From the IMG/VR virus record IMGVR_UViG_3300035698_015907: a stretch of 64,000 nt of DNA. The stretch is one strand, 5' to 3'. The position numbers were made by a program, and so were the translations under genes. The notes under the pieces are model-generated. The model was not told where the DNA came from. It saw only the letters and a list, made by a program, of their open reading frames with translations, and did not search any database. The stretch is from a virus. Within the stretch, counting starts at the first letter, position 1. Each line of letters starts with the position of its first letter. Of this stretch, positions 1-64,000 are shown piece by piece.

Positions 1-1730
1 AGATTTTCCTCCACTGATGTTATTCTACTAAAGTTGTTTTTCTTTTCAAATTCAACTACACGATCGAATTTATCTTTTAGCTGATCAGTTTTATGTGATA
101 TAACAAATATATTAGCTTCACCAGTAACTGAATATAGAATGTTTAGAAAGTCTTCTGAACCTACAGAATCTAGCGAACCATCAAAAACTTCATCAAGAAT
201 CAAAAGATTTGTTGATGCAGAATTTCTTAGCTTTGCAATAGTTCTCCAAGCAAATAGTAGAGCTAAATCTATTCTTGTTTTTTCTCCCTCAGAAAATGAA
301 GAATAACTAAACACATCTCTAAAACGGGATTTAATTGTTTCAGAAAAAGTTTCATCAATCTCAAACTGAATGAAAAAATCCATTGCTGCTAGATATTTGT
401 TTATGAGTTTATTGATAATTGGAATATATTGACGAATAATGCGTGACTTAATACCACCATCTTTAAGTATAGTTCCAGCTACACGTTGTATTTCTTTATA
501 TTCGAAAAGGTTCTTCTTTTCTTGTGCAACATCATCACGCTCTTTTTCATATTTTCTAATATTATCACCATCATAATTATATTCAGCATTTCTCTCTACG
601 ACTTTAGAAATCTGTTCTTCTAAGTCTTTTATAGATCCTTCAATATTCTTTATTTTAGATGATTTAAGTGATATATCAACATTCAAATTAGAAACAAAAT
701 CTATGAATCTTTTTATTTCATTCAGACGCTCAGACTCGATCTCAAAAGTCTCTTTGAGACTTTCTATTCCGGTTTCTATTTGTACTAGATCGTTCTTTTT
801 AGATACAATAGTCTTGCCTTTAAATTCTTCATCAATTATTTGTTGACATGTAGGGCAACCATCATTATTAAGAAAGAACGCAATTTCATCTTCTAATCTA
901 ACTTTTTTATCAGACAGTTTATTAATCAATGAAGACATTTCATTAACTTTGCTAGCTAATGCTTTTTCTCCAACAGTCTTCTTTAGTATTTTAGAAAGTT
1001 CTGATTGTTTTTCATCTAATATACGAGCTTCAATATCCATTTCTTCTTTGTATTTAGAAATTCTATTTTTGAAGCCCCTAATAAGATCTTCGGAAGAAGT
1101 CATCATATTTTTGATGTATTCTTCTTGCATCTTAATTTTAGCATTAGACATCTCAAGACGATAATCTGCGTCTAATAAGTCTCCGTTATTAGATGAAATT
1201 TTATCTTTAAGAAGCATATTCATAATAGTGAAGATTTGTATATCTAACAAGTCTTCTATTATTTCTCTTCTTTGACCAGTAGGAAGTTGCATAAATGGAA
1301 CAAATGATGCAGAACCAAGAATAACAACCTGGCAAAATGATTTGAATGTTAGTTTAAGAATATACTTCTCTAATATTTCCTGATAATCTCTAGAATTAGC
1401 TTCTTGATTTATCATCTCACCGTTCTTGATAATCTCAAAAACGTTAGGTTTCATACCTCTTCTAACAATAAATTCATCTAAATTAGATGAAAATTCTATT
1501 TCAACTAAGCAATGCTTGTTATTAACGGAATTTACTAACTGAGGTTTATTGATCTTACGAAAAGCTTTATTATATAAAGCATAGCAAATAGCATCCATAA
1601 ATGTGGATTTGCCATAGCCATTCGCACCTACAACTAAAGTTGTTTGAGCATCATCTAATTTCATTTCAGAAAAATCGTTACCAGTAGAAAGAAAATTCTT
1701 CCACCTCACAGTATGAAATACTAAACCCAT
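1..1730 (-). CDS. 46: Recombination exonuclease ATPase subunit gp46 (Rad50/SbcC-like); runs off the window edge
   Basis: Manual translation from ATG at 1730 gives MGLVFHTVRWKNFLSTGN, Walker A GANGYGKST, a CPTC zinc hook, signature FSEGEK and Walker B LILDEVFD. Follows gene 47. Not in the ORF track because no stop lies inside the window. Confidence 0.95.
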   Translation of the reverse strand, partial: MGLVFHTVRWKNFLSTGNDFSEMKLDDAQTTLVVGANGYGKSTFMDAICYALYNKAFRKINKPQLVNSVNNKHCLVEIEFSSNLDEFIVRRGMKPNVFEIIKNGEMINQEANSRDYQEILEKYILKLTFKSFCQVVILGSASFVPFMQLPTGQRREIIEDLLDIQIFTIMNMLLKDKISSNNGDLLDADYRLEMSNAKIKMQEEYIKNMMTSSEDLIRGFKNRISKYKEEMDIEARILDEKQSELSKILKKTVGEKALASKVNEMSSLINKLSDKKVRLEDEIAFFLNNDGCPTCQQIIDEEFKGKTIVSKKNDLVQIETGIESLKETFEIESERLNEIKRFIDFVSNLNVDISLKSSKIKNIEGSIKDLEEQISKVVERNAEYNYDGDNIRKYEKERDDVAQEKKNLFEYKEIQRVAGTILKDGGIKSRIIRQYIPIINKLINKYLAAMDFFIQFEIDETFSETIKSRFRDVFSYSSFSEGEKTRIDLALLFAWRTIAKLRNSASTNLLILDEVFDGSLDSVGSEDFLNILYSVTGEANIFVISHKTDQLKDKFDRVVEFEKKNNFSRITSVEEN

Positions 1731-1736
1731 TCTATA

Positions 1737-2804
1737 TTACTCAATATTAAGTGCTTCTTCATAAAGATTTCTTATGAATGCATCTAATTTAATTTTGTCA
1801 ACTGGTGTATCCATATTAGATACATACTTCTTTAGAATAGTCAATGTATCCTGTGCTTCATCAACTAATTCATCTTCTGAAATTCCGTCTAAATTTAGAT
1901 GATCCTCTACTATTTGTATATTTGCGGGATTAGCAGTTTCTATTTTTGCAATAACACTATCAAACAGCCAATTGATAGTTTTATTTTTAATAACGATTTT
2001 AACATAACAACCTTCATAAATGCTTTCATCAAATTTTAGCATTTCATCTTTGTTTTTAGTTGCATCATTATAGAAAAACTTTCTGAAAACTTGATAAGGA
2101 TTTTCAATATATCTTAATTCTCTTGTATCAGTATCAAGTATATGAAATCCTTTAGTATCATCATAATCTGCCCATGTAAATTGACATGGTGCACCTAGAT
2201 AAGAAATGTTGCCAACATTTGATTTATGATGATAATGTCCAGATAAAACCATTTCAAATTTTTGAAATATATTCTTATCCATACCATGTTCCATGATATG
2301 ACCACGATCCATCTCAAAACCAGAAAGCTCGAGATGTCCCATCAGAATTTGTGCTTTAGTACCAGCAATTTCTAAATAAAAATCATTCTGATTATCAGCA
2401 CAAATCCATGGAACTAAACAAATATCTAAACCATCAACATTAATAGTTTCAGCTTTTTCATACAACTTAATATCATATTTAGAATTCTTATATAATGATT
2501 TTATGGCATTATATGAATTAGTATGCTTATATTGAGTATCATGATTGCCGCATAATATATGGAAATCGATGTCCCTATCAAATACCGGGTCCATGAAGTT
2601 GTCATGAAGAACTTTAGCAGTTAGATATTGAATATATTTCCTACGATCAACTAGATCACCTAAATGAATTATAGTCTTTATTTCTTCTTTATCAATAGTC
2701 GGAAAAAATACATTCTCATAAAACTTCTTAAAATATGTATGAAAGTTAGAATTATCATTTCTAACTCCGAAATGTGTATCATTAATAATGGCGATTTTAG
2801 CCAA
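1737..2804 (-). CDS. 47: Recombination nuclease subunit gp47 (Mre11/SbcD-like)
   Basis: Metallophosphoesterase motifs DTHFG, GDLVD, GNHD and SGHYH; adjacent to gene 46; TTG start. Confidence 0.95.
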   Translation of the reverse strand: MAKIAIINDTHFGVRNDNSNFHTYFKKFYENVFFPTIDKEEIKTIIHLGDLVDRRKYIQYLTAKVLHDNFMDPVFDRDIDFHILCGNHDTQYKHTNSYNAIKSLYKNSKYDIKLYEKAETINVDGLDICLVPWICADNQNDFYLEIAGTKAQILMGHLELSGFEMDRGHIMEHGMDKNIFQKFEMVLSGHYHHKSNVGNISYLGAPCQFTWADYDDTKGFHILDTDTRELRYIENPYQVFRKFFYNDATKNKDEMLKFDESIYEGCYVKIVIKNKTINWLFDSVIAKIETANPANIQIVEDHLNLDGISEDELVDEAQDTLTILKKYVSNMDTPVDKIKLDAFIRNLYEEALNIE

Positions 2805-2815
2805 ATTATATAACC

Positions 2816-3358
2816 CTATTCATCAGAATCTTTGAAAAGCTTTTCTACACCTTTCTTATTTTTCTTAGATTCTTTAGCTTTATTATCACGCTTAAGTTTC
2901 ATCTCTTCAAAATTAGAGACTACTTCATTAGCAACTTCATCAATAGCATTTCCTATACTTCTAAATTCTTTATCTCCTGCATATAATTCACCTGATATAT
3001 CCATTCTCTGGTATAACTTATACTTAACATAATTGCTTCTTTTTTCTTTTTCTATTCTGCGCCAAAAAGCCCATGTTGTTATTTGTGTAAAATAAGCAAA
3101 TGGGTTACTTGATTTAGCAGGATCAAAATTATTAGCAGCAACTACACAGTTTTCAATTGCATCATCTTTCATTTCATCAATATAAGAATATCCTGCATAA
3201 CTTGGTTTTCTTGCAAGATTTTCTGCAATAAGAATGAAACATTTTCCTATGTAGTTAGGTAAGATTGGATCTTGTTTGCCTTCTTTCCTAGCTTTAGCGA
3301 CTTTTTCTCGGTGCTTAATAAAAGCTTCGAACATCGCTTTATTATCAATATAATCCAT
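2816..3358 (-). CDS. 55: Late-transcription sigma factor gp55
   Basis: YIDNK, NYIGKCF, NFDP.KSSNPFAYFTQI and AFWRRIEKEK motifs; T4-like position next to gene 47. Confidence 0.93.
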   Translation of the reverse strand: MDYIDNKAMFEAFIKHREKVAKARKEGKQDPILPNYIGKCFILIAENLARKPSYAGYSYIDEMKDDAIENCVVAANNFDPAKSSNPFAYFTQITTWAFWRRIEKEKRSNYVKYKLYQRMDISGELYAGDKEFRSIGNAIDEVANEVVSNFEEMKLKRDNKAKESKKNKKGVEKLFKDSDE

Positions 3359-3921
3359 TAATCTTTAGTATCTTCATCGTCAAATTCATCTATAACATCA
3401 TAATCAGATTCATCTTCATTTAAACGTAAAGTACTTTTTCTTAAATCATTAATGTCTATTTTAGCGTTTTCATCTAACTTTGAAATTGAATTTCTATTAA
3501 AAGCCTTTTTGATAGAACTCATAGACTCTTCATCATTTTCATCAAAACCAGAAATACCTAATAGATCCATTTTAGTTGATATTTTAGAATACATGACATT
3601 TAAATTATCATAAACTTCACACATTTCATCATCAACCGCATACATCGATAATATAGAAGCAGGATTAAATGATACTGGTGTTGCGAGGTCATTATTAAGC
3701 ATTGCATGTTTTGCAAAACTATAACCGTTTCCTCTAGTATCTAGTAAAGTTCTTTTTATCATTTCAAGAGGGTTTACAATAACAGTTGTTTCGCCTGTTT
3801 CATTACCTAGAACTCCTATTATCGTAGAACCAGAATTCAAATTCAATGCTACTACATCACCAACATTAAACATATAAACTGTATTCTTCTTATTTTTATT
3901 CTTCTTTTTCTTGTTAGTCAT
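3358..3921 (-). CDS. Hypothetical protein between uvsW and 55 (beta-rich N-terminus, acidic tail)
   Basis: 187-aa ORF tightly packed between uvsW and 55. Confidence 0.6.
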   Translation of the reverse strand: MTNKKKKNKNKKNTVYMFNVGDVVALNLNSGSTIIGVLGNETGETTVIVNPLEMIKRTLLDTRGNGYSFAKHAMLNNDLATPVSFNPASILSMYAVDDEMCEVYDNLNVMYSKISTKMDLLGISGFDENDEESMSSIKKAFNRNSISKLDENAKIDINDLRKSTLRLNEDESDYDVIDEFDDEDTKD

Positions 3922-3924
3922 AAT

Positions 3925-5400
3925 CTAATCCTTCAGTTTAACGTTATAGATTTTAGGTCTAAATTTTTCTTCAGAATAAGTAATTATTCTTTCAGCAAAA
4001 TGTTTTAGAGTAAAATTTTTCCAAGATTTAGTTGATAAATCATCAGCTATATCAAACAACTCAATTTTAATCTTATCATTTTTTCCTCCCATTCTAAGTC
4101 CTCTACCTATAGATTGTAGAATTCTTATCTTTGACTTAGTTGGAGCAGCCATTATCATATTAAAAATATTCTTGATAGATATTGCGGTCTGAAATGTTCC
4201 ATAAGATACTACTGCTACAATATCATCTTCTTTTTCGATAACAGCACGTATATCATTTCTTATTTCACCATCAACGCCACCGTGTATAAGTATAACTTTC
4301 TTATTAGGAAATTTCTTTTGAATAGTTTCAGCTAATAATTCGCCGTGTCTAATTCTCTGAAAGAATACTAGAGTATTGCCTTTTAATGATCCAGCTAAAT
4401 TTCTTATGAAACGCGTTCTTGCTTCGCAATCTATAAGAAAATCTATTTCTTTATTAATATCTTTCTTAGGTAGTTCCTTTCTATCTTTATCAGTGTGATG
4501 AAGTATAATGCACTTCAAATCGATCTCAGCAACATAGCCTTCATCCATTAGCTTTCTAGTTTTAACTAAATCTCTAACTCTACCAAACAAGCCTTCGAGA
4601 ACCATAGTATTACACTTAGAACCTTTTATAGTTCCAGTGAAACCAAACTTATATGATGCAGAAACTGTTTTTTCCATTAGTTCGATGAAAGTTTTTGCAG
4701 CAAAGTGATGAGCTTCATCACCTATAATAACATCAAATCTTTGAATTGTTGACGTGTTGGTTCTCATTAGAGATTGCCACGTAGAAATTACAATACGTGT
4801 ATCAACATCTTTTTCTTGACTTCCATAAATTTTATGTATATCATCAGCGTGAACACCGTATTCTTCTAGATCTTGTGCCATCTGATGAACAGCAGCAACA
4901 GAGTCTACAACTATTAAAGTCGGTAGACTGTAGTATTCGCATATAGAATGTATTATGAAACTTTTACCAGATGATGTAGGTGACAACATCAAAGATCGAT
5001 TTTTTCTAACGCAATGAGCGAATGCTTCAACTTGGTAATCCCTAAGTTCAAAATCTGGTATTTTGTTCTTAGCTCTTTCAACAAGTACATTCATAAATTC
5101 TCCAGCTTCAGCTAAAGACATTTCAGTGTCAGAAAAATCTACATTATTGAATTCTAGTTCATAATCTCTAGCATCGCAAAAACGTTGCAGTTCTTCTAAC
5201 AAACCAATATACAAAGTTTGTTCTGTTAAGTTAACTAGACGTATTTTTCCATCCCAGACCTTATTACGGACTTTGGGATGAAATTTAGCGCCTTCTATTT
5301 CGAATGTAAAATGTTCTTGTATTTCTCTAAGAATACCTCTATCAGATATTATCTTAAAGAATACTTCATCTACTTTTTCTAATCTTATTGTTTCTGTCAA
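3925..5400 (-). CDS. uvsW: UvsW SF2 DNA helicase
   Basis: WDGKIRL, LRDYQ, SPTSSGKS, DEAH, FTGT and LQSIGRGLR motifs. Confidence 0.96.
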   Translation of the reverse strand: MTETIRLEKVDEVFFKIISDRGILREIQEHFTFEIEGAKFHPKVRNKVWDGKIRLVNLTEQTLYIGLLEELQRFCDARDYELEFNNVDFSDTEMSLAEAGEFMNVLVERAKNKIPDFELRDYQVEAFAHCVRKNRSLMLSPTSSGKSFIIHSICEYYSLPTLIVVDSVAAVHQMAQDLEEYGVHADDIHKIYGSQEKDVDTRIVISTWQSLMRTNTSTIQRFDVIIGDEAHHFAAKTFIELMEKTVSASYKFGFTGTIKGSKCNTMVLEGLFGRVRDLVKTRKLMDEGYVAEIDLKCIILHHTDKDRKELPKKDINKEIDFLIDCEARTRFIRNLAGSLKGNTLVFFQRIRHGELLAETIQKKFPNKKVILIHGGVDGEIRNDIRAVIEKEDDIVAVVSYGTFQTAISIKNIFNMIMAAPTKSKIRILQSIGRGLRMGGKNDKIKIELFDIADDLSTKSWKNFTLKHFAERIITYSEEKFRPKIYNVKLKD

Positions 5401-5960
5401 TTGTACTTTATATGAACTACATAGTTATCAGGATCATCATTTTTAGAAAATTTCATTTTTTCAGTTTTCTGAAGAAATCCATCAAATACTGGCGACCAAA
5501 CAGCTCCAGCATCAAATTCATTAGCGCCTTTGTATGTTACTACTATAGTATTTTTTGGAACCCACGATCTAAAAGCTATAGCGAATTGACCAAGGCCCGG
5601 AACCTTTATATCTTCAATATTAGCTTCATTGATGATTAATCTATTTCCTACACCTCTATAAGTTTTCTTGTAGATGTGTTTTGCTGCGTCAAAAATTACT
5701 TTAGTATCTGGTTTTTCTTCTAATACTAATCCAGGATTTAATAGATAATCACGTTCTAACACCCCAATGTCAGTAAGAACATCAGGTTCTTTCTTTATAA
5801 TACTGAGTTTATAAGTATCATCTTCTTCAGATTTTATAGACTGCAAGAAACAATTGAAATCTTGTTTCTCAATATCATCTAATAACGGCTGAGTTCCTAA
5901 AAATGGATGATAATTTTCATTTACCCATGTTTTTATTATACTAGCAATTTCTTCTTGCAA
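5397..5960 (-). CDS. Miniature paralog of major capsid protein gp23
   Basis: Collinear matches to this phage's gp23: GTQPL/GVQPM, LSIIK/FSIEK, KKTYRGVGNRLII/KATRRGKGNMIIC and VTYKGANEFDAG/VGYKGANAFDAG. Confidence 0.7.
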   Translation of the reverse strand: MQEEIASIIKTWVNENYHPFLGTQPLLDDIEKQDFNCFLQSIKSEEDDTYKLSIIKKEPDVLTDIGVLERDYLLNPGLVLEEKPDTKVIFDAAKHIYKKTYRGVGNRLIINEANIEDIKVPGLGQFAIAFRSWVPKNTIVVTYKGANEFDAGAVWSPVFDGFLQKTEKMKFSKNDDPDNYVVHIKYN

Positions 5961-5961
5961 T

Positions 5962-6408
5962 TTATGCTCCTGCTATAAACTTCGACCACTCAATAGCGGC
6001 ACGAATGTTAAATGATCTTGAGAAAATTTCTTTGATGATAGACATTAACACATCTTTCTTTTCTCTTTGTTCTCCAACAAGAGTTGACATCTTTATCATA
6101 TCTTTGTCACCATCAATAACTCTAGGAATATCAGCTTTAAGAATCACATTTCTTTGTGGTTCCCATCCAAGCTTATCTAACATATCAGTTCCATTGAGAG
6201 TTCCCATGTACCAATCAAACTTGAGATTGTATAGTTGTTTATATTTTGACTCTAACGAACGCAGCTCTCTGTTTTCAATTGCAAGGATCCTACTATATTT
6301 TGAATGTAAAGATGCTAGTTTTAGAGCTTCATTACCAAGATCTGTGTGATCAATGGCTGAATCTGTATCCCAAAAATCTAATATTTCTTCTAATGACAAT
6401 TTTAACAA
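5962..6408 (-). CDS. uvsY: Recombination mediator UvsY
   Basis: W..DS.ID, LHSKY and RSFNIRAAIEW.KF.AG motifs. The track start (6441) lies inside the promoter, so a downstream TTG (6408 or 6399) is more likely. Confidence 0.92.
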   Translation of the reverse strand: MLKLSLEEILDFWDTDSAIDHTDLGNEALKLASLHSKYSRILAIENRELRSLESKYKQLYNLKFDWYMGTLNGTDMLDKLGWEPQRNVILKADIPRVIDGDKDMIKMSTLVGEQREKKDVLMSIIKEIFSRSFNIRAAIEWSKFIAGA

Positions 6409-6429
6409 TGATCTTATTAATATTGTGTG

Positions 6430-6458
6430 ATTATACAACATTTTTCAAAGATTGTCAA
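6430..6458 (-). promoter_or_regulatory. Sigma70-type promoter for the uvsY operon
   Basis: TTGACA-N17-TATAAT on the minus strand, perfect consensus. Confidence 0.85.
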
Positions 6459-6477
6459 CAGAAACTGCATTATTTCC

Positions 6478-6507
6478 TTGACATAGATGATACAAATACG
6501 GTATAAT
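6478..6507 (+). promoter_or_regulatory. Divergent sigma70-type promoter facing a non-coding hairpin array
   Basis: TTGACA-N18-TATAAT on the plus strand. Confidence 0.7.
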
Positions 6508-6512
6508 AGAGT

Positions 6513-6645
6513 CTTCCACTTTCCGAGTTTACGAGGAAAGTTAATCAGTCATCATTAATCAGCACTGATTAATAAGCTTCATCAATCCTACAGTCAATAA
6601 AGATTGACTTTGACATCTGTCGGGTAGATGGATCTTATGTGATCA
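6513..6645 (+). ncRNA. Putative structured non-coding RNA or origin-like hairpin array
   Basis: Five consecutive inverted repeats at 6518-6541, 6554-6573, 6592-6609, 6614-6630 and 6631-6644 directly downstream of a consensus promoter; no ORF. Confidence 0.4.
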
Positions 6646-7182
6646 TTAGGTTGCAGCAGGAATACAATCGCGAATATTAGTAAGATTAAAATCTCTTACT
6701 GAGAATGATGCTGTTGCAATAATATAAGTTAGATTAGAGTCTGTTGTATAAAGACGAAGAGGGCTTATTGATACTGGTACAATATCAATAAGAGTTATAT
6801 CAATATTAGGTACTTTCCCATTAGTAGTTATGATCAAAGATCCATCTGAACGCAATGCTTCAGCACCATGGGTGGCCTTATTAGCTCTGTACTGATTAAA
6901 ATTTTCAGGGAAGCCTATGCCCTTGATCCAATTGACTATTTCAATGTAATTCAGCATGTTTTCATCAACTTTAAAGGTTGCGTCCAACATTCCTACCTCT
7001 ATGGCGGTAGCTGAATAATTAAGCTTCACAAACGGATTTGGAACATCAATAGGCGGAAGAACTATGCCTGGGAGGTTTAGTTCTTGACAATAATATGTAG
7101 TATATGGTAATCTTTTGATAACAAGTTCGAACCCACTAGGATTCAAATAATTGATATTTTGAGGATTATCTTTGAGTGCCAT
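6646..7182 (-). CDS. 3: Tail tube terminator / tail completion protein gp3
   Basis: N.NYLNP.GF, Y.CQ..NLPG, FKVDENM.NY.EI.NW; usual position between gene 23 and uvsY in non-coliphage T4-likes. Confidence 0.85.
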   Translation of the reverse strand: MALKDNPQNINYLNPSGFELVIKRLPYTTYYCQELNLPGIVLPPIDVPNPFVKLNYSATAIEVGMLDATFKVDENMLNYIEIVNWIKGIGFPENFNQYRANKATHGAEALRSDGSLIITTNGKVPNIDITLIDIVPVSISPLRLYTTDSNLTYIIATASFSVRDFNLTNIRDCIPAAT

Positions 7183-7208
7183 AATATAGTATCCTATTGA
7201 TAATACTA

Positions 7209-7216
7209 TATTTATG
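7209..7216 (-). promoter_or_regulatory. T4-type late promoter for gene 3
   Basis: CATAAATA about 27 nt upstream of the start codon. Confidence 0.65.
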
Positions 7217-7221
7217 CTGAC

Positions 7222-7245
7222 AAAGAAAAGGGGTCCGAAGACCCC
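7222..7245 (-). terminator. Rho-independent terminator with cUUCGg loop
   Basis: GGGGTC-TTCG-GACCCC followed by TTTTCTTT. Confidence 0.9.
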
Positions 7246-7271
7246 TAGTACGCCCGGCTACTTGAAAAACT

Positions 7272-7676
7272 TTAGAGGTTTTCTTCTGGTGTGTCATCCT
7301 CAACGACTTCATCTAGAACTGGCTCTTCAGCTACAGTATGAGCTGCAATGGCGCTAGCCAAAGCTGCAGTCTTCACATCAAGATCATCTGCAAGTGCATT
7401 TAGTGCACCATCATCACCAATATTATCTCTAATCTGCGATGCAAGATCAGAAATTAGGATAATAGCTGAATCAACAACGGACGCATTCTCAGTTACTTCA
7501 TTAGTTAATCGGTCTAGTGCTTCTGACAATTGGCATACTCCTATAAGGTTTTGGGTTTGGACATATTTAATTCTATTTAATGTCCGTTCAAGTGTATATA
7601 GAATAGCATTGAGATTCGCATAACGACCCCATAAAAGCCTACCTAACCAAGTAGGTTTCCCACGATAGGATAACAT
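7272..7676 (-). CDS. Hypothetical helical/coiled-coil protein, possibly with two in-frame starts
   Basis: GGAGG before ATG 7676 and a second AGGAG before an in-frame TTG at LSEALD; Ala/Asp-rich amphipathic helices. Confidence 0.65.
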   Translation of the reverse strand: MLSYRGKPTWLGRLLWGRYANLNAILYTLERTLNRIKYVQTQNLIGVCQLSEALDRLTNEVTENASVVDSAIILISDLASQIRDNIGDDGALNALADDLDVKTAALASAIAAHTVAEEPVLDEVVEDDTPEENL

Positions 7677-7736
7677 ATTTCCTCCCTCCTATTCATATCT
7701 ATTTAGGAGATGAATATGTTTTTTCTATTATTTAAT

Positions 7737-8087
7737 TTACATTTTTTTCATGCATACTTTTGCATGACCTGGACCGATTAATCCAAGTTTCTTAGCTGCA
7801 GCCTTAGATAAATCTAGTTTTCGTCCTCCGACATAAGGACCTCTATCATTAATTTTTACTGTAACTGATCTTTTCCCTAAAGATACTTTAACTCTAGTTC
7901 CAAATGGGAGAGTTTTGTGTGCAGCAGTCATAGCATTCTGGTTGAATATTTCACCGCTTGCAGTCTTTTTTCCATGAAACCCTGGACCGTACCATGAAGC
8001 TCCTACTACTTTTCCGCTGCATGCTGCTATAGCGGGGGATGTTAACATCGCAACTGTAGATAGTATAATTAGTGATAATTTTATCAT
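7737..8087 (-). CDS. rlpA: RlpA-family (DPBB) lytic transglycosylase with signal peptide
   Basis: ASWYG..FHGKKTASGE.F, MTAAHKTLPFGT, V.INDRGPY..GR.LDLS.AAA; hydrophobic N-terminus ending IAAC. Confidence 0.93.
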   Translation of the reverse strand: MIKLSLIILSTVAMLTSPAIAACSGKVVGASWYGPGFHGKKTASGEIFNQNAMTAAHKTLPFGTRVKVSLGKRSVTVKINDRGPYVGGRKLDLSKAAAKKLGLIGPGHAKVCMKKM

Positions 8088-8114
8088 ATCATTTCCTTTT
8101 TATATTATTTGGGC

Positions 8115-8142
8115 ATTATATTAATCATTTATTTCATGTAAA
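8115..8142 (-). promoter_or_regulatory. Sigma70-like promoter for the rlpA-like gene
   Basis: TTTACA-N16-TATAAT immediately downstream of the gene 23 terminator. Confidence 0.55.
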
Positions 8143-8145
8143 GGC

Positions 8146-8171
8146 AAAAATAAGGGGCTCCGAAGAGCCCC
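8146..8171 (-). terminator. Gene 23 terminator with cUUCGg loop
   Basis: GGGGCTC-TTCG-GAGCCCC followed by TTATTTTT; a second GAAA-loop hairpin lies at 8180-8193. Confidence 0.92.
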
Positions 8172-8219
8172 TGTAGGTCGAGTCTTTCGACTCTTTAATT
8201 ATACTTAAAGTATATATTA

Positions 8220-9623
8220 TCACATGATATTATCGATCATGATCCTGCGATAGTATGAGTTACCATCCTTGACTAGAGCACCGTTGCCCTGAACTGGAGT
8301 ATACAATCCGTTAGCATAGGTGACCTGTGAGAATGGATTAGAAACCATTCCGTACCTGGTCTTGAAACCAATCTTCGGCTGGAAGGTATTTGGATCAACT
8401 GCTCTTACCATCTGTAGAGGTACATATGGGCAATAGAAGAGTCCAGCGTCGAATGCATTCGCACCCTTATAACCAACAGTAGCATAGTTGCCAGTTGTAT
8501 ATGGATCGATGTAAACTCTAAATCTACCATTTAGAATACCGGCAAAAGTAGCACCAGTATCATCAACGTTTAGATTATTAGAATTAAGAGCTGGGGTATA
8601 ATCTAGCTGACCGGTCATCTGTAGGGCTGACGCAACGTCAGAAGAACAGATAATCATGTTACCCTTTCCGCGCCTTGTAGCCTTGGAGATCTGGTTAGCT
8701 TCAAGCTCAAAGTGCATCATTAGACCCTTGAAACGCTCAACTGACCACCTACCATTTGAGTCGGTGTCTAGATTGAACCTACCAGCAGTAGAAGTACCCG
8801 TCCGGGCTCCCTGCAAAGCAGTAACGTTTAGAGTCCTAACAACTTCTCTGTTTATCTCAGCAAGTAGCTCAGCAGATAGGATGTTAGAAAGCTCGGCCTC
8901 AGCATCAAGACCATGAATGGCCTTAAGGTCCTGAGCAAGCTCAAGTGAATACTCAGCCTTTAGTGCACGGCCCTTAGCTTCGACCGAAACCTTTTCGATG
9001 GAGAAAGCCATCTCAGGGAATACTAGAGTTGAGTTAGAACCCAAAGACTCCTGGGTCGTGGTAGCCATACCGTCGCCGAAGTTATAGATACCAGCTTCTG
9101 CAAGGTTAGCAGTACCAGTAGAGGTATTACCAGGAACCGTACCAACATGCTTATCACCTAGGGTGTTAGCATCAGCTGTTAGAGTAGAATGGGAAGTATC
9201 AACTTCATTATAGAATGACTCTGTTCCAGCCTGATTAGAATACCTTGACCTCATAGCAAAGATAAGTCCAGTTGGACCTGTCATTGGCTGCACACCACAG
9301 ATGTCGTATGCAATAAGATTAGGCATGGCCCTACGTACTAATGAGATTAGTACCGGGTCGAAAATATCTACAGCACCAGCACTTGGTGTTGAAGATGATC
9401 CGCCCATGGCGTTCGTTGGAGAGTCCTCTGAGAGGTATCCACCGGACATGGTTTCCGAAATGCTGCCGCCGTACTGTATGGCTTTGTCGTTACGAAGAGC
9501 ACGCTCAGTGTTCTCCAGGACCACTGCAGTGACAGCCCTTCTGTGATTGTCGGAGATATTCGGAAGTTCCGGGTGATTAATAACCGGCTTCCACTTCTCC
9601 TGAAGGACATCATACGAGTTCAT
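8220..9623 (-). CDS. 23: Major capsid protein gp23
   Basis: LVRRAMPNLIAYDICGVQPM.GPTG, RALKAEYS.ELAQDLKAIHGLDAE and FQPKIGFKTRYG. Confidence 0.99.
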   Translation of the reverse strand: MNSYDVLQEKWKPVINHPELPNISDNHRRAVTAVVLENTERALRNDKAIQYGGSISETMSGGYLSEDSPTNAMGGSSSTPSAGAVDIFDPVLISLVRRAMPNLIAYDICGVQPMTGPTGLIFAMRSRYSNQAGTESFYNEVDTSHSTLTADANTLGDKHVGTVPGNTSTGTANLAEAGIYNFGDGMATTTQESLGSNSTLVFPEMAFSIEKVSVEAKGRALKAEYSLELAQDLKAIHGLDAEAELSNILSAELLAEINREVVRTLNVTALQGARTGTSTAGRFNLDTDSNGRWSVERFKGLMMHFELEANQISKATRRGKGNMIICSSDVASALQMTGQLDYTPALNSNNLNVDDTGATFAGILNGRFRVYIDPYTTGNYATVGYKGANAFDAGLFYCPYVPLQMVRAVDPNTFQPKIGFKTRYGMVSNPFSQVTYANGLYTPVQGNGALVKDGNSYYRRIMIDNIM

Positions 9624-9648
9624 TAGGTCTCTCCTGTTGTTTTTGATA

Positions 9649-9656
9649 TATTTATA
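9649..9656 (-). promoter_or_regulatory. Late promoter for gene 23
   Basis: TATAAATA followed by an AGGAGA Shine-Dalgarno site. Confidence 0.88.
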
Positions 9657-9683
9657 TGTTTCTTATTTTCAGAAGTTCCAGAC

Positions 9684-10856
9684 TTACTTGCGTACTGTCC
9701 TGGAAAGCGAATTCACATAGGAAGCCATAGAGCCGGTTACTGCTGGCTTCTTAATATCTTCCTCCATTACGTCTGTTTCTTCGAATAGAACGTTACTTGA
9801 CCTTCTGCTCGAAGATGACTTTTTACCGGATTCAGTACCGAAATACTGTTCTCTTAGAATTCCAATCTTGGAAACGAATTCGTTAACATCAGAGAATTCT
9901 ACGCTCTCAGCCAATTCAGTTAGCTTCTCAGCCTCGGTGGCTGTTAGACCTTCTGACATTTCTTCTAGAGCGTTTTCGGCAGACATTGTATCGATCTGAT
10001 CCTGAAGCTCTTCATTGACTGAAATCTTTTCAGATACCATTCTCTCAAGTTCTTCAATACGATCATTCATCTCAGCTACAACATCAACTCTATCTTCCGG
10101 AACGTCAACATAATGAGTTTCGAATAGAGCCTTTAGACCCTCAATGAACTGCTCAGTGAGCTCGTTCTTGATTGTGCTATCGATTGCTACCTGATTTTCA
10201 GCTAGCCAATCGTTAGTTGTTGCATCTAACCATGCATCCATCATCTCTACAAGACCAGTAGCCATAGTGTCAAGCTCTTCTTCAAACTTGGCTTCTATTT
10301 CTTCCTGTATCTCAACGATCCTTGCATCAGCTTTCATATTGATAACTGATTCGATTAGAGTCGTAACCTTGGTCTTAAATTCTTCGGTGATTTCCTCACC
10401 ATCAAAGATGTTTGCCACATCTTCACGAATAATCTCAGCCATTGAATCATCAACTGCTTCGAGCTTTGTTACAAGCTGAACACCAGCATTAGATGGCTTT
10501 GTATTAAGAGTATTCTTATTCTTAGCTGCATCGCCAGCTGGAATATTCTTGTCTTCTTTACCAATAAGTTCCATTGTTGCAACAAACTTATTAACAGTCT
10601 CTTTATCCATACCTGCAACGGCATTGATAATCTTACCAACTGCGCTAGACTTATTAGCTGCACCAATCGGCTTTGAATTTGGACGTAGTGTATCAGAAGC
10701 GGCACTCTCGTCGAGATCGTCTTCATCATTTTCGACTTCGTCATCTAGTTCTTCCGACTCATCGATCTCGCTCTCATCCAGGATCTCTTCATCCTCGAGA
10801 ACAATATCCTCGTCGTCAACCTGATCGTTGATCTTGGATTTGTCAAGCTTCGCCAT
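9684..10856 (-). CDS. 22: Prohead core scaffold protein gp22
   Basis: Acidic coiled-coil with EQFIEGLK.LFETHYVDVPE; located between genes 21 and 23. Confidence 0.93.
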   Translation of the reverse strand: MAKLDKSKINDQVDDEDIVLEDEEILDESEIDESEELDDEVENDEDDLDESAASDTLRPNSKPIGAANKSSAVGKIINAVAGMDKETVNKFVATMELIGKEDKNIPAGDAAKNKNTLNTKPSNAGVQLVTKLEAVDDSMAEIIREDVANIFDGEEITEEFKTKVTTLIESVINMKADARIVEIQEEIEAKFEEELDTMATGLVEMMDAWLDATTNDWLAENQVAIDSTIKNELTEQFIEGLKALFETHYVDVPEDRVDVVAEMNDRIEELERMVSEKISVNEELQDQIDTMSAENALEEMSEGLTATEAEKLTELAESVEFSDVNEFVSKIGILREQYFGTESGKKSSSSRRSSNVLFEETDVMEEDIKKPAVTGSMASYVNSLSRTVRK

Positions 10857-10884
10857 TGAATAAAACTCCTGTGGGTTTTTGATA

Positions 10885-10892
10885 TATTTATA
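10885..10892 (-). promoter_or_regulatory. Late promoter for gene 22
   Basis: TATAAATATATCAAAAA, identical to the gene 23 leader start, then CAGGAG. Confidence 0.88.
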
Positions 10893-10903
10893 CGTTGTTC
10901 GTT

Positions 10904-11566
10904 TTAGAGGCTTTTTAGAAACCGATTAAATGCAGACACCATATTGGCTTCTGTTAATTTTCTAGCTTTTGCTAGTTTATTAATATCTATCTTAGCTTCC
11001 TCAGCAGCTCTCTCAGCAATAAGTGAACCATTATTCCAGAAAAAATCAACGCCTTCCATTATGCCGTTAACCCATGCTCCGGGTGCTGACGGATCAGCTA
11101 CAATATCACCTGCTGTTGCTAAATAGAAGTCTTCTTGAACTTCCATAGTACCGCTAGCATTTTCTTTTAGTGAACCTAGACCTCTTGATGAAACACCAAG
11201 CTTTACTCCTTCTTCAAGCAAGCCCTGAGCAATAATACCCATCGGTGTATTCATTACCTTAGCTCTACCGATGAAGTTATCACCGTCTTCTTTGAGTTCA
11301 ATAATCTTGTGTGATACTCTATCTAGATTAATAGATGGACCATCTGGATGACCTAATTCACCGACAGCGCGGTTTTCTTTTATATAGTCTTTATTATAAC
11401 GAGTAACTTCTCTCTGAAGTATAGACTTAGGATAAACTCTGCCATTCTTATTTTTAAGATTGGATTGCATCCAGACCCCTTCAATAACCCATGACTTCTT
11501 TCCAGACTTTTCTTCGACTAGAGTTACAACTGATTCATTTAGTTCTGTAATAAGTTTCATGTTCAT
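10904..11566 (-). CDS. 21: Prohead protease gp21
   Basis: NGRVYP, GELGHP, GVSSRGLGS and DIVADPSAP. Confidence 0.97.
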   Translation of the reverse strand: MNMKLITELNESVVTLVEEKSGKKSWVIEGVWMQSNLKNKNGRVYPKSILQREVTRYNKDYIKENRAVGELGHPDGPSINLDRVSHKIIELKEDGDNFIGRAKVMNTPMGIIAQGLLEEGVKLGVSSRGLGSLKENASGTMEVQEDFYLATAGDIVADPSAPGAWVNGIMEGVDFFWNNGSLIAERAAEEAKIDINKLAKARKLTEANMVSAFNRFLKSL

Positions 11567-11578
11567 AACCTTATCCCC

Positions 11579-11938
11579 TTACTCAGCAGTCTGCTTGAGT
11601 TTACCTTCAAGAACGATAAAACCGTTTGTTCCACCGTTAAGAGTAAGTACAAGTGTGCCAGTTGAGTCTACATCAATTGCTGCAGCATCAAAATCTTGTT
11701 CACCAGAACCAGAGAAGACTGCTACCGTATTAGCGCCTCTTTTGACTGTCCAAAAAGCTGCATTCCCGCAACCATACCAAGCTCTAGTAAGTATAAGTGT
11801 TTCAACATTAAAGCCAGCGGAACCAACATCGCTTGTTCCGTTGTTACCTACTATTGTATATGTAGCATTTGCTACATCGTGTGTTATAATAGTAGCTTCA
11901 TCGCTGAATGCATTTTCTCTTTTTCTTTGTAGCGACAT
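11579..11938 (-). CDS. Hypothetical beta-sandwich-like protein upstream of gene 21
   Basis: 119-aa ORF, translationally coupled to the upstream gene. Confidence 0.65.
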   Translation of the reverse strand: MSLQRKRENAFSDEATIITHDVANATYTIVGNNGTSDVGSAGFNVETLILTRAWYGCGNAAFWTVKRGANTVAVFSGSGEQDFDAAAIDVDSTGTLVLTLNGGTNGFIVLEGKLKQTAE

Positions 11939-13425
11939 TATCTGATCCCCGTAGGTTCAATCTTAGCTCTATTTTTCTTGAGCCTCTTCTTTTTATTTAG
12001 GGATTTTACTTCTGGGTACATATCTTCAGTCAGTCTAGCTTCTTTTTTGCCAGATGAACCAACAGACCAAAAATGTTCTCCGTCGTGATAACCGACTGCT
12101 AGAGAATTATCATTTTTCTTAATACCATAAGCACTATCATGATAATCATTCTTTCTTAGTGCAGCTTTAGCACTTGTGAAAGTTTCATGATGACCACCTT
12201 CTGGATAATGCTTTCCATCGCTAGTGTCCCATAGATGAAAGCCTTTCTTAAGAGGAAGAGGCATTTTAGTATTTTTTTCGTCTATATTCCTCTTTAGCTG
12301 AGCATCTTTTCTAGCTTTAGAAAAGACTTTAATCTTCTTTCTAGCATCATCTCTTGTACTATCATCGCCAGCTCTAAAAGTCTTGCCTTCATCAACATTA
12401 TTTACATCTTCTTTGCGAGTCTTATAAGGAGCAGCTCCAGCTTGTATTTTATCTGAAGCATTCATATAAGCATCAGAAGACTTTTCAGCAGACTTAGCAC
12501 CTCTTTTCTTGAAGATTTTATCGAATCTATCAGTATCATCTGACTTATTCATATAATCTTTCATCTTAGAAACAGAGAGTTCTGTTATATCTTTTTCTTT
12601 TGCGTGAACTTTAACATTTCGGCTGTTTGTTACTTTTTGCATAGCAGTATTGATGCCTTGAGCCCTTTTTGTAGCTTTCCTAGACTTTGCTAGACCTTTA
12701 TCTGTTTCGCCTTTTTCAAAATGTCTGTTTGCATCGGCATCCATGCGTCGTAAACCCGTAGGCTCTATAGCAGTTAGTGCGTAATCTACATATTTACGAA
12801 GTTTAGTTGGTGAAACTTCATCAACTTGCTCTACTTCTTCTCTAGCAACAACTTTATTGTCAGACATTTCTATGCCTTTAGACCTATCTTTCTTAGTCTT
12901 ACCTAGCATCATAACCTGGCGACTACTAGTCTGATCTGTGGCTTTAATTCTATATCTATTAAGAAGCTTCTTAGTTAATTCTGAAATAACTTCTTCATTC
13001 TGAGACTTAGTTTTAATCCAGTGCTTTGCAGTATCGTGAGCATCATTACGATCATCAGTATGATAATCAGCATTCTTTACGTGCTGTCCTTTATCAAAGT
13101 GCTTAACTTTGTATTCATCCCATTCGCCGTCGAAATATACTTTTGCACCTTTGCCAGTCTTTTCATTAACATGGTTTTTCAACAAACGCATTTCAGTAAT
13201 TCTTGACTTCTTCTTTTTCTTTACGGAATTAGGACCAGAAAGAGCAGCACTATTAACTGTGGCAGCTCTTATTCGCTTTTTATATTTAAGACTACTATCC
13301 ATAGGAGCAGTCTCGCCCTTCGTTATGTTACCACCCTTAGCCACATAATCTTGTACAAGATCATCATTAGTCTTAGGGGATTTTGCATTTCTAAATTTTA
13401 AAATTTTCTTTGTTACGTCTGACAT
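11938..13425 (-). CDS. Lys-rich putative internal head protein with repeated gp21-type cleavage motifs
   Basis: ISE|LTKK, VDE|VSPT, ITE|LSVS, VDE|GK and LTE|D motifs separate short basic modules; lies in the head cluster. Confidence 0.6.
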   Translation of the reverse strand: MSDVTKKILKFRNAKSPKTNDDLVQDYVAKGGNITKGETAPMDSSLKYKKRIRAATVNSAALSGPNSVKKKKKSRITEMRLLKNHVNEKTGKGAKVYFDGEWDEYKVKHFDKGQHVKNADYHTDDRNDAHDTAKHWIKTKSQNEEVISELTKKLLNRYRIKATDQTSSRQVMMLGKTKKDRSKGIEMSDNKVVAREEVEQVDEVSPTKLRKYVDYALTAIEPTGLRRMDADANRHFEKGETDKGLAKSRKATKRAQGINTAMQKVTNSRNVKVHAKEKDITELSVSKMKDYMNKSDDTDRFDKIFKKRGAKSAEKSSDAYMNASDKIQAGAAPYKTRKEDVNNVDEGKTFRAGDDSTRDDARKKIKVFSKARKDAQLKRNIDEKNTKMPLPLKKGFHLWDTSDGKHYPEGGHHETFTSAKAALRKNDYHDSAYGIKKNDNSLAVGYHDGEHFWSVGSSGKKEARLTEDMYPEVKSLNKKKRLKKNRAKIEPTGIR

Positions 13426-13429
13426 TTAA

Positions 13430-13564
13430 TTATCCCCTGAACCTATTTGGGTTCTTTTTTGCTGCCATTACCAAGGCTCGTGATTGCATAAGAGAAATTT
13501 CAGTAGTAATAGTTTTCTCTTTTTTAATATCTTCTATAAAGATTAATAATTCTTCATAGGTCAT
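13430..13564 (-). CDS. Small hypothetical protein (MTYEELL...)
   Basis: Fills the gap between two larger ORFs; the upstream part of the track ORF overlaps the neighbouring gene. Confidence 0.4.
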   Translation of the reverse strand: MTYEELLIFIEDIKKEKTITTEISLMQSRALVMAAKKNPNRFRG

Positions 13565-13583
13565 ATCTTTTATACTATCGAGT

Positions 13584-14795
13584 TTATTTTCCACTTTGTG
13601 CAGCTGTTGCTCGAGCAATTGCTGCTGGTGATTTAGCATATGCACTTATAGCACTCTGAAGAGCAGGTGTTTTCTTTGTTCCGGCAGTATTCATATTACC
13701 AACAACATCAACTTTCTTAATTGCTGCACCTCTTCTAGCCCTATCAGCTAATGTCTGTGCTGCTGAAGCTGCACCATCATCACCTCTAATAGAACTGCTA
13801 ACTCTTTTATTTATATCTATTTTAGCTAGGGCCGCTCCACGCGATCCTGCAGGCTTTCCTCTGTTTGCTGGTCCTGAAGCACCAGAAGCTGGCTTCTGTG
13901 AACTAGCTGGTCTACCTCTGTTTGCTGGTCCTGAAGCACCTTGAACGGGCTTCTGCGGTCCAGCTGAATTTGGTGTAGGTCTACCTCTGTTTGCTGGTCC
14001 TGAAGCACCTTGAACGGGCTTCTGCGGTCCAGCTGAATTTGGTGTAGGTCTACCTCTGTTTGCTGGTCCTGAAGCACCAGAAGCTGGCTTCTGTGAACTA
14101 GCTGGTCTACCTCTTCCTGACGGTCCAGAAGCACCTTGAACTGGACTTCTTTCTGCTGGTTTCGGCGCAGGCTTCAGATTCGACTTCCACTGAGCTTCAG
14201 TTTCACCCTTCTGCCTAGTATTAAAAGATTTACCATTAAAATCGAAAACATCTTTACCAGCACTTCTAGCTTTCGAGAATGCGTCACCAAATGCTGATTC
14301 ATTTAGAAATGACTTCATGTGATTTAATACTTTTTCTTTAGACATTTCTATTATTGGATCTCCATTTAAAATTGCTGATTCAACTATTTTTCCATCGTGC
14401 TTGATAGAATGAATTTTATAACCAGTTTTTCTCATTCTATCATTAACTTTTTCTATTGATGAATTTGATGTTTCAGATTTTACTAGCATAGTAAGTTTTT
14501 TCTTAGTACTTGGTGTACCATTAAAACCTTTGTCGTTCTTAGATACTACTGCACGAATCCTATGATGAATATCTTCTTTAATAACATGCCAATCAGAATG
14601 CTGCTCAATATTAGATCTAGAACCTACTTTCTTTTCGTGCTTTAATTCTATTCCTTTTGTGGTAATAACTTTCTCGTCATCAACACTTTTAATAGTACCA
14701 TTTCTTGAAAGAACTACAGCACGTCCTCTATGACGACGCGAGGTTTCTACACCATATCTAATCTTAGAACCAGGTTTTACATCTTCAGAAAACAT
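13584..14795 (-). CDS. Basic putative internal head protein with Pro/Gly tandem repeat
   Basis: IKE|D, IVE|S, IIE|M and LNE|S motifs; AF..AR..G...F.FNGK.F.T module; GASGPANRGRP repeats. Confidence 0.6.
   Translation of the reverse strand: MFSEDVKPGSKIRYGVETSRRHRGRAVVLSRNGTIKSVDDEKVITTKGIELKHEKKVGSRSNIEQHSDWHVIKEDIHHRIRAVVSKNDKGFNGTPSTKKKLTMLVKSETSNSSIEKVNDRMRKTGYKIHSIKHDGKIVESAILNGDPIIEMSKEKVLNHMKSFLNESAFGDAFSKARSAGKDVFDFNGKSFNTRQKGETEAQWKSNLKPAPKPAERSPVQGASGPSGRGRPASSQKPASGASGPANRGRPTPNSAGPQKPVQGASGPANRGRPTPNSAGPQKPVQGASGPANRGRPASSQKPASGASGPANRGKPAGSRGAALAKIDINKRVSSSIRGDDGAASAAQTLADRARRGAAIKKVDVVGNMNTAGTKKTPALQSAISAYAKSPAAIARATAAQSGK
13850..14145 (-). repeat. Coding tandem repeat of five 57/69-nt units
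   Basis: Near-identical cctctgtttgctggtcctgaagcacc cores encoding 19- and 23-aa units. Confidence 0.92.
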
Positions 14796-14797
14796 TA

Positions 14798-15070
14798 TTA
14801 TGTTACCTTCTTAGATATTCTTTTCTTAGTATTATGAGAATACTGTTTACCATAATGAACAACAGCTCCATCAGGAACCAATCTCCAATGGTTTTGGCCA
14901 GAGACACTTCTAACTAATTTCAAGTGTCTTCCGGCCGAGAATGTATGAGCGTATCTTCTTCTTTTTGCTTTAACTGTTATTTTTTCGGGCGGAACAGCAT
15001 GACGCATGCCAACAGGCTGTGTATTTTTATCAAAAAATTTAGTTTCTGTTTTTTCAAAGAAAATAAACAA
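14798..15070 (-). CDS. Small basic hypothetical protein
   Basis: TTG start preceded by AGGAAG; fills the gap in the operon. Confidence 0.5.
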   Translation of the reverse strand: MFIFFEKTETKFFDKNTQPVGMRHAVPPEKITVKAKRRRYAHTFSAGRHLKLVRSVSGQNHWRLVPDGAVVHYGKQYSHNTKKRISKKVT

Positions 15071-15081
15071 AATACACTTCC

Positions 15082-16758
15082 TTAATGTATGCCCGGATGT
15101 CTTAACTTCTTAGACTTAGCAAGCAAACTATGATACTTAGGATCATTATGAGGCTCTTCTGATTTTCCACCAGAACTTACCCACTTATTAGCAGCATCAT
15201 GGAAAGTTTTTACTGCCTTAGAACGAAGATCTTTGCTTTTCTTAGCTTGTGCTTTTACTTGTGCAGGATTTCTCTTTTCATGCGCAGTGAAGTGTACACC
15301 ATGATCAACCCACTGGGAATGATGATTGATGTGATTCTCCGCATGTTCTTTAGTCTGAAATTCCTTAGCTTTAGATTCATCTGGTGTATGAAGTATATTT
15401 CCAGCACCACCATGCTTCTTAGCTGCTACAAACTGGTGAGAAAATGTTCCTTCTCTATTGTAGTTGTGCTTAATTACATTATACTTTCCAGCTTCTGCGT
15501 GAGTTTTGGAAGATTTATTGTCAATCCTATTAAGCTTTCCATAATCAAAATCTGACTGGTGCAATAGACCAGAATGAATGTGATGGATTTCACCACTTGG
15601 GTGATGAATAATAGCAGATTCTCCATCAGGAGATTTTGAAATCTTTGAACCCTGAGGAGCAACATGCTGAGTAGCCCAGTGCTGATCTAGATGATCATGA
15701 GTTATTGGAGATGGCTTAGAAGTTGTAACAGCACGGGCTTCTTCAACATTCTTTACATCACCATTCCAATCGGCATACTTCTTTTCATCTTCACCTGGAA
15801 CTACTGGCTTCTCATTTCTCTTAATGTTAGCAGCTCGGAAGACTTCATCTCCATTGCCATTTCTGTCAGCAATCTGTTCGCCAGCATCTTTGTGCTTCTT
15901 TACAAAACTCTGTTCATCTTCAGTATTTCCATCATACTCTGACCACTTTCTAGCAGGACGAACTATAATGTCTTTAAGTTTCTTTGGCGCAAATTTGTCT
16001 GCCATGATTTCATCAATCTCCTGAGACTCAGACCAAGTATGCATACTATGCGTTGGCCTATTTTTTGTTTGTAATATTCCCTTTTCGATATGGGGATGGG
16101 TCTTTTCCATTCTTTTAGACCATTTTCCGCTTGCATCTTTAACATGCACAGCTTCCCCGCCGCCATGCAAATCTTTAACAGCTTTACTTACTATCATGTG
16201 TGCAGATGAAGTTTTCATAGCCCCATGTAATTCTCTTGAATCACCTTTTGGATTAGTATGAGTCACAGAATTATCGTGATTAATAGTCAATACATGTTTT
16301 CCAGTTGTACTATGACTACCAGCAGAACCACTTTTATCCATATGTGGTTCTATTCTTTCACTACTTTTATTCTTAGCAGCTGCAACTACGGGGTGGACAT
16401 AATCAGCTTTTGGCTTAATTTTTACTTCTGGTGCAGAATTATCGAACTTTTGAAACTTTCCGCCAGCTCCTCTTTTTACACCTGAAACAGGAGCTTTCTT
16501 TCCATCCATAGTAGGTTCAACCCTTTTATGAATAGGAACTTTCTTTGAAAATAGACCTTCATTAACATCAGTATCATCTGATTCAACAATACCTTGGTGC
16601 TTAGAAACATTCACGTTCCAAAATCTCCTGCTTAATTCGTACTTAACTTTACGCTTTGCATCTTTAGGATCGTCTGCACGCACCTTAAACTTCATGGTTT
16701 TTGTACCATGAATATCATGTGTTGCAGCTACGTGTATGTTATGTACATCTTCTTTCAT
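15082..16758 (-). CDS. His/Lys-rich putative internal head protein
   Basis: IVE|S, VNE|G, IDE|I and VEE|A motifs separate distinct basic modules. Confidence 0.6.
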   Translation of the reverse strand: MKEDVHNIHVAATHDIHGTKTMKFKVRADDPKDAKRKVKYELSRRFWNVNVSKHQGIVESDDTDVNEGLFSKKVPIHKRVEPTMDGKKAPVSGVKRGAGGKFQKFDNSAPEVKIKPKADYVHPVVAAAKNKSSERIEPHMDKSGSAGSHSTTGKHVLTINHDNSVTHTNPKGDSRELHGAMKTSSAHMIVSKAVKDLHGGGEAVHVKDASGKWSKRMEKTHPHIEKGILQTKNRPTHSMHTWSESQEIDEIMADKFAPKKLKDIIVRPARKWSEYDGNTEDEQSFVKKHKDAGEQIADRNGNGDEVFRAANIKRNEKPVVPGEDEKKYADWNGDVKNVEEARAVTTSKPSPITHDHLDQHWATQHVAPQGSKISKSPDGESAIIHHPSGEIHHIHSGLLHQSDFDYGKLNRIDNKSSKTHAEAGKYNVIKHNYNREGTFSHQFVAAKKHGGAGNILHTPDESKAKEFQTKEHAENHINHHSQWVDHGVHFTAHEKRNPAQVKAQAKKSKDLRSKAVKTFHDAANKWVSSGGKSEEPHNDPKYHSLLAKSKKLRHPGIH

Positions 16759-16760
16759 TT

Positions 16761-17492
16761 TTATCTGTTTTTATTGTGGGTAAAATACACATCAAAATGA
16801 TGTGCATCAGCCACTTTTATGTCACTATAATTTTTAAAATTTTTATATTCACCACTTCTTTTATTATCAGAACCTAGTCTGCCTCTAACTCTAACATCTA
16901 CTTTACCATTGCTTTTGCCAACAACATGTTTATTAACATGAGAAGCAATACCACGAATTAAATCTAGATGAGCTTTTCCTTCAGCATCATTATTAACTGA
17001 AGTAAAATAACTACCACTAGATCTTTTCTGAGCTTCGTCTAGCTCTTCTGAATCATCTTCATCCATAAGATCTTCGAATGTAGTAGCTATTAGATCATAA
17101 AGCTCTTCATCATCTTCAATTTCTTCGAGAATGAAAACAGCGTCTTCATCATCTAGAACTGATTCACTAATGAGATCTTCATCATCGAATTCAGTCTCTT
17201 CTTCAGTTGTTTCTAGCTCATCTTCATCAGCAGCATTATAACCAAATACTTGCTGAGACATTTCTTCTTTTCTGCTTCCGACTGCAGTAGCAATCTTATC
17301 AGCCATAATGTCTTTAATGTTATCAGCAAATCTTACACGATTGCCGCTAAACATTGCATCAAGAGCATTATACATATTATCGCTATAACCATCCGGCTCT
17401 GGCTGCTTAATTGGTTCTACTTCATAAGTAACACCATGCTGCTCATAGCTTTCATTATTTTCTTTCTTAGACATTTTTGGTCTCCTAACCAT
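16761..17492 (-). CDS. Prohead core protein (gp67-like) with C-terminal extension
   Basis: Directly downstream of the portal gene; F...I..IM..KI..A....K.E.....F helix, an acidic tract, then a basic domain after LDE|A. Confidence 0.65.
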   Translation of the reverse strand: MVRRPKMSKKENNESYEQHGVTYEVEPIKQPEPDGYSDNMYNALDAMFSGNRVRFADNIKDIMADKIATAVGSRKEEMSQQVFGYNAADEDELETTEEETEFDDEDLISESVLDDEDAVFILEEIEDDEELYDLIATTFEDLMDEDDSEELDEAQKRSSGSYFTSVNNDAEGKAHLDLIRGIASHVNKHVVGKSNGKVDVRVRGRLGSDNKRSGEYKNFKNYSDIKVADAHHFDVYFTHNKNR

Positions 17493-19134
17493 CTCTTAGA
17501 ATTGTTGGATCGGGTTTTAGTAGCTGAGGAGGCATAATATTCCCAGTCTGGGGATCTATTACTATTCCATCAGCTTGTGCTCTATTGAATAGCTCCTTCT
17601 GTAGATCTAGGTCTTCAAGCTTGCCCTGAGTTGCCGCGATCTTTTCTTCTTCAGCTTCAACAGAAATTTCGTTTCTCATATCTTCTATCTCATTTTCAGA
17701 TAGCTTCAATATATGATTCCATATAGACTTTTTTGACCAATACTTTCCAACAAAACTTTCTGTTTGTGGTTCTAAAAGCTGCAATGTTTCAATTCTCATC
17801 TTCATAATTTCTGCTTCGCGGACTTCTGAATAATAAGAGTCCTTAGCATATCTTACTTTGATGTTAACGAAATTGTCATCCCATTCATCAACTCTTATTA
17901 TTTTCTTAAGAACTAGCTGCCTTTCTAGCGCTAACAAAAGTACTTCAGAAAACTTGAGTCTTAATCTATTTATGAATCTTGCAAATTTGTCTTCATCTCG
18001 TGAAATTTCAGTACCTCTTCCGAGCTGGAACATAGACTGAGATTCGAGTCTACCAGCTGGAACATTAAGAGACTTATATAGCTGACGCAAGAAATATTCA
18101 ACATCAGACATTTCACCTAGATTCTGACCTGCGGGAAGTGTAGAAATTTCAGTACCTCTACCACCTTCACGTCTTGGAAGCCAAAAGTCTTCCAACATAG
18201 TCATAAATTTACGATCATCCCTAACTTCACCAGTAGCAGAGTCGTAAACAATTCTATTCTTGAATTTTTCCATCAATGACTGCACATACTGTTCAGCCTT
18301 TGTTCTTGGTAGGTTACCAACATCAATATAGAAAATTCTTCTTTCAGGAGCTCTAGATATGCGGTAAATAACAACCGAATCTTCAAGCGCTCTTAGATTA
18401 TTAAGAGGCTTAATAGCTTTTTGAAGATATGAAACTACTATTGTGTGGGATTTGTCTAGAAGATCTGAAGTAACTTCAATAATAGAGTCTTTAGCTATTC
18501 TTGTGCCTTCGGAATTTCCTTGCACATCCATAGTGCCAGTTACTTTAGAGAAACCTTTTGGATTGAACAAATAATATTCTTGTTCAAATTCAATAGCTGA
18601 TATGCTCTTGCCTCTATTTGGCTCCGTTCTCTTTAGTTCTTTGATTTTTCTGACTTTGCGTGGATCAATAAAGCGCAAATCTTTAATGCCAGCGCCTGGA
18701 TTGTCTACATCAATGACTACGTGGAAATATATTCTTCCATCAATATACCACTGACGGAATAATCTATAAGCATCAAGATTGAAACGATACAATTTTGAAA
18801 CGTTTTCAAATTCTTCTCTTATATTTTTTTTTATTTTGTCACTAAATTTTGTATCATCTAAATTTAGTGTTACAATGGGCTCGTTTGAATCCTGCACAAT
18901 TGCTTCATTAACAATATCTTCAATAGCTGAATCCACTTCTGGGTGTCCTGCTAGCTCACGATACTTATTAATAAGTTGTGCTTGTGAACGGACTGATCCG
19001 TCCATATCAACATAGGTACCAAACACACCGGCCGGAGCAACAACCATTGCTCCGTCGTCAGATTCCTTCGGTACGAATGAAGGCTCTTTCGCGGGATTGT
19101 CTGTCCTACGAATTTCAAAACCAAATAATTTCAA
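17485..19134 (-). CDS. 20: Portal protein gp20
   Basis: LFGF start, YRISRAPERRIFYIDVGNLP and EDFWLPRREGGRGTEISTLP. Confidence 0.98.
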   Translation of the reverse strand: MKLFGFEIRRTDNPAKEPSFVPKESDDGAMVVAPAGVFGTYVDMDGSVRSQAQLINKYRELAGHPEVDSAIEDIVNEAIVQDSNEPIVTLNLDDTKFSDKIKKNIREEFENVSKLYRFNLDAYRLFRQWYIDGRIYFHVVIDVDNPGAGIKDLRFIDPRKVRKIKELKRTEPNRGKSISAIEFEQEYYLFNPKGFSKVTGTMDVQGNSEGTRIAKDSIIEVTSDLLDKSHTIVVSYLQKAIKPLNNLRALEDSVVIYRISRAPERRIFYIDVGNLPRTKAEQYVQSLMEKFKNRIVYDSATGEVRDDRKFMTMLEDFWLPRREGGRGTEISTLPAGQNLGEMSDVEYFLRQLYKSLNVPAGRLESQSMFQLGRGTEISRDEDKFARFINRLRLKFSEVLLLALERQLVLKKIIRVDEWDDNFVNIKVRYAKDSYYSEVREAEIMKMRIETLQLLEPQTESFVGKYWSKKSIWNHILKLSENEIEDMRNEISVEAEEEKIAATQGKLEDLDLQKELFNRAQADGIVIDPQTGNIMPPQLLKPDPTILRDG

Positions 19135-19173
19135 ATTAAAAACTCACTCTCTTCATTTAAGAAGGCTGGATGG

Positions 19174-19209
19174 ATAGAATGGGCAGATTTCCCGCCCATT
19201 CTATTTATT
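19174..19209 (-). promoter_or_regulatory. Late promoter (AATAAATA) overlapping an 11-bp inverted repeat upstream of gene 20
   Basis: ATAGAATGGGC-N9-GCCCATTCTAT at 19174-19204; TAAATA at 19202-19207. Confidence 0.55.
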
Positions 19210-19244
19210 ACAGTAATCTGGTGATGTTTCTCACCATATCATTA

Positions 19245-19880
19245 TTATAGTACTGGACTCCAGTTCTTTGCAGAACCATCAACTCCTAGATACTTACCAG
19301 TACCACCAGAACCATTATAGTTCTCATCAGCACCTGGTACCCAATAGTCGTATGCCAAAGTTACCTGGAAAGTCTCAATCTGGTTGGTTGCACCCCAATC
19401 TAGTCTGATTGGTGATACTTCAACCGGGAACATGCCTGAGAAGGTATAAGCTCTAATAGCATCTTCAACATCATTACCAGCTTTTTCTTTAGATAGCTGA
19501 TAAACTGTAGCTACTGACTTATATCCAAGACCCGCAAATTCTGGGTCCTTTTTATTAGAAACATGAGTGTTTATGCCATTAAGCCACGACTCGAAAGCCG
19601 CCTTAATAACGAAGTCTTCGTCGTTGAGGACTTCAATATTCCAGTCTGCGAAGGTTCTATTTCCTTCAAGCTTAACAGTTCTACCGAAATAGTGAACTGG
19701 AACTTGTTCTACTCTAGTTTCTGGTAGAGATGCAGCCTGGGCAAGAAACCTCAGTCTGTTGTTCTCTGCCGTGCCATTAGATGCAAGGGATGGGAACGAA
19801 ACCGAAACTTCGAAAAGAGTTGGTCTCGCACCATCAAACTTGAGACCCTCAGCCCTGAATGCGTTAACGTCGAATGCCAT
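19245..19880 (-). CDS. 19: Tail tube protein gp19
   Basis: GARPTLFEV, AASLP, YFGR.VK..GNRTF.DW, NDEDF and F.VT.AYDYW. Confidence 0.97.
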   Translation of the reverse strand: MAFDVNAFRAEGLKFDGARPTLFEVSVSFPSLASNGTAENNRLRFLAQAASLPETRVEQVPVHYFGRTVKLEGNRTFADWNIEVLNDEDFVIKAAFESWLNGINTHVSNKKDPEFAGLGYKSVATVYQLSKEKAGNDVEDAIRAYTFSGMFPVEVSPIRLDWGATNQIETFQVTLAYDYWVPGADENYNGSGGTGKYLGVDGSAKNWSPVL

Positions 19881-19900
19881 TTGTATCTCCTAAGTGGTCA

Positions 19901-22417
19901 TTACCCGTTCGGGGTTATGAGCTCGGTGAATGCTACACCAGTTGGGGTAGCAATAAAGTTCAGGGTTATGAAGTTGATGCTCCTAGCCGGCTTGATATAA
20001 ATGTCTCCGACAAACTCATTCCTGTCAATTACGTCAGGAGGATTGTTTGTTGAGTCACATACAACTAAGAAGTCAGTGATACCTCTTCTACCCTGTACTG
20101 TTCTTAGATACGGGATCACTAGATTTCTAAAGGCTGCTCTAGTGAAGGCATCATTGAATTCGAATAGGATATACCTAGCCGAGGCAGAGATTGACTTCTC
20201 AAGAACTATAAAGAGTCTACGAACATTAATTCTATCAAAAGCTGATGGCTTAGCAAGAAGGGTCTTATCTCCTAGTAGAAGATGTCCTTCACCCTTCATA
20301 TTAATAACCGGGTTAACTCCATTCTTATAGAGTAGATCCCTGTCAGCTTTACGAGGATTGTAAGCCAAACGAATAATATTCTTTATCTTACCTCTATTTA
20401 GGCCAGCTGGAGACCACCAAGCATCATTTGTATGCTCTGTTCTTGCAGTTAATCCAGCCATATCACCATTAAGTGGAATATACCTGTATAGATTATTATA
20501 TCTATCGTAAGTATATTTGTATCCAGAGTCTAAGAATGCATAAGATGTACTTCTTAGAGTATCTCTGAATGATACAACATCAACAGCTTCACTGCCTTCA
20601 TTATTAACAACGTCGCCTCTATCTGGTGATACAAACACAACACAATCTTTTCTGACTTCAGCAATGTTATCAATTAGATAATTGGCAAGCTGTCCACCTG
20701 CAGTTCCGCCTCTTGCTTTACCAGCAATTAGGAGAGATACATCAACTTCTTCACCTGGAACATATAGGTCCCAAGCATTAGATAGAACACCGATAGCAAT
20801 AGTTGATTCATCAGAACCATCAGTACCATACTTGAATGAACTCGTTAGAGGAGTGTCATTTATAGATGAAGCTATATTAGCACCGTTTGCTGAAGCTGCG
20901 CCAGACCTATCATTAACAATCCAAACATACTTAGATGTCTGATTGATTTCAGTCTTATAATAGTTTGGCTGACCATCTTCTGATGTAGAGTCAGTAGCTC
21001 TTGAAAGCTTTTCGAACTTCTCAAGAATACTTCCTGGTACACCAGTGAATTTGCCATCCTCATCAACAACCACTACGTGAATTTCGTCATTGGCTGATGT
21101 GTTACCATTACCTAGAACGTATGAAGTTTGTCCAGGTGCAACATCAAATACATCAAAGAACTCCCACTTCCTCTGAATTGAGGTGAGTGAAGTATTTTGT
21201 GACTTCTTATACTTATCTTCTAAAGATAGATTAAAGGAAGCCGTAGTACCAGATATTGGAGCCCAATCAGATGCAGTATTAGTGAAAGCACCGTTAGTTT
21301 CTAGGACCGCAGTATTTGAATCTGCAACACTTGCTATCTTATGAGTTGTATAAGATGTAGCATTAGAGAATACTGCAATAAAGTCGCCTGCATCTAATAA
21401 AGCAAATGCACCATTATCAGAATCTACGGCTGTAGTACCAGATGATACATTGATTGTGTCAGCAGAATTTGCTGAGATTGTAACATTTGAAACACTTCCT
21501 ACTGCAGTAACTTTGATGTGCTGCTGACCAACAAGAGTATTTCCTGATACTATAACATCTCCAACTGATACGTCAGCTATAACGGCTGCTGCAAAAGAGT
21601 TGAATGTGTTAACATCAAAGGTTGTTAGATCCGAATTAGCACCGATTGAAACTGTTGCAGTATTCGAGTCAACACCGAATGATATATTACCAGTCAAATT
21701 TCCTGTATTGCTTAGGCCGATGTTTGACTCAAACGAACTTGAAGAGTCACAAACAGAAATCTTAAGAGAATTTCCGATAGCACCTGGCCATTTAGCAATG
21801 AAAACCACATCAGAATCAAAGTCTGAAGAGTCGAATTTAGTATCGAAGGAATCACCAGTCTTAATAATCTGATTTGTTAGATTAGAAACTGCTGCAGTGT
21901 TTACTATAGCATTATAAGTTGTAGTATTTGAAACAAACTGCAATGAAACTGCTTCCTCATTCGCAAAAGCATCACTTGATGATGCTAGAGAAATATGAGT
22001 TGCATTGGTTACAGTAATTGTAGTTCCAACATTGATTGAGGATACATTAGAAGCAGCCATTAGGATCATGCCATTTGATAGGCTTGATGTGTTACCGACT
22101 GAAACTGAAGTATTTCCTAGTTCAATATTTGCAGTAACGATAGGAGATACTCCAGTCGTATTAGCTGCTCTTGTTACCCACAGGGAAGAAGCATAAGCTA
22201 GAAAGCCTGCTGCGGAAAAGAATGTTTCTGGGTTAATATTTGTCGGTTTGCCGAACCTGTTAATGAGATTAGCTTCAGAGTCAATTAAAACTCTTTCGTT
22301 AACTGGGCCCCAGCGGAATACACCCGCAGTTGCTCCGAAAGCGGTAGCTTCACCCGGCACACGCAGGGTCTCATCTCTCTCGTTGGTGACAACACCCGGG
22401 CTTATCTGAAAGGCCAT
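19901..22417 (-). CDS. 18: Tail sheath protein gp18, enlarged by internal insertions
   Basis: SPGV...E.D, WGPV, WWSPAG.NRG, FDRINVRRLF and IYIKPARSINFI.LNF. Confidence 0.98.
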   Translation of the reverse strand: MAFQISPGVVTNERDETLRVPGEATAFGATAGVFRWGPVNERVLIDSEANLINRFGKPTNINPETFFSAAGFLAYASSLWVTRAANTTGVSPIVTANIELGNTSVSVGNTSSLSNGMILMAASNVSSINVGTTITVTNATHISLASSSDAFANEEAVSLQFVSNTTTYNAIVNTAAVSNLTNQIIKTGDSFDTKFDSSDFDSDVVFIAKWPGAIGNSLKISVCDSSSSFESNIGLSNTGNLTGNISFGVDSNTATVSIGANSDLTTFDVNTFNSFAAAVIADVSVGDVIVSGNTLVGQQHIKVTAVGSVSNVTISANSADTINVSSGTTAVDSDNGAFALLDAGDFIAVFSNATSYTTHKIASVADSNTAVLETNGAFTNTASDWAPISGTTASFNLSLEDKYKKSQNTSLTSIQRKWEFFDVFDVAPGQTSYVLGNGNTSANDEIHVVVVDEDGKFTGVPGSILEKFEKLSRATDSTSEDGQPNYYKTEINQTSKYVWIVNDRSGAASANGANIASSINDTPLTSSFKYGTDGSDESTIAIGVLSNAWDLYVPGEEVDVSLLIAGKARGGTAGGQLANYLIDNIAEVRKDCVVFVSPDRGDVVNNEGSEAVDVVSFRDTLRSTSYAFLDSGYKYTYDRYNNLYRYIPLNGDMAGLTARTEHTNDAWWSPAGLNRGKIKNIIRLAYNPRKADRDLLYKNGVNPVINMKGEGHLLLGDKTLLAKPSAFDRINVRRLFIVLEKSISASARYILFEFNDAFTRAAFRNLVIPYLRTVQGRRGITDFLVVCDSTNNPPDVIDRNEFVGDIYIKPARSINFITLNFIATPTGVAFTELITPNG

Positions 22418-22449
22418 CTACGGTTTGCTCCTTGTAGGATTTTTGTAAG

Positions 22450-22457
22450 TATTTATA
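22450..22457 (-). promoter_or_regulatory. Late promoter for gene 18
   Basis: TATAAATA, then AAGGAG. Confidence 0.88.
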
Positions 22458-22461
22458 CGAG

Positions 22462-25173
22462 CTACGTATTCACTTCTGTCCACAAATCTGGTCCAGATTT
22501 TATAACAGAATCATTGTCGCGGCCCGTGCTTATTATACCAAAAGGAACAACTTCTTCCTCTATAGCATCAGAACCCATTTGATATATGGATTTTACAACG
22601 TCAGTATTTGTTAGGTCTCTAAAATATGGTTGAGAAGATACCCAAGCAAATAATACACAGCACATTACTAGATCATCATTTCCTCTCTCAGCCTCATAGT
22701 GGCCTGTTTTTGTGAGAGAGAAACGAGTTAATTCAGAATAGATATTCAAATCTGATATATCAAGCTGATCAACTTCTATCATAGACTTTAGATTTGCACA
22801 TCCAAGTCTTTTAACTGTTTTAGTAGTCTTAACTCCAAGCTGAGATTTAGACACACCAAATCCAGATGAAATTTCGTGATTTTTGGTTCTCGCAGCAGTC
22901 ATAATGATATTTTCGTATTCTATATCATTATGAAGTATATCTACTACTTGATGTCCTAGATCGTTAGTTTCGATTAATAGCTGAGCATTGTTGAAATATG
23001 TAGCAGCTTCCATTATATACTTCGGATATAGTATAGAGCTTACTGTATTATTCCTAAATGTACATACTACTTTATAAGGAACAGATGATGTATCAAATAC
23101 AACAAATGCAGAATAATCTTGTCCTGAACCATGACTAGTATCAATCACTATCATATAAGAATGTGATCGATCTGCCTGTTCAAAGAATTTGAAACCGTCT
23201 GGTGTCCAATGAATAGGTTCTTTTTGGGTGCCTTCCATCATTGTTAACTTAGAACCAGATATAAGAGTCATTGAAGAACCAAGGAATTCAGTTCCGAATT
23301 CCTGAGCAAAACCTCGTTCAGTCATCAATGCAATTTGCTTCTCCTGCCAAGCATTATCTCTTCCAGGAATCATAGACCAGTGAACTTCTATGGGTTTAAA
23401 TCCATTCCACTCTGGTCGACCATTTTCGTTTGTTTGGCCCTTTTTCTTGGCTTTCGTCCAAATATTATAGAACATATTCATGCCATTTGGTGTAGAAGCT
23501 ATGAATACTTTAGTAGTCTTTCCTGAAGAAATAGTTGGAAAAACTGAGTACCAAAATTCTTCCTGGATATTATCAGGAACAATAGCAAATTCGTCAAGAA
23601 ATACGCAATTATGAACATTAATATCATTAGCTACAAAGCTATTAACATCCTCAACTTCTAATAGATCGTACACATCAGCAAGTCCATTTTGAACTTTTAA
23701 AGCTTCAGAATTTTCAGCTTTTATCCAATTATTATTTTCAAATATAAGATGATCTGGAGTACATACTATAGTTCTACCATCTTTATATGTTAAATGTATA
23801 GTTTCTCTTTTAGATGTAACCTTAATTCCTTCGAATTTTTTGAATCCATCAGCAGTTAAGACGCGTAATTGGCCTTCTTTAAGCTTTTGTTCCAAGGAAT
23901 TCGACCTTTCGCTGCTTCGCTCATTTTTTTCTTTGAAGCTTCTGATCTCTTCGAACCAAGATTCTTTTGCGCTGTTTTCTGTATTTTTTCTGGATTCCGA
24001 TTTATTTTGTTTATATGATCTTCTGTTTTTTTCAGCCCCGTTAATCCATTCGATATATTCTTTCGATTCTCTTCGCTTCTTTTGAATCCTAGAAGTTTTC
24101 CTTTTAGAGAATTTGACATTTTCTTTTTCGATTCTTCTGTATGAATCCTTCCAGTCGCTGATTTCGACATTTTCTTTTTTGTTTCTTCGGTGTGAGTTGT
24201 CCCTAATCTCTGTATGCTCATGGCTTTTGATTGTTCTTGGCGTATAATCATTTTTTGAGCTTCCGTCATTTTCAACATTCTGCCTTGACTGCCAGTCATC
24301 ATTCTGTGTAAAGAAAATGACATCTTCTGATGTATTATTCCTTCCGTCATTTTCATTAAGAGTTTGTGCGCTAACAAGTGTTCTTTTACTGTTAACAGTT
24401 GCATATTCTCTTTTTTGTTCGTTCCACCCAAACATTTCGGGAAGATGTGATGATTTTCCAAATAATATAGCTCTGCTTTTGACCGACTTGGTCTCGATTT
24501 CATCAAATTGAAGTACCATGTCGCGTACTTTCCATTTTTGTACCAAGTCATATAGTTCTCCTATATTCATTTCAACTATATTATCATCTTCATCAGCTAC
24601 TGTTATTTTAGATTTGTATCCAATACAATTGATTGAATATCCTCTTACTGCTGCTGGAGAAGTAGCATTAGATAATATTCTAGAACCATTTTCTAATTCT
24701 ATAGAAGACTTGTTCCATGATACAACACCTTGCTGTAACCATGAAGGCAAAAATTCATATGATATTTTTATTCTATCAACAATTTCAATAGCTGTTGTAT
24801 GTTTGTTAGCAAGAATAGCAGTAGTATAACTTTTATTGAATAATATTGACCATAGAAGATACGCAGATGTTGTTGCAGTCTTTCCTGACTGACGACCAAT
24901 CTTACATATAACATATCTTTCTTCTTCGAAAGATCTTATAATATCTTTCTGCCAATCCCACATCTTGAAAGAAATAATGCCTTCATCAAGAGATATAATC
25001 TTTACATAATTTTCAATAAAGTAAATAGGATCTTTAGCACACTTAACGTATTCTTCAACTTGTTCTAATGTGAATTGAATTCTTACGCTAGGCTTTTTGA
25101 CTTTAAAGTTAGGAGGATAGAAACATTCATCACCTAACTCTTCACTTGGTTTTCCTCTATTATCATTCATCAT
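22462..25173 (-). CDS. 17: Large terminase gp17 containing an intein (563 aa after splicing)
   Basis: KCAKDPIYF, GRQSGKT, Walker B region split as RGYSIN / CVFLDEFA, STPNG, nuclease motifs IDTS.G.GQDYS and NDDLVM. Confidence 0.97.
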   Translation of the reverse strand: MMNDNRGKPSEELGDECFYPPNFKVKKPSVRIQFTLEQVEEYVKCAKDPIYFIENYVKIISLDEGIISFKMWDWQKDIIRSFEEERYVICKIGRQSGKTATTSAYLLWSILFNKSYTTAILANKHTTAIEIVDRIKISYEFLPSWLQQGVVSWNKSSIELENGSRILSNATSPAAVRGYSINCIGYKSKITVADEDDNIVEMNIGELYDLVQKWKVRDMVLQFDEIETKSVKSRAILFGKSSHLPEMFGWNEQKREYATVNSKRTLVSAQTLNENDGRNNTSEDVIFFTQNDDWQSRQNVENDGSSKNDYTPRTIKSHEHTEIRDNSHRRNKKENVEISDWKDSYRRIEKENVKFSKRKTSRIQKKRRESKEYIEWINGAEKNRRSYKQNKSESRKNTENSAKESWFEEIRSFKEKNERSSERSNSLEQKLKEGQLRVLTADGFKKFEGIKVTSKRETIHLTYKDGRTIVCTPDHLIFENNNWIKAENSEALKVQNGLADVYDLLEVEDVNSFVANDINVHNCVFLDEFAIVPDNIQEEFWYSVFPTISSGKTTKVFIASTPNGMNMFYNIWTKAKKKGQTNENGRPEWNGFKPIEVHWSMIPGRDNAWQEKQIALMTERGFAQEFGTEFLGSSMTLISGSKLTMMEGTQKEPIHWTPDGFKFFEQADRSHSYMIVIDTSHGSGQDYSAFVVFDTSSVPYKVVCTFRNNTVSSILYPKYIMEAATYFNNAQLLIETNDLGHQVVDILHNDIEYENIIMTAARTKNHEISSGFGVSKSQLGVKTTKTVKRLGCANLKSMIEVDQLDISDLNIYSELTRFSLTKTGHYEAERGNDDLVMCCVLFAWVSSQPYFRDLTNTDVVKSIYQMGSDAIEEEVVPFGIISTGRDNDSVIKSGPDLWTEVNT
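23608..24627 (-). mobile_element. Intein, 340 aa (gp17 residues 183-522), inserted just before Walker B
   Basis: Block A CIGYKSKI; block B CTPDHLIF; block F DVYDLLEV; block G VANDINVHN followed by Cys+1. Removal restores GYSIN-CVFLDE. Confidence 0.95.
23856..24551 (-). CDS. HNH homing endonuclease with NUMOD3 repeats, nested in the +1 frame inside the intein
   Basis: ENHHIFPKCLGGTN..ENMQLLT.KEH..AH.LL followed by HTEETKKKMS-type repeats; AGGAGA 5 nt before the ATG. Confidence 0.92.
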   Translation of the reverse strand: MTWYKNGKYATWYFNLMKSRPSRSKAELYYLENHHIFPKCLGGTNKKENMQLLTVKEHLLAHKLLMKMTEGIIHQKMSFSLHRMMTGSQGRMLKMTEAQKMIIRQEQSKAMSIQRLGTTHTEETKKKMSKSATGRIHTEESKKKMSNSLKGKLLGFKRSEENRKNISNGLTGLKKTEDHINKINRNPEKIQKTAQKNLGSKRSEASKKKMSEAAKGRIPWNKSLKKANYAS

Positions 25174-25624
25174 TCTTTATTTCTCTTGTTTTAGTCTGGA
25201 CTCCGTTGTCTTCTAACATTTTTTGGAGACCCTCAGTAGTTAATATCAAATTATTATTAACTGTTGTTGGACCAGTTTCTTCACCAGAAAGCTTTTCTAT
25301 TTCTACCTTTTTCTTAGATAGTTCTAATAAATCTTTGCTGCCATTAAGTATTGTAGATGTAAGAGTAGCAAGAACTTCATATATTCTAGGAGTCTGAGAT
25401 GCACGAGCTAATCCAGTAAGCTCATCAAGTGCATCTGATGCTTTCATTAGTGTATCTATCGTGGTCTGTCTAGAAAGTTCATAATCAGAATCTATTTCAG
25501 TTCTTCTGTTTCCTTCATAAACCGCAATCTGATTAGATTGCTCTTCTTTACCAAGATCACTTTCTATTCCTAGAGACTCTGATAAAGGGTCCCATATCTT
25601 CTTATTTTTTTCATTTTCACTCAT
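25163..25624 (-). CDS. 16: Small terminase gp16
   Basis: DYELSR, PRIYEV and TVNNNL...T..LQKML; immediately upstream of gene 17. Confidence 0.92.
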   Translation of the reverse strand: MSENEKNKKIWDPLSESLGIESDLGKEEQSNQIAVYEGNRRTEIDSDYELSRQTTIDTLMKASDALDELTGLARASQTPRIYEVLATLTSTILNGSKDLLELSKKKVEIEKLSGEETGPTTVNNNLILTTEGLQKMLEDNGVQTKTREIKNDE

Positions 25625-26436
25625 TATTCAATGTCCTCAATAAATCCATAATCATCATCCCAATCTATATCAGAATAATCTAACGAAATACTAGCATTTG
25701 ATGTTGGTGTGCCATTAGCAGTAAGGCCCGGAGTTATAGTATAGGTAGTATCGAAAGAATTGGCGACAACAGCACCATTACTATCCAACAACCCAGCACG
25801 AATTTTAGCAACCTTGATAATCTTGTCTTTTCTGACTGGTCCATAAAAGAATCCTTTTAATTGAAAGGATAATGTGAAAGTGATTAATCTTTCATCTTCT
25901 AGATTTCCTTCCCATGTATCATTCAAATCTACAGGATTAAGTATCACTGGAATATCTATAAGTATTTCAGGATCATCGATGATCCTAATTGTAGTTGTAA
26001 AATCTGGTGTAAACCATGGAACTATTTGTTCTACGATTTTAACACCATCAGCCATGCTTTTTACATTAACCTGAAGTTCAAAATTGAAATTGTATGGAAC
26101 TGGATTATATACATTAGTTGCTATATTTTTATTAGCAGCATTTATTCCCGGAACTCTTCCTAGTTTATTTAAGTGTCTATCTCCATCATAATAGAATGAA
26201 TGAAGTTTAAAACTCATAAATGGCAAAATCGCAGACCATGGTCGATTAAGATCTGGATCAGAGTTTGCACGAGCGAGCGCTTTGTCTCTCGGACCCCAAA
26301 CAATTGGCACTTTTATAAGTCTAGTAATACTATTATCAGTAGGATCAAGTCGTTCTATGTAAATCTCATTAAAGAGCGTACCGAAAAGACTTACGTATCT
26401 ACTAACTGAGTTATGAAAAAATCTATATCCAAACAT
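25624..26436 (-). CDS. 15: Tail sheath stabiliser gp15
   Basis: F+...Y..LFGTLFN, PVPYN, IVEQI.P.F.P and DIPVIL. Confidence 0.93.
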   Translation of the reverse strand: MFGYRFFHNSVSRYVSLFGTLFNEIYIERLDPTDNSITRLIKVPIVWGPRDKALARANSDPDLNRPWSAILPFMSFKLHSFYYDGDRHLNKLGRVPGINAANKNIATNVYNPVPYNFNFELQVNVKSMADGVKIVEQIVPWFTPDFTTTIRIIDDPEILIDIPVILNPVDLNDTWEGNLEDERLITFTLSFQLKGFFYGPVRKDKIIKVAKIRAGLLDSNGAVVANSFDTTYTITPGLTANGTPTSNASISLDYSDIDWDDDYGFIEDIE

Positions 26437-27173
26437 TAGAATTTACCTGTTGGGTATCTAACTAACGGGTCAATACAAGACCAATCAATTATTACATCAG
26501 CTTCAACTTGGAACTGATCATTTTGAGCATCAAGTACTGAATCAAGTGAAGTCTGATCTTCTAATTCAATAGGAACACCTAGTTGTTCTTCAAGAACTGC
26601 TCCTAGACCATCTTCTAACATAAGACCTCTATCATCTATACCTAATGAATAAGTATCATCGAGTGCATCTATTTCTGGGATTCCAGTGTTTATAATCTCG
26701 CCACTATATCTAAATAGTGCAGTTCTTAATTCCCATACATACAATGCGCCAGATTGATAGAATACAGACTCGTGCTCAACAAAGTTTATTTTGAATAGCT
26801 TTTTATTGAATGGGAAGAATATAAGATCTCCTTCTAGAGGCCTAGTCTTATCTATAATATCACCAACTTGGTGCTTCCATGACTGCATTGCAACAACAAG
26901 AGTCAAAGTGTCTCGAATTTCTAGCTGATCTGTTAGAAATTCTCCCATTCCTCCAAAGCCCAAATCCGGATCTTTAACATACATTTCTACAGTGTATGCA
27001 GAATCATACGAAGACTGATCATCTTCCCTGAATATAGGATCTATATCTCCATAAGTTCTAGGCACATAATAAGTGTTAACGCCATTAACTTTAATAGTTT
27101 CTATGGCGAGATCATTTACAAGTTTCTGTTCAGCAGCACTAGCGTGCTGATTGAAATACTGAGATACTGGCAT
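26436..27173 (-). CDS. 14: Neck protein gp14
   Basis: EQ.LV.DL..E.I...G, YY+PR, RP.EGDLI+FP and FVEHE..FYQ.G. Confidence 0.93.
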   Translation of the reverse strand: MPVSQYFNQHASAAEQKLVNDLAIETIKVNGVNTYYVPRTYGDIDPIFREDDQSSYDSAYTVEMYVKDPDLGFGGMGEFLTDQLEIRDTLTLVVAMQSWKHQVGDIIDKTRPLEGDLIFFPFNKKLFKINFVEHESVFYQSGALYVWELRTALFRYSGEIINTGIPEIDALDDTYSLGIDDRGLMLEDGLGAVLEEQLGVPIELEDQTSLDSVLDAQNDQFQVEADVIIDWSCIDPLVRYPTGKF

Positions 27174-27208
27174 TATATTTGAGCCTTAATTTGTATGAAA
27201 TGTCTCAA

Positions 27209-27958
27209 TTAGCCATAGAAATCCATAGGCGGCAGAACATAATGAGTGAATACTTCTTCTTCCATCTTTTTTCTTTCATTCTGAGCGTCTTCTAGAATTC
27301 TTTCACCATTGAATGTAGAACCACCCATAAGTTTTACACCTACAAATTTAGTTAACTGTGTTCCCCATTGTTCTTTAATTAACACAGTTGAATAATTCTG
27401 AAGCCACCTATCTGACCATATATCAGAATAAACATCTTTATCTAGTCTCTTATAGCATTCAAAAAGTAGATATTCACCGACTTGAATTTTTTCCCAGCTC
27501 ATTCTAGGATGTATTCTATTAGAATGTCGGTTGAAATCGATTGGCTGCTTACCAACAAGAATTTCTTGAATAAGAGCTAGATGTTCCATAGTCAAATAGT
27601 ATGGAACCATAGAAACAGAAGTTAGATTATACAAATCATTAAGTGCTATCTGATACCTAATATTGAAAATATCATCAGAACGCATAGAAGGATCACCAAT
27701 AGGAAACACTCTAACGACACCAATGATATTTTCACTATCATCGATCGTAATATATTTGTTATCTTTATCGGTTTGCGTTATTTGATGACGAAAATATATG
27801 TGTTCAGAACCATCAAAATGATAATCATAATAGAACTGAAGAGCTTCATCAATTCTATCTTCTACTTGATCATCATCAACATTGATTTCAATGACTGGCT
27901 TTCCTAGCTTCCTGAGGCAATAATCTTTAAATTCATCTCTCGTTGATGGAATAGCCAT
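27209..27958 (-). CDS. 13: Neck protein gp13
   Basis: LRKLGKPVIEINV...Q+EDRIDEALQ...YHFDG and K.QWG..L.KF. Confidence 0.95.
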   Translation of the reverse strand: MAIPSTRDEFKDYCLRKLGKPVIEINVDDDQVEDRIDEALQFYYDYHFDGSEHIYFRHQITQTDKDNKYITIDDSENIIGVVRVFPIGDPSMRSDDIFNIRYQIALNDLYNLTSVSMVPYYLTMEHLALIQEILVGKQPIDFNRHSNRIHPRMSWEKIQVGEYLLFECYKRLDKDVYSDIWSDRWLQNYSTVLIKEQWGTQLTKFVGVKLMGGSTFNGERILEDAQNERKKMEEEVFTHYVLPPMDFYG

Positions 27959-27982
27959 CGCGATCCTCCTATTACTACTAAG

Positions 27983-27990
27983 TATTTATC
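27983..27990 (-). promoter_or_regulatory. Late promoter for gene 13
   Basis: GATAAATA, then AGGAGG. Confidence 0.7.
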
Positions 27991-29656
27991 AGTCTTGAGA
28001 AATGATCAAATCTGTAGATTGAATTTTCCTATATCCACGAAGTTTTAAACGACTAGGATAACTATATGAATTACTATTTAGTACATTAGAAGAATATCCT
28101 GATGCAATAACAAGAGTTGGATAATTATGATTTGGAACTTTTAGATTATTCGTTACATAATTGTATCTAATTGTTATATCATTGAATGCAGGGCGCCATG
28201 ATAGATCGCCAACTATTACTGATGTATCATCGGCTTCTGTATAATTAGAAGATCCAGTCCAATAAACACTAGCTATAGAAGTTAATGTATCAGCATCTTC
28301 AGAATATTCAATAGAACCATTTCTAAGAATCGTAGCAAAAGAATATATTGTATCATCAGATTCTGTTATAGCTATAAATGCTTGAACTAATAGCTGGCCA
28401 TCAGAAGATATACTATCATCTTCTTCAGATACTGATGTTATTGCTGATACAATTAGATTAGCGCTAGAATTTAATGTATCATCTTCTTCAGATATATTAA
28501 CATTACCATTTATGATAATTGCTGCGCCAGATATAGCAGTATCATCAGCTTCGGTATATGTTATTGAAGCTTTTATTAATAGTTCAGAAGATGAATTTAG
28601 AGTATCATTAGCTTCAGTATATTCTACAGAAGCATTAGTAGTATTGATAGCAGAAGCTGAAGCAGTATCATCTGCTTCAGTATATTCAACTGTACCATTT
28701 GTAATATTAATAGCTGAAGCTGAAGTGGTATCAGCAGCTTCTGTATAAGTTACTGATCCTTTGATTAATAGTTCTGAATCAGAGCTAAGAGTGTCGCTAG
28801 CTTCTGTATAAGTTACTGTTCCCTGAAGCAACACTATTGCAACAAAAGAAACTGTATCATCAGCTTCAGTATATTCTATGGAAGCATTAGTAATATTGAT
28901 AGCAGAAGCTGAAGCAGTGTCACTAGCTTCTGTATAAGAAGTTGTAGCTTCTATTAATAGATCTGAAACTGATGTAAGAGTATCAGCAGCTTCTGTATAA
29001 GAAGTTGTAGCTTCTATTAATAGATCTGATGATGAGGTAAGAGTATCAGCAGCTTCTGTATAAGAAACTGTAGCATTAATTAAAAGATCTGATGAAGAAG
29101 TAAGAGTATCATTTGCTTCTGTGTATTCAACAACAGCATTAATTAATAGCGCTGCAGTGGATGATATAGTATCATCAGCTTCAGTATATTCTATGGAAGC
29201 ATTAGTAATATTGATAGCAGAAGCTGAAGCTGAAGCAGTGTCACTAGCTTCTGTATAAGAAGTTGTAGCTTCTATTAATAGATCTGAAACTGATGTAAGA
29301 GTATCAGCAGCTTCTGTGTATTCAACAACAGCATTAATTAATAGCGCTGCAGTGGATGATATAGTATCATCAGCTTCAGTATAAGAAGTTGTAGCTTCTA
29401 TTAATAGATCTGATGAAGATGATATAGTATCATCAGCTTCAGTATAAGAAGTTGTAGCTTCTATTAATAGATCTGATGAAGATGATAATGTGTCGGCAGC
29501 TTCTGTATAAGAAACTGTAGCTTCTATTAATAGATCTGATGAAGATGATAATGTGTCGGCAGCTTCTGTATAAGAAACTGTAGCTTCTATAGGGGGAAGA
29601 GCACTTTCCTCTACAGAACCATATGGTATAGAACCGTATGGAAAGCCACCGAACAT
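27989..29656 (-). CDS. Acidic 21-aa repeat protein, putative neck or head fibre
   Basis: About 20 copies of a LLIEATxSYTEAADTLSSSSD-type unit; sits directly upstream of gene 13, where T4 has wac. Confidence 0.6.
   Translation of the reverse strand: MFGGFPYGSIPYGSVEESALPPIEATVSYTEAADTLSSSSDLLIEATVSYTEAADTLSSSSDLLIEATTSYTEADDTISSSSDLLIEATTSYTEADDTISSTAALLINAVVEYTEAADTLTSVSDLLIEATTSYTEASDTASASASAINITNASIEYTEADDTISSTAALLINAVVEYTEANDTLTSSSDLLINATVSYTEAADTLTSSSDLLIEATTSYTEAADTLTSVSDLLIEATTSYTEASDTASASAINITNASIEYTEADDTVSFVAIVLLQGTVTYTEASDTLSSDSELLIKGSVTYTEAADTTSASAINITNGTVEYTEADDTASASAINTTNASVEYTEANDTLNSSSELLIKASITYTEADDTAISGAAIIINGNVNISEEDDTLNSSANLIVSAITSVSEEDDSISSDGQLLVQAFIAITESDDTIYSFATILRNGSIEYSEDADTLTSIASVYWTGSSNYTEADDTSVIVGDLSWRPAFNDITIRYNYVTNNLKVPNHNYPTLVIASGYSSNVLNSNSYSYPSRLKLRGYRKIQSTDLIISQD
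28230..29592 (-). repeat. Coding tandem repeat with a period near 63 nt
   Basis: Exact 63-nt duplications near 29380-29590, degenerating toward the gene's 3' end. Confidence 0.92.
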
Positions 29657-29697
29657 TTATTAAATCCCTCCTATATATCTACTATTTAGGAAGGTTG

Positions 29698-30984
29698 CTA
29701 TCTCCAACTAAAGACTGCGATAGCTTCTCCGCCACGACTTCCAGACGTGTTTGCCGCTGCGAAAGTGAATGTCTCATCCACATCTGTATCAACGTATGCG
29801 CCAGTCATAGTAGTGTTGTTTTCGGCGGTTTTGGTGTTGTAAGATTCCCTTAATGGTAGTTCCCATACGAGAGTGCAAGGATCGTCGGTCTGCGCTGCAG
29901 CGATTGCGAATCCGTAAGCAGGAACCTCCAGCGTCACTCCGGCAGGGACATTTGAGCCCGTATTTGACCCAACATGATCAGGACTCTCCAGGTTCACAGC
30001 ACGATACACACCGTAAGCCATTCTATTCAATGTGTCAGAGTAATTGAACACTATGTTAGCGGTAGCTCCCATGGACGATGAATCAATGATGGCATACCCG
30101 ATAGCATCTGAAGAATTGTAGAACAGGTTAGCACTCACCCCATCAACAGTGATTGAGTTGATTGAAGAAGCTCCTTCAGCACTACAGGTGATAATCGTGT
30201 ATCTGTTATTTGCAGTTCGGCCTACATCAATGTTGTTGTGTGTATATGAAGCCCCTGCTCCTACATCCTCACCACCGTACACATACTCTACTTGTGCAGC
30301 AGGACTAAAAGTAGAATCGTTTTTTGCCAGATGCAATCCACCTAGGATGTCATAACCTGAAGTAGCTCCATCACCTGTTACAGTCACTAAGTCAGAATTT
30401 GACGAGTATACATAGGCAGCAGATCCGCCATCACCACCAGTTTCTTCATCCCATACTTCTGTAGCATTGGTCCAGTTAACGACACCACCATCACCGGTGA
30501 ACGTCTGGAACACTATGTAGCTTAGATCTTCTTGCTGTAGAGTTAGAGAAGGACCTTCCTCACCCGCCATCCTACCATAAGATGCATCCCAATTGATGTC
30601 GATGCATCTCCAAGTACTGATTGTAATACCACCAACAACCCCACCGAAACTAACATGCACATTAGCTTCTGTGCCAGTTGGAACAGTAGTCTTAAAGAAG
30701 CCTATTGCTCTATCAAGCGGTCCAGTTGACATACGAGACATGCGATACACTGGTGTAGTTTCGACTGAATCTACACTGACAGTGGGGTCGTAATGAACAT
30801 TAAAGTTGAACCATGATACCCCAACTAGAATATCTCTGTCAATATTCGCTGTCCCAGTATTAGCATCAAACTGGAAAGTATTAGCGTCTACTGCGGTCAC
30901 ATAACCATCGGTAAATTCTACTGAATAGTTGAGCCCTAGCAAATTCGCGAGTAAAGCTAATGAAACTCCGTAACCAGGTATCAT
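29698..30984 (-). CDS. Putative receptor-binding/adhesin protein with two similar beta-sandwich halves
   Basis: In the fibre cluster; halves share features (NIDRDILVGV / NNRYTIITC, SVDSVET / TVDGVSA, ANVHVSF / ANIVFNY, WTNATE / WELPLRE). Confidence 0.5.
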   Translation of the reverse strand: MIPGYGVSLALLANLLGLNYSVEFTDGYVTAVDANTFQFDANTGTANIDRDILVGVSWFNFNVHYDPTVSVDSVETTPVYRMSRMSTGPLDRAIGFFKTTVPTGTEANVHVSFGGVVGGITISTWRCIDINWDASYGRMAGEEGPSLTLQQEDLSYIVFQTFTGDGGVVNWTNATEVWDEETGGDGGSAAYVYSSNSDLVTVTGDGATSGYDILGGLHLAKNDSTFSPAAQVEYVYGGEDVGAGASYTHNNIDVGRTANNRYTIITCSAEGASSINSITVDGVSANLFYNSSDAIGYAIIDSSSMGATANIVFNYSDTLNRMAYGVYRAVNLESPDHVGSNTGSNVPAGVTLEVPAYGFAIAAAQTDDPCTLVWELPLRESYNTKTAENNTTMTGAYVDTDVDETFTFAAANTSGSRGGEAIAVFSWR

Positions 30985-30985
30985 A

Positions 30986-31336
30986 TCAGTCGACTCTTAA
31001 CCTAATGCCTAGGAACATGAATTTCGTCCCATCGCATAAGAATGACAGAAGATCTGCTTGGGCAGCACCTGTAGATAGAACAGGAGTACCAAAGTCACCA
31101 AAGTCGTAATTGGCGTGCCACGTAGGAATTTTTGATCCTCCAGTACCTTGAATGATTTTTACTGTCCAGTTCCATCCTTCTCTCATATTAGAAGGATTTC
31201 CGAATACTCTGTTGCTAGTAAGAGTTACCTTAGCATTCACCCCAGCTTCGTGGTTAACTGCAACAGTTGCAGCATCCGTAAGAGTAACGAATGTGGGATT
31301 TACTAGAAGTCTTAAGTCCAGTGTTTTTAGGGCCAT
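30986..31336 (-). CDS. Stand-alone fibre adaptor domain, paralog of the C-terminus of 36199-37905
   Basis: TLTDAATV...TL.SNR...NP...IIQ...GS is shared with the fibre; likely start is MALKTL. Confidence 0.7.
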   Translation of the reverse strand: MALKTLDLRLLVNPTFVTLTDAATVAVNHEAGVNAKVTLTSNRVFGNPSNMREGWNWTVKIIQGTGGSKIPTWHANYDFGDFGTPVLSTGAAQADLLSFLCDGTKFMFLGIRLRVD

Positions 31337-31347
31337 TAGTTTCTTCT

Positions 31348-31839
31348 CTACTCTGGTAATGCTAGTGCTTGTGTCCATAGAGAATTGATTGTATCTTCAT
31401 CAATTCCTAAAGCTGTTAATAAATCTTCATTAGTAAATAATGCATCTGATCTAGTATACGATCCACCTGGTGGATTATTCAGTTTCGCTTTGGCAATAGC
31501 TTTAAATACTGGGTCTATATGCGCATCAATAGTTGCTCTTAAATTTGCTTCTCCGACACTTCCTGGCATTTCAATGATTGCCCAAAATCTCCAAGGTTCA
31601 AGAGGAGCATAAATATCATCTAATTGTAAAATATCATCTACTAGTACGATAGGATCTGGATCAACTAATTGTTCTTCTCCTTCGATCTCAGTGAGTTGCC
31701 AACCAACAGCTGCAGTATTGTGCTGCATAACTAAATCATGATCTTGAGGAAACACATAATCTGGTGATTGCTCAGCATCCCACAGGATACTAGCGATAAC
31801 AACATTATTTTTTATAATAGCGTATTTTTGTGCGCTCAT
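31348..31839 (-). CDS. Putative tail fibre assembly chaperone
   Basis: YAII.N..V...I.W N-terminus and R...L....ALG.....+..LW..A..L C-terminus, typical of fibre-associated small proteins. Confidence 0.5.
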   Translation of the reverse strand: MSAQKYAIIKNNVVIASILWDAEQSPDYVFPQDHDLVMQHNTAAVGWQLTEIEGEEQLVDPDPIVLVDDILQLDDIYAPLEPWRFWAIIEMPGSVGEANLRATIDAHIDPVFKAIAKAKLNNPPGGSYTRSDALFTNEDLLTALGIDEDTINSLWTQALALPE

Positions 31840-32531
31840 TTGTAAATCTTCTGTCTCCAGAACACCTTGCGATATGCGCCATGAATGAAATGATCAAACA
31901 GAGATTTCTTTTTCTCTTCAAGAACGATATCACTAGACCAAGTTTCTCTCTTAAATGGGAATACACACATCAATGTATTCCCCGGCATAATTTCTACTTC
32001 TCTGTTTTTTGTGATATAACCAGGAAAATTAATTGGCTTATCATAAGTATCCGTATCAACTATAGCAGGCATTAGTCTGAAACTAGGGTCTAAGTTTTCA
32101 TAGAAAGGTTGATAGAACAAGCAAGAATATCCCTTTGGGGTAGTGATAGTCCATGGACTATTGAATTTGAAGTATGTCTTCTTTTCGCCTTCTATATGAA
32201 CAGGGCACTGTTTATGCGAATGCGTTCCTACCATAGTGGTATCGCTAGTCATATAAGAGATACCAGATTCTTTTTCTGTGTTGTTATTTTTGATCTTCAT
32301 GTGAATAGTGCTTTTGATCATATATCCAGATGTTAGATAATCTAATACTGGCACACACGCTTTTATGGTCTTATGGACACCGCTGTTTTCGATCATCGTG
32401 TCCAAAGAATCTTTACCTTCGTTCATATATGTTTCCAAATTTTTATACCAATCGGGAATTGATTTCTTAGCAGGAATTATTCTAAAATGATCTAAAACTA
32501 CTTTATTATCCGTGCTGAATTTTATTTTCAC
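31836..32531 (-). CDS. DUF6065-like conserved protein
   Basis: PA...IPDWYK, T+K.C.P..D.+T.GY, KF.SPW.I.TP.GYS.LF, P..VDTD, INFP and PF+RE.W. Confidence 0.6.
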   Translation of the reverse strand: MKIKFSTDNKVVLDHFRIIPAKKSIPDWYKNLETYMNEGKDSLDTMIENSGVHKTIKACVPVLDYLTSGYMIKSTIHMKIKNNNTEKESGISYMTSDTTMVGTHSHKQCPVHIEGEKKTYFKFNSPWTITTPKGYSCLFYQPFYENLDPSFRLMPAIVDTDTYDKPINFPGYITKNREVEIMPGNTLMCVFPFKRETWSSDIVLEEKKKSLFDHFIHGAYRKVFWRQKIYK

Positions 32532-32543
32532 AAATATTCTCCA

Positions 32544-33965
32544 TTAAATGTATTCTTTTATAATTACTATACTTGGACCACCTAATTGTTTACCATTGCT
32601 ATTGTTATTGCTACTTCCAGAATTCCCACCCCTGCCACCTTGAGAATATCCTGCAGGAAAATTGTTGCCAGCAATGTTTCCAATAAGTACAGGAGGAATG
32701 TCGCCGATAGCTTGTATCCCAGTTAGGCTATTATTAGTACCTCGTTGTTTTTCGTCAGACGCGTTGCCGTTGGAAATAGAAGATTGTCCAAGATTCGTTG
32801 AGCCGTTGCCTCCGTTAGAATAATTGGTATTATTATTTTCACGACCAGGGTTAGCTGTAATCAAGGAACCTACAGTAGTTGCTGTTCCAGCATTATTATT
32901 AGAATTTCCTTGTGATCCTATAGTAACGCTGATTCCAGCATTTCCAACTTCCGCTTTAGTTCCGGTTGCATGCACTATAGCACCAGCAGATCCCCCATCA
33001 CCAGGAGGATCACCATTATTGCTGCCGCCATTACCATCTGCACCGGCAGCAGCTACGATAAATTCTGTGAATATAGTGTTAGCATTTGGTGTAAAAGTGC
33101 CAGATGATGTAAATGAAGTAATTTTAATGCTGGTAGCTCCACCAGAAGAATCAGTCCAGGCAGGAATTCCAGACGACAACGAAAGAATCTGATCATCAGT
33201 TCCTTTAGCTAATCTAGCTAATGTGTTAGTTCCGGATGCGTAGATAATATCTCCAGCCACCAATGACACGCTTGCAAGACTTTTGAAATATGTATTCAGA
33301 GCAGTTTTGACGTTAGCCCACGATCTTTTGATCAGAGACCCGTCTGAATTTTTTCTTGCAGTTAATAGATCTGCATCAGCAAAAGCAGTATCAGAAACAC
33401 TATTAATTGCAGATGCTATACCATTAGCAGAAACTGGCATCACACCATTGTACACATGGCTCCAGCCTATCCATTCAATTTCTAGACCAGAATCCACATT
33501 AAAACCGAATGTTAACGTAGTTCCTGAAACTGTATAATCATCTTGGAGAACGCCGCCAACATAAACAATTAAATGATCAGCATCTATAGGAGTAAAATTG
33601 AGAGTGTAATCATCGCCATCATCGCCAGTGTCAGTTCCTCTACCGAAAGTAACATCAGTATTAAAATCAACAACAGATGGGATTATGGAAACAATAGTGC
33701 CAGAACCAGAAAGGTTTATTGCAGCATCAGAATTTGTGGATTCTTCTATAGTGGTACGAGCAAGAGTGGTGCCAGAAGTAGCATAGGTTCCTTCACCTAT
33801 CTCCCAATTAGTACCATCTTCAATGAGGTATCTAACTGTGTCTCCATCAGCTACGCCACCACTAGCGAATGTTTGATAACTAGTCTCAGCAGAACCTAGT
33901 GTAAGAGTTCCTGTTCCGCTGGTGGCGGTTGCAACTCTTACACGATTTGCTCTAGTGAATGCCAT
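32544..33965 (-). CDS. Tail fibre protein with C-terminal glycine-rich domain
   Basis: NRVR....T.GTGT+TLG N-terminus, GD++YA.....LARL.KG motif, FTSSGTFTP and GG.GG tracts. Confidence 0.7.
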   Translation of the reverse strand: MAFTRANRVRVATATSGTGTLTLGSAETSYQTFASGGVADGDTVRYLIEDGTNWEIGEGTYATSGTTLARTTIEESTNSDAAINLSGSGTIVSIIPSVVDFNTDVTFGRGTDTGDDGDDYTLNFTPIDADHLIVYVGGVLQDDYTVSGTTLTFGFNVDSGLEIEWIGWSHVYNGVMPVSANGIASAINSVSDTAFADADLLTARKNSDGSLIKRSWANVKTALNTYFKSLASVSLVAGDIIYASGTNTLARLAKGTDDQILSLSSGIPAWTDSSGGATSIKITSFTSSGTFTPNANTIFTEFIVAAAGADGNGGSNNGDPPGDGGSAGAIVHATGTKAEVGNAGISVTIGSQGNSNNNAGTATTVGSLITANPGRENNNTNYSNGGNGSTNLGQSSISNGNASDEKQRGTNNSLTGIQAIGDIPPVLIGNIAGNNFPAGYSQGGRGGNSGSSNNNSNGKQLGGPSIVIIKEYI

Positions 33966-33983
33966 ATGACATTAGCCTATATT

Positions 33984-34382
33984 TTACGCATTGCCCGCGG
34001 TAACAGTAAATGTCGTAACTGTGAAAGTCTGACCTGCAGTGAACGATACCGAATCAACAACCATGTCGGTACTAGATGTTCCAACTGTTCCTTGGATATG
34101 GCAATTACCGCCTGAATCATGAACTCTGAAATGAGCAGCTGTTCCAGTCGCATCGGCTGAAGTATCAGACCAAGTTCCTGATTTTGCTTTTGAACCGCTT
34201 GATGCAGCAGCTAACCAATCTGATGGAAGTGAAACAGTAGATAATACTGTTCCTGCATTTGCTACTGCGCAGTTAGCTGGCACAGAGCCAGAACGAATTG
34301 TTAGAACTGGAGAAGTACTTATTTCAGACTCGACTGCATCGAGCTTTGCATTCCTCACATCAGTTGAGTACTGTATGGTCAT
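33984..34382 (-). CDS. Conserved phage virion-associated protein
   Basis: YST.VRNA.LDA+E, LPSDW.AAAS.G.K and DATGTAAHFR; a recurrent phage structural family of unknown function. Confidence 0.6.
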   Translation of the reverse strand: MTIQYSTDVRNAKLDAVESEISTSPVLTIRSGSVPANCAVANAGTVLSTVSLPSDWLAAASSGSKAKSGTWSDTSADATGTAAHFRVHDSGGNCHIQGTVGTSSTDMVVDSVSFTAGQTFTVTTFTVTAGNA

Positions 34383-34392
34383 TTATTTCTCC

Positions 34393-34716
34393 TTATCTAG
34401 TCACTGCAGGAACAACATCTATGGTTCCTTGGACTACTTTAAAAACTTCGTTTGAAGAGCTCGTCACTTTAACATCATATACGTATTTACCAGATTCAAT
34501 AATAGCAGTTTGTGCGGCTGGCATTGTTATTGTTACAGTACCATTTGCGGTAACTGCAGTGAATGTATAAGCAACATTAGATGTATGGTTTTCTCTCATA
34601 TGAGAGTTTGATGTAAAACTTGTAAGATCTAATGAATTACCATTCGCAGCTTGCACCGTAAATTCTACTGAAAAATCGGAACCTTGGTCCATGTTGATAT
34701 TTATAGAGGTTGCCAC
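34393..34716 (-). CDS. Small Ig-like virion protein (BppU N-terminal-like)
   Basis: N+.+DQG.DF, LDLT.+T, G.YVYDV and +V.G...V.P.VTR. Confidence 0.7.
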   Translation of the reverse strand: MATSININMDQGSDFSVEFTVQAANGNSLDLTSFTSNSHMRENHTSNVAYTFTAVTANGTVTITMPAAQTAIIESGKYVYDVKVTSSSNEVFKVVQGTIDVVPAVTR

Positions 34717-34742
34717 TATTATCTCCTAGGTGCATAACATAC

Positions 34743-35018
34743 CTATTTATCGTCATTGGTATTTTTGATTGTGCGATTTTTAAACCAGATTCCACCAAAT
34801 AAAGTAACACCTACAAACATTATGAATGACATTACCGGTCTGCCTGTTTCAGCAACACACATCGCAAGATCGAAATTTGATGAAAAAAAATCTTGGCCTT
34901 CATACCAAGCTATATCGTGAGCATCACAACAGTGTTTCCAAATACCATCGAACCACATAGTGCAACCATCTAATATAGGTTCATCTACTTGTGCTAATAA
35001 TTCTTTTACATTAGGCAT
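34743..35018 (-). CDS. Small phospholipase A2-like protein
   Basis: DGCT...CCDAHD.AW resembles the PLA2 CCxxHD catalytic motif; hydrophobic M+.GV.LFG helix. Confidence 0.5.
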   Translation of the reverse strand: MPNVKELLAQVDEPILDGCTMWFDGIWKHCCDAHDIAWYEGQDFFSSNFDLAMCVAETGRPVMSFIMFVGVTLFGGIWFKNRTIKNTNDDK

Positions 35019-35511
35019 CGTAATCTTTTGCGGTCATCCACATTGTTACTGCATCATTTGCAGATATTCCACTTAATGTTAAAAGTGCTCCTGTCATTGG
35101 ATGTTCCCATTCTATTTGATCTGAAAATTCCCACCACACTTGTGCTTCATCTCGCTCAGTAGAATCTGGTATAGCATCTATAATATTCTGAATAAAACTA
35201 AGTGTATATCCATTTCTTATAAGACCAAGTCTAAGCTGTCTTGATGTTAGAGGGAAATTTGCTGGAATTTCTTCTGACAAATCACGATACGTATATGAGT
35301 ATTGAACATTATTAGATATACGAGCAACAGAAGTTGTATTAACAATTCTTCCATCAGCTACACCCGGATCTACGGGGATATACAAATCTAGCGCTGCCAA
35401 ATTTGTATTTGACCACAAGCTTTCAATATTTTTAGGATAACGAATTCCATCAATAGGCTCGCCATTCCATATTGCGAATGTGTTGTTAGATACTTCTTTA
35501 TATAATGTCAT
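35011..35511 (-). CDS. Putative tail fibre assembly protein
   Basis: YP.N...LWS...L, +T.RQLRL.L and A.+WWE motifs; follows the fibre/adhesin genes. Confidence 0.5.
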   Translation of the reverse strand: MTLYKEVSNNTFAIWNGEPIDGIRYPKNIESLWSNTNLAALDLYIPVDPGVADGRIVNTTSVARISNNVQYSYTYRDLSEEIPANFPLTSRQLRLGLIRNGYTLSFIQNIIDAIPDSTERDEAQVWWEFSDQIEWEHPMTGALLTLSGISANDAVTMWMTAKDYDA

Positions 35512-35512
35512 T

Positions 35513-36196
35513 TTACTGTCCTATCACAGCTGCAGCTGAAGAATATGTGTGATTGTTTTTATTTAATGATACAGAACCTGGATCTTCTGATGTTGATACA
35601 AATTGTTTATAAAATACTGCTAATGAAGCATTACGTGATGAAGTTATTGATATTTTTGTATATCCCGATGGTGTTCCAAAAGAAATATCATCTTCATGAC
35701 AACTTACTGACACTATACTTAATGATCCATAAGAATCACCCCACGTTGGTGAATATGACGCTTGATTGACAGATGATACTTTTTGGTGATTCGTATTATT
35801 ATATAATGTTGGAATTCCGTCGCTAGAACCTGATATTCTAAGAGCAATTATCGACCAGTCAGTATTGATATTACTGTTTATATTTACAGATGAAGCAAAT
35901 CCTTCTTCTAAAACAAGATAAAAACATCTATGTGCATGAAGTTCATCAGAATGTGAATTATCAGTCATATAAAATAATGAATTCCATCCAGCTTCACTAG
36001 ATATTGACACAGCGCCGTTGCCAGTTGCAATACAAACATAGATTATAATAAGATCACCAGCAACCGCGCCAGATGGCATATCTATTGAATCATTATTAGC
36101 ATTACTTCTATTAGAAGTACTATATGATTCGACTGTAGGAGAATCACCAGCTTCTTTTTTAAATAGACCTGATATTCCTGTTAATCCTGGAAGCAT
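35513..36196 (-). CDS. Putative adhesin/receptor-binding protein
   Basis: MPSG..AGDL+I, GW and PSGYT beta-sandwich features; directly after a fibre gene. Confidence 0.5.
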   Translation of the reverse strand: MLPGLTGISGLFKKEAGDSPTVESYSTSNRSNANNDSIDMPSGAVAGDLIIIYVCIATGNGAVSISSEAGWNSLFYMTDNSHSDELHAHRCFYLVLEEGFASSVNINSNINTDWSIIALRISGSSDGIPTLYNNTNHQKVSSVNQASYSPTWGDSYGSLSIVSVSCHEDDISFGTPSGYTKISITSSRNASLAVFYKQFVSTSEDPGSVSLNKNNHTYSSAAAVIGQ

Positions 36197-36198
36197 AA

Positions 36199-37905
36199 TT
36201 ATCCTATTGCTTTGCTTAGCGCTGCAAATACAGTATTGGCTGCAATTACTTGATAGAAAAGTATATCATTAGTACTTGAAGCGGTTGATAATAATGGTGT
36301 AATTCCATTAACAAATTTCCAATCTGAGTGGTATGCTAAAGTTCTACTTCCTACACCATCTTGAATTATTCTAATGAAACCTGCTTGTCCAACCTTCAAA
36401 CTTGTTGGCTCACCAAGAGTTCTGTTTCCTTCAAGTGTTAGCTTTCCATTTATGAATGAACTGAGATTTGCTGTAACTGTGGCAGCATCTGTTAGTGTTA
36501 CTTCAGTAATATCATTCCATACTGCTGAAGTAGTTACAGTTTTATTAGAATTTGCTGTCCTCAAATCGCCAGTAGCCATTCTAGAAGCAGCAAAACTGAC
36601 TACTCCAACAGCTAATGCGCCATCTGATCCAGTTATAATTTCTGTGTTAGTGCTAAAACGAGACGTACCAACAGCAGTAGTATTAGCTGCTGTAACTTGA
36701 GAACCAGTTATGCTTGTGATACTAGAACCGTTTCCTGATATAACACCAGAAGTAACAGTTAGATTATTTGCAATAGTTGCATTAGCATCTACTGTGAAAT
36801 TTGCATTAACAGTTGTATTACTTTTTGCTAAGAATAAAGCATTCGCAGTGATACCATTTGCAGAAATTATTAGTACGTCAGAAGCAGCATTAGAAGTATT
36901 TGCTGTTGACTTAAGTACTATTGAAGAACCGTGTCCTGTATTAGACCAATTCTGTGTAGCTCTAAATTCAATACTTACATCATCGACATTACTATATGTA
37001 TTTCCATCATAGCCTCGACCTGCAAACTTTGTTATAACATCGCCAGCTTGTAGAGTAGTCTTAGATGAATTAATACCATCTGATCTACGACCGATTATAC
37101 CTGAAGTATTTCCAAATGATGTTATATCAATGTATGTCGCAACACCATCAACTTGCGAAACTTTAAGTATTGTTCCAGCAGGAGATGTTGGTATAGAACC
37201 ACCATTTTTATTGATGATAACATTACCAGTAATTGTATCACCAGTTTTAGATACTTTTTCATCATCTAATTCTTCTAATGTAGTTTGAACATCAGTATTT
37301 GATAAATTACCAGCTGGTGTGAATGGTATAGATGCGGCCGCAAAAGTTCCACCAAATGAAACTATCGATTCCCATGCGCTATTAGCATATACTTCAAGAG
37401 TATTTGTTTCTTCATTGAATCTCATCAAACCATTTGCAACACCACTTGGTCTCTGACCCGTATTGCCTACTGGAAGTTTGAGAGATACACCATTGAAAAC
37501 TATATTAGCAGTAACGGTTGCAGTATTTCCTCCAACCGTTGTTAATATAGATGTTCCATCATTGCTTACTTTTAAACCTGTTACGGTAGAATTACCAACT
37601 GTAACATTTGCAGAATTTATATAAACATTCGATGAAACGTTAATCTGTGCACCGTTAGCTACAACATTTGATAATAGAGTAATATGTGCAGCCGTAGCTA
37701 CGGTTCCGCCTCTAATATTTGTAGCAACAACAGTAGTAGCACCGAAAATGCCATTTACAAAGCCATTTCCGGTTGTAATATCACCAGTTGTATTTGATGC
37801 TACTGTTGTGGTAACGAGGAAAGCATTAGCCATCTCATTAACGATGGTAAACACATCATCAAAATTATCATTAGACGTTTCTACCGCTGAGATGGTTTTA
37901 GCCAC
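36199..37905 (-). CDS. Tail fibre protein
   Basis: LP.GNT.QRP....G.+RFN......E.Y....W, V.K.GDT+TG motif and C-terminal adaptor domain. Confidence 0.75.
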   Translation of the reverse strand: MAKTISAVETSNDNFDDVFTIVNEMANAFLVTTTVASNTTGDITTGNGFVNGIFGATTVVATNIRGGTVATAAHITLLSNVVANGAQINVSSNVYINSANVTVGNSTVTGLKVSNDGTSILTTVGGNTATVTANIVFNGVSLKLPVGNTGQRPSGVANGLMRFNEETNTLEVYANSAWESIVSFGGTFAAASIPFTPAGNLSNTDVQTTLEELDDEKVSKTGDTITGNVIINKNGGSIPTSPAGTILKVSQVDGVATYIDITSFGNTSGIIGRRSDGINSSKTTLQAGDVITKFAGRGYDGNTYSNVDDVSIEFRATQNWSNTGHGSSIVLKSTANTSNAASDVLIISANGITANALFLAKSNTTVNANFTVDANATIANNLTVTSGVISGNGSSITSITGSQVTAANTTAVGTSRFSTNTEIITGSDGALAVGVVSFAASRMATGDLRTANSNKTVTTSAVWNDITEVTLTDAATVTANLSSFINGKLTLEGNRTLGEPTSLKVGQAGFIRIIQDGVGSRTLAYHSDWKFVNGITPLLSTASSTNDILFYQVIAANTVFAALSKAIG

Positions 37906-38104
37906 TCTGACCCCCTGTTATGAGCTGCTTCAAAAAATTAATTTCATCATGCAGCTTTTCATATTTTTTCTCAGTCTCTTCTGATTTCTTATATGCAGAG
38001 ACTTGAACTCTATAACTTCTCAGTTCAGATTCATTTGTATTTATCACCATGCCAGTTCTAGAATCAACAACATATCCTTGTTGATTCGTTTTCATCAGAC
38101 TCAT
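37898..38104 (-). CDS. Small conserved protein following VrlC-like genes
   Basis: D..TG.+INTN followed by a coiled coil ending EI..LKQL. Confidence 0.65.
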   Translation of the reverse strand: MSLMKTNQQGYVVDSRTGMVINTNESELRSYRVQVSAYKKSEETEKKYEKLHDEINFLKQLITGGQSG

Positions 38105-40872
38105 TAAGCTGTTACTCCAACAGCTCTAATGTTTTCAACTCGTGGAATAGTAAATTCACTATTAGATAGAAATACTAGTTTGACTGCGAAAGTATTATAG
38201 CCATCATATTCAGCCATAGAATCAGCATAATATCTTGCAACATTATCATTCTGCGGATTATTAAATATTTGATGCTTATAACCAAGAAGATCAACAGCCA
38301 TACCAGTTCCTACCATAGAACTGTTTGCAATGTTATTCTTTATAGTAAATTGAGTATTTGATACAATAGAATCTACTACATCAATATGATAATTATTAGG
38401 GAATAGTGGAGAATAAACTTTAACAAGATCACCAACACTTAATTCGCTATTATATAGAGTATTTGAACCATCAACATTTGGTGATGCTAGTTCAGTTGTA
38501 GATGAACCTGTAACTGTTAAGCTCGAATTTGGATATGATGGGAAACCGTATTCATATTCTACAACATCCAACTGATTAGCAGGTAAAGAGAAATGGTTAT
38601 TGCCATTCTTCATTTCTAGCAAAGTCCAATCTTTATCTACAAAAGCTTCTAAGTCTTTATCATTTCGACCCCTAACATAAACTTTAACATCAGTTCCTAT
38701 TGGCCTATATGCATCAATGAATACTCTTATATCTTCAGCAGTTCTATTATCACCGAAGTTTACAATTTTAGAAATATGCTTAGAAAGAGCTTTACCATTT
38801 CCAGTGTGTTCGTCAGTATAGTCATTGTTTATTGAGAACTTCTCATAAAACACATCAATTTCAGATGAAATAATATCAGTTACTACGAAATCATTATTTG
38901 AAGTTGTAACCATTTCAATTACTGATGATACATTAGTGTTAACACTTGTACCTGTTACAGAATTTAATGTTGTATTTGCTTGTGTAACTTCATATGATCT
39001 TGAAAGAATGATAGGTGTATTAGCAACCTGAAGTTGATGTCTATCTAGAAGATTAATTAATTTAGTGTACTTGCTGCTATTAACATCATTTCTTATAACA
39101 CCAACAACAGCACTTAAAGATCCACCAGTACCACCAGAAGTAGTAATACCAACAGCTGTACCATCAGTATATCCACTTCCACTTGTTACCATATTAATAT
39201 CTACTATTTTTCCAGCAGAATCAGTAACTATACGACCCGCAGCTCCAGAACCAGTACCAGTGAATGTTACTGCATCATTATTAGCATAACCAGTTCCACC
39301 TAGAATAATTCCTACGTCCGCTACACCATCATCTGTAGAATAATACATGTAATGCATCTTCATATAGTAGCTTGTACCATATGGATTCTCAAGATCGATA
39401 GCCCCTGCGAACATCGAATTTACAGGAATGTTTATAATTTCTGTATTAGATAGAACTGCATTAGAATGTTCAGTGCGCAATGTAGCTCCTACTGAAGGAG
39501 TTAGATTAGCATTAGCGCCAGCAGAAGATACTGCATTAGCATTCAATATTATGAAATCAGGTATATCGGTATATCCTATTCCCATGTTGCTAAGAGTATA
39601 AGTCAGTATTGTTCCATTAGCATCTGTTATAACGTTAGCGGTAGCATTAATTTCTGGTGCTCCAACTCCGTTATTAGCAAATACTATATAATCAGAATTT
39701 GCATAACCAGTTCCGCCATCATTTATTGTTACAGACTCAATCATGTTATTAACAAAACGAAGACTTGAGTTTGCATTGGAATGTGATATTGCTATAGCAT
39801 CTTCTAACTTACCAAAAGCTGCAATCTTAGCAGACATATCGATTTTACCAACGGCTACTTTAGAGAATGTAGCAGCAGCATTAGTAAATGTTAGAGGTAT
39901 ATCAACAGTTATTGAATTGTTTGAATCTATAGACTCAACTTTTCTTAGATTTTTATTGATGCCAGAATACACAACTATGTATCTATCATTAGATGGATTA
40001 CCTAATATAGTAGTAAAATTAGCATTTGTTGATGTTATTTGTGTTAAGCCTGTAGCAACACTTACTGTTTCAGAACGCAACACATTATTCTGATAAATTA
40101 ATTCTCCACCTTTGAGTGAATTAGAATTATTAGAATTTAAGGCATTAAATACAGCAAATTCATAAGGCTTCTTATACAAGAAATAAGAACGTTTTGCTAC
40201 AACTTGTGTTATAGTATCGCCAGTCAAAGGATCAACTGTTGATGTATTAGCATATACATCAGGAGTATATTTTGCACAATAAATTTTAAATTTCAAATCT
40301 GTAGTATTAAGAGGTTTCCAATTACCTATAACACCATCAGCATTAGTTGAAGTGGAATTGTTATTTCCCTGATTGCTGTTAACATGTGAATATTCAAAAT
40401 ACTTACCAACATATTTTCCAGAAGGACCAGCTGTAGTATTATTAGTACCTACAACAAGATCACCTTCTACAGCTTTCCATAAATCGTATGCTGCTTCACC
40501 ATCATACTTAACAATTATAGCATAGCCTTTTCCTGTTTTTACGTTAGCAGGATACGCTATATTGAAGCTTGTAGCTGTGGTAGCATCATTAGAAGTCGTA
40601 ATGTCATCCCATGTTTTTCTGATATGGGCATTTTTTATCATTCTAGTAATATCAGGAACTTCTTCAAAACCTATTGTTTTGAGTTCACATAAAAACACAT
40701 CAACACCAGGCTTATAAATTCCTGAGCTGTTATTATTTGCTTCTGGCTTGTCTTTGAAGTATAAATCTATTTTTGTAATAGAAACTTCAGGAGCATTTTT
40801 AACTGTACCAGGATCAACATAAAATGTAGAAGCACAGTTGAATGCTGGAATTGGATTGATCGTTGTTGTCAT
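38104..40872 (-). CDS. Virion structural protein (C-terminal part of the DUF4815/VrlC-like family)
   Basis: +TK+DLYFK.K, DLKF.+Y.A, +SK.V......AED+RV+..AYRP..T and P.+.N+RA+. Start moved to MTTTIN (40872). Confidence 0.7.
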   Translation of the reverse strand: MTTTINPIPAFNCASTFYVDPGTVKNAPEVSITKIDLYFKDKPEANNNSSGIYKPGVDVFLCELKTIGFEEVPDITRMIKNAHIRKTWDDITTSNDATTATSFNIAYPANVKTGKGYAIIVKYDGEAAYDLWKAVEGDLVVGTNNTTAGPSGKYVGKYFEYSHVNSNQGNNNSTSTNADGVIGNWKPLNTTDLKFKIYCAKYTPDVYANTSTVDPLTGDTITQVVAKRSYFLYKKPYEFAVFNALNSNNSNSLKGGELIYQNNVLRSETVSVATGLTQITSTNANFTTILGNPSNDRYIVVYSGINKNLRKVESIDSNNSITVDIPLTFTNAAATFSKVAVGKIDMSAKIAAFGKLEDAIAISHSNANSSLRFVNNMIESVTINDGGTGYANSDYIVFANNGVGAPEINATANVITDANGTILTYTLSNMGIGYTDIPDFIILNANAVSSAGANANLTPSVGATLRTEHSNAVLSNTEIINIPVNSMFAGAIDLENPYGTSYYMKMHYMYYSTDDGVADVGIILGGTGYANNDAVTFTGTGSGAAGRIVTDSAGKIVDINMVTSGSGYTDGTAVGITTSGGTGGSLSAVVGVIRNDVNSSKYTKLINLLDRHQLQVANTPIILSRSYEVTQANTTLNSVTGTSVNTNVSSVIEMVTTSNNDFVVTDIISSEIDVFYEKFSINNDYTDEHTGNGKALSKHISKIVNFGDNRTAEDIRVFIDAYRPIGTDVKVYVRGRNDKDLEAFVDKDWTLLEMKNGNNHFSLPANQLDVVEYEYGFPSYPNSSLTVTGSSTTELASPNVDGSNTLYNSELSVGDLVKVYSPLFPNNYHIDVVDSIVSNTQFTIKNNIANSSMVGTGMAVDLLGYKHQIFNNPQNDNVARYYADSMAEYDGYNTFAVKLVFLSNSEFTIPRVENIRAVGVTA

Positions 40873-40874
40873 CT

Positions 40875-41396
40875 TTAGGTTGCAGTTCCCTTGGATTCTA
40901 TATAATTCTGAGCCCATGAAGTTCCATCAGCAGATGATACTTTAAATAATTGCGGGCCTACTGGTATTATAGCTATATTCTTATTTATGCCAGTTGCAAA
41001 GCGTGTTTCATATGGAGAATTATCAGGTTTAAAATGATAATGAAATACCATAGTGCCTTGAGAATTTGTTATAAGAGGATCGCCATATGTGTGCGTTGCA
41101 TTGTATGTTCCATTTGAAACCAAAGGAGCACAATCTTCATTTACATCAGTAGTAAGCAAAAACGCAGAATGCTGAGTATTAGGTTTTAATCCCCAGCATG
41201 TTACAGTAAATACATAATCAGAAACACCTATTGCTGTTTCAGGTTCTTTTGGATTCTTCTTGCTAGAACTGCTACTTTTAGAAGGTTCATTACTTAAAAC
41301 TCTGTTGTAGATATCGCCGTCATAGCGACCAACATAATTGTAATGCTGCCAATTATCTGGATATGCAGCACTATAAGGAGCGGTTGTTGTAGCCAT
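40875..41396 (-). CDS. Virion structural protein (middle segment of the DUF4815/VrlC-like family)
   Basis: GLKPNT.H..F, L.T+..G...F and G...F.+ motifs. Confidence 0.55.
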   Translation of the reverse strand: MATTTAPYSAAYPDNWQHYNYVGRYDGDIYNRVLSNEPSKSSSSSKKNPKEPETAIGVSDYVFTVTCWGLKPNTQHSAFLLTTDVNEDCAPLVSNGTYNATHTYGDPLITNSQGTMVFHYHFKPDNSPYETRFATGINKNIAIIPVGPQLFKVSSADGTSWAQNYIESKGTAT

Positions 41397-44300
41397 TATT
41401 TAGCTCCTCTTATTTTTCCAGCAACATAGCAAAGTGGTTCTAGAATTAATCTATAAATTCTTCCTTCTAAGTCCATTTTTCCTTTTTTCATTTTCCAAAG
41501 ATCTGATGTTCTTTTTCTAGCAATTCTCTCACCAACAGTTCTTATCATCTTTACATGAATGCTATCTTTAGCATCTGACCTATAAACATAGTCAACTAGT
41601 GGTAAGAATACAGCATGATAACCTGCTTCATGTTCTGGTTTCATATATTTAGCAGAATGTTCTAGCCAAATAGAATTTCTGAAACTACCAAACCCGTATG
41701 ATTCATTCATAGCAGTACATACAATTTTATTACTACCTTTATTATAATTGTTATTATTTTTATTACTTTCTTCTTTTACTTTATAAGTTTGACTCTTGAA
41801 GTGATCAGGAGCAACAATAAGCATTCCAAAATAATCATTAGTTGGTGGCGGTGGCGGTGGTACAACTTCAGCCGGTTCTGTTGCTAAATTCTGTGAAACA
41901 AGTTCAATAGAAGTATATGGTGAAGAAGTAGCATCGCCCTCATGAACAACGTTGAATGATACAATAGCAGGAATTGCAAAACTTTGCAATAGAGAAGCAT
42001 TGTATTCAGGACTTTTAAGTTCTGTATTATCTTTATTATCATAATCATCAACGAAGAAACCATATTTGAATCTGTCAATGCTTGGTGATACAGAGCTTGG
42101 AATTATACGATCTTTTAGAGAAGTTTCTACCGCTGTAAGACCGATATAATATTCAATATCAGAAATTCTTCTTTCTAGCGCGCCAATATCATATTCAGTA
42201 TAAGCTTTTGGCTGTTCTCTATCTAAATCTTCGTTGTTGAACAGAGAACGTATCTTTTTGCCTTCTACTCTTCTTGTGTTGTACTTATTGCTTCCAACAT
42301 TAGTGTAGATTACATCAAAGACAGCATTAGAAACTCTCTCAGGGAGCGCTGGATAAGAAGGTATTAATATATCATTAAGCTTCATAGTTCCAGTTGGAAC
42401 TCTTGGGCTAGTATATTCTCCCGGAGTTCCATTAATAACATTGAATTTCCCATTCTTATCAATAGTAATACTGTCAATTCTTGGTAAGAAATATTCAATA
42501 TCATGTGTGTATATTGAATCAGGAACTGGAAAATATCTATCAGTAGCAGAAAATGCAACAGTGTTAGCTGGATTTATTGTGACTTCTGCAGTATTAGAAG
42601 TTATATTAGCAGTTGCTGCAACATATGGTCTAAAATCAACTGAGCTGATTAAATCATAATACAAGCCTTTGTCATCAAATATTTCTGGTACTTCAAAAGT
42701 ATTAATTGTAGAACTTAAATCTGCAAGAGCTTTAGAATCTTCTGTATATCTAGTAGCTTTATTAGATGATACATACGATGCAACCGTATAGAAACCAGGT
42801 GATGCAGTAAATGCATCATATTCTACTAATAGATAATCATCATCAGTAAGAAGAGTACTTGAGAGATTCTTCTTGTACAAATAACCTAGATTGTAATAAT
42901 TTGACGTCTGATTATGATCAATAAAGAATTCATCAGTAACAGTTGAGCTTGCAGTATCTACAGAAGAATTACCTTTGTAAACTGCACGCAGTCTGAATAT
43001 GTCTGGAATACCTAAACACCAAGGACCTATAGTACTTGAGTTATTGTTAGCTAACCTAATCTTAACCAATTGATTTCTATTAGGAGTTTTTGCCGTTGGC
43101 GTAGGATCTGCAACACTTACATTATAAGACACAATAACGTCAGTATTAGATGCAGTACTTAAACTTTCACCTAAGTTGATATTCAAAACTGCATCTGAAG
43201 AAGCAGTATTAACTACATAATTAGAATTGTATGATAGCTGAATTGGAACATTCCCCGGCCAGGCTAGTTTAGCATCTATACCAGCTTGGGTGAAATTAGA
43301 ATTAGCATCTATAGTTAGAAGACTATTGTTTGTTACTGATACAACTCTTCTAATATCATTATTAGAAGCACCACCATATAGATTGATGTATTGACCAGTC
43401 TTAATTTCAGAAAGGAATGTAGTACCAACACCAGTAACGTTAGCACTTGTTGTTGCAACATTTACTGTTCCGGTTAGATTTGCTTGAGCATATATGTTAG
43501 CAGCTGGCGCAAGAAATATTTCTAACTTCTGAGAATCAGAAAGTGTTCCAGTATAAGGGAATGTCTTATTTGGATCACCAACAAGTGATATTGTAACAAT
43601 ACCAGTATTTGCTATTTCTTGAGTATCATCAGTAGTCTTATATTCATACGTGATATTGTTTGAATTTAAGGGAGACTGGAAACCCGCATAAAATATAAGT
43701 GAATTATTTCTAGCAACTATTGATGATACTACAGCAGATGTAGTTGGATCAATTCCTGTAACAGTATCTGCGATACCATCGAAATTGCTGCCAGTCTGGT
43801 GTATTGCTCTAACATTTCTGAAGTTTGCACCAGAATTCATATTAACATCAAATAGATATAATCTGTAGACTGCTTCTGGTGTTCCAGGAGTACCTTGTTC
43901 TAATGCTAGATTTCTTATTCTAGCTTCACCAATTTTTGTACCAGACGGATTAGTGTTAGCATCTGCAATATTATCATTGTTGCTGAGAAATGCTTTTTGT
44001 GTATCGTATAGGTCTACAGTAGCAGCTTGATCGAATTCAAACATTCCACCAAGTTCATTAATACGAACATAGTTCTCATAATTTAGCGAAACTCTAGCAG
44101 AAGGTTCAATACGAGTTTCGAGAGCTTTGTCGCTAGTCTCTGAATAATTAGTTAAAGTTTGAACTTTACGACCATCAATATAAGCACTTCCCGGATCAAT
44201 TACTATATTGATAGTATTAGCAGATAGTGCAGAATTGCTTGGTGACGTAGTTGTTACCATAAATCGGTCAGTAGAAAAATCACCATGACCATCAGTAATA

Positions 44301-45892
44301 CCTTCAGCAATATGATCGCCTAGTACATTGTAGAAAGTTCTAGAATTCTGTTTATATGGATAACCATTTGACCATTCAACTATATTGAAGAATTCACTAT
44401 TAGCAGAAACAGTAGATATTGAGTTAACTACTAGATTAGCAGTTAACTTTATTCTATCAGCACCAGGAGCTGCAAAATTAGAAGATCCTGTAGCATTATC
44501 AAGCAGTGTAGTATCAATAGAAGAAGTTATGACTTCTTCGTTAGTAACAAAACCAACAGTTACAGAATCTGGAGATCTAGAATATTTGTCAACAATAATT
44601 ATCTGAGGATCAACTTTTATGAAATAACCCTTTTGATAGATAACACCTTCAGTAATACCAAAAGCATAACCTTCTCCTACTGAACCAGAAAGAGAAGAAA
44701 CTGTTATTTGAGAATGAAAATTCTTTGCTACAAGAGAAGCTGAAGTACCAGAAGTAGTTTTTACAGAAGATCTAGGAACCCTGTAATATCCAGTACCTTG
44801 GTTAGTAACCGAAATTCTTGAAATTCTTCCTGCAGAATCTGTTGTTACACTAGCAGCAGCATTCTGTCCAATATTTTCAACGATTTCAAATACACCAGAT
44901 GCAGTATTACTAACTACAGTATTACCAACTGTAAATGACCAATTCAATGAGTTAGCTGAAGTATTTGCAAGGTCAGCAGTAGTTGGTCTATATGTTACAT
45001 AAACATATGAATCCGTAGTATTTGCGTATGTAGCAGCTCCATTGGTGAATGAAATATTAGATGTTAAATTCATGAAGATATTATTTGTAACAGCATTAAT
45101 CTTCATCAAATCGTATGATGTAGAATTAGAATATATTGCTACATAATCGCCATTCGTAAAATCTGTTAGAAACGACGTAGATGTACCTTCAACATTAGAA
45201 GCAGATGAAACAGAAACAGAACCAGGAAGCATATTCCTAGGTAGTCTCGATGTTTGATCTTCTACGGCAGTAACAACTCCGTTAGCTCCAGATATAGAAT
45301 CTGTTAAATTGTCACCTACTGAAACAGATCCAGAATTTACATTCACTAATAGTTGTGGTGTAAGAACAACAACATCTGAATTAGTATATCCTGTACCAGA
45401 AGCAGATATTGTTAAGCTATGAATAGAATTATTTGAATCATACGCTGTTAGAACTTGACCCGCAGAAAACTTAGTTTCAGAATATGAATTTCCAGAACTT
45501 GTGTATTTTAGATATATGGTTTTAAGATCTGGATCGGTTGATTCAAAACCATCTTTGTAATTCATAACATACGCGGTTAAACCAGATTCATTTTTAACAA
45601 ACAAACCTTCATAATCTTCCGGGATAACATTCTGTCCTGCAACAGTAACATCTCGAATTTTAGCATATGGGTATCTGTTATAGAAGATGAAATTAACACC
45701 GTCTATAATAGTACCGCGCTTGAAAATATTATTTCCAAAACGTTCTATCTGTGTTTGGAACATAGTCTGGAGCTGGTTAAGCTCCCTTGTCTGCACAGCA
45801 ATACTAGGCTTAAAGCCTATTTTATAGAATTTTTTAGATTCGTCGTAATCATCATGATATGGTGATACGGAGATGTCTGTTTCTAGTGGCAA
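41396..45892 (-). CDS. DUF4815/VrlC-like baseplate-associated structural protein
   Basis: SPY.DDY...K.FY+I.FKP...VQ.RELNQLQ, APGADR.K, LERRI..+EYY..L and RFK.GFFVD. Confidence 0.85.
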   Translation of the reverse strand: MPLETDISVSPYHDDYDESKKFYKIGFKPSIAVQTRELNQLQTMFQTQIERFGNNIFKRGTIIDGVNFIFYNRYPYAKIRDVTVAGQNVIPEDYEGLFVKNESGLTAYVMNYKDGFESTDPDLKTIYLKYTSSGNSYSETKFSAGQVLTAYDSNNSIHSLTISASGTGYTNSDVVVLTPQLLVNVNSGSVSVGDNLTDSISGANGVVTAVEDQTSRLPRNMLPGSVSVSSASNVEGTSTSFLTDFTNGDYVAIYSNSTSYDLMKINAVTNNIFMNLTSNISFTNGAATYANTTDSYVYVTYRPTTADLANTSANSLNWSFTVGNTVVSNTASGVFEIVENIGQNAAASVTTDSAGRISRISVTNQGTGYYRVPRSSVKTTSGTSASLVAKNFHSQITVSSLSGSVGEGYAFGITEGVIYQKGYFIKVDPQIIIVDKYSRSPDSVTVGFVTNEEVITSSIDTTLLDNATGSSNFAAPGADRIKLTANLVVNSISTVSANSEFFNIVEWSNGYPYKQNSRTFYNVLGDHIAEGITDGHGDFSTDRFMVTTTSPSNSALSANTINIVIDPGSAYIDGRKVQTLTNYSETSDKALETRIEPSARVSLNYENYVRINELGGMFEFDQAATVDLYDTQKAFLSNNDNIADANTNPSGTKIGEARIRNLALEQGTPGTPEAVYRLYLFDVNMNSGANFRNVRAIHQTGSNFDGIADTVTGIDPTTSAVVSSIVARNNSLIFYAGFQSPLNSNNITYEYKTTDDTQEIANTGIVTISLVGDPNKTFPYTGTLSDSQKLEIFLAPAANIYAQANLTGTVNVATTSANVTGVGTTFLSEIKTGQYINLYGGASNNDIRRVVSVTNNSLLTIDANSNFTQAGIDAKLAWPGNVPIQLSYNSNYVVNTASSDAVLNINLGESLSTASNTDVIVSYNVSVADPTPTAKTPNRNQLVKIRLANNNSSTIGPWCLGIPDIFRLRAVYKGNSSVDTASSTVTDEFFIDHNQTSNYYNLGYLYKKNLSSTLLTDDDYLLVEYDAFTASPGFYTVASYVSSNKATRYTEDSKALADLSSTINTFEVPEIFDDKGLYYDLISSVDFRPYVAATANITSNTAEVTINPANTVAFSATDRYFPVPDSIYTHDIEYFLPRIDSITIDKNGKFNVINGTPGEYTSPRVPTGTMKLNDILIPSYPALPERVSNAVFDVIYTNVGSNKYNTRRVEGKKIRSLFNNEDLDREQPKAYTEYDIGALERRISDIEYYIGLTAVETSLKDRIIPSSVSPSIDRFKYGFFVDDYDNKDNTELKSPEYNASLLQSFAIPAIVSFNVVHEGDATSSPYTSIELVSQNLATEPAEVVPPPPPPTNDYFGMLIVAPDHFKSQTYKVKEESNKNNNNYNKGSNKIVCTAMNESYGFGSFRNSIWLEHSAKYMKPEHEAGYHAVFLPLVDYVYRSDAKDSIHVKMIRTVGERIARKRTSDLWKMKKGKMDLEGRIYRLILEPLCYVAGKIRGAK

Positions 45893-45903
45893 ATCAGTTT
45901 ATC

Positions 45904-47925
45904 CTAGAATTCAAATATGAACTTTATTGTTTCAGTTTGGCTTAGTGATCTTTCTACGGCTTCTATATTTTCAAGGTAGATTATCTCACCACTCATAAAA
46001 ATTAGTTCCGGATTATAATGAGTACTAAAAGATGCAACAGCTGCAGAATTTGCGCCTGTTACAGCTTCTCCTAACTCAAAAATACCAGTCGGTTTGATAA
46101 CATAAAAATCTGTATCATCTACTACCGAATGAAGTACAACATTTGATGAACCTTGTGTTAAAAATTCATCTTCTACAAATGTACCAGATATTATACTTCC
46201 AATGTATTTATGGGTATTTATGAATGTCGAAAACCCTTTAGTTACACCAGATCTAGATATAGAATTCACGGTTGCTACTGCACCAGATGAATTTCCAATC
46301 AATATATCATTAGTTTCTAAAACACCTTCAACATTTGTTAATGTGATTGTTGTAGTATTTGATGTTACTACATTAGATACTGTTGATACATTAGGTATAT
46401 AAAAACTTACACCATCTTGAGAAAATGCAGCATTAGAATCTAGAACCATGTGTGAAGAATTTGTTACTGCATTTACAACACCTATAAAACTGTTGTTTCC
46501 AGCAGCTTCTGACACGTTATAAGAGAAGAATACCTTATCACCAGCAGTAAATTGATTATCTAAATCTGCTGTTGCGGCAGTTACTGTTGTAGATGTTGAT
46601 AGTATATTAGCATCTAAACCAACTCTAACTGGAGCTATTTCATAAACAGTTTCATTCTCAATAAATGTTCCAGATGCATTTGATGTACTTATAATAACAT
46701 TAGAAAACTTTGGATCTTTGATAATACCAACAGTTCTAAAATCATTTTCAACTAAAACTGCATTAGATTCAGTATTAGAAAACGATATTGACATTCCTAA
46801 TGCAGTAGCACCTAATTCTAATTCTGTATTAGCTCCATGACCATTATATGGTGAATTTATCACTCTTAATGTAGCATTAGATACTGAAATTTCAGGAGCA
46901 GAATAAGCATTAGCAACAGCAGTTTTATATCCAAGACCGTTGTTTAGCATTTCTATACTATTAACAGTGTTAGTTGATGTATTAACTGTTGCACGAGCTA
47001 CAGCGTTTGATGTTTGAGATCCATCACCAACTATAATAACTCCTGGATATATGTCATATACAGCAGCTACGCCCAGAGAATTAGCAAAAGCATTTTCGAC
47101 TACTATTGCTTTATTTGTAGAATTAACATAATAATCTGTTATTTTATTATACTGGCCAGTTTCGTTATTATTTCCGCCTTTTATGTAGATATAACATCCA
47201 TTATAAAAATCGTTAGCAGATGAAGCACTAGTATTTCCTGATATATCATAGATTAAATTATTACCATCTAATCTTAATGATCCACCAGCAAACATATTAT
47301 TCCCAGATAGATAATTAGAATAACCAGTTCCTCCAGATTCAACAACAATGTTATCAATTGAACCAACACGAACATATGTTTCTACTGAAGTATTCGCAAT
47401 CGCGGGAAACCAACTAGAAGTTGCAAATTTAGCTACAATAGAATTATTAACAGTGAACATATATTTCCACTTGTATCCATCTGAAGTTTCATAATATGGA
47501 TCAGATTCAGATACAGAGTCGAAATTAGGTTCTATTGTTGAAGCAATACCTTCTGCGTTGTAAATACATTTGTATGTATGATAAAGAGCTCCTGCATTAA
47601 CAGTAGCATAAAATTCTTTTGTATGAATATCGCCATCTGTATCATCAAATTGAACATATGATGTATTACTAGTCCAATCATGGCGCGGTATTAAGAGATT
47701 AACATCACTCGAAGTTATTCTTTTTCCGAACACCATTTCTCTATAAACAGATCTAATATAAGATTCACTGTCTTCTGGAGTTTCAATGATAGTATCATCA
47801 TCGTCATATTCTTGTGGCTTCCCCACAAATGCATAGTAAGCAGTATTAGAAAGTTCATCAACTGACTCTAATCTCTGTGTAGCCCCGTGCAGTCCGTGCG
47901 ATATAGTAAGTTTCTTTTCTGTCAT
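45904..47925 (-). CDS. 8: Baseplate wedge protein gp8
   Basis: M+.GK+I, PR.DW, YKC+.N, DGYKWKYM and SGEI+YLEN...+.R...Q.E.+K. Confidence 0.88.
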   Translation of the reverse strand: MTEKKLTISHGLHGATQRLESVDELSNTAYYAFVGKPQEYDDDDTIIETPEDSESYIRSVYREMVFGKRITSSDVNLLIPRHDWTSNTSYVQFDDTDGDIHTKEFYATVNAGALYHTYKCIYNAEGIASTIEPNFDSVSESDPYYETSDGYKWKYMFTVNNSIVAKFATSSWFPAIANTSVETYVRVGSIDNIVVESGGTGYSNYLSGNNMFAGGSLRLDGNNLIYDISGNTSASSANDFYNGCYIYIKGGNNNETGQYNKITDYYVNSTNKAIVVENAFANSLGVAAVYDIYPGVIIVGDGSQTSNAVARATVNTSTNTVNSIEMLNNGLGYKTAVANAYSAPEISVSNATLRVINSPYNGHGANTELELGATALGMSISFSNTESNAVLVENDFRTVGIIKDPKFSNVIISTSNASGTFIENETVYEIAPVRVGLDANILSTSTTVTAATADLDNQFTAGDKVFFSYNVSEAAGNNSFIGVVNAVTNSSHMVLDSNAAFSQDGVSFYIPNVSTVSNVVTSNTTTITLTNVEGVLETNDILIGNSSGAVATVNSISRSGVTKGFSTFINTHKYIGSIISGTFVEDEFLTQGSSNVVLHSVVDDTDFYVIKPTGIFELGEAVTGANSAAVASFSTHYNPELIFMSGEIIYLENIEAVERSLSQTETIKFIFEF

Positions 47926-50523
47926 TTACTCTTCCGTTATGGTTGTGCTCGCAGTCGAGGCAACATTAGATACAGACTCTAATATAAATCTACTAAAGAC
48001 TTTTGTACCAGCCATATGTATAACATTTTTGAGAATATCAACATATTTTTGAAGCTGCACACTTGAATTTACTTCATAAGAAAAATCTTGATAATAAAAG
48101 CCATCATGAAGTCTTTTTTCTCCACTAAGTACGCTGTTATTATATCTATAATATCCTTCAGAAGTTCCATATGAACTTAATACTGTTTTTATAGTTCCAG
48201 GCAGCAAACCATCTTTTACGAAGGTTACATTTTCAAGATCATCATAAGCAAAACCTGAATCAAGCATATCAAATTCTGTTACTGAACCTGCTTGTGCTGA
48301 AGTATTAGCTAAAACAATTCCATTAATTCCTGCAACATTGCTTGTTAAGTCAATAACAACATCAACAAGAGATGCTTCTGATCCGCTGGTATCACCAACA
48401 ATATTAGCAGTCGAAGTTATATCATCAATAGAAATTCTTTGAACATACAAAATACTAGAATTAGAATTAGATTTAACTATTCCCATTTCTATACTATCTT
48501 GTAGTATAACTTCACCAATATTAAAGTTTCCTGTTGATGCATTAATATTTAGGATAAAATCTTTCTTACCAAAATCATATATTAGTGGTTCATAAATTAT
48601 TACATATGGTGCAGTATCATAATCAGCACCATCAGAAGTAACAACTATTCCACTAATCTTTCCTACTGATACATTAACGTGTGTTAACGCATCATCAATT
48701 ATTGTATTGCCATCTTCTTCGCCGGGAGGTGGGAAACCATAATCTGAAACATCAAGATCAACACCGAGATAATCTTGAATTTTGTCTGTGTTGATTTGTA
48801 CGGTTTTTTCATACAAGAAAGTATTAACTAAATCAAAATCAGCACTGGAGCCAGCTCCAATTCTAGAAATATAACCAGTAGCATTTGAACTTAAGCTTAT
48901 AATGAAATTTCCGTTTGAAACTACAAATGAATTCTCAACATTTATAACACCAATATCTGTAGTAACATTTGTTATATTAGCTTCTGCTGTAGAATTACTA
49001 CTTAAAAGTGTGAAAGTCTGATCAAATCTACCTCTATAATTTTCGATGGAAATAGTAGCATTTGAACCGTTGTATGATACAACTCTAATATTTCCATTAC
49101 CAACATTCTGACTATTAGCATCTAGCACATAAACAAATTCGCCATTTGCAAATCTAGATGCTCCAGTCATCATGCCTTCGATGGTAGCATTAGCTGAATA
49201 CTTTATTAGATTACCAGATGCTGTAACATCAGTGAATGATATAACATTTGCATAATAATCAGTCCCATCTATATGTAGAGGTGAACTATCTTCTGTGAAA
49301 ACTAAATTGCCATCTTCATATGACATATCAGGAAGACTGTAGATATAACCATCTTCTGTTAGTGTAATACCATCTGTAACTAGATTAAAACCGGCTTCAT
49401 CAATAAGATTAAAACCGGCTTCATCAATCAAATCATGTTCTGTGTCAGTTTTTCCGTCTGTTATAGCTAATAGAATATAACCAGCTGAAGAATTTGTTGC
49501 ATTGATTGATAATACTGTTCCTTTAGAATAAATTAAATCATCAGAAGGATCTAATTTAACAAGTATATCACCAACCGCAACACTGCCTCCAGTCAAATCT
49601 TGGTATTGAACATTAACCATTGGCTGCGCAATAGTTTCAAACCGACTTAAATTGTTTCCATCATATACTAAGTCAGATATTGTAAGCATATTCTCAGCAA
49701 TAAGAATTTGCGAACTAGAATTATAACCCCAACCCCCATCTTCAAGAGCAAATGAAACTTTTCCAGTTACTGAAGAAATATCAGTAACACGTGCTATAGC
49801 ATCAATACCATTTTTTGGAGATGTAATATTAACTGAATCTCCGATTGCATAACCATATGATCCATCTACAACTATGAGATCGTTAACAGAGCCTCTTATG
49901 ATAGGACCAATAACACCAGATAATTTGTTTCTAACTTTTTCACCGCTTTCAAATTCACCTACTATACTATTAAGATAATAGAGGTGGGTGTAAAAACCAG
50001 AATCAGCTGAGCGTTTTTTAACATACTTTTCAACAAAAGCTGTTGCGCCAGAATTTATTCCTTCTATTTCAACACCAATAAACTCTTTGATGTTATCAGA
50101 TACAAAAAGTTCTAGATATTGTGGTCGAACCCACATACCATCAGAAGTCTTGAAAACATCATCTCCAGGATAGTATATTGTAGCAGGTTCACCAAAAATA
50201 GATCTAAAAAATAGATCAACTGATCTTTCGGTTCCTTTGGATCTATATAAATCTAAGCTGTGTTTTACTAAGCTTCTTGTATCAACAACAGTCTCGAACT
50301 GAATGCTATTAAGATACTTATTTTTAAAGTGAATAAGAAAATCATCTATAGTAGTATCAATATCATTGTATTCAAGTAACCTTCTTGAATGATAAAGGAC
50401 ATTATCTTCCTCCATCCACTCATAGTAGGTTTTTACGAACTCAATAAATCTCGGTCCTTCCTCAGCATAAAAAGCCGGGAATTGTGACTCAATAAGATTT
50501 GATATTGTTTTCTCTATAGTCAT
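47926..50523 (-). CDS. 7: Baseplate wedge initiator gp7-like protein
   Basis: QFP.F..E.G..F+.F+..YYEW, Y.SKGT..S, YYQ.FSY and H.AG.K.F. Confidence 0.85.
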   Translation of the reverse strand: MTIEKTISNLIESQFPAFYAEEGPRFIEFVKTYYEWMEEDNVLYHSRRLLEYNDIDTTIDDFLIHFKNKYLNSIQFETVVDTRSLVKHSLDLYRSKGTERSVDLFFRSIFGEPATIYYPGDDVFKTSDGMWVRPQYLELFVSDNIKEFIGVEIEGINSGATAFVEKYVKKRSADSGFYTHLYYLNSIVGEFESGEKVRNKLSGVIGPIIRGSVNDLIVVDGSYGYAIGDSVNITSPKNGIDAIARVTDISSVTGKVSFALEDGGWGYNSSSQILIAENMLTISDLVYDGNNLSRFETIAQPMVNVQYQDLTGGSVAVGDILVKLDPSDDLIYSKGTVLSINATNSSAGYILLAITDGKTDTEHDLIDEAGFNLIDEAGFNLVTDGITLTEDGYIYSLPDMSYEDGNLVFTEDSSPLHIDGTDYYANVISFTDVTASGNLIKYSANATIEGMMTGASRFANGEFVYVLDANSQNVGNGNIRVVSYNGSNATISIENYRGRFDQTFTLLSSNSTAEANITNVTTDIGVINVENSFVVSNGNFIISLSSNATGYISRIGAGSSADFDLVNTFLYEKTVQINTDKIQDYLGVDLDVSDYGFPPPGEEDGNTIIDDALTHVNVSVGKISGIVVTSDGADYDTAPYVIIYEPLIYDFGKKDFILNINASTGNFNIGEVILQDSIEMGIVKSNSNSSILYVQRISIDDITSTANIVGDTSGSEASLVDVVIDLTSNVAGINGIVLANTSAQAGSVTEFDMLDSGFAYDDLENVTFVKDGLLPGTIKTVLSSYGTSEGYYRYNNSVLSGEKRLHDGFYYQDFSYEVNSSVQLQKYVDILKNVIHMAGTKVFSRFILESVSNVASTASTTITEE
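49382..49428 (-). repeat. 24-nt tandem duplication encoding LIDEAGFN twice
   Basis: agattaaaaccggcttcatcaat appears at 49382 and 49406. Confidence 0.85.
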
Positions 50524-50525
50524 TA

Positions 50526-52331
50526 TTAAGAAGGATCGCTCCTAGTAGCTACTACTGATATATCAAGAAGTGATGCTTCAATATCAAGTATAATATTTTC
50601 TTTAGTGTCAAAATCTTTGTATTCAGTTATTGCATATAATCTTATATACTGTTCTCCTACTGGCAAACCATCTACTCGCATGTTTACAAGCTGAATATCA
50701 CCAGTATTATAATTTACCGTACCAATATTAGGAAGAACCGTTACAACATCATTATTTAGATCTTTAACAAGTCTAAGAATGCCTTCTCCATTATCATCAA
50801 TATGAACACTTTCACCGTTATATGTGAAGGTAGAAGACGAAACTGCAACCAAATCATCTGAGCTATATGTATTATCAAGTAATGAACCAGAATCAGATAG
50901 TGCAACACCGAACGCTATATCTAAATCGAAATTAACACCTATTATTGGTATGAACTTCTTGTAAATCTTTATATCAGTATCGTTGCTTAATATAGCAGCA
51001 TTAGAAATATCATCAATAGCAGCAATAAACTTAGAATATTTGAATGAGGCTTTAAAATCATTCAAATTAGTCTGATGATATGTAATGATTTTATTAGCTA
51101 CTAATGATTTTACTTGCTCTGGACTTATATCTGTTTCATTCACATTATATTTAACAATAGATTCTACACTATAATACAAAAATTCTGGTTCAACAAACTG
51201 AGTGCTTATTGAAATCGGCGCTCTTGGTTTTATGAAATTAGTATATTCATCAATTTTCGGCTGTGGAAGACCTGCAATATCTGATATATCAACTGATATG
51301 AAAACTTTACCATATTGAGGAGGGTTAATATCTTCACCACCGTATGCAGACAGAAGATTGATTTCTGGAAAACGCTGCTTTAGCAGAATTTCATAGTCTG
51401 TTACATTAATAGCTCTTTCCTGAATTTGGAAATATCTAGGTGCATAGAATTTAATTGATTCAATAGTTTCTGCTGCAGCGCCGCCTGATCCGACAGATAT
51501 AGTTTCAACTGTTGGTGTAGTAGTAAATGTAGTAAATGCTTGATCAAGAAAGAATCTTGATGCACCATTGCCATCAGTTTCATGGCATGTTCTATATTGT
51601 ATTGATACTACCGAATTATCCTTCGGACGACGCCCGAGAATACCATCACCAAATATGATTTCATATTTTCCATCTTCAATGCCCTGAATGAAGAATATTT
51701 TTGATGTATCTGTCAAATCAAGAGTTGTTGATGTTGCGGTGAATGTAGTATTAGAACCAGTATTATCTTCGATAACTGTAACACTAATACTTCTAGTATC
51801 TACTAGGGGATCGTTTATAACAAATCTTTGATTTAGGTTGTTGTAATTAACAATATATCTTTCATTATTATACTTGCCTTCATACACAGAAATATTAGAT
51901 GCTGTAAAAGAACCGTTTGTAGAAAATTGAACACTATCTGATTCTGTGACAAAGGTTAAAAGACTAGAACCCACTGTTGTAGTAAATGATGTACCTTTTG
52001 GAATAGTAACAATATTACTATCTGATCCGAATGTCATAGAAACGACAGCTTTTGCGGACCTTGCAGATCGAGGTAGATAATTAAGCTCTTTAGCATGAGA
52101 TACTGCAGAATTTCTTAGCTGCGATGAATCAAGATATGATTCATTCACAACCATGTTCATATAGAATGCATTGTGGAAAGTATTGTATGCTAGAATATCT
52201 AACAGCACACTAATATTTGATCCTTCAAAATCATAATCCGAAAATGATGGTTGTGCTTTTAGATAGGTCTTGAGATTAGACCTCATAGTATCAAAATCTA
52301 ATGATACTAAGTTAATACTAGAATTTGCCAA
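50526..52331 (-). CDS. 6: Baseplate wedge protein gp6
   Basis: LDFD, DYDFEGS, LAYNT, FGDG+LG, Q.RA+...DY and GGED..PP.YGKV. Confidence 0.96.
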   Translation of the reverse strand: MANSSINLVSLDFDTMRSNLKTYLKAQPSFSDYDFEGSNISVLLDILAYNTFHNAFYMNMVVNESYLDSSQLRNSAVSHAKELNYLPRSARSAKAVVSMTFGSDSNIVTIPKGTSFTTTVGSSLLTFVTESDSVQFSTNGSFTASNISVYEGKYNNERYIVNYNNLNQRFVINDPLVDTRSISVTVIEDNTGSNTTFTATSTTLDLTDTSKIFFIQGIEDGKYEIIFGDGILGRRPKDNSVVSIQYRTCHETDGNGASRFFLDQAFTTFTTTPTVETISVGSGGAAAETIESIKFYAPRYFQIQERAINVTDYEILLKQRFPEINLLSAYGGEDINPPQYGKVFISVDISDIAGLPQPKIDEYTNFIKPRAPISISTQFVEPEFLYYSVESIVKYNVNETDISPEQVKSLVANKIITYHQTNLNDFKASFKYSKFIAAIDDISNAAILSNDTDIKIYKKFIPIIGVNFDLDIAFGVALSDSGSLLDNTYSSDDLVAVSSSTFTYNGESVHIDDNGEGILRLVKDLNNDVVTVLPNIGTVNYNTGDIQLVNMRVDGLPVGEQYIRLYAITEYKDFDTKENIILDIEASLLDISVVATRSDPS

Positions 52332-52757
52332 TTATCTTATCCTCTTAAGAACTATCTCAGTACTTAACACATCTGGACTGTGGTGTACCGTAAAATTGAT
52401 AGTTACGGTGTAACTATCAATCAATGGGTCTGCAACAACTTTAATATTTGTTCCAGCTACTCTAGGTTCATTATTGAATATAGTTAATTTTATAGCATCT
52501 TCTAGAGCAAGTGCTGTGAAATTATCTATAGGCTCAAATAGTGTAGCCGTGATGTTTCCACCAGTAGTAGGTTGATATAATCTTTCACCTAAATTGGTCA
52601 TAACTAAAGCTCGTAATGACTGGCGCACCGCAGCTTCATTAGTCTTTCTTATCAAAAGGCCAGACGCTGGATGTGTATTAAGATTAATATCAAAATCAGA
52701 ATAAAAGACATCTCTTTTTCTAGTCTTTACTTCTGTTCTGTCATATTTACTTGCCAC
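52332..52757 (-). CDS. 25: Baseplate wedge protein gp25
   Basis: YSD.D, A+RQS+..L+.T..GER...P..G, LFEP and EPR. Confidence 0.93.
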   Translation of the reverse strand: MASKYDRTEVKTRKRDVFYSDFDINLNTHPASGLLIRKTNEAAVRQSLRALVMTNLGERLYQPTTGGNITATLFEPIDNFTALALEDAIKLTIFNNEPRVAGTNIKVVADPLIDSYTVTINFTVHHSPDVLSTEIVLKRIR

Positions 52758-52781
52758 TTAAAGCCTCTTTTGTTATATTTA

Positions 52782-53690
52782 TTAGGAAAATAAGAAAGTA
52801 CCATTAGATGTAAATGTATGAATAGTGTTTCCACTAGAAGAAGTTATTGTTCCTCCTGTGGCTATTACGGAACCAGTATAACTAATGATTACAACACCAG
52901 ATCCACCAGGACTTGCATCAATATCTGCATTAAGGCGGCCACCGCCCCCGCCTCCACCTAAACCATCAGTTCCAGGTGCAGTATTAGCAGCGTCAGTTCC
53001 TCCATAACCACCGCCCCCTAGTCCTCCAACACCAGCGTCTTTGCCTTGAGACGAACCACCACCACCACCTGCATAGTAAACAGATGAGCCACTGATATCG
53101 AAAGCAAGACCGTCTCCACCGTCTCCACCATTAGCATAATCTGAACCAGAACCATTAGCAGATGAACCAGCGCCGCCTACTGCTCCAGCTCCACCACCAC
53201 CAGCAGCAGATGCCCAACCAGAGCCTACTGTGTTTCCACCTGCATGGCCTTGGCCTGCGGTATTAGCTCCGCCGCCAGCGCCATTAGCATCTCGTGATGC
53301 TCCACCGCCTGATCCGCCTGCTTCTCCATACTCAACATCATATGATCCACCGCCTCCTCCACCCACAGCAGTGAGAGAGAAAGCAGTAGTGTTAGCACCA
53401 TCAGACCCATTATATGAACGGCTGATAGCTGCAGCACCGCCGCCGCCAACTACGATAGTGTATGATCCATTAGCAATATCTATATTATCATGAAGAAGTC
53501 CACCGCCTCCGCCTCCGCCTCCGCCGTAGGTTCCACCGCCGCCGCCACCTGCGACTAAGAGATATTCAATATAGAGAGAATGTCCTGGCCAAAGTGCACT
53601 AATTTTATACTCTCTAACATCATTAAGATTCCATATACCTGATGTGGAATTAGCAGAAATTGGTGCATTATTTCCTATGTATCGACCCAT
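52782..53690 (-). CDS. Glycine-rich adhesin-like protein
   Basis: EYL+VAGGGGGG, YYAGGGGG, GGSG+VII.Y and HTFTS.GTF. Confidence 0.8.
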   Translation of the reverse strand: MGRYIGNNAPISANSTSGIWNLNDVREYKISALWPGHSLYIEYLLVAGGGGGGTYGGGGGGGGGLLHDNIDIANGSYTIVVGGGGAAAISRSYNGSDGANTTAFSLTAVGGGGGGSYDVEYGEAGGSGGGASRDANGAGGGANTAGQGHAGGNTVGSGWASAAGGGGAGAVGGAGSSANGSGSDYANGGDGGDGLAFDISGSSVYYAGGGGGSSQGKDAGVGGLGGGGYGGTDAANTAPGTDGLGGGGGGGRLNADIDASPGGSGVVIISYTGSVIATGGTITSSSGNTIHTFTSNGTFLFS

Positions 53691-54043
53691 TAACTTATGA
53701 TCTCATATGAACATATGAGCTGCAGATCTCCGTTAACGCTAGCAGTGCATCTCAGTGAATCACCTTCTTCAAGATATATCGTTTTTGTTAAAACATCAAT
53801 TGAAGTGTCGGCTGGAACTACTAAAGTAGAAGTTAAATGATAAGCTACAGATGATCTAAAAAGATCTAAACTTAAATCAGCGCTAACGGTTCCATCAATA
53901 TTAGAAACATAAAGAGAATTAATTTTATAAACTTCACCAGATGCAGGAGAATTAGTTACAAAAGCTGTAGCTGAAGTTGTAATATTAGCTACAGCAGTTT
54001 TTCCATAGATATTAGCTACTGCTACAATATTCGGCGCCGCCAT
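53690..54043 (-). CDS. Small fibre-tip adaptor protein
   Basis: Start MAAPNIV follows GGAGGA; K+NS+.V.N+DG, VPA..++.++, YLEEGD.+ and SYE.I. Confidence 0.7.
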   Translation of the reverse strand: MAAPNIVAVANIYGKTAVANITTSATAFVTNSPASGEVYKINSLYVSNIDGTVSADLSLDLFRSSVAYHLTSTLVVPADTSIDVLTKTIYLEEGDSLRCTASVNGDLQLICSYEIIS

Positions 54044-54044
54044 A

Positions 54045-54929
54045 TTATCCTCCAAATACTATAGACATTGCTATAGCTTTTCCTGTTGTAGCTTTAGTGT
54101 TTACGGTGCTTGACAATGATGATATATTTCCACTAAGATCTGATATATTGCTATTTATGCTAGTAACATTAGAGCTTAAATCACCGCTTACTGTGGATAC
54201 ATCATTACCAACAGCAATTATTGATGCTGCGTTGCTGCTAAGATTATTAGCAAGGACATCAATAGAACTAGATAATTCAGATGTAGCGTTGTTAACAAAT
54301 GCTGTTGTGGCTAATGTGTTGCTATTATCACCGGCTTCTGGAGTTGGTGCAGTAGGATTGCCAGAAAATTCGGGAGAAGCTGCTCCTACTACTGTAGTTC
54401 CTGCGCCTGCACTTGAACCTGCTGTTGGAGGTCCAGAAAGACCGATGCCTCCAGCATCTTCGTGCTTATGATCAAATCCAACATTCTTTCCGTTATGAAC
54501 GAGAACTTGACCATTAATTCTAACCCATGGTGCATCTATTCTAAGACCGCCCGGAAAATTAAAATACGCAGCGTTTTTAGCTTCAAGTCTTAGTCCTTTA
54601 CTAAAACGTATATCTCCTTCACCATCTGCTAATGTGCTAAGATCGCCGCCGACTCGAGTTCTATTATCACCAACTGAAATATTTTGTAAATGATTATTAG
54701 CTCTGTTTACTACAGAACCATCGTGTTGCATTTCTTGGTATGAACCTTTAGCATGAGCAACACGTATTCTTTCGCCGCCTTCAGTATCATCAAACTCTAC
54801 TGCATGACCGGATCGATATGTAGTAGTATGAACTTTATGATATTTGCCTCCAGAATCATAGTCAGATGGAAACTCCCAAAAATCTGTTTTGGGCCAACGA
54901 GTTCTGTTATCTTCAATATTTTGACTCAT
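54045..54929 (-). CDS. 5: gp5 C-terminal (spike) part extended by a fibre-like tail
   Basis: SGH..EFDDT.G.ERI...H..G+Y.E, HKH metal-tip motif, then PTAPT......+ATTAFV, a coiled coil and TGKAIAMSIVFG. Confidence 0.75.
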   Translation of the reverse strand: MSQNIEDNRTRWPKTDFWEFPSDYDSGGKYHKVHTTTYRSGHAVEFDDTEGGERIRVAHAKGSYQEMQHDGSVVNRANNHLQNISVGDNRTRVGGDLSTLADGEGDIRFSKGLRLEAKNAAYFNFPGGLRIDAPWVRINGQVLVHNGKNVGFDHKHEDAGGIGLSGPPTAGSSAGAGTTVVGAASPEFSGNPTAPTPEAGDNSNTLATTAFVNNATSELSSSIDVLANNLSSNAASIIAVGNDVSTVSGDLSSNVTSINSNISDLSGNISSLSSTVNTKATTGKAIAMSIVFGG

Positions 54930-55462
54930 TATTTTTTCTCACCGATTTTGAATATTTGTAGTATCTTAAAAATCTGAGCACCACTAAACAAATCTTTGAA
55001 AATACTAAGTAGATTATTTGATATATCGGTAATTCCTTGATTACCAAAAGCACCTAAATCCATATCTTTACCATCAGTTCCAGATGGTATCTTAGGACCT
55101 TTATCTTTAAGTCCTTTTGCAAGCGGTGACACATGACTGGGAGAACTAGGTCCTGGGTAATAACTTCCTACGATCAAACCATGCTGACAAGCAGGATAAT
55201 CAAGGATCATTACCATGACTTTCGATCCTTCTTCGAGTGCTGAGCTTTGACCAGCACCAGCTAAAGATGGAGTAGTCACAGGAAACATAGGAGTGTACCA
55301 AGGCAAATCTTCATCTGGTATGCCTCTTTTATCATCAGTAACACCAAATATTCTAACTTGAGCTCTGAACATCCTATACGGATCTTCGATGCTTATAACT
55401 TCTCCAGGTTTAACTATTACGTTATTACCATCATTTTGAACTGGAGATTGTAGTCTTGACAT
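54929..55462 (-). CDS. 5: gp5 N-terminal OB-fold part
   Basis: G.V....DP....R.QVR+FG......IP.EDLPW and GS.V; no lysozyme domain. Confidence 0.8.
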   Translation of the reverse strand: MSRLQSPVQNDGNNVIVKPGEVISIEDPYRMFRAQVRIFGVTDDKRGIPDEDLPWYTPMFPVTTPSLAGAGQSSALEEGSKVMVMILDYPACQHGLIVGSYYPGPSSPSHVSPLAKGLKDKGPKIPSGTDGKDMDLGAFGNQGITDISNNLLSIFKDLFSGAQIFKILQIFKIGEKK

Positions 55463-56706
55463 TAGCTAACTTGTCCATTGTATGTTTGTATGTTAATAAG
55501 ATCTAAGTATGTAACATAACGAGGACGATCACCGATAGGTCCAACATAATTAGTCATACCAACAATCATATTTTTTCCCCAATATGAAACATCTTTATTA
55601 ACGAACATATCAGTGTTTTCACGCATTTCAAAATCTATAATATTTCCAACTTTATAATTAGAATTACCTGGTATTTTAACAGTTAAGAATTTCTGTTTCA
55701 TATCTGTAAACAAAGATTCAGTATATGGAGCAGTTGCGGCTCGAGTAGTATCAGGACGTCTGCTATCTTCTAATATTATATTTCCTGTGCCTGGCATTCC
55801 ATTATATGGATCAGTTACATATCCAGATGTTTGTCCAGGATTCAATGAAGTAGAAGAACCGTATTCTTGACGCTGTTTGCCATATTTAAGATCTGGCACC
55901 GAACCAACAGCAGTATGCATATCAAATTTGCTTGTACCAACACTAAATCCATGTCCTTTATCCATAGCATTTGATGAATTGTTGAAATACATTTCCATAA
56001 CATTATTCATTAAAGGAGAATTAAGATCTGAATTCATTTCATACTGAGATAAATTAGTTAAAGTTCCAACAGAAGAGCCTTTGATTAGATCATATACACT
56101 TTTAAAGAAAAATTCTTCTCCTCCGGATTCCCCAATTCCAGAATATGTTAAAAATCCATCATAGTTTTCATTTGATACAGCCATTCTTCTGAGATCCTCA
56201 ATATGTTTTAGAGGACTTTTCTGTGTCATAATTATTGGCTGATAATCACTTCCTTGCAAACCTTTTGTAATATCGATGTTCATTGGTATTTCCATACCGA
56301 GACCATCACTTAATACTCTATTAACCATATCAGAAACTTGAATATTCTTAAAAGATTTCTGAAAATTTGGTGTGAAATTGCTTGTTATAGCATGCTTAGA
56401 TATTAATTCAGACATGAGGTTTCTAGACCTCTGAGCATCATCTATTCCCATTTCTGATGTGTTATTCACAAGCATATTATCATAGCGGCGCTTGTTGCCA
56501 TTAGGTGTGCCAAATACTATTGATGATTTTTTAGAACCATCAAAATTCCCAGCCATACCTTCATATTGATTCAGTGCTACTCGTCCTAAAACAAAAGGAG
56601 AGAGTAGATGTTCTTTGAATACAATAGAAAAGAAATGTTGACTTACATCAGTGCCTTCAATATCAAGGTCACCAAATTCAACATCTCCAGGATTATGATT
56701 TGCCAC
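55462..56706 (-). CDS. Baseplate hub protein (gp27-like)
   Basis: Position between genes 53 and 5; F.FKS+, +.+PGNS...VG.+I. A GTG start at 56706 follows GGAGG. Confidence 0.6.
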   Translation of the reverse strand: MANHNPGDVEFGDLDIEGTDVSQHFFSIVFKEHLLSPFVLGRVALNQYEGMAGNFDGSKKSSIVFGTPNGNKRRYDNMLVNNTSEMGIDDAQRSRNLMSELISKHAITSNFTPNFQKSFKNIQVSDMVNRVLSDGLGMEIPMNIDITKGLQGSDYQPIIMTQKSPLKHIEDLRRMAVSNENYDGFLTYSGIGESGGEEFFFKSVYDLIKGSSVGTLTNLSQYEMNSDLNSPLMNNVMEMYFNNSSNAMDKGHGFSVGTSKFDMHTAVGSVPDLKYGKQRQEYGSSTSLNPGQTSGYVTDPYNGMPGTGNIILEDSRRPDTTRAATAPYTESLFTDMKQKFLTVKIPGNSNYKVGNIIDFEMRENTDMFVNKDVSYWGKNMIVGMTNYVGPIGDRPRYVTYLDLINIQTYNGQVS

Positions 56707-57598
56707 GTAGCTCGTCCTCCAAACGGTCTGCAACTTTTATCGCCATCGGGCCATCAACCGTTTTGATTATTCTATTAGCTTCATTTCTTTCTTTTTCAAT
56801 ATCATAGTATGTTACTGGAGTCCAATAAACATATTCTTCGTCACTAATATTTGTTATAGTCCAAGAATTAGCTTGTGTATTTGAAGAAGATAAATGAAGA
56901 GTGACATTAGCAGCTGGACCTGTTGAATCATATGATTGAATAATAACCCCATTGCTTAATTCACCGAGAACATTCTTAAGATGCAAATATGTATTACCAA
57001 CTGCTTCTACTTCAGCATTAGCAACAGTATCAGCTCCTGATTTTGCTATAACCAAGTCACCAGTAGAAAATGATGTATTAGATACTTGTACTTTCGTTAG
57101 TTTGTTCGTGTTAACAGACATAGAACTTTCTTTTCTATGAAAGTAGATAACTCGTCTGCTATCATCAGTGTATAATGGGTCCCAGTAACTAGAATGTGGT
57201 GTAGTATAATCACCGAACATAGCTTCAAAAGATGCTGGTTCTAGCTGACGATTATCATTATACCAATTAGATCTAAAATGAGAAATTTTTCTATTTGCAT
57301 ATTCTAATGTCCCATACTTCTTTAGTATGAGTTCATAAATTTGATTATCAGATAGATGCCAATCATAATATGGATCAATTACTCTATTAGCATAATATAG
57401 CATCCAAGTTAGATACTGATCATCATAAAGATTGTGTGCTACATTGTCAGCTCGCTCTTCTTCAGCAACTTCATATAATTGAAATGAATAAGGAAGATTT
57501 ATATATTTGTTAGCTAGCTTAGCTGATGTAGTTAGATTTCTAACTTGATAGCCATTATAACTTATCTTAGGAAATTGTTCGAAATATTTTTTTGCCAT
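56693..57598 (-). CDS. 53: Baseplate wedge protein gp53
   Basis: YF..FP.I.Y, ER.D.+A..LY, W.+...N.++DP..DW and E...NE..R.I. Confidence 0.9.
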   Translation of the reverse strand: MAKKYFEQFPKISYNGYQVRNLTTSAKLANKYINLPYSFQLYEVAEEERADNVAHNLYDDQYLTWMLYYANRVIDPYYDWHLSDNQIYELILKKYGTLEYANRKISHFRSNWYNDNRQLEPASFEAMFGDYTTPHSSYWDPLYTDDSRRVIYFHRKESSMSVNTNKLTKVQVSNTSFSTGDLVIAKSGADTVANAEVEAVGNTYLHLKNVLGELSNGVIIQSYDSTGPAANVTLHLSSSNTQANSWTITNISDEEYVYWTPVTYYDIEKERNEANRIIKTVDGPMAIKVADRLEDELRGKS

Positions 57599-57600
57599 TA

Positions 57601-58527
57601 TTATCCTTTGAGCTGGTTTATTAGCTCTGAATTTACTTTATCAGTAGCACTTTGAACAGCAGTTCCGAGTGAAAAATTAAATCCGGAACTACTTGTTCCG
57701 GCGCCAGGGCCGCTGTTCTCAAAATTGAATGATCCGGCGACATCGCCAGCAACAGAACCTTTTTGAAAATTGCTTCTAGTATTTAGAATAATTTCTACGA
57801 ATGATATATCAAGTTGCACGATTGTAGGAGCATTTGAACCGGCAAAAAATGATGGAACACCAGATGGAGCCCAATTCACTGTAACATTAGTTATAACTGC
57901 TGGTTGAAAGTAGTATAATTCACCATTAGCTCCTGTTTTAATTTTTATTAGAGCAATAGATGGATAATTAAAAAATGCGCCGCCCTGAGTTATATCAGGC
58001 AGAGCATTATATTTTATAGTATCAATAGCAGACTGTAAAATATTAGATTCAGAAGCATGACTAGGAGCTAATTTCCAAGAAAATTGATGAACCTTAAATT
58101 CTGGATGTTTAAACATCTGTGTTAAAACAGGATTAAGTGCTAAACCAGATTTCTGCAATAGATATGCAGCTAAATCACCTGTTGCTCCTCCACCAATTCC
58201 TGCTAATGAAGAAGATACTGCACTAGTAACACGAGCAAGCTGATTTGCTACTTGTGAACCAATATCTTTGTCCCCATCAAATGCATCAGCGCCAGCGCCG
58301 AGAAGACCCCCAACATTTTCTTGCTGCACCCATTTCAAATTTTGACTATCAATCATTCTAGCGGGAACAGGAAGATTTATACTACCAGAGCCGGGCGCAG
58401 CTCCACCTAATATTCCTGAAGCTGATTTAGTAAGATTTATTGTATTAGTATAAGGATCAGGTCTGCTGTAAGTAACAAAGTTTATACTGAAAAAATAATC
58501 TTCACTTAAATTTAGTGGAAAATGCAT
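57601..58527 (-). CDS. 48: Baseplate-tail tube junction protein gp48
   Basis: I.LP.P, NP....+F..P.F+...F.W.L.P, YP and L.+.F.E. Confidence 0.8.
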   Translation of the reverse strand: MHFPLNLSEDYFFSINFVTYSRPDPYTNTINLTKSASGILGGAAPGSGSINLPVPARMIDSQNLKWVQQENVGGLLGAGADAFDGDKDIGSQVANQLARVTSAVSSSLAGIGGGATGDLAAYLLQKSGLALNPVLTQMFKHPEFKVHQFSWKLAPSHASESNILQSAIDTIKYNALPDITQGGAFFNYPSIALIKIKTGANGELYYFQPAVITNVTVNWAPSGVPSFFAGSNAPTIVQLDISFVEIILNTRSNFQKGSVAGDVAGSFNFENSGPGAGTSSSGFNFSLGTAVQSATDKVNSELINQLKG

Positions 58528-58550
58528 TTTATTAAGAGCTCTCCGGGAAG

Positions 58551-58573
58551 CATAAATAGATTAGGTATTTATA
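58551..58573. promoter_or_regulatory. Face-to-face late promoters at the strand switch
   Basis: CATAAATA on plus (58551-58558) and TATAAATA on minus (58566-58573). Confidence 0.8.
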
Positions 58574-58583
58574 GGCAATTCTA

Positions 58584-59078
58584 ATGGCAGCTTCACACAA
58601 AGGTTCATTTAGACCCAAAAATAAAGATAAGTACAGAGGCAACTCTGAAAATATCACATACAGATCTGGTTGGGAACTATCGTGTATGATGAAATTTGAT
58701 AACAATCCTAATGTACTTGAATGGTCATCAGAGACTGTAGTTGTTCCTTATAGGTCTGAAGTTGATAGACTTATAGAACAAAGAACTGGACGTCGAAAAA
58801 TAGTACATAAATATTTTATTGATTTCTATGTTAAATTGAAACAAAAAGATGGTAAAACAGTTCAAAAGCTTATAGAAGTTAAACCATACGGTGAAACCAT
58901 TGAGCCTGATAGAAAAAGATATAAAGGCAGAAATGCAGCTCAGAGATATGCTACTGATGTTAAAAAGTGGCTAATCAACAAAGCTAAATGGACTGCTGCT
59001 AAAACTTTTGCAGCAAATCGTGGTATGGATTTCGAAATCTACACAGAGAAAAAGATATATGGACAGAAGGATAATTAA
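58584..59078 (+). CDS. 4: Head completion nuclease gp4
   Basis: G.F.PKN..KY.G, YRS.WE, W.SE...+PY, YF.DF, IEVKP and N.AKW.AA. Confidence 0.93.
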   Translation: MAASHKGSFRPKNKDKYRGNSENITYRSGWELSCMMKFDNNPNVLEWSSETVVVPYRSEVDRLIEQRTGRRKIVHKYFIDFYVKLKQKDGKTVQKLIEVKPYGETIEPDRKRYKGRNAAQRYATDVKKWLINKAKWTAAKTFAANRGMDFEIYTEKKIYGQKDN

Positions 59079-59775
59079 TAGCTTCGAAGAAGCTGTTAAG
59101 AAAACAGGTCAAAAAGCTTCTGAAGCTGGAGATTGGTTTCAGAATAAAATAGAAATGCTTAGGGGTAAAAACATAACTCCTGAGGATTCAGGCCCGTCTG
59201 AAAAAGGAAGATTTCCTAAAGACATGGAAAAAACTTTCATGTCTACTAAGATGAATGCGAGATCAATAGGCAGAATGATGATGTATGCTTATGATCCAAA
59301 AACAAAGCATCGTTTGCCATATTATGATATTCTTCCTCTAATTCTTATTGTTGATGCTGATGCAAGAGGCTTCTACGGTATCAACCTACATTACATTCCT
59401 CCTATGCTCAGGAAATTCTTATTAAATACTCTTAAATCTAATCTTATTGATGGCCCTTCAAATGGCACGAGATTATCTAGAGATGAGGTTAGAAGATTAA
59501 AATTTAATTATAGAGCTCTTAAAAGAATGTCTGAGTTTGCTATAATGAAACCGTGTTTTAAAAGATACTTATTTTCTAATGTAAGATCTAGCTTTATGTA
59601 TATAGCTCCTAGCGAATGGGATAAAACAATAATGCTTCCAACTGAGCGTTTTGTTAAAGCAACAAAACAGAAAGTTTTCCGGGATTCAATGGCGTCTACT
59701 GGACACAAAACTCAGAAAGGTCTTATAAAAGACGTCAAAACAACAAAATTCTTTAGAGGGTCTGACATTGAATAG
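59059..59775 (+). CDS. 2: DNA end protector gp2
   Basis: YDPK.K..LPYYD..PL, G+NLHY+P and KPC.KRYL. The ATG at 59059 is preferred over the track start. Confidence 0.92.
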   Translation: MDRRIINSFEEAVKKTGQKASEAGDWFQNKIEMLRGKNITPEDSGPSEKGRFPKDMEKTFMSTKMNARSIGRMMMYAYDPKTKHRLPYYDILPLILIVDADARGFYGINLHYIPPMLRKFLLNTLKSNLIDGPSNGTRLSRDEVRRLKFNYRALKRMSEFAIMKPCFKRYLFSNVRSSFMYIAPSEWDKTIMLPTERFVKATKQKVFRDSMASTGHKTQKGLIKDVKTTKFFRGSDIE

Positions 59776-60454
59776 TTTTGATGTAAATGAATTTCGTTCT
59801 GGTATATCTAACAACTATTATAGAAGCTCACACTTCAATATGGTAGTTGGTATACCAAATGGATTATTAAGTAATATAGAAAATGGACCTGCTAACGGTT
59901 TAACAAGTTCTTCTCAAAGAACTGTATTTGAAATTGAAACAACTAATCTTCCAGGTGTTGCATTCGGTACTGATGAAATAAGACTTCAGGGTTATGGACC
60001 ATTCACAAGAAAACCTTATGTTTCAATTTTTGATACTATAAACATAGTTGTAAGATCTGATACTGAAAATATTACATACGATTTTTTCCAGTCATGGATG
60101 AAATTAATATCAAATTATGATACTAGTACTGGTATTGCAGGCAGCTCTACTTCATTAGGAAGTGGTCGCAACTCTGGAATAGGAAGACCATACGAAGTAG
60201 CATATTCTAATGATTATACAGTTAATTCTATAATAAATGTTTACGATCCAACAAGTAATGAACCTTCTTTAGCAATAACATTATTAGATTGTTATCCTAT
60301 ACACGTTGGAACAATACCTTTAAATTGGGCTGATAATTCTATTGTTAAATTCCCTGTAACATTAACATTTACAGATTGGTACCAAAATAAAAACATAAGA
60401 GCTGCTAACAACGTAACTACAGAAAATAGCATCCCTTTCACCCCCATCTCATAA
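59768..60454 (+). CDS. 54: Baseplate tail tube initiator gp54-like protein
   Basis: gp19-like fold motifs LPG, FF..W, YP..+..+.L.W and VT..+..W; sits between genes 2 and 26. Confidence 0.75.
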   Translation: MNSFDVNEFRSGISNNYYRSSHFNMVVGIPNGLLSNIENGPANGLTSSSQRTVFEIETTNLPGVAFGTDEIRLQGYGPFTRKPYVSIFDTINIVVRSDTENITYDFFQSWMKLISNYDTSTGIAGSSTSLGSGRNSGIGRPYEVAYSNDYTVNSIINVYDPTSNEPSLAITLLDCYPIHVGTIPLNWADNSIVKFPVTLTFTDWYQNKNIRAANNVTTENSIPFTPIS

Positions 60455-60471
60455 GGAGATACTGATAAACT

Positions 60472-61182
60472 ATGCTACCTAAAGTGACCTATCCTCTTAC
60501 TGAACTTGAAATTGAATCAGTAGGAAAAATACACATGAGACCTATGTTAGTGAGAGAAGAAAAAATACTTCTTATGGCTAAACAGTCAGAAAATGATAAT
60601 GATATTTTTACCGCAATAAAACAGATTGTACAGAATTGTATTGTTACAGAAAATTTCAATATTAATACTTTACCAATTCATGAGCTTGAATATCTATTTG
60701 TTAAACTTAGAGTTCAATCAATGGGTAGCGAAGTAAAACTTACATACAAAGACTCAGAAGATAATGAAGAGTATAATTTTACTATTAATCTAGATGATAT
60801 TCATATTTTTTATCCTGAAAATATGCCAGACAGGAAAATCGATTTAGTCAATGGCATTGGCATACTAATGCAATATCCGCCAGCTTCATTATATGACAAT
60901 GAAAGATTTCTTTCACCTGATAGTATAACAGATATTTCTGAAGAGCTTATGCTTTCAAGCATAAATCAGATATATGATGAAGATGATGTTTACAAACCCT
61001 CAGAATATAAAAGAGATGAATTAGAAGAATTCTTTGAATCTATAGACAGTGAAGCTTTTAAGAAAATGCAAGTATTTCTAGCTAATGTTCCTCATATGAA
61101 ACATGTATTAAAATATACTAATAAGAATGGGACGGAAAGAAGTATAATGCTCCGCACGATAAATGATTTTTTTACCTTATAA
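60472..61182 (+). CDS. 26: Baseplate hub assembly protein gp26
   Basis: LPK+..P, RP.LV+EEK+LL+A, EYLF+.LR..S.G, M.YP and +.DFF. Confidence 0.92.
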   Translation: MLPKVTYPLTELEIESVGKIHMRPMLVREEKILLMAKQSENDNDIFTAIKQIVQNCIVTENFNINTLPIHELEYLFVKLRVQSMGSEVKLTYKDSEDNEEYNFTINLDDIHIFYPENMPDRKIDLVNGIGILMQYPPASLYDNERFLSPDSITDISEELMLSSINQIYDEDDVYKPSEYKRDELEEFFESIDSEAFKKMQVFLANVPHMKHVLKYTNKNGTERSIMLRTINDFFTL

Positions 61183-61331
61183 TGTCTCATGGTACTCTCG
61201 AGAATTACTATAAAACGATGTATGCTATGACTAAAAGAGGTCATAATGGAACGTGGCTAGAAGACCAATTAGTTTTTGAGAAAGATATATACGTAACAAT
61301 GCAGGTCGAAGAAAGTAAGAAACATGGTTAA
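61182..61331 (+). CDS. 51: Baseplate hub assembly catalyst gp51
   Basis: Manual translation MSHGTLENYYKTMYAM...LEDQLVFEKDIYV (49 aa), coupled to gene 26 by TAATG. Confidence 0.8.
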   Translation: MSHGTLENYYKTMYAMTKRGHNGTWLEDQLVFEKDIYVTMQVEESKKHG

Positions 61332-64000
61332 AATACCTAATCACCGTCCCAGTCTCGGAACTCTTGCAAAAAGAGTTGGAAAAAATCTAAAAGATCAAAC
61401 AGTATCTAACGTTAAGTCGCGTATACGCTATGCTTTGACTGGAGGAATAGGCAATAGTGGTATTGGTGATCTATTCAGACCAACAAGTGATGAACAAAAT
61501 GATTCATCTACTGGTTCATCATTTCTAGATAGTGTTTTAACTTCTGCGGTTAATAACATGTATATGGATGATTTAGTATTTGGTGATCCACAAACTTATG
61601 AACAGCTAGATCCCATGGAGGGAGAAACTGCACAAGTTATAAAGAGCATCGAAAGAAATATAGGTCTTTTGGATAGAAAGACTCGTGCTCTTGATAATGC
61701 TATTGCTAGCAATGCTCGTATATTAAAAGATAATCAAAATTCACTTAAGCAGACTCAGTCTATAGTACAAGATGCTATTCGTGAAATGTCTCATGACCGA
61801 TTTAAAAGAATCGAAAATGAGATGGAAATGAAAGTAGAATTAGAAGAGCAGATAAAGCGAGCGGTTGCTGATGAAGTCGCAAGACAGAATGAACTAAATA
61901 ATTCTTCACTACAAACACCTAGCGTATTAGATAATATGCTAAATGCGATATTCTCTTTAGGTAGTAATGCTGCTGTTGGCGCTGGAATAGGTGTAGCTGG
62001 AGGTGTAGCTGGCGCAGGATTAACTTCTGCAGGTAGAGCAGGAATAGCTGCTCTTGGAGGAGCGGGATCGTCACTTCTTAGATTATTAGGTCCAGTTGGC
62101 GTTGCAGCTGCAGTTCTTGCACCAACAGAAGTGGGCAATGCAGAACTACCTCAAGATACTTCTGGTTTGATAACAGATCCTAATGATCCGCGACTTAAGT
62201 CACCTAATAGCGGTAATGTAAATCCTCAACAGCAAGTAGATGCTGGTCAGATAAACTACGAAAATTTGATCAGTGATTTAGATAATTCTAGATTAACAGA
62301 ATCAGAAAATTTCTTAGGTGAATATCAAAGATTTGAGCTTTATGCTGATAGGTTTTTCGCTCATTCGCAGAATATAGGATTTGATGCTAGATCAGAACTT
62401 GATATGCAAGCAGGTGGGCCTATAAGAATTAGTTCTGGAACTAGTATTACACTATCAGCTCCTCTTATAGAGATAATAGGCAATCTAAAACTATCTAGTC
62501 TTGATGAAGCTGGATCTAGCGCTGGAGGTTCTGCGGGTGCTGGCGGATTTAAACGCGGTGCAGGAGGAGAAAAATTCTACCCAGGAAGCTTTGATCCTAA
62601 AACAGGTAGACCTATTGCTGGAATATCAGGCGGCGGTGGCGATACTGGGACGCTTATTGCAAGAGGTGAATCTGGTGCAGCAGGTTATAATGCTTATAAT
62701 ACTGGATCAGCAGGAAGAACAGGCAAGCCTTTAGATCTTGCCGGTATGACTATCGGTGAAATCATGCAGATGCAATCTTCTGGTAAAGTGTTTGCTGTTG
62801 GAAAATATCAGATAACAACTAATACTATGCGAGAAGCAGTGAAAGCGCTTGGTCTCGATCCTAATCAGAAATTCGATGCATCAATGCAAGAGAGAATTTA
62901 TAGAGATTATTTGATCGATGAAAGGCGACCTGCTATCAGAGATTATATAACAGGAAAAAGTAATGATATAAATGCTGCAACTCTTGCAATGTCACAAGAA
63001 TTTGCGGCTGTTGCAGATCCACACACAGGCAAAAGCCATTATGATGGTATAGCTGGAAACAGTTCATCTATATCTGCAACAGAAATGCAAAGTGCATTAG
63101 ACAGAGAAAAAGCTGCATATGATTCTAATATAAAATCTGGTATGAGTCCAGAAGAAGCTTGGTTAGGTATATCTGGCAAAGTAAATGAAATGAAAGAAGC
63201 TGGTTCTGATTCTGTTGCTGGTGGAACTAAGCGTGTTAGACAGCTTCAAGGAACTCACGCAAGAATAAGAAAGGGTGATTTAGATTCAAATTTTAGTAAT
63301 ACGCTAGAATTAACAGCACAAGAACTTTCTGAATCTACTGGCAGAAATATTGAATTTGAAGTAACATCTGGCGGTCAGAGGATGCATGGAGCACCCGGTG
63401 CAACTGGTACTCATGAGCACGATGATGGTATGGCAGGAGATTTTAATATGGTTGAAATCTTGCCAAATGGTGAGAAACGCGTTCTAGATCCAAGAAAAAA
63501 AGAAGACGCTGTTATTATTAACAAAGGCGTAGAAATTTTCGCCGGTAATGGTGGCAGATCAGCAGGTGCTCAATATATGGGTGATCCTACAAAGCTCCAC
63601 TTTGGTGTTTCTAGAAATAATCCTGCTGCATATGCAGGTTCTAAAGATTTTAAAGAATCATTTAATAGTGGCCGTGGAAACTACATTGAAGAAGCAAGCC
63701 AAAATGGTTGGAATCAAAGAGATGGCTATATAGATTTATATCAAAAAGAACAAAAAGCTAGAGAAGAAGCTGCGAGGGCTAGATCGGCACAAGCAACGGG
63801 TGCTAAAGAGAATACTGTTCCGGAAGGATATTTAGATAAAAACAATATTGTAACGGGAAATTCTGATAATAATATTGTTGAAATTTCAGTCGGTGATCCT
63901 AGCAAAAGCTCAGATGCATCAGAAGTTATAAAGAAAGAAATGGATAGACAAAAATCTGATTCAATGCTTGCTCCAGTAGAACAAGTTTCTGCTATGAAAA
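61324..64000 (+). CDS. Large baseplate hub/tape-measure-like protein with lysozyme-like and M15-like peptidase domains; runs off the window edge
   Basis: ATG at 61324, frame spot-checked. Coiled coil, then RGES..GYNAYN...MTIGEI...AVGKYQI...FD..MQE, then TSG.....H..G.A.D...H. Confidence 0.75.
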   Translation, partial: MVKIPNHRPSLGTLAKRVGKNLKDQTVSNVKSRIRYALTGGIGNSGIGDLFRPTSDEQNDSSTGSSFLDSVLTSAVNNMYMDDLVFGDPQTYEQLDPMEGETAQVIKSIERNIGLLDRKTRALDNAIASNARILKDNQNSLKQTQSIVQDAIREMSHDRFKRIENEMEMKVELEEQIKRAVADEVARQNELNNSSLQTPSVLDNMLNAIFSLGSNAAVGAGIGVAGGVAGAGLTSAGRAGIAALGGAGSSLLRLLGPVGVAAAVLAPTEVGNAELPQDTSGLITDPNDPRLKSPNSGNVNPQQQVDAGQINYENLISDLDNSRLTESENFLGEYQRFELYADRFFAHSQNIGFDARSELDMQAGGPIRISSGTSITLSAPLIEIIGNLKLSSLDEAGSSAGGSAGAGGFKRGAGGEKFYPGSFDPKTGRPIAGISGGGGDTGTLIARGESGAAGYNAYNTGSAGRTGKPLDLAGMTIGEIMQMQSSGKVFAVGKYQITTNTMREAVKALGLDPNQKFDASMQERIYRDYLIDERRPAIRDYITGKSNDINAATLAMSQEFAAVADPHTGKSHYDGIAGNSSSISATEMQSALDREKAAYDSNIKSGMSPEEAWLGISGKVNEMKEAGSDSVAGGTKRVRQLQGTHARIRKGDLDSNFSNTLELTAQELSESTGRNIEFEVTSGGQRMHGAPGATGTHEHDDGMAGDFNMVEILPNGEKRVLDPRKKEDAVIINKGVEIFAGNGGRSAGAQYMGDPTKLHFGVSRNNPAAYAGSKDFKESFNSGRGNYIEEASQNGWNQRDGYIDLYQKEQKAREEAARARSAQATGAKENTVPEGYLDKNNIVTGNSDNNIVEISVGDPSKSSDASEVIKKEMDRQKSDSMLAPVEQVSAMK

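Follow-up and report, generated by a model that had tools for sequence, protein, structure and literature searches.

The window, a stretch of 64,000 nucleotides of viral DNA from a salt-lake community (IMG/VR record IMGVR_UViG_3300035698_015907), very probably carries a mobile intein whose two functions are divided between two reading frames: splicing in the frame of the terminase gene gp17, and a separately made homing nuclease. Ribosomes translating gp17 would yield a 903-aa precursor, in which some 30 residues at the start of the intein and some 90 at its end are modelled to fold as a HINT domain round an unstructured loop of ~220 residues. Anatomy and predicted fold suggest that class-1 cis-splicing then frees a 563-aa terminase. 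From an internal ATG in the +1 frame, an open reading frame kept under selection would be translated separately into a 231-aa HNH-NUMOD3 endonuclease. In mixed infections this enzyme would cut or nick gp17 copies that have no intein, close to the codons for Walker B, and the empty gene would receive the whole intein during repair; the signature of such homing is seen in relatives.

An intein ahead of Walker B

The precursor of the T4-like terminase large subunit gp17 (22462..25173, minus strand; 903 aa, 563 aa once spliced) reads as a single uninterrupted frame of 903 codons. It lies between the genes for the small subunit gp16 upstream (25163..25624, minus strand) and the tail sheath gp18 downstream (19901..22417, minus strand), the latter preceded by a late-promoter match (TATAAATA, 22450-22457). 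[quoted passage not shown] The C-extein (22462..23607, minus strand) comprises Cys+1, Walker B and the nuclease domain of the terminase. The intein starts with Cys1 and closes with His-Asn, directly followed by Cys+1. Its splicing domain consists of an N-part of ~30 aa (24538..24627, minus strand; block A and the first strands/helix) and a C-part (23608..23877, minus strand) with the block B Thr-x-x-His, the block F Asp and the block G His-Asn.

All class 1 intein motifs are present (C1, T290, H293, D321, H339-N340 and Cys+1), and C1, T290, H293 and D321 are invariant across an alignment of 30 inteins. AlphaFold predicts both HINT halves with a pLDDT of 85-97, and the resulting model superimposes on the VidaL intein with a Z of 17.4 (rmsd 1.8, 120 aligned residues). 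The best PDB sequence match of the part of the intein behind the nuclease insert is CatC (E 3e-5), which aligns to model residues 239-340 (Z 10.9); a PDB sequence search with the short N-part gave no match. Judged from its sequence and the structural model, the insert is a class 1 intein with a HINT fold that is predicted to splice.

Between the two halves, the terminase-frame translation is rich in K/E/S/R/N and intein residues 45-245 have a pLDDT below 50 in the predicted structure, in agreement with the preliminary description, which took this stretch for filler that splicing would discard. The same description had read gp17 as one open frame with a 340-aa intein (Cys...His-Asn/Cys), as the 903-codon frame and the motifs confirm. 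The layout departs from the canonical bifunctional one, where the endonuclease is in frame between blocks B and F: here the nuclease insert is in the +1 frame and sits between blocks A and B. This atypical split position, outside the usual endonuclease loop, had been missed earlier.

A nuclease gene overprinted in the +1 frame

The nuclease gene (23856..24551, minus strand; 231 aa, +1 relative to gp17) starts with an ATG located 76 nt inside the intein, hence the shifted frame, and its end overlaps the start of the splicing-domain C-part by 22 nt. The HNH catalytic motif is found at 24366..24458 (minus strand; nuclease aa 32-62) and the best NUMOD3 DNA-binding repeat, one of three matched stretches, at 24051..24152 (minus strand; aa 134-167). 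NUMOD3 (PF07460) is matched with 52.7 bits against a cut-off of 20.4 (E 3.8e-14) and the homing endonuclease family phrog_655 with an E of 1e-30, while the Pfam HNH match remains under its cut-off (E 0.012). An alignment of 11 relatives shows no variation at E32, H34, H35, N49, H58 and H62, and structure searches gave local, non-significant matches to HNH domains only (e.g. rmsd 0.6 over 34 columns). The frame is thus best described as an HNH-NUMOD3 homing endonuclease with predicted activity, as had been proposed for this 231-aa ORF.

Codon statistics show that this two-frame layout is not due to chance. Stops in the terminase frame would be avoided by a nuclease codon never ending in T before AA, AG or GA. 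In the window nuclease T occurs at 0/49 of such stop-risk junctions against 40/98 safe sites, and when 28 sequence clusters with the same layout are pooled the counts are 0/1519 and 1372/2994 (46%). Recoding the nuclease with phage codon usage creates on average 25.9 terminase-frame stops (minimum 13 in 20,000 trials), and even a shuffle of its own synonymous codons never yields fewer than 4 (20,000 trials). Likewise, a median of 27.6 stops is found in the corresponding frame of 143 other homologous nuclease genes (free-standing relatives), and one related split form (L087) shows no T deficit at stop-risk sites (26/70 vs 38/113). Stop avoidance as a simple GC-rich remnant was considered and ruled out: T occupies 41-49% of the safe third positions in most copies.

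Selection acts on both frames, and the nuclease frame is the favoured one. Relatives share 41-67% of their residues when read in the nuclease frame but 21-37% when read in the terminase frame; third positions of the nuclease vary most. Three close pairs differ by 14/3, 10/2 and 27/7 synonymous/non-synonymous changes if the nuclease frame is considered, and by 1/16, 1/11 and 2/33 for the terminase frame. The nuclease sequence would accordingly be kept by selection in its own frame, with the terminase frame merely forbidding stops.

These counts also bear on two other explanations. The insert might be removed at the RNA level, as an intron that harbours the HNH gene, or belong to a trans-spliced pair made by an internal restart. 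HNH-NUMOD3 genes are common in phage introns, and split versions exist at this very site (L087 and L204, with the intein halves on two separate ORFs). Neither arrangement needs an open terminase frame, yet T is strictly excluded from the stop-risk sites; moreover, the intein motifs and fold are complete, and group I/II covariance models matched no intron family in the insert up to an E of 1 (a divergent intron could escape such a search). We regard this explanation as highly improbable. An assembly artefact, in which two compensating indels shifted an in-frame nuclease out of frame, is refuted: contigs from four other runs jointly span the intein from end to end, free of mismatches or indels, the +1 frame is common to 27 other clusters, and such an error would not purge ~26 stops.

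Expression and homing

Six nucleotides upstream of the nuclease ATG lies the sequence AGGAG (24562-24558), a motif that also precedes other genes of the same phage. This Shine-Dalgarno-like element is part of a weak 6-bp hairpin (24550..24566, minus strand; -4.3 kcal/mol) that includes the start codon as well; the 111-nt region with the hairpin folds no better than shuffled sequences (z -1.06). The AGGAG may be coincidental, because the same bases encode conserved intein residues. In relatives, the start codon is located near the first conserved nuclease residues with a late-promoter motif just 5' of it: TAAATA occurs within intein nt 61-140 in 20/28 clusters, at an expectation of 0.03 per 80 nt. 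For most relatives a T4-type late promoter inside the intein would therefore serve the nuclease alone. The window copy does not have the ~50-nt linker that bears this motif in most relatives; no exact late promoter was found upstream of its nuclease, and a sigma-70 and terminator scan stayed at chance level. The window nuclease probably uses the terminase mRNA and the internal Shine-Dalgarno site. That the nuclease is made independently of terminase translation, as suggested earlier, is supported by its own start codon, from which translation would proceed.

Independent initiation could be dispensed with if a +1 ribosomal frameshift produced a fusion of N-extein, intein-N and nuclease. In-frame fusions of intein-N and nuclease are known at this site in split forms, and the +1 frame of the window opens just three codons ahead of the ATG. 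Nonetheless, the start codons of the relatives with their upstream late-promoter motif, an arrangement as in independently expressed phage nucleases, and the spacing of the AGGAG in the window make frameshifting improbable.

It might also be argued that the window nuclease is silent: the intein would be turning into a mini-intein, and its open +1 frame would be a relic of recent date. The missing promoter linker would fit this, and decay is known in the family: L084 has lost 246 nt including the HNH core, with both frames still open, and L197 and L205 are mini-inteins, deletion derivatives of overprinted inteins. On the other hand, the nuclease ORF is untruncated and retains every catalytic residue at the end of a long branch of its own (0.6-0.8 substitutions per site), its AGGAG is well spaced and is the motif also found ahead of other genes of the phage, and the nearest extein relatives are empty, which suggests acquisition in the window lineage. 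A silent relic is hence unlikely, if somewhat less so than a frameshift, and we retain a functional, independently initiated nuclease as the preferred reading.

Sequence comparison indicates that homing is recent in relatives of the window intein. The intein of L081 is 97-98% identical to those of L179 and L190 at an extein identity of 73-80%, with short co-converted flanks. Empty alleles are found as well: P0120-P0125 (C-extein 63-76% identical) are empty and colinear across the insertion point, cyanophage terminases are likewise empty there, and so are the terminases closest to the window gp17. In the extein tree three starred nodes place the window among alleles without an intein, which had been chosen by their similarity to the window. 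For the window itself, where the evidence for homing is weaker than in the relatives, this nesting suggests that the intein was acquired within its lineage. Joints skipping the intein, i.e. empty alleles, were not seen in the four DNA runs, the contigs of which show presence only. Selection in both frames and homing in relatives lend support to the two-frame composite mobile element put forward in the preliminary description.

Related loci, origin and known systems

Using alignment queries, we recovered the overprinted layout in 28 sequence clusters (<90% nucleotide identity, window included), always in the +1 frame and with the HNH motif retained in 27/28; homologs with both frames open, which had been proposed as a check, are thus available in 27 clusters besides the window. 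Viral contigs searched with the single nuclease gave distant relatives only, none overprinted in the terminase frame, and a search with full gp17 gave no match. No cultured phage with the overprinted form is among the matches listed; of four inspected records, CP21, G2494 and K469 have a split terminase and SRB7757 a short contiguous intein. The forms found at or beside the gp17 site include standalone, split, fused, overprinted, decayed and mini. Besides L087 and L204, the split forms comprise those with intein-N fused in frame to HNH (L086, L258) or to GIY-YIG (L126, L209, L218, L222). Intein-less and mini alleles, alignment with which had also been suggested beforehand, are represented by P0120-P0125, L088 and the cyanophage terminases (intein-less) and by L197 and L205 (mini).

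Overprinted nucleases and one split form make up one clade (support 98/97 in one tree, 93/97 in another), and a one-clade test on the nuclease tree, bearing on the route of origin, gave an AU p of 0.34; the intein-domain tree resolves too poorly to order the states. As far as the sequences tell, the nuclease has a single origin in a free-standing HNH-NUMOD3 lineage, members of which often adjoin gp17. Its entry point would be the atypical split position of the intein. Given the median of 27.6 stops in free-standing relatives, a gene could be inserted directly without stops only from an unusual donor or by way of a split intein; entry may have occurred either via a split-intein stage or from a GC-rich, nearly stop-free donor. 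The earlier proposal that a free-standing homing endonuclease gene invaded a mini-intein thus holds as far as kinship to free-standing HNH-NUMOD3 genes is concerned, but the two mini-inteins found at this site do not support direct invasion of a mini-intein, since both derive from overprinted inteins by deletion.

The preliminary description also regarded the architecture as undescribed, which does not hold. Out-of-frame EndoVII-like nucleases are reported in phage (actinophage) inteins, with invasion by free-standing nucleases proposed (Gosselin et al., 10.1101/2025.01.02.630785). As in the window, these are contiguous phage inteins whose nuclease is encoded on the same strand in a different frame and whose in-frame translation is unstructured, and the non-canonical group includes terminase among its host proteins. 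They differ in nuclease and frame (EndoVII-like in 'frame 3', against HNH-NUMOD3 in +1); furthermore, the window phage is T4-like, its insert lies between blocks A and B, and its nuclease ORF reaches into the margins of the two splicing halves. For a cyanobacterial dnaX intein, an overlapping-frame LAGLIDADG gene with Shine-Dalgarno motifs is described and mini-intein invasion proposed (Phillips, DeSimone, Gogarten, 10.64898/2026.09.14.751524). According to the accessible part of that report, it resembles the window in purifying selection in the nuclease frame with relaxation in the host frame, in a disordered in-frame region and in the coexistence of empty, mini and full alleles; it differs in its bacterial chromosome, LAGLIDADG nuclease and DnaX host, and that part mentions no split series at an atypical site, in contrast to the window family. 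The class of out-of-frame intein nucleases is therefore already known; new are the HNH-NUMOD3 type, outside those reported for such inteins (EndoVII-like, LAGLIDADG, Vsr-like), and the position between blocks A and B.

Fractured genes, with a free-standing endonuclease between the halves of a split intein (Dassa et al. 2009, PMC2677866), resemble the window family in that their nuclease possesses a start of its own, is accompanied by a late-promoter motif and a hairpin, and overlaps the intein C-part at its 3' end. A terminase locus is the sole exception there with a different break point. L087 shows this fractured layout, and its nuclease belongs to the overprinted clade. In the window, by contrast, the host frame is open across the nuclease, giving one precursor with predicted cis-splicing, and its HNH-NUMOD3 type is unlike the GIY-YIG and Vsr-like fractured-gene nucleases. 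AceL-TerL, GOS-TerL and the consensus Cat are atypically split TerL inteins with N-fragments of 25-37 aa (PMC11766414; PDB 6dsl), and related TerL split inteins are reported to splice (PMC11766414). The pre-insert part of the window intein (~30 aa) equals these N-fragments in size, the likeness being one of position within the intein; kinship is indicated by CatC as best sequence match and by the break at the corresponding position, although the window intein is contiguous and bridged by the overprinted gene. The ShiLan element (Arsenault et al. 2025, PMC11855218), in which an out-of-frame HNH lies hidden in a phage methylase, likewise has an open host frame and signs of homing, but is without a splicing domain, whereas the window filler is predicted to be removed by the intein.

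Tentatively, the overprinted contiguous intein could be a long-lived hub state at the Walker B site of gp17, that gave rise to mini-inteins and to some of the TerL inteins with an atypical split. A nuclease-gene insertion might then have left the odd split point of AceL-, GOS- and Cat-type inteins as its scar, and evolution would lead not just from split to fused forms but also from overprinted to split ones.

Summarizing, the gp17 loci form a natural series of large size and deep divergence that is still mobile, and they illustrate a layout known so far mainly from recent preprints. Some 230 codons are read in both frames, and the rule they obey is simple and can be counted (no forbidden codon ending in the pooled clusters). 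Overprinted inteins may easily be misread as decayed, because just one of the two proteins is listed by gene callers. A single site in an essential gene shows nearly every state of the published model of intein endonuclease gain and loss, and the unusual split point of the biotechnologically used TerL inteins may be linked to nuclease insertion.

Two reading frames in the gp17 intein

In the window, gp16, gp17 (the T4-like terminase large subunit gene), the tail sheath and the major head protein are found in that order, which corresponds to a T4-like morphogenesis region, and the runs containing the sequence originate from salt-lake metagenomes. Upstream of the neck genes, a 555-aa ORF (27989-29656, minus strand) with many acidic Ala/Thr/Ser-rich repeats of ~26 aa matches phrog_38872, a family of unknown function. 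gp17 is a single open frame of 903 aa (25173-22462, minus strand) that holds an intein at residues 183-522 (nt 24627-23608, minus strand), starting with Cys, ending with His-Asn and followed by Cys; the computed length without intein is 563 aa. A second ORF of 231 aa (24551-23856, minus strand) starts 76 nt inside the intein in the +1 frame. It gives a NUMOD3 match above cut-off, a weak HNH match (domain search) and a match to the phrog_655 homing-endonuclease family (E 1e-30). Contigs of four other runs cover the intein fully with 0 differences and 0 indels. Given this identity the two frames are no assembly error, and the indel artefact that the preliminary description had considered is not borne out: the feature is real.

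A stop arises in the terminase frame if a nuclease codon ending in T is followed by one starting with AA, AG or GA. The window nuclease has T at 0 of the 49 stop-risk junctions where the amino acid permits it, against 40 of 98 safe sites. Recoding by phage codon usage yields on average 25.9 terminase-frame stops (minimum 13 in 20,000 trials), and shuffling the gene's own synonymous codons yields a minimum of 4. Homologous nuclease genes outside the overprinted group (n=143) show a median of 27.6 stops per 230 codons in the same frame; this number declines with rising GC, the lowest value being 5.8 at 58% GC (one further overprinted case aside).

Using the intein as query, we retrieved terminases that are alike across the apparent filler and whose DNA likewise encodes this nuclease in the +1 frame. 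Alignment-driven scans and classification resulted in 28 overprinted clusters including the window (cluster boundary <90% nucleotide identity), all of them contiguous and +1, with one shared insertion site ahead of Walker B; the homologs with both frames open on which the preliminary description had made its reading depend are thus present. Pooled over these clusters, none of 1519 stop-risk sites has T, against 1372 of 2994 safe sites. Protein identity amounts to 41-67% for the nuclease frame, compared with 21-37% for the terminase frame, and the most variable sites are third positions of nuclease codons. Synonymous/non-synonymous changes in close pairs amount to 14/3, 10/2 and 27/7 in the nuclease frame (1/16, 1/11 and 2/33 in the terminase frame), and the HNH motif is kept in 27 of the 28 clusters. 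Taken together, the absence of stop-risk T, the higher identity and mostly synonymous changes of the nuclease frame and the retained HNH indicate that selection acts on this frame for its protein and on the terminase frame just for staying open; both are probably functional.

Intein anatomy and expression signals

C1, T290, H293 and D321 are invariant among 30 aligned inteins. The AlphaFold model of the window intein reaches a pLDDT of 85-97 for residues 1-30 and 251-340 (below 50 for 45-245) and resembles solved inteins (Z 17.4, rmsd 1.8). The nuclease sits between blocks A and B rather than in the loop that usually holds an intein endonuclease; the TIGR01445 N-terminal splicing model is continuous through the insert point in the mini-intein of terminase P0009. 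For the part behind the insert the top match is CatC, the large fragment of Cat, a consensus of atypically split terminase inteins (E 3e-5 by sequence; Z 10.9 over residues 239-340 by structure). N-fragments of 25 aa for AceL-TerL, 30 aa for Cat and 37 aa for GOS-TerL are known (PMC11766414), and according to Dassa et al. the terminase is the sole split intein with a different break point (PMC2677866). That some atypically split TerL inteins arose from the overprinted form is possible, though less likely than not.

TAAATA, the T4-type late promoter core, is found at intein nt 61-140 in 20 of the 28 clusters (expected: 0.03 per 80 nt of extein); late promoters and hairpins have been reported as signals of nucleases in fractured genes (PMC2677866). 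The window copy lacks the ~50-nt linker region that bears TAAATA in most relatives, and its nuclease would be translated from the terminase mRNA. AGGAG is located 6 nt upstream of the nuclease ATG, inside a 6-bp hairpin spanning the start, and likewise precedes other genes of the window phage. As a translation signal, AGGAG and hairpin are only suggestive, because the hairpin is weak and its bases double as intein codons. Elsewhere in the window, TATAAATA has six exact matches (9649, 10885, 13808, 22450, 34698 and 58566, all minus strand), of which five lie between minus-strand genes, as T4-type late promoters should; their total is below the shuffled mean.

States of the Walker B site and origin

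Six states are found at or beside the Walker B insertion position. A standalone nuclease gene directly precedes an intein-less gp17 in L088, L090 and L101 (L-numbers denote loci of relatives). Split inteins have their nuclease either as a free gene separating the two halves (L087, of the same nuclease clade as the overprinted ones, and L204, of GIY-YIG type) or fused in frame to the N-half (HNH in L086 and L258; GIY-YIG in L126, L209, L218 and L222). The fourth state is the overprinted contiguous intein of the 28 clusters, and the fifth a decayed copy (L084:2526-3395), in which 246 nt including the HNH core are gone and both frames are open; the deletion is flanked by short direct repeats, and the rest of the intein matches L081 exactly, against a difference of ~3% in the exteins. 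The sixth comprises mini-inteins (L197, L205, P0009 and the L212 type): L197 and L205 derive by deletion from the L081 and L207 types, and P0009 retains a few residues of the former filler.

L087 and the overprinted nucleases form one clade (98/97 in one tree, 93/97 in another), with standalone and fused gp17-linked nucleases as nearest branches; L087 may lie inside the overprinted nucleases or be sister to them (AU p 0.34). Since a typical donor brings ~26 stops, the overprinted form would have required a donor rich in GC and poor in stops, or a split stage in which trans-splicing kept the terminase working; both may have contributed.

Several further arrangements were observed. The split intein with GIY-YIG fused to a short N-half is recurrent (L126, L209, L210, L218, L222), its C-half ORF beginning right after the stop. 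In L086:3001-4447 the frame of the N-extein and intein N-half continues into the HNH nuclease and shifts near the nuclease end; this could be due to an assembly indel or represent a genuine fused split form. Besides its split intein at Walker B, the L210 terminase has a different intein just after Walker A with a second overprinted HNH-NUMOD3 gene (L210:1-870; T at 0 of 75 stop-risk against 61 of 129 comparison sites), the contig beginning inside the gene. A 349-codon antisense open stretch over a NUMOD3-repeat nuclease-like gene (L029:2814-3860) is probably a by-product of composition. In the T4-like terminases of L223, L227 and L234 (and, by tblastn, L236-L250), one or two split inteins interrupt the gene at Walker B and a third site; their N-halves are short, and an ORF lies in between. 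Related TerL inteins occur in the cultured phages SRB7757 (short, contiguous) and G2494, CP21 and K469 (split; the C-half of CP21 lacks annotation) (L331-L334), which are possible bench models.

Mobility and relation to known systems

The L081 intein is 97.9% identical to L179 and 97.2% to L190, against 73-80% for the exteins, with short identical flanks adjoining the intein; this contrast recurs in L092 and L094 (94% against 78-80%). The terminases nearest to the window (63-76% identical) are empty at the intein site, and the window extein groups among these empty alleles at three starred tree nodes, the empty rows having been picked by similarity to the window. For L188 and L251/L252 the nuclease tree conflicts with the extein tree. 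This pattern is a signature of homing by a nuclease that is separate from the spliced protein and would presumably cut empty alleles. Four close terminase relatives empty at this site (P0121, P0129, P0140 and P0202) have actual or apparent inteins at the Walker A site; inteins have therefore been gained and lost at several sites in the lineage.

The preliminary description did not know the architecture as a standard class, but inteins of this kind have been described. Gosselin et al. describe phage inteins whose nucleases are EndoVII-like and out of frame, or antisense, and suggest that free-standing nucleases invaded them (10.1101/2025.01.02.630785), and Phillips et al. describe a dnaX intein with a LAGLIDADG gene in an overlapping frame (10.64898/2026.09.14.751524), including the same frame-dependent selection as in window-type inteins and the same idea of mini-intein invasion. 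ShiLan (PMC11855218) has an out-of-frame HNH like the window, but without intein. The window element is a member of the non-canonical out-of-frame intein class and works in the same way; to the class as these reports describe it, it adds the HNH-NUMOD3 type, a T4-like host and an atypical position.

Follow-up and report, generated by a model that had tools for sequence, protein, structure and literature searches.

How does a homing gene that lies hidden, out of frame, within an intein come to be translated, and why does it occupy the place and frame that it does? How such genes are translated is an open question (PMC11855218; bioRxiv 10.64898/2026.09.14.751524), and the large terminase gene in the stretch of viral DNA analyzed here (IMG/VR record IMGVR_UViG_3300035698_015907, 64,000 nucleotides, referred to as the window), to which a DNA search found no near-identical phage DNA, provides a clean and testable case. 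The initial annotation had proposed that six intein codons double as the ribosome-binding site and start codon of a nested nuclease, and further that this motif supplied a start in advance and thereby fixed the position and frame of the nuclease gene. Our analysis favors the first proposal for the window phage and speaks against the second for the family. The explanation as a whole that we prefer, with a probability of about 0.65, is that a Mob-type gene is overprinted on a tolerant loop of the intein, with a Shine-Dalgarno (SD) sequence and ATG on intein codons that are specific to the window.

The host of the intein is a large terminase gene of the T4 gp17 type on the minus strand (22462..25173), whose 903 codons are open throughout, the intein included. 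Its product matches Pfam Terminase_6N (9.6e-13) and Terminase_6C (1.7e-9) and shares 46-49% identity with terminases of cyanomyoviruses, all of which lack the insert. The class-1 intein comprises 340 codons of the same strand (23608..24627), from Cys1 at 24627-24625 to a C-terminal end in VHN that is directly followed by the +1 Cys of the C-extein (23607-23605). In the numbering of the 903-residue product, the class-1 splicing residues are Cys183, CTPDH at 471-475 (block B, with T472 and H475 invariant across the intein family), VHN at 520-522, and Cys523. Past the insert, the remaining half of the splicing domain (23608..23868, minus strand) begins with LRVLTADGFKKFEGI and continues through block B and VYDLLEVED to VHN; its best sequence match in the PDB is 6DSL_B "CatC" (E 5.4e-5, aligned from CatC "IKVLT"), the C-fragment of a consensus atypical split TerL intein. 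AlphaFold2 gave pLDDT values of 76-90 for intein residues 1-30 and 250-340, Foldseek placed the model among HINT mini-inteins such as 6DSL Cat, with E-values from 3.5e-5 to 1e-3 over 29 solved inteins and a target-normalized TM of up to 0.59, and the Pfam Intein_splicing score was below threshold (16.7 bits, cut-off 35.8). Protein splicing would be expected of an intein in an essential host gene with selection for an open frame. The insert lies between intein residue ~26 and the sequence LRVLT, upstream of block B, which places the nuclease gene between blocks A and B instead of at the canonical position for an endonuclease, between B and F, and the intein belongs to one uninterrupted 903-codon ORF instead of the two polypeptides of a split intein.

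Nested in the +1 frame of this intein is an ORF of 231 codons (23856..24551, minus strand) with an HNH core, three NUMOD3 repeats, and a C-terminal module in which KINxNPEKI..K..G.KRS is conserved; its TAA stop shares bases with the Val-Leu codons of LRVLT. NUMOD3 was detected in three stretches (Pfam, 3.8e-14), PHROG family 655, homing endonuclease, was matched at 9.8e-31, and T4-type proteins annotated as mobD or mobE are 30-40% identical over 75-85% of the protein. The HNH residues H34, H35, N49, H58, and H62 are invariant in 14 sequences, and a profile of the nuclease family matches solved HNH domains in the PDB (E 3.2e-5); for the single nuclease sequence the Pfam HNH score falls below the cut-off (16.2 versus 21.4 bits). 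The AlphaFold2 model has a mean pLDDT of 75, and its Foldseek matches are local to the HNH core (rmsd 0.6-1.1 Å over ~36 residues, with nonsignificant E-values). By these sequence features, the nested ORF is an intact gene for a putative homing endonuclease of the Mob-type HNH-NUMOD3 class.

In the intein frame, the same insert (intein residues 40-243; 23899..24510, minus strand) reads as a stop-free sequence rich in K, R, E, N, and S that is predicted by AlphaFold2 to be disordered, with pLDDT below 50 and without secondary structure. That frame stayed open in none of 5,000 synonymous shuffles of the nuclease ORF (mean, 13 stops). Conversely, with the intein-frame protein held fixed, 5-7 stops are expected in the nuclease frame, and the probability of finding at most one is 0.0014. 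Because synonymous sites are saturated among relatives that are 30-45% identical, protein identity was compared frame by frame in place of dN/dS, and over the insert it is 46% in the nuclease frame versus 29.5% in the intein frame. The locus thus combines a complete nuclease ORF with an intein frame open beyond chance, as in other inteins with out-of-frame nucleases, and both frames are held open by selection.

The start of the nuclease gene falls where the short N-terminal splicing segment ends. Here the intein codons ATA GGA GAA CTA TAT GAC (24547..24564, minus strand) encode I-G-E-L-Y-D, residues 204-209 of the 903-residue product, in a minus-strand context from AAT to TTG that reads N-I-G-E-L-Y-D-L; in the +1 frame these bases read TGA ATA TAG GAG AAC TAT ATG ACT. 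The SD-like AGGAGA (24557..24562) is followed by the spacer ACTAT (24556-24552) and by the nested ATG (24549..24551), which consists of the last two bases of TAT (Tyr) and the G of GAC (Asp), so the form is that of an SD-led start, AGGAGA-N5-ATG, before a 231-codon ORF. The dual reading that had been noticed is confirmed on the minus-strand letters, the range first given for it (24549-24570) being right to within a few bases. A +1-frame TAG (24563-24561) contains the first two bases of AGGAGA, and only three codons (GAG AAC TAT) separate it from the ATG, which is the first possible start codon past that stop. This ATG lies five residues ahead of the conserved N(G)KY-x-WYF N terminus of the nuclease, much as in its relatives, and the next in-frame ATG, at codon 17, is already past that motif.

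For comparison, family DNA was collected with degenerate DNA patterns built on two intein motifs, and 12 lineages, the window and 11 relatives, were compared. A metagenome scan mostly yielded duplicates of viral loci and chance matches in HypF genes, and single-sequence searches of viral contigs with the nuclease or an intein half found relatives that are only 33-38% identical. A +1 ORF of 234-279 codons occupies the same loop in the same frame in all 12 lineages; the nuclease of the window (231 codons from its ATG) is the shortest and is without the C-terminal tail of its relatives. The I-x-[ED]-[LF]-[YF] motif just after block A is conserved in this intein family; the initial annotation had called IxEL a common feature there. 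AGGAG on the I-G-E codons occurs in 2 lineages, an ATG formed in the +1 frame at Tyr likewise in 2, and the two together only in the window. One relative (L105) encodes the same I-G-E-L-Y peptide with GGT and TAC and therefore has neither SD nor ATG there, and another (L165) has AGGAGA on the I-G-E codons and leaves it unused. The distance from the Tyr codon to NKY is 19 nucleotides in the window versus 58-94 in the relatives, and their nuclease genes thus start at least 13 codons further downstream. In this spacer, a few bases before the nuclease ATG, 9 of the 11 relatives have an element matching the T4 late-promoter-like TATAAATA at 7 or 8 of 8 positions, mostly without an SD. A MAFFT alignment of the DNA, which is too diverged and led to a misplaced gap, did not resolve the 13-codon difference into a particular deletion. 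Among close relatives of the window, none turned up whose 5' junction could be read; the nearest one, L111/P0004, is truncated. From these comparisons, the overlap of SD and ATG with intein codons appears peculiar to the window lineage. The family also includes mini-inteins and deletion derivatives (L145, P0010, and P0007), which together with its sporadic distribution touch indirectly on cleavage and homing.

Is the nested ATG a used start? Among the 2,639 ATGs in the window, only 15 (0.57%) are preceded by a 6-mer SD of this kind at positions -16 to -4. Eight of them open an ORF of 80 residues or more as its first ATG, namely, those of seven ordinary genes and of the nested nuclease; the identical hexamer and spacing recur at the start of the gene at 19245..19880. 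A 4-mer SD core precedes 17 of 56 crude gene starts versus 4.6% of all ATGs in the window, while the other 39 starts are without a clear SD, and the SD may not match the anti-SD of the host. RNA folding indicated no structure that would sequester the SD (z 0.02). Internal initiation tends to be inefficient where the surrounding ORF is itself being translated. The strongest alternative is that AGGAGA-N5-ATG is a coincidental by-product of the peptide and its codon usage and that the nuclease is poorly translated, or silent and decaying. With the codon usage of this phage, the probability of AGGAGA plus a +1 ATG given I-G-E-L-Y-D is ~0.095, and the same hexamer stands unused in L165; overlap alone is therefore no proof of function. 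The shortness of the window nuclease, its missing tail, and the deletion derivatives in the family would also fit decay. We nevertheless consider coincidence unlikely, as the 231 codons are intact although shuffling would put 5-7 stops in them (P about 0.001), all catalytic residues and all modules are kept, no start other than the nested ATG retains the conserved N terminus, and in this phage a 6-mer SD with ATG specifically marks real starts.

The promoter pattern bears on which message would carry this start. On the minus strand, the nearest late-promoter-like element upstream is GATAAATA (27983..27990), which leads a tightly packed five-gene block whose last gene is the terminase. TATAAATA occurs six times on the minus strand of the window and never on the plus strand, each time just upstream of a gene, and a pattern search of the coding strand from 27990 to the nested ATG found no TATAAATA, NATAAATA, or TNTAAATA, in agreement with the initial annotation, which had noted the lack of a consensus late promoter immediately upstream. 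The SD could alternatively serve a short dedicated transcript from an unrecognized internal promoter of the nuclease, a reading for which the late-promoter-like elements of the nine relatives are a precedent and for which a sigma-70-like site (TTGAAA-18-TATCAT, 10/12, at 24788-24759), ~210 nucleotides upstream of the nested ATG, could be put forward. Such a promoter seems improbable to us, since the spacer that bears the promoter-like element in relatives is absent from the window and sigma-70-like sites are no more frequent in the region than expected by chance (7 versus 8.7 ± 3.0). Taken with the position of the ATG relative to the +1 stop and the conserved N terminus and with the form of the SD, these results suggest that in the window phage the I-G-E-L-Y-D codons very probably also serve the nested nuclease as SD and start codon, read from the late terminase-operon mRNA as had been proposed.

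The wider proposal, that a conserved I-x-E-L motif after block A supplies a ribosome-binding site and start in advance and hence determines the position and frame of the nuclease, fares worse. It draws on the conservation of the motif and on the ease with which AGGAGA and ATG arise when x is Gly and the codon after Tyr begins with G, as in the window. At the family level it is already contradicted: in 11 of the 12 lineages the gene has the same position and frame and the motif goes unused, relatives place their starts beyond the spacer and behind their own TATAAATA-like element, L105 has the peptide with other codons, and GIY-YIG nucleases are found in the same loop of split forms with quite different junctions, all of which makes it very improbable as an account of why the gene lies where it does. 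Phage HNH-NUMOD3 nucleases are often intron encoded, and the two frames overlap for 696 nucleotides, yet production of the nuclease as a +1 frameshift fusion from the terminase frame, or removal of the insert as a group I intron, is disfavored and has next to no chance, because a +1 TGA and TAG lie 6 and 4 codons before the ATG and leave only GAG AAC TAT with no slippery run, the ORF fills the insert with no space for a ribozyme core, and selection keeps open a terminase frame that an intron would not need. A search of Rfam at permissive E-values gave no intron or other family above threshold.

In the explanation that we prefer, a Mob-type HNH-NUMOD3 gene lies, in the +1 frame, in the loop after the first 26 residues of the terminase intein, where the terminase frame crosses the nuclease gene as a stop-free linker, predicted to be disordered, so that the intein could still fold and splice. 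In the window, the nuclease gene abuts the N-terminal segment of the intein, and its SD is therefore built on the I-G-E codons and its ATG on the Y-D codons; translation would be by internal initiation on a late polycistronic mRNA shared with the terminase. Relatives instead have a spacer of at least 13 extra codons with the TATAAATA-like element before their own ATG, a spacer that the window does not have and in place of which it would depend on the SD. The position of the gene would reflect the tolerance of the loop, and its +1 frame common descent, the frame being locked in because any frame-changing indel destroys either the essential terminase or the nuclease. Natural split forms with other nucleases, free-standing or fused in frame, are broken at the same loop, and in L101 and L159 the intein is split with a nuclease gene in the break. 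The loop, at which atypically split terminase inteins are naturally broken, thus appears to account better for the position than a preexisting start signal does. Initiation at the nested ATG, the transcript that carries it, splicing, and homing activity are all steps that we infer.

More tentatively, the family may have two interchangeable expression modes, an autonomous late promoter or an SD recruited from splicing-domain codons after loss of the spacer, a possibility to which we give less than even odds. If so, the promoter of most lineages would lie so near the ATG that the message is nearly leaderless, while nuclease synthesis in the window phage would be coupled to the terminase mRNA, and together with the split and fused forms this would point to stepwise traffic among mini, contiguous-overprinted, and atypically split inteins. 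On its own, the start-site overlap is a small, lineage-specific detail. A nuclease position that is set by a tolerant loop and not by a start signal would bear on the origin of split inteins, and this loop is the natural split site of the terminase inteins used in protein engineering. The changes GGA to GGT and TAT to TAC, which are synonymous for the intein and both natural in L105, would abolish the SD and the ATG.

Several known systems resemble this locus in part. Inteins with out-of-frame nucleases were already described in 1998 and in 2025-26, many of them in large terminase genes, and as in those cases the window has a complete nuclease gene in another frame of a contiguous intein, an intein-frame reading that is disordered and needs only to stay open, and a nuclease frame more conserved than the intein frame. 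Putative SD motifs inside intein coding sequence have been mentioned for dnaX. The window differs from the described cases in its nuclease, which is of the Mob-type HNH-NUMOD3 class where theirs are LAGLIDADG or EndoVII-like, in its host, which is a T4-like myovirus, and in the site of the gene, which lies 26 residues after Cys1 between blocks A and B and not between B and F. Among terminase inteins, AceL-TerL and GOS-TerL are atypically split, and Cat is their consensus (PDB 6DSL; reviewed in PMC11766414). The window intein shares with them a terminase host and a short N-fragment (25-37 residues in theirs) that ends after the same motif, and CatC is a homolog of its post-insert half (30% identity in the fold-based match); unlike them it is contiguous, its frame reading through the nuclease gene, and only its relatives are split.

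The T4-type free-standing HNH genes mobA-E (mobE, PMC2790892) have the same HNH and NUMOD3 architecture, and in the relatives of the window the nested gene has a late-promoter-like element of its own, a trait shared with free-standing phage homing genes, whereas the gene in the window is overprinted on an intein loop instead of being intergenic and appears stripped of its own promoter region. Fractured genes whose inteins are split likewise have a nuclease gene at the intein break (Dassa et al. 2009, PMC2677866), a layout found exactly in L101 and L159; those cases are truly split at the canonical endonuclease site, and the window intein is unsplit, with its gene at a noncanonical site. A further parallel is the "hidden HNH" of the mycobacteriophage ShiLan methylase, likewise an out-of-frame HNH gene in an open host frame, for which the question of its translation was posed explicitly and leaderless GTG initiation was proposed (PMC11855218). 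ShiLan has no intein and no detectable ribosome-binding site, in contrast to the window, which has a clear SD and ATG within a bona fide intein. The out-of-frame layout is already known, and a further difference from the known cases is that the start signals sit on conserved codons of the splicing domain.

The T4-type large terminase gene (22462..25173, minus strand; 903 codons; Pfam Terminase_6N and Terminase_6C) shares 46 to 49% identity with cyanomyovirus terminases, all of which lack a counterpart of the middle third of its product. This third is a class-1 intein of 340 residues, with Cys183 at its N terminus, block B (CTPDH, terminase residues 471 to 475) 3' of the nested ORF, a VYDLLEVED motif between block B and the C-terminal VHN (residues 520 to 522), and then Cys523. 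In the AlphaFold2 model of the intein-frame product, residues 1 to 30 and 250 to 340 reach a pLDDT of 76 to 90, residues 40 to 243 stay below 50 without secondary structure, and the confidently modelled parts match solved HINT mini-inteins in a fold search (E of 3.5e-5 and weaker). The insert begins only about 26 residues past Cys1, upstream of block B, whereas an intein endonuclease usually lies between blocks B and F.

The nested ORF (231 codons, 24551 to 23856, minus strand, +1 frame) contains three NUMOD3 repeats (3.8e-14), matches PHROG 655 'homing endonuclease' (9.8e-31), and has 30 to 40% identity to free-standing nucleases of the T4 type that carry mobD or mobE annotations. The HNH residues H34, H35, N49, H58, and H62 are invariant across 14 aligned relatives, and a profile of that alignment found solved HNH domains at an E value of 3.2e-5; a fold search with the whole nuclease chain, modelled at a mean pLDDT of 75, returned no informative match. 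A group I intron was rejected, as Rfam finds none and the ORF takes up the insert almost exactly.

Dual coding of this insert is selected. In the +1 frame, stops recur approximately every 35 nt in the parts of the terminase gene that lie outside the insert, and the 705 nt over the insert contain none; the third frame has 25 there. Synonymous shuffles that hold the nuclease protein fixed put a mean of 13 stops into the intein frame, which was open in 0 of 5,000, and when the intein-frame protein is fixed instead, only 0.14% of shuffles leave at most one stop in the nuclease frame.

The initial annotation correctly described and placed an overlap at 24564-24547 (minus strand), where ATA GGA GAA CTA TAT GAC encodes I-G-E-L-Y-D in the intein frame, and the +1 reading is TGA ATA TAG GAG AAC TAT ATG ACT. 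A Shine-Dalgarno (SD)-like AGGAGA (24562-24557) is followed by the 5-base spacer ACTAT and the ATG (24551-24549); a +1 TAG stop lies three codons 5', with no other start codon in between. Another in-frame ATG comes only at codon 17, past the N(G)KY-x-WYF motif conserved at the N terminus. The phage employs SD sites, since GGAG, GAGG, or AGGA occurs at -16 to -4 of 17 of 56 crudely called gene starts versus 4.6% of all ATGs in the window. The AGGAGA class of 6-mer is found at that distance from only 15 of 2,639 ATGs, 8 of which are the 5'-most ATG in ORFs of 80 or more amino acids (seven ordinary genes and the nested nuclease), and the start of the gene at 19245..19880 has the identical form, AGGAGA-N5-ATG. 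No significant RNA structure was found around the nested start (z of 0.02). Judged from these signals, the nested ATG is a plausible start in this phage.

With regard to the mRNA, the T4 late-promoter consensus TATAAATA occurs six times on the coding strand (9656, 10892, 13815, 22457, 34705, and 58573, minus), each time directly 5' of a gene and often with an AGGAG-type SD site after it, and never on the other strand; this phage therefore employs late promoters of the T4 type. The site at 22457 lies 5 nt beyond the terminase stop codon. As had been noted, there is no consensus late promoter just 5' of the nested start: the nearest late-promoter-like element upstream is GATAAATA at 27990, and between it and the nested ATG TATAAATA is found neither exactly nor with one mismatch. 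Sigma-70-like sites are also at chance level. Given these results, the simplest reading, as first proposed, is that the nuclease is translated from the late terminase-operon mRNA, and the I-G-E-L-Y-D codons probably double as SD site and start codon on that message.

The further proposal that this motif sets the position and frame of the nuclease was not borne out. A protein search with the intein region yielded terminases of 860 to 972 amino acids that carry their insert in this loop, together with one 696-amino-acid terminase that has a mini-intein. Contig collections were scanned with degenerate patterns for two intein motifs, giving 12 distinct lineages, the window included, in which the long-insert form is contiguous and its 5' junction can be read. 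Each has a +1 ORF of 234 to 279 codons and at most 60 open codons in the +2 frame. Averaged across the family, identity is 46% in the nuclease frame versus 29.5% when the same DNA is read in the intein frame. AGGAG lies on I-G-E in two lineages (window and L165) and a +1 ATG at the Tyr codon in two (window and L106), both together in the window only. With the peptide and the phage's codon usage given, the two signals would co-occur with a probability of approximately 0.095. The L105 locus is a natural synonymous control, as it spells the same I-G-E-L-Y with GGT and TAC and therefore has neither signal. The Tyr codon lies 19 nt from the nuclease's conserved NKY in the window versus 58 to 94 nt elsewhere, and the additional bases in the relatives form a conserved spacer. 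The spacer motif TC(G/A)TCTA(G/A)A occupies +81 to +90, counted from Cys1, in 10 of the 12 lineages; a 7- to 8-of-8 match to TATAAATA follows in 9 of the 11 relatives, a few bases 5' of the nuclease ATG and mostly without an SD site. Taken together, this comparison indicates that the I-G-E-L-Y-D motif explains neither position nor frame. The window junction is a putative lineage-specific compaction; DNA alignment gave no defined deletion for the 13-codon difference, so the direction of change is not proven.

Relatives (L102, L106, L118, L126, L165, and others) have a nuclease cassette whose 5' end shows DNA-level conservation, 81 to 140 nt past Cys1, in the order TC(G/A)TCTA(G/A)A, approximately 10 to 25 nt, TATAAATA-like element, approximately 5 to 11 nt, ATG. 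Were that element to act as a late promoter of the T4 type, transcription would begin nearly at the ATG and the message would be almost leaderless. TC(G/A)TCTA(G/A)A also heads the GIY-YIG cassette in split locus L101 (360-410, plus strand), where its TAG is the in-frame stop ending the N-terminal intein part (IntN); a one-base offset makes the terminase frame of contiguous forms read the motif as S-S-R. In the extein, codons for T-S-S-S-A immediately 5' of the intein (L105: ACT TCG TCT AGT, 45 nt before Cys1) resemble the spacer TCGTCTAGA, more weakly in other loci (the window extein is ATSPAA), and might be a target-site remnant or chance.

The position of the nuclease is better explained, on comparative grounds, by a tolerant loop than by the start motif. 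The closest solved structure to the window's post-insert intein half is CatC, the C-fragment of a consensus derived from the atypically split terminase inteins AceL-TerL and GOS-TerL (E of 5.4e-5, aligned from CatC 'IKVLT'; 30% identity in the fold match). The N-fragments of those inteins are 25 to 37 residues long (PMC11766414). Many relatives split exactly at the window's insertion loop: after IntN, L101 and L159 have a stop and a nuclease gene that stands free, followed by the C-terminal part (IntC), and in L103, L140, L143, L147, L153, L157, and L214 IntN runs in frame into the nuclease and IntC restarts at the overlap. Nuclease-less derivatives all keep the intein frame intact: L145, a contiguous mini-intein, retains an NSSRNT spacer before jumping to ...EEQRKKINRWEVLT, protein P0010 has just approximately 10 codons of the insert 3' end left, and P0007 is P0003 minus approximately 80 codons by in-frame internal deletion. 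The loop thus tolerates insertion, read-through, and breakage. The invariable +1 frame is consistent with common descent, both frames being locked.

The GIY-YIG nucleases of split forms (L103 oriented 4000-4649, L140, L143, L147, L153, L157, L214, and L101:394-1272) share a C-terminal module, KINKNPEKI[RK]KTAEKHRGMKRS..., with the HNH nucleases of contiguous forms, which suggests a common DNA-binding or targeting module on swapped catalytic domains. A related split intein occupies a different, more C-terminal terminase site in L156 and L185 (oriented), where a short IntN with the tail ...QEFECISFSSDITIKDTTTGIISNKKIGELHSIL* again stops directly past I-G-E-L; IntC resumes no more than approximately 30 nt further on, apparently without an intervening nuclease gene. 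Terminases of this group can carry two or three inteins: L099 (2-500, plus strand) and L104 (oriented 1220-1600) have an extra upstream intein ending ...HRFYTNGILSHN/S, and L106 (oriented 3650-3753) has an extra downstream one beginning FN/CVSGDTEITVQD.... In the L103 terminase (oriented 1764-4649), the Walker A site (RQSGK/C...) holds a second intein, on which another HNH ORF (2125-3021) is overprinted in a different frame, so that a single terminase gene contains two nuclease genes that are out of frame.

An out-of-frame nuclease was proposed in the dnaX intein in 1998, and descriptions from 2025-26 report a LAGLIDADG enzyme in its +2 frame, mentioning putative SD motifs, and, for actinobacteriophage inteins, an EndoVII-like enzyme in 'frame 3'; in another case, an HNH gene hidden in an insertion that is not an intein, the question of translation has been raised explicitly (PMC11855218). 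What we find is a modest variant of this recently described kind, open to a clean test, which differs in its nuclease family and phage group, in its noncanonical insertion point, and in putative start signals built from splicing-domain codons.
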